30,882 nt of DNA, from the IMG/VR virus record IMGVR_UViG_3300037313_002051, positions 1-30,882 of that record; one strand, given 5' to 3'. Shown here one piece after another: positions 1 through 30,882 of the stretch (position 1 is the stretch's first letter; the number at the start of each line of letters is the position of its first letter). The position numbers and the translations under genes were made by a program. The notes under the pieces were generated by a model. The model did not search any database and was not told the origin of the DNA. It worked only from the letters and a program-made list of their open reading frames with translations. The DNA is from a virus (taxonomy: Duplodnaviria; Caudoviricetes).

Positions 1-2
1 GC

Positions 3-113
3 TACAAGAAGTACGTGCGCTGGATCTGCTCGGCCGTCAGCGGTACGACGCCGTCGCTCCCGACGGACGCGGGCTTCATCCTCGGTCACCCGCACGCGTA
101 CATCGGGTACTGA
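3..113 (+). CDS. 3' end of a head-region gene, partial (possibly head decoration/cement protein)
   Basis: Open frame from the window edge, YKKYVRWICSAVSGTTPSLPTDAGFILGHPHAYIGY*, ending TGA 111-113 just before the head-tail connector ATG. Function inferred from position only. Confidence 0.5.
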   Translation, partial: YKKYVRWICSAVSGTTPSLPTDAGFILGHPHAYIGY

Positions 114-116
114 TCG

Positions 117-1049
117 ATGACTCTCTTCCTCGTTACCCCGCCAGCCTCCGAGCCGCTTAGCCTCCTCGAAGCGCAGGCACATCTCCGGCTCGACGCGTCG
201 AACCTCGAGCCCGCGCCGGTCGCGCCGTTAGTGGCTCTCGCGAGCGCTGGCGCGGGTAACGTGGACGAGGGCGTGCATCGCTATCGCGTGACGTTCGTGA
301 CCGCCGACGGAGAGACCGAAGGAGGCGTCCCGTCGTCGGCTGTAACGATCAGTGACCAGACGACGAACGGGCAAGTGGCCGTTACGATGATCCCGCTCGG
401 CGGTCCTCACGTGCTCGCGCGCAAACTCTATCGCACGCTGGCGAACGGCGCGGAGTACTTTCTGCTCGCGACGCTCGACGATAACGCGACGACGACGTAC
501 AGCGACGACGCGCCGGACGTTGCGCTCGGCGTCGGCTGCCCGACGCTGAACACGACGGGCGACCCGTACCTGCTCAATTGCATCGCCACGGCGCGCGAAG
601 ACGTTGAGGCTTACTGCCGGCGCGCGCTCATTCGACAGACGTGGCGCCTCGTGCTCGATGGCTTTCCGGCTTGCGACGAGATCGCGCTGCGGCGCCCGCC
701 CCTGCTCGGCGTCGTCGCCGTGAATTACCTCGATCTCACGAATACCCAGCAGTTGCTCGACGACACTGTGTACGAGGTCGACCCGTACGCGCTGCCGCCG
801 CGCCTGCTACTCGGCTATCAGCAGTTCTGGCCGCCGACGTTTCCGAAGCGCAACGCCGTCAGCGTCGACTTTGAGTGCGGCTACGGCGATTCGCCCGCGA
901 GCGTCCCGCAGTCGATCCGCACGGCGATGAAGCTCATCGTTGGCGACCTCTACGAAAATCGCGAGCCGTACATCAAGGGCACGATCATCAACGAGTCGCC
1001 GACGCTGCGGCGCTTACTGACGCACTATCGCTACAAGGAGATGGTGTAA
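117..1049 (+). CDS. Head-tail connector protein (gp6/phiE125 gp8-like) with an inserted beta-rich domain
   Basis: N-terminal PPASEPLSLLEAQAHLRLD, then IATAREDVEAYCRRALIRQTW, and C-terminal AVSVDFECGYG..VPQSIRTAMKLIVGDLYENRE are typical of this family. About 120 extra residues lie between the first two blocks. Confidence 0.9.
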   Translation: MTLFLVTPPASEPLSLLEAQAHLRLDASNLEPAPVAPLVALASAGAGNVDEGVHRYRVTFVTADGETEGGVPSSAVTISDQTTNGQVAVTMIPLGGPHVLARKLYRTLANGAEYFLLATLDDNATTTYSDDAPDVALGVGCPTLNTTGDPYLLNCIATAREDVEAYCRRALIRQTWRLVLDGFPACDEIALRRPPLLGVVAVNYLDLTNTQQLLDDTVYEVDPYALPPRLLLGYQQFWPPTFPKRNAVSVDFECGYGDSPASVPQSIRTAMKLIVGDLYENREPYIKGTIINESPTLRRLLTHYRYKEMV

Positions 1050-1378
1050 TGCGCGCCGGTGACCTGCGCACGCGCGCTCTGCTTCAGGCCCGTGTCGAGC
1101 GCGACGACGAGATGGGAGGCAAAGCCGTCTCGTACGCGACGCTCGGCGCACTGTGGTGTAGCGTCGTCACCGAGGGTCGCGACGCGCGCGAGCTGTACGA
1201 GGCGCGCAAGCTCAACCCGAAGCTCACGCATCTCGTCCAGGCGCGCTATCGGCCCGGCGTCACGCCGAAGATGCGGCTGATCGTCGCCCAGCGCGTGCTC
1301 GACATCGTCGGCGTCGTCGATCGCGATGGGCGCCACGCCGAGATGCACTTGCTTTGCGAGGAGGTCGTCCGTGCCTGA
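1049..1378 (+). CDS. Head closure / head-tail adaptor (SPP1 gp16-like)
   Basis: ATG overlaps the upstream TAA (TAATG). Motifs MRAGDLRTR..Q, DEMGG, THLVQARYRPGVTPKMRL, DIVGVVD.DGRHAEMHLLCEE. Confidence 0.88.
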   Translation: MRAGDLRTRALLQARVERDDEMGGKAVSYATLGALWCSVVTEGRDARELYEARKLNPKLTHLVQARYRPGVTPKMRLIVAQRVLDIVGVVDRDGRHAEMHLLCEEVVRA

Positions 1379-1904
1379 CGTGAAGATCACGACCGTTCTC
1401 GAAGGCGTGCCGAACTTCGTTCGCGCCGTGCAGCGCACAGACGAACGCACGCGTGTCGAAACGATTGCCGCCGTCAAGCGCGGGGCCGAGATCGTCGCCG
1501 CGAAAGCGCGCGCTCGCGCCCCGCGTCGCTCGGGCGAACTCGCGGAGACGATTCGGCCCGAGCCGTCGAAGAACGAAATGGTCTTCTACGTCAAGGCCGG
1601 CTACGGCAAGCTCCTGCGGCGCTCGCGCGCGAATAGCTCACAGCGCGCCGCGAAGCAGTTTGCCAAGCAGCAGTCGCGGCGCGAGGGGAATAAGCTCCAG
1701 CTCGCGCTGGCGAATAACTCGCGGCAGGCGCTGAGCGTCGTCGATCTCGGCGTCTACGCGCCGGTTGTCGAGCGCGGTGACCGTCGCCGACACAAGCCGA
1801 AGCGACCCTTTCTCGTGCCGTCGCTCGTCGAAGAGCGCGAGGCCATCGCCGCCGACATCAAGCGCGCGCCCGAGCGCGCGGCGCGAGAGGCCGGACTCGA
1901 ATGA
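1371..1904 (+). CDS. HK97 gp10-like tail completion/neck protein
   Basis: GTG start overlapping the previous stop. Motifs AKARARAPRRSGELAETI, YAPVVERG and PKRPFLVPSL. Confidence 0.85.
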   Translation: MPDVKITTVLEGVPNFVRAVQRTDERTRVETIAAVKRGAEIVAAKARARAPRRSGELAETIRPEPSKNEMVFYVKAGYGKLLRRSRANSSQRAAKQFAKQQSRREGNKLQLALANNSRQALSVVDLGVYAPVVERGDRRRHKPKRPFLVPSLVEEREAIAADIKRAPERAAREAGLE

Positions 1905-2347
1905 GCTACTCCGGATTAAACCCGACCCAGCTCGCCGTCGTCCAGCGCTTGCGCGCGAGCGCGGCAATAGCGTCACGCGTGACGGGTATTCTCGACGCCG
2001 TGCCGGAGGGGCAGGCGTTTCCGTACATCGCCTTTGTCGACCCGAGCGAAGTCCCCAATCGCTACTTCGGCCAGAACGGCCACCTCGTCGTTTTCTCCCT
2101 CGAGATCGTCACGCAGGACGGCTCGAGAACGCCCGAGGGGCGCGGCAGCGCCGGCAATCGGGAAGGCGGCGAGATCGTCGAGCTGGTCGTCAACGAGCTC
2201 ACAGATCTCTCCAACCCCATCCTCGTCGAAGGCCACGATGTCGTCGACGTCGATATAGAATCGGTCGTTGTCTCCGTCGACGACGACGGCACGACGCGGC
2301 GTCACCAGCTGACCTTTACCGCCGAACTCGAGGACGAGTTGTTATGA
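1901..2347 (+). CDS. Tail terminator (DUF3168/SPP1 gp17-like)
   Basis: ATGA overlap. Motif ILDAVPEGQAFPYIAF, C-terminal DDGTTRRHQLTF, and the expected position. Confidence 0.85.
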   Translation: MSYSGLNPTQLAVVQRLRASAAIASRVTGILDAVPEGQAFPYIAFVDPSEVPNRYFGQNGHLVVFSLEIVTQDGSRTPEGRGSAGNREGGEIVELVVNELTDLSNPILVEGHDVVDVDIESVVVSVDDDGTTRRHQLTFTAELEDELL

Positions 2348-2568
2348 TGACGCTGGACCGCGCGGACCTTGTCGCCCATCTCGTCGAGATGCGCAATCGC
2401 ATTGACGCCGCGCTTACGATCCTCGTCGGAAACGACGAGCAGGCGCCCGCTTGCTCGCACCCGCCCGAGTCGATCGTCGACGCCTCGACGATGGACGACG
2501 ACGGCGATCAGTACCGCTGCACGCGATGCGGCCTGACGAAGTCCGAACCCTTCTACACGGAGACATAA
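2344..2568 (+). CDS. Small hypothetical protein with CxH...CxxC (possible Zn-binding)
   Basis: ATG 2344 overlaps the previous stop and the ORF fills the gap to the tail tube gene. MMTLDRADL...ACSHPP...YRCTRCG. Confidence 0.65.
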   Translation: MMTLDRADLVAHLVEMRNRIDAALTILVGNDEQAPACSHPPESIVDASTMDDDGDQYRCTRCGLTKSEPFYTET

Positions 2569-2572
2569 GCGT

Positions 2573-2986
2573 ATGCCCGGAACGCCTGGCAAGAAGGCGC
2601 GCGTCAAGTGGTGCGCGACGTCCGGTGGCTCCTACGTCGTCATTCAGGGGCTGCGGTCGTTCAACCACTCGATCGACGGCGCGAACATCGATGATTCGGA
2701 ATTCGGCGTCGACTGGGTGCAGCGCATCCAGGGCCTCAAGGACGGGAAGCTCACGCTCACCGGCATGCGTCGCCTCGGCGATACGAACGGACAGAACGCG
2801 CTTCTCACGGCGTACCTCAACGACACGTCGATCTACATTCAGGTCCTGCCGGACAACGGCACGACGAGCGGCGTTGGTTTTCAGCAGGAGATGAAGGTGT
2901 CGAAGTTCGCCGGTGACTCGGCGGTCGACGGCGGCATCGGGCTCTCGATCGAACTCGAGGGCACGGGCGCCATCACGCTCGTCTAA
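2573..2986 (+). CDS. Major tail tube protein (TP901-1-like, minimal 137 aa)
   Basis: IDDSEFGVDWVQRIQGLKDGKLTLTG and VDGGIGLSIELEGTGAIT resemble siphophage tail tube proteins. Position after the terminator fits. Confidence 0.85.
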   Translation: MPGTPGKKARVKWCATSGGSYVVIQGLRSFNHSIDGANIDDSEFGVDWVQRIQGLKDGKLTLTGMRRLGDTNGQNALLTAYLNDTSIYIQVLPDNGTTSGVGFQQEMKVSKFAGDSAVDGGIGLSIELEGTGAITLV

Positions 2987-3007
2987 TCCCTTTCCGCGAG
3001 GATTCGT

Positions 3008-3655
3008 ATGCCTGGCACCGCCGGTCGCCGCGGTCTCGTTAAGGTCCCTGGCGCAGCCGTCGCGCTCGCGGCCGAGGCGACGACGAACGCGGGCGACGAT
3101 CAGACCTACCAGATCACGAACGCGGCAAAGCGCGTCCTCGACCCGACGGCGACGATTACCGTCAACATCGGGGGCGTCGCGATGCCGGCGGGCGGGGCCG
3201 ACCCGTGGACGCTGAATCGACTCACGGGGACGGTCACGTTTGCGAGCGCGGACGGCGCGCGCGGCGCCGTGACGATCGACGGCTATTACTTGCCTCTCTC
3301 CGTCGCGGTCGGCGTGCGTGGTTACAACTACTCGCTCTCGGCCGTCAACGCCGACGACACGGACTACGACTCGGCGAATACGGATAACGGGTTCCAGCGC
3401 CGGGTGCAGACGCAACTCGACGTCACGGGCACGCTGACGGCGAAGTGGCGCGGCGACGGCTTCTTCCGCGACGCATTGCTCAACGCGGACCTCGTCGTCA
3501 TCGTGCTCTACGCGGATCGCTCGCTGAAGCCAGATCTCACGGCGTGGGCCGTGCTCTCGAAAGCGGGCCTTAGCGCCGCGCTCGAAAGCGTTCACGACGC
3601 CGACGTGGAGTGGCAGGGCACGACGGACGCCGACGGGCGCGCGGCGTCGCAATAG
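3008..3655 (+). CDS. Second tail-tube-like protein with an inserted accessory domain
   Basis: RBS GAGGA. Starts MPGTAGRRGLVK (compare MPGTPGKKARVK). C-terminal part VGVRGYNYSL..NADDTDY..FQRRVQTQLDVTGTL..VEWQGT parallels the first tube gene. Confidence 0.7.
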   Translation: MPGTAGRRGLVKVPGAAVALAAEATTNAGDDQTYQITNAAKRVLDPTATITVNIGGVAMPAGGADPWTLNRLTGTVTFASADGARGAVTIDGYYLPLSVAVGVRGYNYSLSAVNADDTDYDSANTDNGFQRRVQTQLDVTGTLTAKWRGDGFFRDALLNADLVVIVLYADRSLKPDLTAWAVLSKAGLSAALESVHDADVEWQGTTDADGRAASQ

Positions 3656-3692
3656 CATGATTCCCTCTCTTCTTCCTCTCACAGTCCTTCCC

Positions 3693-4082
3693 ATGAGCAT
3701 CGATCTGCGCAGCAGGGTTATTCGCGGTGGCGCGCTCCAGCGCAAGGAAGTCCAGCTCGTCGTCGACGGCGAACTGCTCGTTATCGACATGCTGAGTCTC
3801 TCGTCGGCCGACCGCGGCGAAATACTCAACACGTGCATGACGACGAACGACGAGGGCGAGAGCGTCGCCGACCAGGCGAAGCTCGGGCCGCGACTCGTCG
3901 TCAAGTGCGCCGTCGCGCACGGCACGACCGATCGCATCTTCTCCGACGCCGATGTCGACGTTGTCGGCTCGCTCGACGCCGCGTTCCTCGACCCGCTCGT
4001 CAAAGCGGGCGTGCAGATCTCGGGGCTCGCCGGCGAATCGCTGAAGGTGGCGGAGGGAAACTCCGGCAAGACCACGGGCTGA
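3693..4082 (+). CDS. Tail assembly chaperone (gpG-like)
   Basis: Lies between tail tube and tape measure, has LSSADR and RIFSDADVD motifs, and carries a slippery site near its 3' end. Start could alternatively be 3657. Confidence 0.85.
   Translation: MSIDLRSRVIRGGALQRKEVQLVVDGELLVIDMLSLSSADRGEILNTCMTTNDEGESVADQAKLGPRLVVKCAVAHGTTDRIFSDADVDVVGSLDAAFLDPLVKAGVQISGLAGESLKVAEGNSGKTTG
4055..4061 (+). other. -1 programmed ribosomal frameshift site G GGA AAC
   Basis: X XXY YYZ heptamer in register with the chaperone frame (GAG GGA AAC). The -1 frame stays open to TAA at 4258. Confidence 0.88.
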
Positions 4083-4258
4083 GGTTTCGCTTCGCCCTCG
4101 CGGCGAAACTGAAAATGTCCGTGGCCGAACTCGGCGAGCGCGTTTCCTCACTGGAGATGACGTACTGGCAAGCGTTCTTCAAGCTGGAGAAGGAAGACCT
4201 CGATCGCGCGACGAAGACACCGACGGCGCGCGACGATGAAGCCGAGATGAACGACTAA
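4055..4258 (+). CDS. Frameshifted C-terminal extension of the chaperone (gpGT-like)
   Basis: The -1 frame reads LRQDHGLRFRFALAAKLKMSVAELGERVSSLEMTYWQAFF, typical of gpT segments, and ends just before the tape measure gene. Confidence 0.82.
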   Translation, partial: GKLRQDHGLRFRFALAAKLKMSVAELGERVSSLEMTYWQAFFKLEKEDLDRATKTPTARDDEAEMND

Positions 4259-4276
4259 ACTCTGGAGCAATCCCCA

Positions 4277-6769
4277 ATGGCCGCTGGCTCGCTCGTCGTT
4301 CGCATCGGGGCCAATATCAACGACTTCTCGTCAAAGCTCAACAAGATGACGAAGGAAGTCAGCCAGGCCTCGCGCACGCTGACGGACGTCGGCAAGTCGA
4401 TGACGCTGGGGATTACGCTCCCGGTCGGACTCGCGATTGGCGCGCTCGCGAAGATGGCCGTCGAGAACGAAGCCGTCGGGCGCAAACTCGAGCGCACGTT
4501 TGGCGCGGCGACGGCGCACATCTCGCAACAGTTGCAGCAGATGATGAAGATCGTGCCGGAAGCGGAAACGGAGATGCAGAAGTTTGCGATCACGACGGAC
4601 GACTTCGCCGTCGGGCTCGGGATGGCCGCGCCGAAAGCGGCGCAGTTTTCCCAGAGCGTTATGCAGATCGCCGCGCAACTCTCCGCCGGCAAGATGATCG
4701 CGTACGGCGAAGCACTCGACATCGTCGAGAAGTCGCTCGCCGGGCAGACGCGCGGACTGAAATCCGTCGGCATCGTCATCGAGCAGGCGCAAGTGAAGCA
4801 AGAAGCGTATCGCCTCGGCCTACTGAAGGTCGGGCAGGAGCTGACGCCGCTCGGGACGGCACTCGCTACGTATTCGCTGCTCACCCAGCAAGCCTCGCGC
4901 TTCTCGGGCGAGGCCGGCGCGCAGGCGCAGGATACGGGGCGCAAGCTCGCTTTCCTCAAGCGGGACTTGACCGAGCTGGCTGATAAGACGAGCGACGCGC
5001 TGATCCCGGCGCTTACGGTTTTCGTCGAGATCGGGCGCGTTGTCATCGACGTGCTCACCGCGATCCCGATGTGGATGCGCGGCACAATCCTCGCCATCGC
5101 CGCCTTTGCGGCCGTCGTCGGCCCGACGATTATCGTTGTCGCGAAGCTGACGGAAGCGATCATCGCGCTACGCGCCGCGTCGACCCTGCTGGCCGCCTCG
5201 GGCGGTATCGCGAAGATCCTCGCGGTGCTCGCGAACCCCGCCGTTATCGCTGGCATCGTCGCCCTCGGTCTTGTTATCGGCGCCCTTGTCGTCGCGTGGA
5301 GGCATTTCCACAAAGCCGTGCAGGATACGCCGAAGCTCGACCCGCTCGCGAACGTGAAAGACCTTCTGAAGGGTCTCGGCGGAGCGACGTCGATGTCTAC
5401 GGATTCGCCGCTCGAAGCCTTGAAGAAGCGCGCAAACGCGCTCACGCGAGGCCTGGAGCTTGCCGTTGATGCGGGTACGCCGTTGATCGATGCACAGACG
5501 CGCCTGCGCGATATGGCTAAGGAGGCGCTCGACATCTACGCACAACAAGCAGATAAGTTCGGGGAGATGGCGTTAGCGGCGCGCGAAATCGTGCTTCAGC
5601 TCCGCCGCGCGGCGAGCTTTGAGTTCGTCGCGACGTTCGCGAACCGTAGCATGCCCGGGCAGACGTTCGCGTCGGGGATACGCGATGCGTCGTTTGCAGC
5701 GGCGTCTAATGCCTCCCTGAGTCGCCAGGCCGTTACCCAGCTCATCAATAACGAAACGTCACTTCGCTTGCGCGAGATCTTGGTCGGGATGCCAAACGCG
5801 TTTAACGCGACACGCGTCGCGGCGATCGAGATGGGCGAAGGCTTCCGGCGCGCGAGCGACAACTTCCGCGTCGAGCTGGCGAAGTTCAAGACGTCGTGGT
5901 CGAGCGCGGCGAGCATCGGCAAGAGCTTGAAGGCCGGCTTCGAGGACGCCGCGTCTTCGATGCTCGCCGACTTTACGCCCGCCGGTCTCGCCGCGCAGGC
6001 GCTCGGGAAGGTGCTCGAGGGACTTCAGCCCGTGCTCGAGACGCTGATGGTGCCGCTCGTCGAACTCGGGAAGATCATCGGCATCATGCTGACGCCCGTG
6101 CTGAAGATTCTCTTCCCCGTGCTCAAATACTTCGGTATCGCGACCGCGCTCGTTGGCGAGGTCATTGCGCGCGTCGTCGCGGGACTCGCCACAGCGGTCG
6201 GTAAGCTCTTCGTCGGCATCGGTAACCTACTGAACAAGGTGCCGTTCTTGCACCTCGGTGACCCGGTGAAGAAGCTCGGCGAAGGGATCTTGCGCTTCGC
6301 GGACGAGCAGTACGAAACGGCGGACCAGCTGAAGCGCGCGCGCAAGGAGCTGAGCGAGATGTCCTGGGACGACGCGGCCGGCGGCGTGAACAAGCTCGCC
6401 GAAGCGGCGCGCGACGCGGCCGAGGAACTCACGAATCTGCCGCAAGCGTTCAAGGTTCAGCTCGCGCGCTGGCGCGCCACGCTCCCGATCGGGAACGAGC
6501 CGAACGTGCCCGTTCCGCACGGCTGGCCGGCGGGCGGGCAGTTCATGCCGATCGCGCCGACACCGGCCGGCGGGTGGACGACCGGGGCGGGGGGCGCTGG
6601 GCTCGGCGGGTTTACGCCGGGCTCGGGTGCGCTCGACGATCGCACGCCGCTGAACATCAACCTCGACGGGAAGACGATTGCGCAGACGACGCTCGGCCTC
6701 TTGCGCCTCGCCGCCCAGCGCCAGTACGGCGACGCGAGCCGGATCAACGACGTCACTTCGGTGAGATAG
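4277..6769 (+). CDS. Tape measure protein
   Basis: 830 aa, Ala/Leu-rich and helical. N-terminal GSLVVRIGAN, GKSMTLGITLP, and C-terminal NINLDGKTIA. Follows the chaperone. Confidence 0.95.
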   Translation: MAAGSLVVRIGANINDFSSKLNKMTKEVSQASRTLTDVGKSMTLGITLPVGLAIGALAKMAVENEAVGRKLERTFGAATAHISQQLQQMMKIVPEAETEMQKFAITTDDFAVGLGMAAPKAAQFSQSVMQIAAQLSAGKMIAYGEALDIVEKSLAGQTRGLKSVGIVIEQAQVKQEAYRLGLLKVGQELTPLGTALATYSLLTQQASRFSGEAGAQAQDTGRKLAFLKRDLTELADKTSDALIPALTVFVEIGRVVIDVLTAIPMWMRGTILAIAAFAAVVGPTIIVVAKLTEAIIALRAASTLLAASGGIAKILAVLANPAVIAGIVALGLVIGALVVAWRHFHKAVQDTPKLDPLANVKDLLKGLGGATSMSTDSPLEALKKRANALTRGLELAVDAGTPLIDAQTRLRDMAKEALDIYAQQADKFGEMALAAREIVLQLRRAASFEFVATFANRSMPGQTFASGIRDASFAAASNASLSRQAVTQLINNETSLRLREILVGMPNAFNATRVAAIEMGEGFRRASDNFRVELAKFKTSWSSAASIGKSLKAGFEDAASSMLADFTPAGLAAQALGKVLEGLQPVLETLMVPLVELGKIIGIMLTPVLKILFPVLKYFGIATALVGEVIARVVAGLATAVGKLFVGIGNLLNKVPFLHLGDPVKKLGEGILRFADEQYETADQLKRARKELSEMSWDDAAGGVNKLAEAARDAAEELTNLPQAFKVQLARWRATLPIGNEPNVPVPHGWPAGGQFMPIAPTPAGGWTTGAGGAGLGGFTPGSGALDDRTPLNINLDGKTIAQTTLGLLRLAAQRQYGDASRINDVTSVR

Positions 6770-6773
6770 CGTT

Positions 6774-7118
6774 ATGGCCTTCTTGACCATCGCGGGAACG
6801 ACGATTGGCGTTTCCGTCAGTAGTGCGACGCAAAAGGAGTCGACGCGCATTGGCTCGGATTCGCGCGCGTACTCCGGCGCGTATCGCTCGACGGTGCGCG
6901 CGGAGAAGCGCGTCTGGGAAGTGACGACGAAGCATCTCAGCACAAGCGAGGAGGCCGCGCTGCGCACGGCTACGGCGCTCGGCGCGCAGGTCACGGTCAA
7001 CGGCGATATGGTCAGCAATGTCGCCGTGACGTGCCGCGTCTTCGTCGGTGAGGCGCGGTACGTCGCCGTCAAGGGCGGTCGCAAGCGCGTCGTCACGCTG
7101 CGCATCGAGGAGGTCTAA
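6774..7118 (+). CDS. Distal tail (Dit-like) protein, minimal
   Basis: 114 aa beta-rich ORF directly after the tape measure gene, with RAYSG..RS.VRAEKRVWEV and a terminal LRIEEV. Confidence 0.7.
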   Translation: MAFLTIAGTTIGVSVSSATQKESTRIGSDSRAYSGAYRSTVRAEKRVWEVTTKHLSTSEEAALRTATALGAQVTVNGDMVSNVAVTCRVFVGEARYVAVKGGRKRVVTLRIEEV

Positions 7119-7121
7119 GCG

Positions 7122-9647
7122 ATGCGGACGCGCACGACGACCGAGCGCAACACCATCAAGGCCGCGCGCGTCAACCATCACCTGCGCGTCGAGGTCGAGA
7201 ATGCCGATCGCACGTGGAAGGACCTGACCAACCTCTTCGGCGTCGACTGGGTCGAAAGCGCCGAGTGGGGCGAGGAAGTCGACCAGCCGACCGGGACGTA
7301 TAGCGTCAGCCTGCGGCGCGATACGGCCGACGTGCAAGACCTCAGCCTGGCCCCGCCGTGGGGCGGCAGCCCCCTCAATCGCGACGACAGCCTAGCGTAC
7401 GCGCCGCTCCTCGAGCCCGGGCGCAACGTACGGATCTCGACGGCCGTCACCGCGCCCGGCGTCGCGCCGGTCTCGGGCGACTGGAAGATGATGATGCTCG
7501 GGCCGATCGATTCCGTCGAGTGGCGCACGTCGCCCGTCGTCGTCACCGGCCGCGACATGGGCGGCTGGCTCGTCGACCGCTACATCGAGGCAGAGCGCGC
7601 GTACGCGACGGACCAGCCGACGCCGCTGGAAGACGTCATCCAGGCCATTCTCAATGATTGGCCGCCGACGCCGATGACGACGCCGACGCTCTACGTCCCG
7701 GCGCCGACGCTCTGGATGATCAACAACACGCAGCAGAAGACGCAGGCGCGAAAGCCCGTGCTCGAGGCGATTCAGCAGGACTGGGCGCTGTCGATTGGCT
7801 GGGTGTGCCGCTATCGGCACGACGCGAGCGACAACTACGTCCTCACCCTTTACGAGCCCGATCGCACGAACACGACGCCGGACGAAACGTTCGCGCCGAC
7901 GGAGTATCGCGACATCACGGCGCTCCAGACGAGCAAGGCCGACGTGCGCAATCGCGTCCACGGCATTTGCTTCGGGCCCGATAAGACGCGATACGAAACG
8001 ACGTTCAACGACACGGCGTCGCAAGCGAAGTACGGCATCATGTTTATGGAGATCGCGCTCGCGCCGGGCGATCAGATCGACTCGCAACTGGAACTCGACG
8101 ACCTGTGCTCGAAAGCGGGGAACGACCTCTCGACCCCGTACTCGACGCATACGATGGAGACGCTGTACTACTGGCCGGTTCAGCTCGGCGATCTTCATCA
8201 GTACCTCGCGAACGCCGACCACTACGACAGTGACCAGACGCTCGCCGTCGTCGGCTACCGGCATCGCTTCGCGGGCGGCGAAGGCGTCACGGAAATCATG
8301 TGCGCCGGGAAGATCAAAGGCGCGTATCGCGCGTGGTTCCGCCGCGGGTCGGGCTATCAGCCTGGCCTGCCGCCGTCGCCGAGCTTTGTCGTCACGGCGG
8401 CGGACTCGCCGGACGGCGGTGTCGCGCAAGACGCCAGCGTCTTCGTCGAAGTCCAATTTGAGCCGAACACTGAATACTGCGTTATTTGCTCGGAGACCGG
8501 GCCGACGCTGCCCGTTGCGGACCCGGACCAGTCGGACCAGCTGCGCAACTACACCGTGCGCCGGCCGGACGAAGGTACGCTGACGGCCGACCCGAACTGG
8601 AAGACGATGGTTCGCATCGCGACGACGCAGGGCTGGTATCGCAATCTGCTCTGCTTCGGCGTCGGCTATGACGGCCAGCGCTCGAAACCGTTCAAGACAA
8701 CGATCCAGGCCGGGAGCACCGTGCCCCCGACGTCGCCAACGATCCCGAACGGCTTTACGGCGGTCGGCGGTGAGCGCCTCGGCGGAGGCACGACGGGCCA
8801 CATCTTCTGGAGCGGCACGCCGACGCCGGGCGTTGCGAACGAGCAGATTCTCATCTGGCGCGACGGTGTGATCATTGCGACGCTCGACGTCAACGCCATC
8901 GAGTTCTTCGATCCTGGCATCTCGACGGATACCACGTACACGTACGAGATCGCGCGCTTCGCGGGCGGACAGTACGGCCCGCGCGCGATCTGGGTCCTCG
9001 ATACGTGGATCACCGAGGCGCCGATCCCCCTGCCGGTCTTCGCGAACGGCACGCCGCTCTTGCAAACGACGAGCTACGGGCAGCGACTCGTTCAGCTCGC
9101 GTGGACGTGCGCCGACGCGAGTGCCGCACAGCTCGATATTGAAACGTCGCTCGACGGCATGACGTGGGGCACGGTGATCGAGGTCATCACGAGTCCGCTC
9201 GCAATCGCGTCGGGCTCGACGGTCGACGCCGATCTTACGCGCAAGTACTACCGCTTCACGACACGCGACGGCTCGGGCAACGTGCGCGCGCACTCCGATC
9301 CGGCGCTCTGGCCTGGCGTGCAGTCCGCCGGCGGGGCGTCGCAAGGCAACACGGGCTATACGCCGACGTTTACCCTCGCGCTGCACACGGATTCGCTCGG
9401 CGCGTACGACGGCATCTTGATCACCTGGCGCTGCTCGGACCCGAGCGCCGTGAGCATTCGCATCCAGGATGACGTCGATGGCGACGGAGTCTTCACCGAC
9501 TACATCGACATTGCTGGCGCCGACTCGGGCGCGTACGTCTACGCTGATTACGCCGACGTGAACGCGTTTCGCGTGCAAGCGCTCGACGCGTCGAACGCGG
9601 TTCTGACGACGAGTGCTCCACACTTCTGGAAGGGCTGGGGGCCGTAA
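7122..9647 (+). CDS. Tail hub / central tail-tip protein with C-terminal FN3-like domains
   Basis: Follows Dit. Hub-like motifs VTGRDMGGWLVD, DVRNRV and SQAKYG, plus FN3-like IWRDG..IAT....FFDPGI...TYTYEI. Confidence 0.8.
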   Translation: MRTRTTTERNTIKAARVNHHLRVEVENADRTWKDLTNLFGVDWVESAEWGEEVDQPTGTYSVSLRRDTADVQDLSLAPPWGGSPLNRDDSLAYAPLLEPGRNVRISTAVTAPGVAPVSGDWKMMMLGPIDSVEWRTSPVVVTGRDMGGWLVDRYIEAERAYATDQPTPLEDVIQAILNDWPPTPMTTPTLYVPAPTLWMINNTQQKTQARKPVLEAIQQDWALSIGWVCRYRHDASDNYVLTLYEPDRTNTTPDETFAPTEYRDITALQTSKADVRNRVHGICFGPDKTRYETTFNDTASQAKYGIMFMEIALAPGDQIDSQLELDDLCSKAGNDLSTPYSTHTMETLYYWPVQLGDLHQYLANADHYDSDQTLAVVGYRHRFAGGEGVTEIMCAGKIKGAYRAWFRRGSGYQPGLPPSPSFVVTAADSPDGGVAQDASVFVEVQFEPNTEYCVICSETGPTLPVADPDQSDQLRNYTVRRPDEGTLTADPNWKTMVRIATTQGWYRNLLCFGVGYDGQRSKPFKTTIQAGSTVPPTSPTIPNGFTAVGGERLGGGTTGHIFWSGTPTPGVANEQILIWRDGVIIATLDVNAIEFFDPGISTDTTYTYEIARFAGGQYGPRAIWVLDTWITEAPIPLPVFANGTPLLQTTSYGQRLVQLAWTCADASAAQLDIETSLDGMTWGTVIEVITSPLAIASGSTVDADLTRKYYRFTTRDGSGNVRAHSDPALWPGVQSAGGASQGNTGYTPTFTLALHTDSLGAYDGILITWRCSDPSAVSIRIQDDVDGDGVFTDYIDIAGADSGAYVYADYADVNAFRVQALDASNAVLTTSAPHFWKGWGP

Positions 9648-9650
9648 CGG

Positions 9651-10991
9651 ATGACCGTTCCCGCGATTCTCCTCCCGGTCCTCGAGACCGAAGGTCGCGC
9701 CGCGAAAGAACTCGCTGGCTACGTCAACGGCCAGGTAGACAACGGCGGCACTGTGCCGGGGCCGCGCGCGATTACGCCGATGCTGCATCGCGAGCCGATT
9801 CTTGCGCACGCGTCCGGCATTCGCACGTTGATCCAGAAGGAGGACGGCACGGCGTATGGGAGCGCGCTCGTCGAGCACGATACCGGACTGCGTCGCACGA
9901 TCGATCTCTCGAACGCGAAAGCACTCGAACTCGAGGGCTGGGTGGAGGTCGTCGGCGCCGGCTTCGAGGTCGTCATTCGCAAGATCACGTGGTCCTCGGT
10001 CGGCGCAGCGCTCGACGGGCAGCCCGACGCGACGTGCGGCCCGTCGCTCGCGCTCGATACAGCGGGCCTCATTACAGGCGCGAGTGTCGCGATCTCGGCG
10101 GCGAATCGCACGAAGATCACGATCGGCGTCTTCATTCGCGGTGGCGACGGCACGACAATCCCAGAGATCGGGGACTTGCGACTTACGGCGACTCCCGCGA
10201 ACACAGCGCCGACGACGGTTATCCCGCCGGATAATTGCGAGATGCTGCCGCTGCCGACGCTCGCTGTCCCGGGCAATACCGTGCTCGACCTCGACGCGCA
10301 GACGCTGTGCGCGAATAGCGACGGCGCTGTGATTGCGAGCTGGCCGGATCAGTCGACCTACGCGCGCGACGGCGTCGCCGTTGGGCCGGACGCTTGCACG
10401 TACGAACACGACGCGCTCGGCGCCGGGCGTGCGGCTGTCGTTACGCCCGGGCCGGCGACGGGCAACAGCGGAATGCGCGTCCCGAACCCGATCACCGACG
10501 ACTTCACTGTCTACATCGTCGGCTCGACGACAGGCGGCAACGGCTCGAGTCCCTATGGCCACGAGAACGCGGCGCTCTTCGATGGCGATGCGGCGGGTGT
10601 CGCGGGCGACTACTGTTGCACGATGCGAACGGACGGCAAGATCGTCGCGGATATTGCCGAGTGGCCGTCGCCCCCGCCGGGCGATACGCGCTCGTGCATG
10701 AGTACGAATAGCTGGAACGACGGCAACCCATTCCTCCTCGTGCTGCGTCGCTCGGCGTCGACGGGCCTTCTCGAGATCCGCGTTAACGGCAGCGCGGAGG
10801 CGAGCACGATGACCGGCATCCTCGGTCATATGGGCGCCGTCGCGTACGCGTACCTCGGGGGCGGCGGGCTCGCGCTCGGTGGCCCGCTGAATTTCAAGTA
10901 CGGTCGCGTCCTCGCGTACGACGTCGTACACGACGCGGGCGATACGTCGGCGATGGAAGCCGCACTGAAGTCCTTCTACTCGATCCCGTAA
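9651..10991 (+). CDS. Minor tail protein with C-terminal LamG/concanavalin-A-like domain
   Basis: [44 protein letters not shown] and the terminal [11 protein letters not shown] pattern. Confidence 0.7.
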
Positions 10992-10992
10992 T

Positions 10993-12552
10993 ATGGCCGC
11001 TCCTAAGCTCCCCGTTCGTTTCAAAGGCACGGGCCAGGCGCTACGCTACGTCGACGTCGACGGATATATGGTGCCGGTGAAACGCGGCGACGGCTCGGCC
11101 CCGCAAGACGGCGACGTGCTGCTCTTCGACGCGACGGGCAAGCCGTATGCCGTCGCGTCGACGTCGACGGGCTCGGTGCTGCTTAGCGGCGCCGGGGCGC
11201 CGTCGAGCGGCACGGGCAGCGATACCAACTGGTATATCGATACGACGGGCGGGGGCATTTACCAGAAGGTCAGCGGCTCGTGGGTATTGAAGATCGACCT
11301 CACGACGAGCGCGGAGTTAGCGACCGCTGTCGCGAATCTCGTCAACAGCGCGCCGTCGACGCTCGACACGCTAAAGGAACTCGCCGACGCACTCGGTGAC
11401 GATCCGAACTACGCGACGACGATCACAACAGCGCTCGCGAACAAGCAGCCTCTCGACGCCGAACTCAGCGCGATTGCCGCACTCGTCTCCGCGGCCGATC
11501 AGCTCGCGTACTTCACTGGCAGCGGCACAGCGGCGCTGACGACGCTCTCCTCATTTATTCGTACGCTGCTCGACGACGCGAACGCGGCGACGGCGCGCAC
11601 GACGCTCGGTCTTGGCACGGCGGCGACGTACAACGTGCCGACGAGCGGCAACGCGGCGAGCACGGAAGTGGTGTTAGGAAGCGACACGCGGTTAGGCAGC
11701 GGGGGCGGGAGCAGCGGATCGACCGGCATCGTCGCTGCTGCCGTAATCACGCTTAGCGGCACGACGCCGAGCGTTGCGAGGGGCTATAACGTCGCGAGCG
11801 TGACGCGCACGGCTGCGGGTCGCTATCGCCTAACGTTCACGAATGCGATTGGCCACACGAGCTACGGCATCGAAGGTAGCGGCCGGTGGGCGGACGCGGC
11901 GAGCGCCGAAACGCCGGTGGTGGGTGTCGACCGAAACACTGGCTACGGTAAGGCGTCGGGTTACGTCGACGTGCAGATCATGGTGAGTGACGGCACCGGA
12001 GCCGACCCGTCGACGTTCTCGGTTACTGTCGTCGACCCCGGCGCTGTCTCCAGCGGGAGTGGCGGAACGACCGTCGGTTATTCTGGTGCGTCGCTCCACC
12101 GAGCCGCCGCGCAGAGCATCCCCAACAACACATCGACCGCGGTCGCCTTCGATACCGAGGATTGGGACACGGATAACTACCACGATCCTGTCACGAACAC
12201 CTCGCGCCTAACGATCCCGTTCACGGGAAAGTATCGCATCACAGCGCAGGTAGCGCTCCTCGACTCTGCCGCCGGCTCAGAGCGCACCGGGTTCCTGTAC
12301 AAGAACGGCACGACGATCCTCGAGCTAACGCGACTCGGGCCGCGCACCTCGTCAACGTTCCCAGTCGGCGGCGAGTTCGCGCTGGCGGCCGGCGATTACG
12401 TCGAGCTGATGATCTTCCAGGACTCGGGCTCCGCGCAGAACACGAATACGAACGCCGGCCAGTGGCCCATGATCGCTATTCAGCGCATCGACACGGCGAT
12501 TTCTACCGCCGCGTCGGATTACCTCCTCTTTAAGTCCGGCCTCGTCATCTGA
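10993..12552 (+). CDS. Tail fibre protein with C-terminal C1q/TNF-like domain
   Basis: Fibre motifs [28 protein letters not shown] and [22 protein letters not shown]1q-like [39 protein letters not shown]. Confidence 0.85.
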
Positions 12553-12573
12553 CCCTCTGAGGGCCTAACAGAA

Positions 12574-12954
12574 ATGGCTACCGCTCCTCAATACGCCGCG
12601 ACGCCGAAATGCGGCATCGCTACAATCTCGACCGCGAACACGAATCGCGATGGGACGGGCACGATTGGCGACGTGCTAACGACTGGTGCCGCTGGCTCGC
12701 GTATCGAACGCCTTGTTCTTCAGGCGCAGGGCACCACGACGGCCGGCATGATCCGCCTTTACATCCACAACGGCACAGCGTATAAGCTCTGGCGCGAAAT
12801 CCCCGTTACGGCGCTGACGCCGAGCGGCACGACCGCTGCGTGGACGTACGAGCTTCAGCTCTACGACTTTGTGCTGCCGACTGGCTATAAGTTTGCGGCG
12901 TCGACGAACAATGCGGAGACGTTCAACGTCATCGCCTTCTACGGGGACTTCTGA
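12574..12954 (+). CDS. Putative virion structural protein (tail-fibre associated)
   Basis: 126 aa Thr/Ala/Gly-rich beta protein following the fibre gene, coupled (TGATG) to the next gene. Confidence 0.6.
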   Translation: MATAPQYAATPKCGIATISTANTNRDGTGTIGDVLTTGAAGSRIERLVLQAQGTTTAGMIRLYIHNGTAYKLWREIPVTALTPSGTTAAWTYELQLYDFVLPTGYKFAASTNNAETFNVIAFYGDF

Positions 12955-13703
12955 TGAATACGGGTCTGTTAGGCGGGTTCCCGCGGCGCGCATCGTCGAT
13001 CGTCGGCCCGGACGGGTTCGATGCGCATAAGAAACCGCTCTACCTGCCGGCCAATTCCGTCTCGCTCGACTTCGACGGCAGCGATCGTATTACCACGGAT
13101 TCGCTGTTGTCGTTTTGCAGCCTGTACAACGGCACAAACGTCACCTACTCGGTGAACGATTGGATGCCCGGGGCGCTGGTCGCGCGCTACTCGAGCAACG
13201 CGGCGGGGTGGCACGCGTTCTGTTTCCCGCTGCCGGCGTCAATCGGAACGGGCGTCGACTTCTCGCTAGCATCGTCGGTAAGTACCGCGAACGCAGATGG
13301 CAATTACACGATCGCAGGCGTTGGCCTCTCGAACTCTGCGAGCCCGTTCGCTGCCGGTGCAATTACGTGGCATGGCTATATAGGCTACAACGGCGGCATC
13401 AAGGCTATATGGGAGTGGTACAGCGGCGGCACATACCAGGGTGCACTAGCAGGATTCAACATGCAGACCCCACACCCCGACGGGTATCTTCGCATGCGGC
13501 GCGTCGGCACAACCGTTAGTGTCGGATACGGGCGCTCTGGCGCTCGAAGACCATTGGTCGACTCCGGGCTCGGCGATCTTAACTTCACGCCGACCTATAT
13601 GGTGCTGGTGTTCCTAAATCAGACTGTACTGCAAGTCGCTGATTTCGCGTGGCGGTGGGCGCGTCTGATTTACGGCTATGGCAACTACGATTTCGGAGGA
13701 TGA
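12954..13703 (+). CDS. Putative receptor-binding lectin-like protein
   Basis: Aromatic-rich beta protein with YLRMRRVGTTVSVGY, a ConA-like strand motif. Codon usage looks more AT-rich than its neighbours. Confidence 0.55.
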   Translation: MNTGLLGGFPRRASSIVGPDGFDAHKKPLYLPANSVSLDFDGSDRITTDSLLSFCSLYNGTNVTYSVNDWMPGALVARYSSNAAGWHAFCFPLPASIGTGVDFSLASSVSTANADGNYTIAGVGLSNSASPFAAGAITWHGYIGYNGGIKAIWEWYSGGTYQGALAGFNMQTPHPDGYLRMRRVGTTVSVGYGRSGARRPLVDSGLGDLNFTPTYMVLVFLNQTVLQVADFAWRWARLIYGYGNYDFGG

Positions 13704-13704
13704 G

Positions 13705-14097
13705 ATGGCGATACTGTACGCGGCTGCTGACGGCTCGATTCTCGGCTATGACGACGATATGCCGGGCCCACTGATGCCGGGCCGCGGAATCGCGCCGGTC
13801 GGAACTGTGCTCACACGCGAGTTCGATCCGGTCGCGAATCCGGCTCTCGCGGCAGCGCTCAGCGATCCGATCCAGCGCGACTCGATCCGGCTCGTCGCTT
13901 CGCCGGCTGGCAGCGCGCCGAACACGCCGCCGACGATTACACAGCGCGGTGCCGCGGTACCCGTTGCCGCGCCGACTCAGGCGCATACGGACCGTCAGCA
14001 GCTTTCTGCGATCCGCGCCAGGCTCGAAGTCGATCAGGCACTCTCGCCGGTCGAACTCCGTGCGCTGCTCCGGCTCGTCGTCGCTGCCCTGCCGTAG
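13705..14097 (+). CDS. Hypothetical protein (possible fibre assembly chaperone)
   Basis: GGAGG upstream of ATG 13705. Lies at the end of the fibre cluster. Confidence 0.55.
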   Translation: MAILYAAADGSILGYDDDMPGPLMPGRGIAPVGTVLTREFDPVANPALAAALSDPIQRDSIRLVASPAGSAPNTPPTITQRGAAVPVAAPTQAHTDRQQLSAIRARLEVDQALSPVELRALLRLVVAALP

Positions 14098-14135
14098 CGT
14101 TTCTCTTTTCCCGAATCTTCTGGCCCCTTCGCATC

Positions 14136-14597
14136 GTGCTCAAGCCTTTCTTCCTTGCGCTCGCGGCGTCCGTTGCCGTGGTTCCGCCGGACTCCGTAGC
14201 GGGCACGATTGAACGCCTCGTCGGCCACGCGCTGCCGCCGGGCTTGCTCCTCGTCCTCTACATCGGAGGTGCGCTGCTAACGTCATCGAGCTTCGCGTTC
14301 GTCTGGACGTGGATCATTCGCCCGGCGCTCGACGCGTGGATGTTCCGCTCGTTCGTGCGCCGATCCGTCGACTACGAGCGACACATGAGGGAGCATATGT
14401 TCGCGAACGACCAGCAGCGGCTCTCGAACGCCATCGAACTCGCGCGCACCTCGCACGCGCACGTCGAGGCACAGCGCGGAATTCTCGAGACGTTCCAGGG
14501 CCTCGCCGCGCAGATGTTCGCCATGGTGACGGACATGCGCAAGGACGTCAGCGACCTTCGGCAGGAGATTCGCGATGTCTCGTCCCCCGATCGGTAA
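14136..14597 (+). CDS. Putative holin-like membrane protein
   Basis: Hydrophobic segment LLLVLYIGGALLTSSSFAFVWTWII followed by a coiled-coil C-terminus (MVTDMRKDVSDLRQEIRDV). Located after the tail genes. Confidence 0.5.
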   Translation: MLKPFFLALAASVAVVPPDSVAGTIERLVGHALPPGLLLVLYIGGALLTSSSFAFVWTWIIRPALDAWMFRSFVRRSVDYERHMREHMFANDQQRLSNAIELARTSHAHVEAQRGILETFQGLAAQMFAMVTDMRKDVSDLRQEIRDVSSPDR

Positions 14598-15021
14598 CGA
14601 CCGCTTGCCCGAGCCGACGATTACGCCGCTCGACGGTGGGAACTTTCGCGTTGAGCGCGATGTTCACGCGCTCGACGCACGACATGGCTGTGTCGTCGTC
14701 GTGCCGCGCGGCTTCGTCACGGATCTCTCGTCGAGCCCGCGCGCGGTGTGGGCCGCGTTCGATCGCCTCGACGGCGGGGTGCTCGCGCCGTGCGTCCACG
14801 ACCTGCTCTACCGCACGGGCGGCGACCCGGCCGGCTGCGTCGAGCCGCGACGCCGCTACGCGCGCGCCGAAGCCGACACGCTCTTTCGCGACCTCATGCG
14901 CCGGCAAGGCGTGCCGCTCCATCGCGCCTGGCGGGGCTGGCTCGGCGTGCGGCTCTTCGGCTGGCTCGCGTGGCGCAGCGACGGCGCGAAGGTGCAAGCG
15001 CTCCTCGATCGCTCGCGTTAG
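14575..15021 (+). CDS. DUF1353 family protein
   Basis: VVPRGFVTDLSSSPR, CVHDLLY, RAEADTLFRDLM and WLGVRLFG match the family pattern as I know it. Confidence 0.85.
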   Translation: MSRPPIGNDRLPEPTITPLDGGNFRVERDVHALDARHGCVVVVPRGFVTDLSSSPRAVWAAFDRLDGGVLAPCVHDLLYRTGGDPAGCVEPRRRYARAEADTLFRDLMRRQGVPLHRAWRGWLGVRLFGWLAWRSDGAKVQALLDRSR

Positions 15022-15022
15022 G

Positions 15023-15057
15023 CCCTGGTGCGATCGGCTGACGTGTGGTATCGTACG
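15023..15057 (+). promoter_or_regulatory. Promoter-like motif copy 1 (CCCTGGTGC-N17-TATCGTACG)
   Basis: Two 9-bp boxes identical to copy 2 at 15666-15700 with the same 17-nt spacer. Intergenic and upstream of an ORF with a strong RBS. Confidence 0.7.
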
Positions 15058-15084
15058 TCACACCCTCAGCGAGGAGACGACACC

Positions 15085-15393
15085 ATGCCGATCGATCCGA
15101 AGCACGCCGCGTACTTGCGGCAGCGCGCGAACCTCTACCGCGAAAACGCGGCCGAGTGTTACGACCTCGCGAAGGAGGAGAGCGACGCCGACGAGGCGAG
15201 CGAGCTACGCGAGGACGGAGAGTTCCAGGCCGAGATCGCGCAGGACTATGACACGCTCGCCGAGAAGCTCGACGCCGATCAGCTCGACGACGCGCGCGTC
15301 TTCTTCCGGGAGTGGGACACGAACGAGCGCGAGACCGTGCTCGACGAGTCCGAGGAGACGTATCGACTGCTGCGCGGCGACGACAATGGTTGA
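15085..15393 (+). CDS. Small acidic hypothetical protein (102 aa)
   Basis: RBS GAGGAG at 15071-15076 and ATG 15085. About 30% Asp+Glu by manual count. Confidence 0.8.
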   Translation: MPIDPKHAAYLRQRANLYRENAAECYDLAKEESDADEASELREDGEFQAEIAQDYDTLAEKLDADQLDDARVFFREWDTNERETVLDESEETYRLLRGDDNG

Positions 15394-15613
15394 GCGCGGC
15401 AAGATCGTCTATCGCGCCGAGCTGTGGTTCAAACGCGGCTCGCGCGCCGAGCGCCTGAAGTCACTCGAGTATCGCACGCTACGCGGCTTGCAGGGCTGGA
15501 TCACGCGTCAGACACAAGATCGAGCGCGCCCGTATCGCGCCGTCGTCGAGCACTACCGGTGCGTCCACGTCGACGTGATGGAGGATCGGCGCGCGCCGCG
15601 CCCCACGCGCTAA
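15386..15613 (+). CDS. Small basic hypothetical protein (75 aa)
   Basis: ATG 15386 overlaps the end of the previous gene. MVERGKIVYRAELWFKRG... Confidence 0.65.
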   Translation: MVERGKIVYRAELWFKRGSRAERLKSLEYRTLRGLQGWITRQTQDRARPYRAVVEHYRCVHVDVMEDRRAPRPTR

Positions 15614-15634
15614 CTCGCGGTCGCTCGGCCGGTT

Positions 15635-15669
15635 AGGGGAAATCCATCGCACCTCGGTGGATTTCCCCT
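15635..15669. repeat. 15-bp inverted repeat (terminator or operator)
   Basis: AGGGGAAATCCATCG-CACCT-CGGTGGATTTCCCCT, with one G-U pair. Confidence 0.75.
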
Positions 15670-15700
15670 GGTGCTGTGTGATGGCGTAGGCTATCGTACG
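15666..15700 (+). promoter_or_regulatory. Promoter-like motif copy 2 (CCCTGGTGC-N17-TATCGTACG)
   Basis: Boxes identical to copy 1, upstream of ORF 15742. Confidence 0.7.
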
Positions 15701-15741
15701 GCGTCCACCGCAGCTACCACCCTCGTTACGAGGCGACGACG

Positions 15742-16737
15742 ATGTCCGTTCCCGAGCACGTCGAATACCCCACGGCCTGGCTCGACGCGAAGGCCGCGCG
15801 CATCAAAGCGAACGCGAACACGACGCGGCGCCGCAAGCTCCTCGCGGCGATCGAAGGCGATAGCGAGCACTTCCGCTGCTGGCTGCTCGACACGCTGCCG
15901 GCTGACCTCGAGGCGCTGCGCGTCGCGAGCCAAGCAGCGTGCGACGCGAATGAGGACGACGCGAATGTCGCCGAGCGCGTCTACCAGAAGGCCTGGAGCG
16001 ACTTCCGCAAGCGCTACGGCCCGCTCCCCGAGTTCCTGCGCGAGTCGATGCAGGAATGGGGCGGCCTCACCGACGGCCAGCTCGCCTTCGCCCGCCGCAA
16101 GTTCGCCGAGCAGGCGAAGCGCGCCGAGGGCCGCGACGAGGCCGAGAACGCGCGCCGCGCGAGCGCTCCGCACTGGCAGCCCGGCCGGCAGTCGTTCGTC
16201 GGCACCGTGCAGAGCGTGCGCGTCGAAGAGATCGCCGTCGCGTTTCACCACAGCGCGACCGTCGTCAAGGGTCTCGTTACGCTCGACGACGGCCGGAAGC
16301 TCTGGACGTCGCTTCCGAAGGACGCGTGCTGGATCGGCGTCGAGGAGAACGACATGCCGCGTCAGTACGAGGAGCTGAAGGGCATGCGGCTCGAGATGAC
16401 GGCGACGATCGAGGTGAGCGAGGACGACCCGACGATGGCCTTCGGCAAGCGCCCGGCGCTCGGCGCCGCAAAGCCGAAGAAGGAGCGCAAGCCGCGCGCG
16501 TCGACGACGCCGACGCCCGAGCCCGAGTCTCCGGCGCAGCCGGCGAACGAGCCGACGAGCGATCTCTTCGAGGCCTGGAAGGCCGGCGCGACGATCGCCG
16601 AGCTGGTGAAGCAGACGGGCCGCTCGCGCGCCTCCATCCGCGCCGAGCTGACGAAGCGCGCCGGCAGCAAGGACGCGTTCAAAGCTCTCCGCGCGGCCGG
16701 CGCGGGGGGCGCATCGTCGACGACCGAGGAGGAGTAA
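15742..16737 (+). CDS. Hypothetical protein with OB-fold-like middle and C-terminal HTH-like segment
   Basis: SFVGTVQSVR..GLVTLDDGRKLWTS..LEMTATI..MAFGKRP, a Pro-rich linker, then LFEAWKAGATIAELVKQTGRSRASIRAEL. Confidence 0.75.
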   Translation: MSVPEHVEYPTAWLDAKAARIKANANTTRRRKLLAAIEGDSEHFRCWLLDTLPADLEALRVASQAACDANEDDANVAERVYQKAWSDFRKRYGPLPEFLRESMQEWGGLTDGQLAFARRKFAEQAKRAEGRDEAENARRASAPHWQPGRQSFVGTVQSVRVEEIAVAFHHSATVVKGLVTLDDGRKLWTSLPKDACWIGVEENDMPRQYEELKGMRLEMTATIEVSEDDPTMAFGKRPALGAAKPKKERKPRASTTPTPEPESPAQPANEPTSDLFEAWKAGATIAELVKQTGRSRASIRAELTKRAGSKDAFKALRAAGAGGASSTTEEE

Positions 16738-16739
16738 CG

Positions 16740-16823
16740 ATGATGGCGATCATCTACCGCATTCTCAACTGGCGTCGTCGACGACGCGCACTTCGCTACC
16801 TCTGGCGCTATCGCGAGAGATAG
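16740..16823 (+). CDS. Putative 27-aa Arg/aromatic-rich peptide
   Basis: GGAGGAG immediately upstream. MMAIIYRILNWRRRRRALRYLWRYRER*. Confidence 0.5.
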   Translation: MMAIIYRILNWRRRRRALRYLWRYRER

Positions 16824-17107
16824 CGTCGGTGGAGCGACGTCGATAGCTCGGCGTCGCTCCATTCGCTGTCGTTCGGCCGTAGCCCGGCGCGTCGCTCGCC
16901 GATCGCGAAGTAATACGCCGCGAGTCGGCGAGCGCTCTTGTCGTCGAGGTGCCGCCACGTCGACGCAATCGCTTGCGCGACGTATGCGATGGTATCGCCT
17001 TTCTCGATCACCAGCTCGACGTGCTTGGTGAGCAAGACGCGCAGCGGCTTGGCGCCGAGCGTCATCTCTGTCGGCTTCGGAATGCGGTCGTGCGTCGTGA
17101 GCTTCAT
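16808..17107 (-). CDS. Hypothetical protein (99 aa)
   Basis: ATGA overlap with the RuvC-like gene. MKLTTHDRIPKPTEM... Confidence 0.65.
   Translation of the reverse strand: MKLTTHDRIPKPTEMTLGAKPLRVLLTKHVELVIEKGDTIAYVAQAIASTWRHLDDKSARRLAAYYFAIGERRAGLRPNDSEWSDAELSTSLHRRYLSR
16830..16861 (+). terminator. Hairpin at the convergence of the two transcription arms
   Basis: TGGAGCGACGTCGA-TAGC-TCGGCGTCGCTCCA, a 14-bp stem just after the last plus-strand stop. U-tract is weak. Confidence 0.55.
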
Positions 17108-17721
17108 GCGAGGGCGTCGAGAGTTGGAGTAGAGCCGTTCGCCGTCGGGAGCTTCCACCAGGCGTCGGGCGCGATGAGGTCGCCGTGCTCGGGGCGATAC
17201 GCCAAGTGCGCCTCGATCGTCAGCGAGCGCAGCGCGCGAGCGTTCTTCACGAGGGCCGTCATCAGCTCGACATGCTTCGCGAGGAGATGCCGCGAGAGTA
17301 CGCGCCACGCTGCGCGACAATGCTGCCACTGCGTCGTGTTCGGGTTCGGCCAGCGCCGACGCCACGATTCGAGGTAGAGCGAGATCGGCAGGTGCTGTAG
17401 TTCTTTGTCCGGATCGCCCGGCGGGACGAGGGCGAACGTCGTCAGGCCGTCGCACTCGGCGATGTACTGTAGCGCGCCGAGCAAGCGCAGCGTGCCTCCG
17501 TCGGAGAAACGATTGTACCCAACTGGCCGCTGTCGATAGTCCTCGACGATCAAGCGCGTCGGCAACTCGCGGCGCACGAGGTTGACGCGCTCGACAAACG
17601 CCCGGTCGCGCAAGTCGAAGACGGCGCTGCTCGCGCGATAGAGTCCGCCGCTGACGGTGAGTTGCGCGTAGCCCATCCAGCGCTCGCCGGGATCGATCGC
17701 CGTGAACTCGAGTCGACTCAT
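17104..17721 (-). CDS. RuvC-like Holliday junction resolvase
   Basis: N-terminal FTAIDPGERWMGYA, LIVEDY and TLRLLGAL match the RNase H/RuvC fold. Confidence 0.75.
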   Translation of the reverse strand: MSRLEFTAIDPGERWMGYAQLTVSGGLYRASSAVFDLRDRAFVERVNLVRRELPTRLIVEDYRQRPVGYNRFSDGGTLRLLGALQYIAECDGLTTFALVPPGDPDKELQHLPISLYLESWRRRWPNPNTTQWQHCRAAWRVLSRHLLAKHVELMTALVKNARALRSLTIEAHLAYRPEHGDLIAPDAWWKLPTANGSTPTLDALA

Positions 17722-17921
17722 GCTTTCTTCCTCTCGAATTGCTTCAGCTCGCGCTCGACGGCATCGACTTGGTCCAGTAGTATATCGAGATCGAAACTGG
17801 AGCCGGCAGTTAAACGACCATCGTTCAACTCGATTTTCCTTAGAAGATTTTCACGGGCCTTGATGAGCTGGCGCAGCGAAAGCTCGCTGAGCGGCGTGCC
17901 CTTGTACGTAATCTCGCTCAT
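17718..17921 (-). CDS. Small coiled-coil hypothetical protein (67 aa)
   Basis: ATGA overlaps at both ends. Noticeably more AT-rich than its flanks. Confidence 0.7.
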   Translation of the reverse strand: MSEITYKGTPLSELSLRQLIKARENLLRKIELNDGRLTAGSSFDLDILLDQVDAVERELKQFERKKA

Positions 17922-19888
17922 AGCTTCACCTTCGTCTTCTCCTGCCAGTTCGTCGACGAGCCGCTCATATCGGCGATGATCGGCACCTTGAAGCGCTTCA
18001 GCTCCTGCATCAGTTCGAGGACTTTGCGATCCGTGCGCGGGTCGCCCTCGCTTTCGTAGATGTTCTCGTCGTGCACTTGCAGCAAGAGCGCGATCTCGCC
18101 TGTCCCGAGCTGGAGTTCGCGATAGAGCGCGACGAGCCCCTTCTTCGCCTGGCGTGCGGCGCTGCCCTGCACCTTCGTGTTGAACGCGGCGTAGAAGCGC
18201 TCGGTCATAAAGCGATGCCCGCCGTACGCGTCCATCACGAAGCCGCGCGCTTCGGCGAGTTCGCGCTCGCGATTGATCGCTTTCTTCATCGCTGGCATCG
18301 TCGAGTCGAAGTACGTCACGAGCAGTTGCGCGAGCGAGCGAAACGGAATCTCGCCGGGTTTGAGCTTATGCCCAAGCTCGCGACAGCCGGCAATCGCTTC
18401 TTCGGGTTCGAGGAGGTTCGTGAGTTGCTCCTCGATCTTCCCGACGCCCCCGCCGAAGATCTTCGTGAAGTTGAGGATCTTGCCGAACTTACGCTGCTGG
18501 CCCTGCGGCTCGCGCGTCCCGAGGCCGTACATATTCTGCGCCGTCGCGCGATGCGTGTCGAAGTCCGGGTCTTCGTTGAAGCCGCGGATGAACGTCTCCT
18601 CGTTCGCGAAATGCGACGCGTAGCGCATCTCGACTTGGCTATAGTCGGCGAAGCGCAGTACGAGTCCCTTGCGCGGTCGATACGCTTTGCGCACGCCCGA
18701 GGTTCGCGTCTGTTGCTGCATGTTCGGCTCGGCGCACGACATCCGCCCGGTCTCGGCGCCGCTCTGGCGGATCGTCGGGTGAATCGCGCCATCGTCGGCG
18801 ATATGCTCCTGCAAGCTGACGGCGTACGACGAGTGTTGCTTGAGGACTTCGCGATATTCTTTTAGCACGGGCCCGATCTTATGCGGCAAGCGCACGAGGG
18901 CCACCGCGTGCGTCGCCGGCTGCGGCTCTTTCTCGTCGTCGTCCGGCTCGGTCCAGTACTCGACCGGCAGCCCGAGCCCGCCGGCGCTGCGCGGGCCGTA
19001 GAGCAACTGGCGTAATTGCGGCACGCTATTCCAATTGATCTCCTTCTTGCCGGCGAGCTTCCACAGTCGGCGCCGCAAGACCTCGAGCTTCGCGTCAAGC
19101 TCGACGCGCCACGCCTCGAGGAACTCGCGGTCGCACATGATGCCGCGCTCCTCCATATCGCGCAGCGCGAGCAAGAGCCAGCGCTCGGTGTCGTACACTT
19201 CCATCAGTGGTGGGTAATCGCCCTCGGGCTGCATCCAGTGGCGGATGCGCTCGATGAATTGGTGGTGCAGCTGGAGCGTATACCACGGGTCCATCGCCGA
19301 GTATTCGGCGTACTCTTTCGGCGGGGCCATAAGCCAGTCGCCCTTCGTCTTGCCGCCGGCCGCTTTGATCGCCGCCATCAATGCTTTCTCGTGGTCGTAC
19401 GCGTCGGGATCGACGTAGACCTCGGCGAGCGATTTGAGATGATGGTCTTGCTTCAGCTTCCAGTGCGGTGACGGCTTGATCGCGAAGGCCCCGCGGTTAT
19501 CGACGATGAACGACTCGATCTGCGTATCGTGCACCGGGTACGGGACGTGAAGCCCGAACGTGCCGCGCAAGAAATGCAGGTCGAACTTCGCGTTGTGGAA
19601 GACGAGCGTTCGGCGCCGCTTCACTTCGTCGGCGAGCCAGCGCACCATCGGCCCGAGCGCGCCGTGCGTCGCGAAAATCGCCGTCTCGCCGGCCGCGAGA
19701 CAGAGCCCGCCGACGCGCTCGGTGCGCCAGTTGAGGCCCGTCGTTTCGGTATCGACGGCGAGCACGCCGTGGCCGAGCCGCGCAATCCAGCGATCGAGGC
19801 CGTCCGGTGACGTGAGATGTGTGAGTCGGCGCGGGCGACGCGCCTGGTAAACGATGCGCGATTGAACGCGCACGCGTGTCGTCGGCAT
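17918..19888 (-). CDS. polA: DNA polymerase, family A, with 3'-5' exonuclease
   Basis: Exo I VDTETTG, Exo II HNAKFDL, Exo III YSAMD; TGRMSCAEPNMQQ; motif A ADYSQVEMR, motif B RKFGKILNFTKIFG, motif C QVHDE. Start ATG 19888 in a TAATG overlap. Confidence 0.95.
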   Translation of the reverse strand: MPTTRVRVQSRIVYQARRPRRLTHLTSPDGLDRWIARLGHGVLAVDTETTGLNWRTERVGGLCLAAGETAIFATHGALGPMVRWLADEVKRRRTLVFHNAKFDLHFLRGTFGLHVPYPVHDTQIESFIVDNRGAFAIKPSPHWKLKQDHHLKSLAEVYVDPDAYDHEKALMAAIKAAGGKTKGDWLMAPPKEYAEYSAMDPWYTLQLHHQFIERIRHWMQPEGDYPPLMEVYDTERWLLLALRDMEERGIMCDREFLEAWRVELDAKLEVLRRRLWKLAGKKEINWNSVPQLRQLLYGPRSAGGLGLPVEYWTEPDDDEKEPQPATHAVALVRLPHKIGPVLKEYREVLKQHSSYAVSLQEHIADDGAIHPTIRQSGAETGRMSCAEPNMQQQTRTSGVRKAYRPRKGLVLRFADYSQVEMRYASHFANEETFIRGFNEDPDFDTHRATAQNMYGLGTREPQGQQRKFGKILNFTKIFGGGVGKIEEQLTNLLEPEEAIAGCRELGHKLKPGEIPFRSLAQLLVTYFDSTMPAMKKAINRERELAEARGFVMDAYGGHRFMTERFYAAFNTKVQGSAARQAKKGLVALYRELQLGTGEIALLLQVHDENIYESEGDPRTDRKVLELMQELKRFKVPIIADMSGSSTNWQEKTKVKL

Positions 19889-20415
19889 TAGATGTGCACG
19901 CCGGTGAAGATGTGGACGAGCCTCGGGTAGAGCTTCTCGTTCGAGTTGCGCTTGAGCGCGAAGACGTTCGCTCGCGCGCACATGAACGTGACGCGCTTCC
20001 ACTTGATCCCGAGCGAGAGGCCGAGGCCGTCGATGAGCGTCACGTCGTATCCGAGCCCGCCGATCAGCTCGAGGCTGCGGTAGAAGAGCGTGAGGTTACG
20101 GCGCTCGACGAACCCGCCGACGAGGCAGAAGTCGCCGCGCTCGCCGTGGTAGCCGTTGCCCGCCTTCTCGCGCCCGAAGCGAATTGACGCCGCGCCCTTC
20201 GCCTTCAGCTTCGCGCCGACGCGCATCGTTTCCTCTGGGATGATGTACGATTTCCACCGCTTCTCCGCGCGATCGGGATTGATCTTGACGATCTTCGCGC
20301 CGTAGCCGGTGTGCCAGCGCTCTACGGTCGCGACGAGCGGCCGGTACGAGCGCGTCTTATACGTCGGGACGAGCGCCGCGAACATCTCGGGCAGGTCGCT
20401 GTAGCTGACGATCAT
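19888..20415 (-). CDS. Divergent, short thymidylate-synthase-fold protein (175 aa)
   Basis: GDFC...LTLFYRSLELIGGLGYD aligns with ThyA PC...LYQRSCDVFLGLPFN. ATGA-coupled start. Confidence 0.65.
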   Translation of the reverse strand: MIVSYSDLPEMFAALVPTYKTRSYRPLVATVERWHTGYGAKIVKINPDRAEKRWKSYIIPEETMRVGAKLKAKGAASIRFGREKAGNGYHGERGDFCLVGGFVERRNLTLFYRSLELIGGLGYDVTLIDGLGLSLGIKWKRVTFMCARANVFALKRNSNEKLYPRLVHIFTGVHI

Positions 20416-20714
20416 CGCGGATGCTCCATCGTCGCGAGGACGCGCTCGCCGCTGATGAACTTCGTGATGACGTACTGGCGCGGCACGACTTCGGGATATT
20501 TCCCGAGCGCTTCGTACGCGTTGAAGTACTTCTCCCATCCCTCTTCGAGGTCGCGCGCGAGCGACTCCGGTACGAGCCGCGAAGTTAGTCCCGGCTTGCC
20601 CATGCGCGCCGCTTCGATGATGGCGTCCGGCTCGCGCACGACGCGCACGCCCGAGAGTACGCCGTGATCGATGATCACGAGCACCTCGCGCTCGGTCTCT
20701 TGCTCGTCGCTCAT
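20412..20714 (-). CDS. Hypothetical protein (100 aa) within the modification cluster
   Basis: ATGA overlaps on both sides. MSDEQETEREVLVIIDHG... Confidence 0.75.
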   Translation of the reverse strand: MSDEQETEREVLVIIDHGVLSGVRVVREPDAIIEAARMGKPGLTSRLVPESLARDLEEGWEKYFNAYEALGKYPEVVPRQYVITKFISGERVLATMEHPR

Positions 20715-21787
20715 TTCGCACCTACGTGATCGAGGAGTTGCGGGATGATCCAGCGCGGGAAGCCGGACGGGACGGCCTTGCCGGTGAAGAAGACGAGCCG
20801 CATCAGTTCGCGCTTCGCGTCGCGCTCGGCGCCCCCGATCGCGAAATCGTCGGGCCACTGCATCAGGCGCGCGCGCTCGCGCGCCGTCAGCGGCCAGCCT
20901 GTCATCGGGTGATGGATCGACGGCAGGCCTGTGATCGTGCGCGAGTACTTCGCGACGTCGAGCCGCTGGCGGCCGATCTTTACGGCGATGCGCCCGGCCC
21001 GCGTCTTATACGGCCACGCGCGATCGGGCGCGATCGAGAGGAAGCCGAGAGCCAGCTCGGCGCCGCGCTGCACGTTGAGTCCGTCGACCGTTGTGCGATA
21101 GTCACCGGTGAGCATGCGGTGCGGTGCGAGATGCACGTGGCCGAGTTCGGGCAGGTCGCGCCACGGCTCCCACGGCAGGCCGTCGAATGCCTCGAGCGCC
21201 GTCTTCGGCCCGGGCAAGCGTTTGCGCGGCGCGCGATACTCGAAGGCTTTCAACGGGCGTCGCACGCCGACGACCCAGAGACGCTTGCGCAGTTGCGGCG
21301 TGCCGAAGTCCCAGTTCATCATCGTGATGAACGTGAGCCGATAGCTCGGCAACTGCGCGCGCCACCAGTCGGGCGGCGCCGAGGTCGTGAGGATCTTCGG
21401 CAAGTTATCGAGCATGAACACGCGCGGCTTAATCGCGTTCACCGTAGCGATGAACTGCGGCAGCATGCCCTGCGCGTTCGCTCGCCTGCGATGATAGCGC
21501 GCGCGCTGCGCGTCGCTCATGTCGTCGACGCGCGCCGACGAGTTCCCGAGTGTCGAGTGCGTGCCGCATGGCGGATGCCCGAGCACGAGATCGATGTCAA
21601 GCGAGGACGAGAACTTCGTCGTTTCTCCGGTGAGGAATGGCACGTTCGGGAAGTTGCGATCCCAGATGAGATCACGCGCCGTGCGAAACTGCGGGCGCAG
21701 TTCGTAGTTGCCGACGATCTCACACCCGGCGTCTTGCGCTTCGCGCAGCAACGAGCCGACGCCGCAGAGGACGCCGAACGCTCTCAT
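20711..21787 (-). CDS. Divergent C5-cytosine DNA methyltransferase homologue
   Basis: Motifs in canonical order: I GVLCGVGS, IV GHPPCGTHS, VI MLDNL, VIII DFGTPQLRKRLWVVG, IX LTARERARLMQWPDDF, X TGKAVP. Confidence 0.9.
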   Translation of the reverse strand: MRAFGVLCGVGSLLREAQDAGCEIVGNYELRPQFRTARDLIWDRNFPNVPFLTGETTKFSSSLDIDLVLGHPPCGTHSTLGNSSARVDDMSDAQRARYHRRRANAQGMLPQFIATVNAIKPRVFMLDNLPKILTTSAPPDWWRAQLPSYRLTFITMMNWDFGTPQLRKRLWVVGVRRPLKAFEYRAPRKRLPGPKTALEAFDGLPWEPWRDLPELGHVHLAPHRMLTGDYRTTVDGLNVQRGAELALGFLSIAPDRAWPYKTRAGRIAVKIGRQRLDVAKYSRTITGLPSIHHPMTGWPLTARERARLMQWPDDFAIGGAERDAKRELMRLVFFTGKAVPSGFPRWIIPQLLDHVGAK

Positions 21788-22200
21788 AGCTGCCCGCCCG
21801 CGACTTCGAGCAGACGGCGCAGATGCGGCTCAGGCGATTCCCAGTCCGCCGGCTTGACGATGTCGTGCGTATGCCCTCGACCCGTGCGCGCTTCGCTATC
21901 GGCGGCACTCTCTGCGCGCTCCTTCGTCATATTCGCGGCGTGGACGAGCCGAAAGCCGAGGTCGAGCGGGAAGCCGTGCCAGAGCGCGGTGCCGTAGGCG
22001 ACGTAGACGAGATCAATCAGCGCGTCGAATTGCTTCACGAGGTCGCCGTCCGCGAGCGCCCTCTCGTACTCGGCCAGCTCCTCGCGCAAGAACTTCACGC
22101 GGAACTCGGCGTCGGCGCCGTCGAGGCGCACGGGAACACGAGCGACGGGCACGGCGAAGCGCTGATGGAAATCGCGAACGAGATCGAGGTTCGTCTTCAT
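21784..22200 (-). CDS. MazG-like / PRA-PH family nucleotide pyrophosphohydrolase
   Basis: VRDFHQRF, FLREELAEY, DALIDLVYVAYG, VHAANMTK, IVKPADW. Confidence 0.92.
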   Translation of the reverse strand: MKTNLDLVRDFHQRFAVPVARVPVRLDGADAEFRVKFLREELAEYERALADGDLVKQFDALIDLVYVAYGTALWHGFPLDLGFRLVHAANMTKERAESAADSEARTGRGHTHDIVKPADWESPEPHLRRLLEVAGGQL

Positions 22201-22775
22201 GCGACGTGGCGGCAGGAGGGGAAGACGCGAGCGCCGACCGGCTGGTGGTAGCCGGCGAGCGTCTCGCCGTGGGAGATGAGGATGTTCGTGCGCTCGATCT
22301 CGGCGAGCGGCGACGTCCAGTCGTATCGCACGACTGGGATGGGATGGAAGATGCGCGCGATGTTGCGCCGATACGCGCGCACGATCACGAGCGGGTCTTT
22401 GTCATAAAGCTGCTCGCGTTCGTGCCACGTGCGGCGCACTTCGTCGTCGGAGACGTCGCAGTGCACAACGATCGCCCCGTGCGAGAGCAGCATGGCTTTG
22501 ATGAGGTAGTGCTCGCGGTCGCTCATGCGGCACCCGCCGCGAAAGAGCTTCCCGTAGACGCACTCAGACGCGAGCAGGCGATCCGCGACGCCGAACGTCA
22601 CGCTCGGCTCGCCCTCGTGCCCGACCAGCATGTTCAGATAGGACTGGCCGATGGTCTCGCCGCGCTTCGGCTGGAAGCGCTCGCGCTTGAGAACGTGCAG
22701 TCGGCTGTCCGCCTCGAGGAGCTGTTGAATAAGCGTGCTCTTGCCGACGTTGTCGGCCCCTTCCACGACGATCAT
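22197..22775 (-). CDS. dNMP kinase (thymidylate-kinase-like)
   Basis: MIVVEGADNVGKSTL P-loop and DRLLASECVYG. ATGA-coupled. Confidence 0.88.
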   Translation of the reverse strand: MIVVEGADNVGKSTLIQQLLEADSRLHVLKRERFQPKRGETIGQSYLNMLVGHEGEPSVTFGVADRLLASECVYGKLFRGGCRMSDREHYLIKAMLLSHGAIVVHCDVSDDEVRRTWHEREQLYDKDPLVIVRAYRRNIARIFHPIPVVRYDWTSPLAEIERTNILISHGETLAGYHQPVGARVFPSCRHVA

Positions 22776-24889
22776 CGGACAAGCTCCTGCTGAAGGGTAA
22801 TGCCGCGCCAGCCGCGCAGCCCGTTCGATTTCTTCGCGCTGAGGTCGGCGCGCTCGCCGAGCATCCGCGTAAACCAGCCGAGCGAGATCACCGCGCTGCG
22901 CGGACCGCGCGTCTCGACCCACCAATCGCCGAAGACGCGATAGAGGTCGACCGTCGACGTCCACGCGCTGGTGTCGAGCGCCGCGCGCGCCGTGATGAAC
23001 TCGCCAAGGAGATCGTTCTCTTCCTTGTAATCATGCGTCGAGCGCTTGACGGCGCGCGGCTCGTTGAGGCCTTCAGCTTGCCAGCGTAAGCAGCCTTCGA
23101 GGGCCCAGACGAGGATGCCGGGCAACTCGGCGCGCAGCGTCGCCTCGAGGTCTTTCTCGCGTCCGCGCTCGAATCGCCGACGAAACGGGACGAGGCGCAT
23201 GCGACGCCAGAATGCGTCGGTCTGCTCCTTCACGATCGGCCGATGGTTCGCCGCGAGGAAGAGCTTATGCGTCGGTCGATACTCGACCTCGGCCTCGTAG
23301 AGCTTGCGCGCGACGATCGTATCCGAGCCGGTCAGCGCTTTCACCACACGACCGTCAAACCCGCGCTCGCTATCGGCCTCGCTCGCCGCGACGAAGCGCG
23401 CCCCGCGCATGCGCGCGAGATCCGTGCGCGGCCCGTCGCCGCTACGCCCCATGAAGCTCGAGAAGTCGGCCGTTAGCGCGTACGGGCCGAAGAGGCCGCG
23501 CAGCGTTTCGAGAAACGTACTCTTGCCGTTCGCGCCTTGCCCGTAGCAGAAGAAGAGACACTGCTCGCGCGTATCGCCGGTCATCGCGTAGCCGACCGCG
23601 CGCTGGAGAAAATCGACCAACTCGGCGTCGTCGTCCATTACCTCGAGCATGAAGCGGCGCCAGCGTTGCGCCTTCGCGCGCGGGCTGTACTCGACCGGCG
23701 CGAGCCGCGTAATGAGGTCCTCGCGGCGATGCGGGCGCAGCGCACCCGAGCGCAGGTCGAGTGTCCCGTTCTCGACGTTGAAGAGCCATGGGTCGGCGTC
23801 GAGTCGATCGCTCGTCAGCGCGATCTCGGGTTCGGTCGCGGCGAGTTCGATCATCGCGCGGATCTTATTCGCCTGCTCGCTCTTCGACGCGTGCTTGAGG
23901 AGCTTTTCGCGCTCCTCTTCGTCGCCGAGCGTCGCCGCTTCACTCCAGATGCTACGCACCGTCGTCTTCGCCATGCGTGCGACTTCGCCGGTCTCGTCGG
24001 CGCCCCAGTTCGTGCCCTCCCAGATCAACCATGGGTTGCGTTGCGACGCGACGGCGCGCACCCCGTCGCCGTGTTGCGCGATGAAACGCCTGGCGTTGCC
24101 GAGGTCCGTGGCGTTTTCGGTCTTCGCGGCCGGCGCCTTACTGCCGATCGATCGCGCGATCTTACGGAGCTGGCTATCCTTCAGCGGTGGATCGCATCGC
24201 GTCGCGTTCTCTTCGCGCAGCGCGGCGAGAATCGCGTCTTCGCTTGCGCCGCGTCGCCGCATCGACCCTGCGAGCGACGTGAGCAAATCGTCGCGCTCGC
24301 CCTCGCCGAGCGACGGCGGGAGCGGCGGGGCCGAGCCTTTTCCATCGCTGTGTCGCTCGGCGCGCGTCGCCTCGACGACGGCGAAGATTGACGACGGGAG
24401 CGGCGCGAGCGCGATACGCGAGAGCCATGCGTAGCGCTTGCCGGTTTCGGGGTGAATGCTCGGCGGCGCGACGACGTATCCGCCATCACCGAGCACGTCG
24501 AGCGCGACCTTCTCGCCGTCGCTATTCTTCACCTTGATCGTGCGCTTCACACGCGCGCCGTTGAGCATCGGCGCGTAGTAGAGATGCCGTCGCCCTGCGC
24601 GACTGCGCACCTCGCGCGTCTCGGGCAAGTCGAGCGCCTCGGCGAGCGCCTGGCCGCTCGGGCCGTCGATGTCGACGACGATCGGACCGTTGAGCGAACT
24701 GCACGCGATTCCCACATTCGCTTCGGGATACTCGCGCCACCAGCGGCGTATCTGCTTCGGGTCCGTCGTCGCGTCGCGATGCCCGTGCGAGCCCGCATAG
24801 GGGCGCTTGCCGTCGAGCGGGAACACTGCCCACCCACGCTTCGCGTACGCGAGCGCCGCAGCGAGGCACTCCGCCGTCATCGTCGTCAC
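22772..24889 (-). CDS. Primase-polymerase / PriCT / D5-like SF3 helicase
   Basis: ALAYAKRGWAVFPL, ANVGI, VVDID, GRRHLYY, GGYVVAPPSIH; EGERDDLLTSLAG; NATDLGNARRF; YGQGANGKSTF; FWRRMRLVPF. Confidence 0.95.
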   Translation of the reverse strand: MTTMTAECLAAALAYAKRGWAVFPLDGKRPYAGSHGHRDATTDPKQIRRWWREYPEANVGIACSSLNGPIVVDIDGPSGQALAEALDLPETREVRSRAGRRHLYYAPMLNGARVKRTIKVKNSDGEKVALDVLGDGGYVVAPPSIHPETGKRYAWLSRIALAPLPSSIFAVVEATRAERHSDGKGSAPPLPPSLGEGERDDLLTSLAGSMRRRGASEDAILAALREENATRCDPPLKDSQLRKIARSIGSKAPAAKTENATDLGNARRFIAQHGDGVRAVASQRNPWLIWEGTNWGADETGEVARMAKTTVRSIWSEAATLGDEEEREKLLKHASKSEQANKIRAMIELAATEPEIALTSDRLDADPWLFNVENGTLDLRSGALRPHRREDLITRLAPVEYSPRAKAQRWRRFMLEVMDDDAELVDFLQRAVGYAMTGDTREQCLFFCYGQGANGKSTFLETLRGLFGPYALTADFSSFMGRSGDGPRTDLARMRGARFVAASEADSERGFDGRVVKALTGSDTIVARKLYEAEVEYRPTHKLFLAANHRPIVKEQTDAFWRRMRLVPFRRRFERGREKDLEATLRAELPGILVWALEGCLRWQAEGLNEPRAVKRSTHDYKEENDLLGEFITARAALDTSAWTSTVDLYRVFGDWWVETRGPRSAVISLGWFTRMLGERADLSAKKSNGLRGWRGITLQQELVR

Positions 24890-25674
24890 CGCGCGCGCTC
24901 CAGCTTCGCGCGCCGGTACTCGAGAATGTCGCGGTCGCCCTCGAACGCGTGCAGCGACGAGATGTGCATGAGGAGTCGATCGGGATGCACACGCTGCTCA
25001 TCCGTGCTCAGCTGGTTGCAGAGCCACTGGAGCAAGCGCGCGGCCATGTAGACGTCGTCCGGCAGATGCCGCAAGACGTCGCATGAGCGAATGTAGTAGA
25101 CGACCTTCACCTGGCCGCCGCGATTCATCACGTGGTAGCCGAGCGTACACGGCACGCGCTGGCCATGCGTCGCGCCCGTATCTTCGGGGAACCAGATCGG
25201 GATGTACGCCTGGCGTGTATGCGGGCGTGCGCGAAGAAGCTCGAGGACGTCGTTGAGATCGCCGTACGGGTAGCGAATCCCGAAGCGCAGCGCTGTTGAC
25301 GCGTCGCGAGCTTGCGGCCACAGACGCTCGGGATACGTGTGCGAGAAGCGGCCCTGCTCGTCGACGTGCTCGGCGTGGCCGGCTTGCGCAAACGGCCAGT
25401 GTGCGGCGCTCGGCGGGGGATTCCACGGCGTGCCGCTGATGCGCTCTTCGAAGTGCTCCTCCGCCCAGGGGAGATTCGGCTTGACCATTGCCGCGAGAAC
25501 GTCGCGCGACGACGGCACGGGGATTTCAAACGAGACGTCTTCGAGTTCGTACGTGCGCGCCTGGGGAACGTCGCGCTTCGCTTGCCACTCGCCGACGTTA
25601 ATCGGTCGCGTCGCGAGCAGCAGACGATACGCTTGCGCGAGAATCTGCTGGAATGAACCAACGAGGTGCAGCAT
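24886..25674 (-). CDS. Thymidylate synthase homologue, probable dCMP (hydroxy)methylase-type enzyme
   Basis: TRQAYIPIW, RVPCTLGYH, YYIRSCDVLRHLPDD and SLHAF. Asp at the position of ThyA Asn177. Confidence 0.88.
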   Translation of the reverse strand: MLHLVGSFQQILAQAYRLLLATRPINVGEWQAKRDVPQARTYELEDVSFEIPVPSSRDVLAAMVKPNLPWAEEHFEERISGTPWNPPPSAAHWPFAQAGHAEHVDEQGRFSHTYPERLWPQARDASTALRFGIRYPYGDLNDVLELLRARPHTRQAYIPIWFPEDTGATHGQRVPCTLGYHVMNRGGQVKVVYYIRSCDVLRHLPDDVYMAARLLQWLCNQLSTDEQRVHPDRLLMHISSLHAFEGDRDILEYRRAKLERAR

Positions 25675-25699
25675 GGCGGCGGGAATGAGGAGGCGGGGG

Positions 25700-25751
25700 C
25701 GCCGAGGGCGCGGCGCACTGAAGCGTCGGGCCCTCGGCGAGCAGAGGCGGG
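25700..25751 (-). promoter_or_regulatory. Leader element copy 1 (box plus stem-loop)
   Basis: Stem CGCCGAGGGC/GCCCTCGGCG encloses CGACGCTTCAGTGCG and is preceded by CCCGCCTCTGCTCG. Both boxes recur at 30161-30210. Confidence 0.5.
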
Positions 25752-25763
25752 GCGTGCTCGGAC

Positions 25764-26450
25764 TTAGCGCTTGCGCGTCGTCTTCTTCGCGGTCGTCTTC
25801 GCCGCCGACTTCGCGGGCGCGCGCTTCGTCGCCGCCTTCTTCGCTGGAGCGCGACGCGCGGGCTTCTCCTCCTCTTCATCGTCCTCGTCGTCCTCGTCCT
25901 CCTCATCGTCGCCCGACTCGTCATCGTCCTCGTCGTCGTCCTCGCCGTCCTCGTCGTCCTCGGACTCGTCGGCGTCGTCATCCTCGTCCTCCGCCTCGTC
26001 GTCCTCGTCTTCGTCGTCCGCCTCGTCTTCGTCGTCGTCCAGCTCCTCGTCGTTCTCGTCCTCGTCGTCGCTCGCCTCGAGCGGCAGCCACTGGACGATC
26101 TTGTTGCGCGTCTTGCCCTCGAACTTCTCCTCGCGGATGATGGCGCGAAGCTCCTTGTCCCCGATGAGCTTGGCGAACTCCTGGAGCGTGATCGTCATCT
26201 TCTTGATGCCGAGCGCGTGCAGGAGCTGAGCGATCTTCCAGCCGACGTGCGCGGCGATGTGGTCGAAGACGCCGGTGCCCTTGTGCGGGCCCTTCGTGAT
26301 GACAGCGTAGACCTTGACGGCCTTGCCGTCCTTGATCGCCGTCTTCTGCTTCGAGATCTTGAACGTGTACGTCCCGGCCGGCGCGGTCTTGAACGACTTC
26401 TGCTTGTAGTCGTCCTCGGTCAGGCTGATCACCGCAGCGTTCTTGCCCAT
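25764..26450 (-). CDS. DUF669-like single-stranded DNA-binding protein with acidic tract and basic tail
   Basis: FKTAPAGTYTFKI, GPHKGT, LLHALG, EKFEGKTRNKI, a long D/E tract, then a PAKK-type tail. Lies next to the Sak4-like ATPase. Confidence 0.8.
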   Translation of the reverse strand: MGKNAAVISLTEDDYKQKSFKTAPAGTYTFKISKQKTAIKDGKAVKVYAVITKGPHKGTGVFDHIAAHVGWKIAQLLHALGIKKMTITLQEFAKLIGDKELRAIIREEKFEGKTRNKIVQWLPLEASDDEDENDEELDDDEDEADDEDEDDEAEDEDDDADESEDDEDGEDDDEDDDESGDDEEDEDDEDDEEEEKPARRAPAKKAATKRAPAKSAAKTTAKKTTRKR

Positions 26451-26452
26451 CG

Positions 26453-27214
26453 TTATGACTCCTTGGTGGTGGTCTTGCGAGCGCGCTCATGCGCCCGCGT
26501 CGGGCCCTTCGCGATCGTCGCGAAGAGATTCGTGAGGAACTTCGTATCGTCGAACGCGACCGAGTAACGGCGCTGCTCCTTCGTCAGCCACCAGGCGCGT
26601 GTCTTCGCGAAGAACTCGTCCGTCTCGCGCAGGTAGAGCCAGCGTGAATCGTTCTTGCCGGGCTTGAGGTACAGCACGTGGTCGCAGTAGTACGGCAGCT
26701 GGCCCTGGAGCTGGCCGATGAGATTCGGCACGAGCTTCCCCGTCTCGCCGTTCGGCTTCTCGCCGAGGATGAGGACTTTATGCATGGGCACCTTTTTGAA
26801 GAGCCGCAGCAGGCGCCGAAGCTTATTGCCCATGATGCCGTACATCCGCTGGTCGAACTCGTCTTGGTCGCGCCGGCTATCGCGCTCGGCGGCGCGCGCC
26901 CCGAGTTCGTCGAGGACGAGTGCCTGGATGTCGTCGAAGTGGTCGAAGACGATCGTGTTGAAGCGCGCCGGCCAGGCTTTCTTGCTCGTCTCCGTGCACT
27001 TGCTGTACGCGTCGTTGAGGTTGTCGATGCCGAAGACGTCCTCGCTGCGCAGGTGCTCGAAGCCAGGGCGATCCGCGACGGAGATGAGGCCCTGGTTCGA
27101 GTCGAGAAAGATCGGCTTCGGCGCGGTCGCGGCGAGTGTCGTCTTGCCGACACCGCTCGGGCCGAAGATCGCCCACGTCTGCCAGCGTGTCGCGGCGGTG
27201 ACTGGAGCGCTCAT
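26453..27214 (-). CDS. Sak4-like AAA ATPase (AAA_24)
   Basis: IFGPSGVGKTTLAATAPKPIFLD, FNTIVFDH, CDHVLYL. Confidence 0.88.
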   Translation of the reverse strand: MSAPVTAATRWQTWAIFGPSGVGKTTLAATAPKPIFLDSNQGLISVADRPGFEHLRSEDVFGIDNLNDAYSKCTETSKKAWPARFNTIVFDHFDDIQALVLDELGARAAERDSRRDQDEFDQRMYGIMGNKLRRLLRLFKKVPMHKVLILGEKPNGETGKLVPNLIGQLQGQLPYYCDHVLYLKPGKNDSRWLYLRETDEFFAKTRAWWLTKEQRRYSVAFDDTKFLTNLFATIAKGPTRAHERARKTTTKES

Positions 27215-28146
27215 TAGCGGTACTCCCGTTGCTGATACTCGGTCTTGAGGACGTGCTTGAGGTCACCCGCACTGCCGCGCAGTAAGCACGGGATCTTGAA
27301 ATCGCACATCCACTGGCACTGGTCGCTCGGGTTCGCGTAGACGGCGCCGTCGAGCATGTCGAGCGCGGCGCGCTGCGTATCGAGCGCCCACTGGTCGATC
27401 TGCTCGTCCGTGCGCTCGACGCTCTCGCGCGCGAAGAGGTCGGCCTTCACGCGCGGCCCGGGCATCTGCTTGCGCAGCACCGTGTAGTGCGCGATGTAAC
27501 GCTTGGCCTTCGGGAAGCGCTGGCGCAGCGCCCAAAGGTAGACGCTGATCTGAAGGTTGAGCTCGACGATGTTCAGATCGATCTTCGCCTTGTTCTTGAA
27601 CTCGCAGCACGCGACAGTCTTCTTCAGCGTCGTCGGCGTGAAGACGTTATCGATCTTGCCGCGCACGCGGATGGCGCCGTCCGGCGTGAGCGGGTAGTCG
27701 AACCAGCTCTCCGGGTCGCAATCGACGAGCCCGATCTTCGCGTCATCGGCTTTCGCCCACGCGGCGTAGCCGATCGTCATGGCGCGGACGAGTTCGTAGT
27801 CTTCGACCTTGAGTTCATGCCAGTCGTGCTGCGCACAGCGCGCTTTGGCGATGCGCTCCATCGCCTTCACCGTGCGCTTGCCGTGCGGCAGCGAATACCA
27901 CGCCTCGAGAATTTGGTGCGAGAGCGAGCCGACCGCGAGCGCCGGGGCGCCGGCTTTCGGCGCGAGGTTGCACTGGTAACGCCAGTGGTGCTTGACTCGG
28001 CACGAGAGGAAGTCGCGCAGTTCGCTCGCCGAGATGATCAGCGGCTGCTCGGGCGTCGGCCGACGTGGCTTCTCGGCGCGCGCCTCGCTCGCGAGGAGCG
28101 ACGCTTTCGGCCGGCGATGAAGGGAGACGAGTCGTTGCTGGGCCAT
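27214..28146 (-). CDS. Cas4/RecB-like PD-(D/E)xK exonuclease
   Basis: ISASEL..FLSC, GSLSHQILE, VRGKIDNV..CEFK, QISVY, and C-terminal CQWMCDFKIPC (1+3 Cys pattern of Fe-S nucleases). Confidence 0.88.
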   Translation of the reverse strand: MAQQRLVSLHRRPKASLLASEARAEKPRRPTPEQPLIISASELRDFLSCRVKHHWRYQCNLAPKAGAPALAVGSLSHQILEAWYSLPHGKRTVKAMERIAKARCAQHDWHELKVEDYELVRAMTIGYAAWAKADDAKIGLVDCDPESWFDYPLTPDGAIRVRGKIDNVFTPTTLKKTVACCEFKNKAKIDLNIVELNLQISVYLWALRQRFPKAKRYIAHYTVLRKQMPGPRVKADLFARESVERTDEQIDQWALDTQRAALDMLDGAVYANPSDQCQWMCDFKIPCLLRGSAGDLKHVLKTEYQQREYR

Positions 28147-28152
28147 TGGGGG

Positions 28153-29805
28153 TTAGGAAAAGAGCTTGCGAAGCTCGCCGACGCCGAACACCTCGCCGAA
28201 CATGCGGTGGCGTTCCTCGAGCTTGTGCTGGAGTCGTTCCTCGTATGTGTCGGCGACGACGACGCGATACGCTGTTGTGGGAACGAGCTTGCCCGTGCCT
28301 TCTTCCGGGCGGTTGACGCGATCTTCGCTTTGCTCGAGTGCCTCCTTCGTAAAGGGGAGATCGAGGTGCGCGACGTATCCGTATTTCCCCATGTTCAGCG
28401 CGCGCCCGCCGAGCTGGGTCTGCACGATCAGCGCGTGGAAATCGCCGCGCAAGAAGCGGACGCGATTGCGCTCACGTTCGCGCGCGTTGATTTTGCCGTG
28501 CAGCATCGCGACGCGTTTCTTGCGTTTCGCGAGGAACGCGGCGAGGTTCTTCACGGCCTCGGCGAACGACGAGAAGATAACGAGCGGCGCGTCGAGGAAC
28601 TCGACCAGCTCGAGGAGCTGTGGATATTTGACGCTCGGCTCACGCGCGCCGATGAGGGCCGGGTCGACGAGGTACTGACGCAGGCGCGTGAGGCGCGGCA
28701 GTTCGCCGAGGATCGGCAAGATTTTCGTCTCGCCGCCGAGCGCCTCGAGTTCGACGAAGAACTCACGCTTCAGCTTCTCGTATTCGCGTCGGCCGCGCGC
28801 GCTTAGCTCGACCTCGCGAGCGACGCGCGTAATCGGTGGCAGATGCGGGAAGACCTGCGCCTTCGTGCGCCGCAAGACGAACGGCGCGAGTTCCCACTTC
28901 AACAACTTCGGCTGTCGCGCGCCGACGACGCGCCGGCCACCGAAGACGCCTTCCGGCACCCACTTCACGTGCATATTGAAGAAGAGCCAGAACGAGCTGT
29001 AGACGTCGGGGTAGAGCCAGTGCAGGATCGACCACAACTGGTCGACGGTGCGCGTAAACGGGTGTCCGGTGAGCGCGATCTTGTAGCGCGCGTTGAGCGC
29101 GTGCATCGTCTGCGTGCGCTGCGCGTCGCGATTCGTCATCAGCTGGGACTCGTCGGCGATGACGACGTCCCAGGCGACGTCGCTATACGCGTCGCGCGCG
29201 TGAACGAGCGATTCCCAGTGGCCGGCGATCCAGCCGCGCTTCGCGACGATGCGCTGGCTCTGCTCGTCGATCGTGCCCTCTACGATCGTCACACGCGTGA
29301 TCGTGCCGAGGTAGCGCTTGAGTTCGCGTCGCCATTGCCGCTTCGCCGCGTTCGGGGCGACGATCAACACGCGTATGTGCTTGCCGCCGCGCGCTCGCTC
29401 GCCGAGCAGCGAGAGCGCGTAGAGGATCGCGGCGAGCGTCTTGCCGACACCCGGCTCGTCGCAAAGGAGGAACGAACTCCAGCCGAGCGCGTGCATCTGC
29501 TCGAAGAAGCGCAGCGCGGCGCGCTGGTGGGGGAACGCGCGCGCCTCGAGATGATTGCGGGCCGGCGCGTCGAGCTGGCCGGCGAGGTGCCGCGCGAGCT
29601 TCACCGTCCGCTCGACCGCTTGCAAGTGTTGTGCCAGCGGGGCGTCGAGCCGAGCGCCGCGCTTCACCGCCGCGCGCAGGATCGAGGCGACGAGCGGCGC
29701 CGAGCCTTTCGCGGCGTGCTCACCGAGCACGCGCTCCATGCGCCCCATATCGGCCTCGCCCCAGACGATGCGCGGCCCGCGGCGACCCGTGCGCAGCCGC
29801 AGCAC
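28153..29805 (-). CDS. SNF2-family helicase
   Basis: CDEPGVGKT, IADESQ, LTGHP, LRRTKAQV..LPP, QSEDRVNR. Start uncertain. Confidence 0.92.
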   Translation of the reverse strand: MLRLRTGRRGPRIVWGEADMGRMERVLGEHAAKGSAPLVASILRAAVKRGARLDAPLAQHLQAVERTVKLARHLAGQLDAPARNHLEARAFPHQRAALRFFEQMHALGWSSFLLCDEPGVGKTLAAILYALSLLGERARGGKHIRVLIVAPNAAKRQWRRELKRYLGTITRVTIVEGTIDEQSQRIVAKRGWIAGHWESLVHARDAYSDVAWDVVIADESQLMTNRDAQRTQTMHALNARYKIALTGHPFTRTVDQLWSILHWLYPDVYSSFWLFFNMHVKWVPEGVFGGRRVVGARQPKLLKWELAPFVLRRTKAQVFPHLPPITRVAREVELSARGRREYEKLKREFFVELEALGGETKILPILGELPRLTRLRQYLVDPALIGAREPSVKYPQLLELVEFLDAPLVIFSSFAEAVKNLAAFLAKRKKRVAMLHGKINARERERNRVRFLRGDFHALIVQTQLGGRALNMGKYGYVAHLDLPFTKEALEQSEDRVNRPEEGTGKLVPTTAYRVVVADTYEERLQHKLEERHRMFGEVFGVGELRKLFS

Positions 29806-30147
29806 TTAGCGCGCGCCCCCGAGCTGGCGCTGAAGCTCGTCGATCCTCGCCTGGACGCGCTGGCGCGCGGCGAGCGTCTTGCGGCGCTTTAACGCCCGTA
29901 TAAGGCGCGAAAGCTCGCGGGACGGCTTGTCCCCCGTGTGGCGGGGCGATCGGGCCGCTACACCGCCTTTACGGCGCCGCGCGGAGGCCTTTGCGGCTTT
30001 CTCCTCGGCGTAGGCGACGCGGCGGGCGTCGACGATCGCTTCCGCGGTCTCGCCCCGCCAGAACGGCGCGTCGGGAATAGCGAGCCCAGGCGTGCGCGGC
30101 GACACGATGCGACGCGCAGCACCTTTCTGCAAGGTGCGTTTCGGCAT
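29806..30147 (-). CDS. Arg/Lys-rich hypothetical protein (113 aa)
   Basis: ATG 30147. Its stop abuts the helicase GTG. Basic, with a helical C-terminus. Confidence 0.65.
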   Translation of the reverse strand: MPKRTLQKGAARRIVSPRTPGLAIPDAPFWRGETAEAIVDARRVAYAEEKAAKASARRRKGGVAARSPRHTGDKPSRELSRLIRALKRRKTLAARQRVQARIDELQRQLGGAR

Positions 30148-30160
30148 GGAGACGGCTCGC

Positions 30161-30210
30161 CGCGCTGAAGCGTCGAGCGGTATGTGGGGTGGGGGACGAG
30201 CGGAGGCGGG
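30161..30210 (-). promoter_or_regulatory. Leader element copy 2 (box plus stem-loop)
   Basis: CCCGCCTCCGCTCG followed by the hairpin GCTCGACGCTTCAGCGCGGCGAGC. Confidence 0.5.
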
Positions 30211-30251
30211 AGGTCGAGCGAGGGCGCCGCGCGTGTGCGCGACGTATACAC

Positions 30252-30280
30252 AAACTAATGCCAGCCGAGCACGGGTGGAA
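30252..30280 (-). promoter_or_regulatory. Possible sigma70-type promoter TTCCAC-N17-TAGTTT
   Basis: AT-rich patch in the intergenic region upstream of the replication arm with 17-nt spacing. Weak consensus match. Confidence 0.35.
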
Positions 30281-30295
30281 TGGCTCGCCGTTTGG

Positions 30296-30622
30296 CTAGC
30301 CGCGTCGATCGGTGCGCCAGCCGAAGCGGCGCGTTCGGCCTCGTTCGGCCGCGCGAAACGCGGCGAGCATCTCGCCGGGCGCGGCGATGGCGAGCACGTC
30401 GTCCATCGTCAGCGGGATCGCCGGGCCAAGCTCGTCAACGAGGTAGAACGTGAGGTCGCGCGTCAGCACGATCTTCTCAGCGAGTCGCACGCCGCGCAGC
30501 CGGCGCCCGTCGGGCAAGAGGGCCGGCTGCGCCGACTCAGCGAGGCGCACGCGTCGACGCGTCAGCTGGCTATGCCAGTGGCGGAAAACGCGCGCGCTCG
30601 CCGAATCGAAGCCGCACATCAT
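30296..30622 (-). CDS. Hypothetical protein (108 aa)
   Basis: ATG 7 nt after the upstream stop, co-oriented with the arm. Confidence 0.6.
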   Translation of the reverse strand: MMCGFDSASARVFRHWHSQLTRRRVRLAESAQPALLPDGRRLRGVRLAEKIVLTRDLTFYLVDELGPAIPLTMDDVLAIAAPGEMLAAFRAAERGRTRRFGWRTDRRG

Positions 30623-30629
30623 CGGTGCG

Positions 30630-30882
30630 TTACGCCTTGCGCGCGAGGCGCCGCACGAGACGGTTGGCGCTCGACAGCTGCGCCGCGAGGTCCGTGTGCT
30701 CCTTCTCGCGCGCCGTCGCCGCCGCCTCGTTCACGGCGTCGCGCAGCTTCTCGAGCTGGGTGCGCGAGAGCGTCTCGTCGGCGGCGAGGCGCTCGGCGAG
30801 CTTGACGACGGCGCCGTCCGCCTTCGCCTTCTTCAGCATCGGGACGAGTGCGGCGCCGGTCGTGTGGCCCATCGACGCGCGC
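30630..30882 (-). CDS. Helical hypothetical protein, probably 5'-partial
   Basis: Frame open to the window edge: ...VVKLAERLAADETLSRTQLEKLRDAVNEAA...RRLARKA*. Confidence 0.65.
   Translation of the reverse strand, partial: RASMGHTTGAALVPMLKKAKADGAVVKLAERLAADETLSRTQLEKLRDAVNEAAATAREKEHTDLAAQLSSANRLVRRLARKA

Follow-up and report, generated by a model that had tools for sequence, protein, structure and literature searches.

What do a dCMP-type thymidylate synthase (TS) homologue and a cytosine C5-methyltransferase (MTase)-fold enzyme do together in one phage operon, and which group, if any, is added to cytosine? We address this question for the window, a 30,882-nucleotide stretch from an IMG/VR record. 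The record is 57% complete, and absences within the window hold for that part alone.

Operon organization and relatives

All ORFs named in the original prediction (TS1, kinase, PRA-PH/MazG protein, C5-MTase, 100-aa protein, 175-aa TS2 and PolA) are present on the minus strand (Table 1). From TS1 to a 205-aa ORF beyond PolA, 10 of 10 gene junctions overlap, nine by 4 bases and one by 1 base. Because every junction overlaps by 1–4 bases, the coupling is real. The single coupled operon proposed originally thus stands in its ORFs and overlaps, but a primase-helicase between TS1 and the kinase had been overlooked, which makes the locus a replication operon and no dedicated modification cassette. 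The MazG/PRA-PH identity of the pyrophosphatase is borne out. The Pfam match of the kinase (E 0.064) falls below the cut-off. The 100-aa protein has no tblastn match among 39 fetched loci and no usable ESM Atlas match.

Table 1. Genes of the coupled operon in the window
Feature	Positions	Strand	Evidence
TS1, dCMP-type thymidylate-synthase homologue, 262 aa	24886..25674	-	Pfam, PHROG, alignment
Prim-Pol/D5 primase-helicase, 705 aa	22772..24889	-	family profile matches, junction overlaps
P-loop nucleoside monophosphate kinase, 192 aa	22197..22775	-	PHROG 761 (thymidylate kinase) E 3.6e-10
MazG/PRA-PH-type dNTP pyrophosphohydrolase, 138 aa	21784..22200	-	E 1e-12
C5-MTase-fold enzyme, 358 aa	20711..21787	-	E 4.9e-16; motif alignments
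100-aa protein, family-less	20412..20714	-	no Pfam/PHROG match
TS2, short TS-like protein, 175 aa	19888..20415	-	profile comparison
Family A DNA polymerase (PolA) with 3'-5' exonuclease	17918..19888	-	family profile matches

In relatives the kinase is conserved ahead of the dNTPase and the MTase, and in most of them a dUTPase_2 protein replaces MazG/PRA-PH. The complete relative G001 carries kinase, dUTPase_2, MTase, TS, deaminase and PolA; a dCMP-family deaminase is thus present in G001, and none is found in the 57% complete record. The glycosyltransferase reported missing is indeed not found in the window, a result that holds just for this partial record, and no glycosyltransferase or ligase is seen among 25 ORFs scanned in G001. 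Of 18 distinct loci of the MTase family, 9 have an adjoining Asp177 TS, of two subtypes in all; most of the remaining loci are truncated. A fixed MTase–TS2 partnership was rejected: none of 10 loci with TS2, and none of 5 near-complete genomes that have it, carries the MTase, and G001 and G002 have the MTase without TS2. The MTase and TS2 match lists give 4 size-matched contigs (null mean 0.79), hinting indirectly at a few other co-occurrences.

Active sites of the two TS-type proteins

TS1 carries RSCDVLRHLPDD and matches TS in Pfam (E 3.5e-6) and PHROG 160 (E 1e-27). In the alignment Cys176 corresponds to C146 and Asp207 to N177 (N177D), the dCMP-type signature. The equivalents of Cys146, Arg166, Asp169 (Asp199) and His207 are all intact alongside Asp177, which upholds the assignment to the Asp177 type. 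The pocket is atypical. Arg173 lies at Leu143, His203 at Gly173 and His74 at Glu58, the last equivalence being set by transitive profile alignment. T4 gp42 has Glu58, Asp143 and Gly173 at these three positions, and the detailed T4 analogy drawn originally is not supported. Two marks of known enzymes are absent in TS1: the Asp/Glu at 143 of T4-type dCMP hydroxymethylases (Arg there) and the D169N of 5-hydroxy-dCMP synthases (Asp199 retained).

TS1 matches 124 phage records (best identity 50%) and, judged by sequence, belongs to the Muddy/Gordonia-CT clade, not with T4 gp42. Asp177 is found in 16/16 aligned TS sequences of this clade. The blocks of Muddy, Zuko, Gordonia cluster CT and PMBT14, known from annotation, share the TS1 clade at 40–50% identity, together with kinase, dNTPase, TS-like partner and PolA; they differ from the window in their long TS-like partner and deaminase and are without its MTase family. 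Muddy is a therapy phage. The clade is common to cultured phages including Muddy, so the TS product should be readable from existing virion DNA. The two TS positions with the strongest tie to modified cytosine are those of Asp177 and the lost His147 (PMC8670742). Virome contigs with modified cytosine show enrichment of a neighborhood type of Asp177 TS, deaminase, PRA-PH and PolA (bioRxiv 10.1101/2024.12.05.627091), of which the window has the Asp177 TS, PRA-PH and PolA; this backs the cytosine-modification setting.

TS2 aligns with TS profiles at HH probabilities of 79 and 83%, and with the long TS-like partner of the Muddy gp47 type at 98%; the MTase control gives 1.4%. Cys97, Arg113 and Asp124 align with C146, R166 and N177. 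Profile comparison predicts TS2 and the long Muddy gp47-type partner to be paralogues. The claim of a second TS-fold protein has moderate support from these profiles, and none from Pfam, PHROG or PDB sequences (zero matches) or the ESM Atlas (no usable match). In PMBT14 a TS2-type protein and dCMP deaminase form a single fusion, and the most probable substrate of TS2 is a cytosine nucleotide close to the deaminase step.

The cofactor pocket of the MTase-fold enzyme

The predicted model of the MTase is confident (pLDDT 93.8). The enzyme has GHPPC with Cys74, DNL replacing ENV (Asp127), a retained QxRxR and, in motif X, TGKAVP with Lys337. Motifs IV (PC) and VIII (QxRxR) therefore follow the canonical C5-MTase set, while I (Leu), VI (Asp) and X (Lys) deviate. 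The MTase appears as the head of a virus-type family. Searched with the family alignment, 185,579 prokaryote genomes yield no relative, and the best matches among 50,697 phage records, at 24–33%, are not close; a single-sequence locus search over viral contigs gives zero matches. Of 100 aligned members, 85 have Lys as the motif X residue, 15 have Arg and none has Asn. Cys74 and His71, which precedes PPC, are present in 100/100; motif VI Glu becomes Asp in 97 and motif I Phe becomes Leu in 91. The adenosyl-cofactor motifs are conserved (Gly9/Gly11 in 97/100, acidic residue 29 in 100/100), so that the originally proposed coupling of 5hmC with nucleophiles, taken as cofactor-free, is unlikely. 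The invariance of Cys74 indicates that C6-covalent chemistry is conserved as well. This chemistry, by an established mechanism, requires a C5 hydrogen to complete (PMC12783734).

Lys337 aligns with Arg350 of SpCmoX and Asn436 of E. coli Dcm (the HhaI Asn304 position), and Cys74, Glu29, Arg167 and Arg169 align with CmoX Cys98, Glu47, Arg200 and Arg202. The alignment with Arg350 supports the fallback idea of the original prediction, an MTase that adds a non-methyl group. SpCmoX accepts carboxy-SAM only, the product of CmoX enzymes being 5cxmC, and E. coli CmoA provides carboxy-SAM in vivo (PMC12783734). Lys or Arg at this site confers carboxy-SAM use on M.MpeI and M.CviPI, and such pocket mutants retain SAM activity, so Lys does not exclude SAM (PMC13288465).

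The likeness to the CmoA/CmoX/CmoY system of Synechococcus phage S-B43 (PMC12783734; PDB 8YF3) lies in a common C5-MTase fold, a catalytic Cys and a cationic residue at HhaI Asn304. 8YF3 is the best single-sequence PDB match of the MTase, weakly (E 2.9e-4), and identity to CmoX is ~21% over 181 aa. However, the window enzyme has Lys where the published filter wants Arg, HPPC rather than SPPC, and motif VI Asp rather than Glu with the motif VIII Arg retained. The complete CmoX set F/C/E/R occurs in two family members and Y/C/E/R in a third. Against the CmoX reading, the family profile ranks 8YF3 11th of 45, after ordinary MTases, and the family forms a long-branch clade separate from SpCmoX in a tree with 4 outgroup rows only. 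CmoX genes share their contig with an amide ligase gene and, as a rule, with CmoA. CmoA is found in 0 of 3 records, one of them complete (G001) and the window only 57% complete, which argues against a carboxy-SAM donor. An insensitive tblastn search is negative for CmoA, CmoY and a glucosyltransferase. In place of S-B43's CmoA and CmoY, which are not found nearby, the window MTase sits with TS, kinase, dNTPase and PolA.

Candidate routes to a modified cytosine

On these sequence comparisons the phage likely decorates DNA cytosines with carboxymethyl instead of sugar, by a putative variant of the route published in 2025. The form toward which we tentatively lean, at somewhat less than even confidence, is that the MTase carboxymethylates free DNA cytosines while TS1, kinase and pyrophosphatase make a C5-substituted dCMP. 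The MTase would flip the base, attack C6 with Cys74 and, with carboxy-SAM that the host presumably supplies, place carboxymethyl on C5 of phage cytosines that are still unmodified. TS1 would use dCMP, following the Asp177 rule, and with the kinase and pyrophosphatase would likely yield C5-substituted dCMP; this may replace part of the cytosine, replacement then being incomplete, or may be deaminated into the thymine pool. Gene order, coupling, active-site residues, the family-wide motif X Lys/Arg and MTase–TS linkage are the grounded parts. Independent action on free cytosines fails to account for the 9/18 linkage. The family represents more than 100 natural Lys/Arg-pocket C5 transferases of virus type, which the published CmoX filter (SPPC + Arg) would miss and which would be joined to a nucleotide-level cytosine pathway in place of CmoA. 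New carboxymethyltransferases are sought as sequencing tools (PMC13288465).

We regard it as rather doubtful that the enzyme is a regular SAM-dependent MTase whose pocket has drifted and which writes 5mC at cytosines spared by an Xp12-like dCMP-methylase/deaminase module. Every core motif is there, the SAM activity of Lys/Arg mutants and the CmoA-negative records agree with this reading, and 5 of 7 deaminase-linked Asp177 TS produced 5mdCMP (bioRxiv 10.1101/2024.12.05.627091), but these 5mdCMP-making enzymes may lie outside TS1's clade, and Asn in 0/100 members argues for selection on the cationic residue. The Xp12/PaMx74 module and the MetaGPA neighborhood (bioRxiv 10.1101/2024.12.05.627091; PMC8670742) share the Asp177 TS, PRA-PH and PolA block with the window, which has an extra MTase and TS2 and, in the partial record, no deaminase found. 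Over half of its length TS1 shares only ~30% identity with Xp12 TS, and its Arg143/His173/His58 pocket is unlike that of Xp12 (Asn143, Gly173, Glu58).

The tight linkage of the MTase to two subtypes of R143/H173/D177 TS genes favors a coupled route, in which the TS product would replace cytosine and the MTase would then alkylate that pre-installed 5-substituent, or use another anionic adenosyl donor. One example would be 5-hydroxy- or 5-hydroxymethyl-cytosine that receives an O-carboxymethyl group, which would parallel tRNA cmo5U in DNA. Complete G001, without detected CmoA or glycosyltransferase, fits this, and the family Glu-to-Asp change with invariant His71 could reposition a substituted base. 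We consider it unlikely: TS1 has neither D169N (PMC13326640) nor the hydroxymethylase Asp/Glu143, O-alkylation would not need invariant Cys74, and Muddy, Zuko, PMBT14 and Yakult have the TS clade without this MTase family. RB69/DLP3 5-hydroxy-dCMP synthases (PMC13326640) share with TS1 an Asp177 TS by a thymidylate-kinase-like gene and a replaced Gly173; the window is without their D169N and sugar-pathway genes. Less credible still is a three-enzyme new base, in which TS1, helped by TS2, makes 5-substituted dCMP and the MTase carboxymethylates the substituent in DNA. TS1 is seen there as a TS homologue with folate-handling residues exchanged for histidines. If true, the base would match tRNA carboxymethoxy-uridine on the DNA side, and the C5-MTase fold would gain a new role; a transferase whose substrate is an already modified base would count as new chemistry.

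C5-MTases activate hmC for nucleophile coupling in vitro. T4-like 5hmdCMP synthesis by the TS, followed by cofactor-free MTase coupling of 5hmC in place of a glycosyltransferase, would agree with this precedent, with Cys74 and with the negative glycosyltransferase searches (window, 25 G001 ORFs, tblastn), and is nevertheless very improbable given conserved cofactor motifs I and II and the missing T4 gp42 Glu58/Asp143/Gly173. T4 gp42/gp1/gp56/glucosyltransferase and the window share a TS-fold Asp177 enzyme, kinase, all-alpha pyrophosphatase and own polymerase; the window has PolA, not PolB, and no glucosyltransferase match.

Palindrome depletion in the window (O/E 0.88, 5/34) is close to that of fully methylated Xp12 (0.87, 5/40), which speaks against the reading toward which we lean. 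In TS-clade relatives C-rich palindromes are avoided (PMBT14 CCGCGG 0 vs 13 expected; Muddy CGCGCG 0 vs 11), which fits unprotected cytosines. The full cytosine replacement predicted earlier is thus not borne out: the test is non-discriminating in the window and leans against protection in relatives. Such avoidance also suits the least probable reading, in which TS1 converts dUMP to dTMP and only canonical bases plus motif 5mC occur in the DNA, but Asp177 in all 16 aligned clade sequences and loss of His147, the positions tied to modified cytosine (PMC8670742), speak against it. Thymine modification, suggested by UDG-fused PolA in relatives (PMC13697223), was rejected except through deamination; no UDG domain is detected in the window's PolA, and TS1 has Asp177. 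CC depletion (window rho 0.59) was likewise rejected as a target-motif signal for overlapping ranges, related genomes and a GC confound, rho being 0.56–1.09 in 11 MTase loci and 0.72–1.04 in 12 loci without the MTase.

Replication operon and TS1

The linear virus record is 57% complete and has 66% G+C over its 30,882 bases. The plus strand carries siphovirus-type tail genes, and the minus strand carries a replication operon in the order SNF2 helicase, exonuclease, Sak4-like ATPase, acidic SSB-like protein, TS1 (a thymidylate synthase (TS) homologue), primase-helicase, kinase, MazG, MTase (a C5-MTase-fold enzyme), a 100-aa unknown, TS2 (a short TS-like protein), PolA and two further ORFs. Each of the 10 gene junctions from TS1 on is an overlap of 4 bases or 1 base. 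Every gene listed in the original prediction is in place, but the list left out the primase (705 aa) that separates TS1 from the kinase. What the window adds is the presence of all three odd enzymes, TS1, TS2 and MTase, in one operon.

Features in the window and side observations in related loci
Locus	Coordinates	Strand	Feature
Window	24886-25674	-	TS1, 262 aa
Window	19888-20415	-	TS2, 175 aa
Window	20711-21787	-	MTase, 358 aa
Window	25764-26450		SSB-like protein with long acidic tract and Lys/Ala-rich tail
L003	9129-10433		Asparagine-synthetase-like amidotransferase between kinase and MazG, beside TS of TS1 clade
L030	7152-7541		Example of conserved 125-157-aa protein, no Pfam match, directly before TS1 in 7/10 TS2 loci
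L030	9922-12447		UDG domain fused to PolA, TS2 locus
L017	6359-7369		UDG domain fused to kinase, MTase locus
L008	10086-10436		LAGLIDADG-like ORF between MTase and PolA
L044	12580-12825		Tad2-like anti-Thoeris protein within replication operon of G001
L033	9549-10298		ThyX (Thy1) gene within TS1/TS2 block
L038	7429-8145		ThyX (Thy1) gene within TS1/TS2 block

TS1 keeps Tyr94, Arg126, Cys146, Arg166, Ser167, Asp169 and His207 of E. coli ThyA, and has Asp at position 177 and Thr at position 147, the two positions with the strongest link to modified cytosine in viromes according to the available part of PMC8670742. Hydroxymethylases have Asp or Glu at 143, whereas TS1 has Arg143, and 5-hydroxy-dCMP synthases have Asn169, whereas TS1 has Asp169 (rules from the accessible text of PMC13326640). 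Xp12 methylase combines Asn143 with Gly173, while TS1 has Arg143 and His173. Judged from sequence, the product of TS1 cannot be read from the published residue rules in that text. Arg143, His173 and Asp177 are common to all 16 TS1-clade members aligned. His74 of TS1 takes the Glu58 position by profile alignment, via a sister subtype in which this position is still Glu or Asp; a plain multiple alignment set this column elsewhere.

Relatives of TS1 occur in 124 of 50,697 phage records, the best at 50% (Zuko, Muddy, Gordonia CT, Serratia and Pseudomonas phages), in a block of kinase, dNTPase, long TS-like hypothetical, TS, dCMP deaminase and PolA. In the available part of bioRxiv 2024.12.05.627091, cytosine-modified contigs are enriched for TS neighbourhoods of this type, and 5mdCMP was made by five of the seven TS enzymes from them, the seven not being tied to the TS1 clade. 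A literature search for experimental tests of the TS1 clade found none.

MTase family and TS2

The MTase search gave 110 matches among 4042 candidates; 107, including the window's own protein, cluster in one close family with E no higher than 3e-60, beyond which scores drop to 3e-8. Neither prokaryote genomes nor cultured phages yielded a relative. The query was aligned with 99 family members, leaving out six short ones, one fragment and the self hit. Cys74, His71, Gln165, Arg167 and Arg169 are present in 100/100, and motif I has Leu in 91/100. Motif VI has Asp in 97 and Glu in 3, and motif X has Lys in 85, Arg in 15 and Asn in none. Lys337 aligns with Arg350 of SpCmoX, the carboxymethyltransferase of Synechococcus phage S-B43, and with Asn436 of Dcm. 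By sequence comparison the family is not CmoX proper; unlike SpCmoX it has HPPC and Asp in motif VI, with 21% identity over 181 residues, and it forms a long separate branch (support 100/100; 22 rows, four outgroups only). The AlphaFold model is confident (pLDDT 93.8).

TS is present in nine of 18 distinct MTase-family loci (one duplicate and four distant matches left out): six of the THFPYD subtype, two of the window's subtype and one typed by identity alone. Of the others, five are shorter than 1.7 kb, two break off within the gene, and another starts within primase, with kinase, MazG and PolA present; L023, a partial match, is a genuine exception. In G001, a complete relative of 46.6 kb, kinase, dUTPase_2, MTase, TS, PolA and deaminase are present; it has no TS-like partner, and its 25 scanned ORFs include no glycosyltransferase and no ligase. 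CmoA, which makes carboxy-SAM, was not found in the relatives G000, G001 and G002, with S-B43 as positive control. S-B43 CmoA, its putative CmoY (amide ligase) ORF, an AsnB-like protein and T4 beta-glucosyltransferase matched 0/13 MTase-bearing targets, a weak test in which SpCmoX itself matched only 3/13.

TS2 has 242 homologues. All 108 aligned homologues have Cys97, Arg113 and Asp124, and each of these residues is kept in 52/53 of a wider set. Searches against Pfam, PHROG, PDB and Atlas gave no match. In profile comparison TS2 scored 98% against the long Muddy gp47-type protein and 79 and 83% against TS profiles, whose Cys146, Arg166 and 177 positions line up with the three residues; the MTase, as control, scored 1.4%. 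TS and deaminase occur in 10/10 viral TS2 loci found, and the long paralogue in eight; in PMBT14 TS2 is fused to the deaminase. In Yakult TS2 comes after a small C5-MTase that is unrelated and carries PC and ENV. TS2 is accessory, because Muddy and Zuko lack it.

Fate of cytosine

We tentatively favour post-replicative carboxymethylation, in which the MTase would transfer carboxymethyl from host carboxy-SAM to free cytosines of phage DNA, alongside a TS module making 5-substituted dCMP for partial cytosine replacement or, by deamination, for the thymine pool. SpCmoX takes carboxy-SAM only, functions in E. coli on host CmoA and binds the carboxylate through Arg350 (PMC12783734, accessible part). 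Engineered Lys or Arg at the motif X site gave carboxy-SAM use with SAM use retained (PMC13288465, accessible part), and plain SAM methylation by the MTase is the most probable alternative, though itself unlikely. Slightly less probable is action of the MTase on the TS product, which best accounts for the MTase-TS linkage and for Asp in place of Glu in motif VI. Were all cytosine replaced through TS1, alkylation at C5 could not go to completion.

Glu58 and Gly173 of TS serve folate handling, so T4-like chemistry should not be taken for granted in TS1, which has other residues aligned there. Cofactor-free coupling of 5hmC is very improbable. A dUMP-type TS is the least probable reading of all. 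ThyX inside the L033 and L038 blocks suggests that dTMP is not supplied by TS1 in those blocks. A literature search for phage carboxymethylation paired with a TS module found no such pairing, and supplements of the CmoX paper may list more neighbourhoods.

C-containing six-base palindromes have O/E 0.88 in the window, with 5/34 strongly depleted (GAGCTC 2 vs 24 expected; CTGCAG and GGATCC absent), and 0.87 with 5/40 in fully methylated Xp12. The values are 0.79 in Muddy, 0.71 in PMBT14, 0.75 in Zuko, 0.70 in G002 and 0.84 in G001, and some C-rich sites are totally lost in this set. These data lean against full cytosine protection in the clade and give nothing firm for the window. Among its dinucleotides CG is in strong excess (rho 1.57) and CC is depleted (0.59). 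CmoX of S-B43 targets GC; in the cmo region of that phage GC and CG are depleted (0.57, 0.48).
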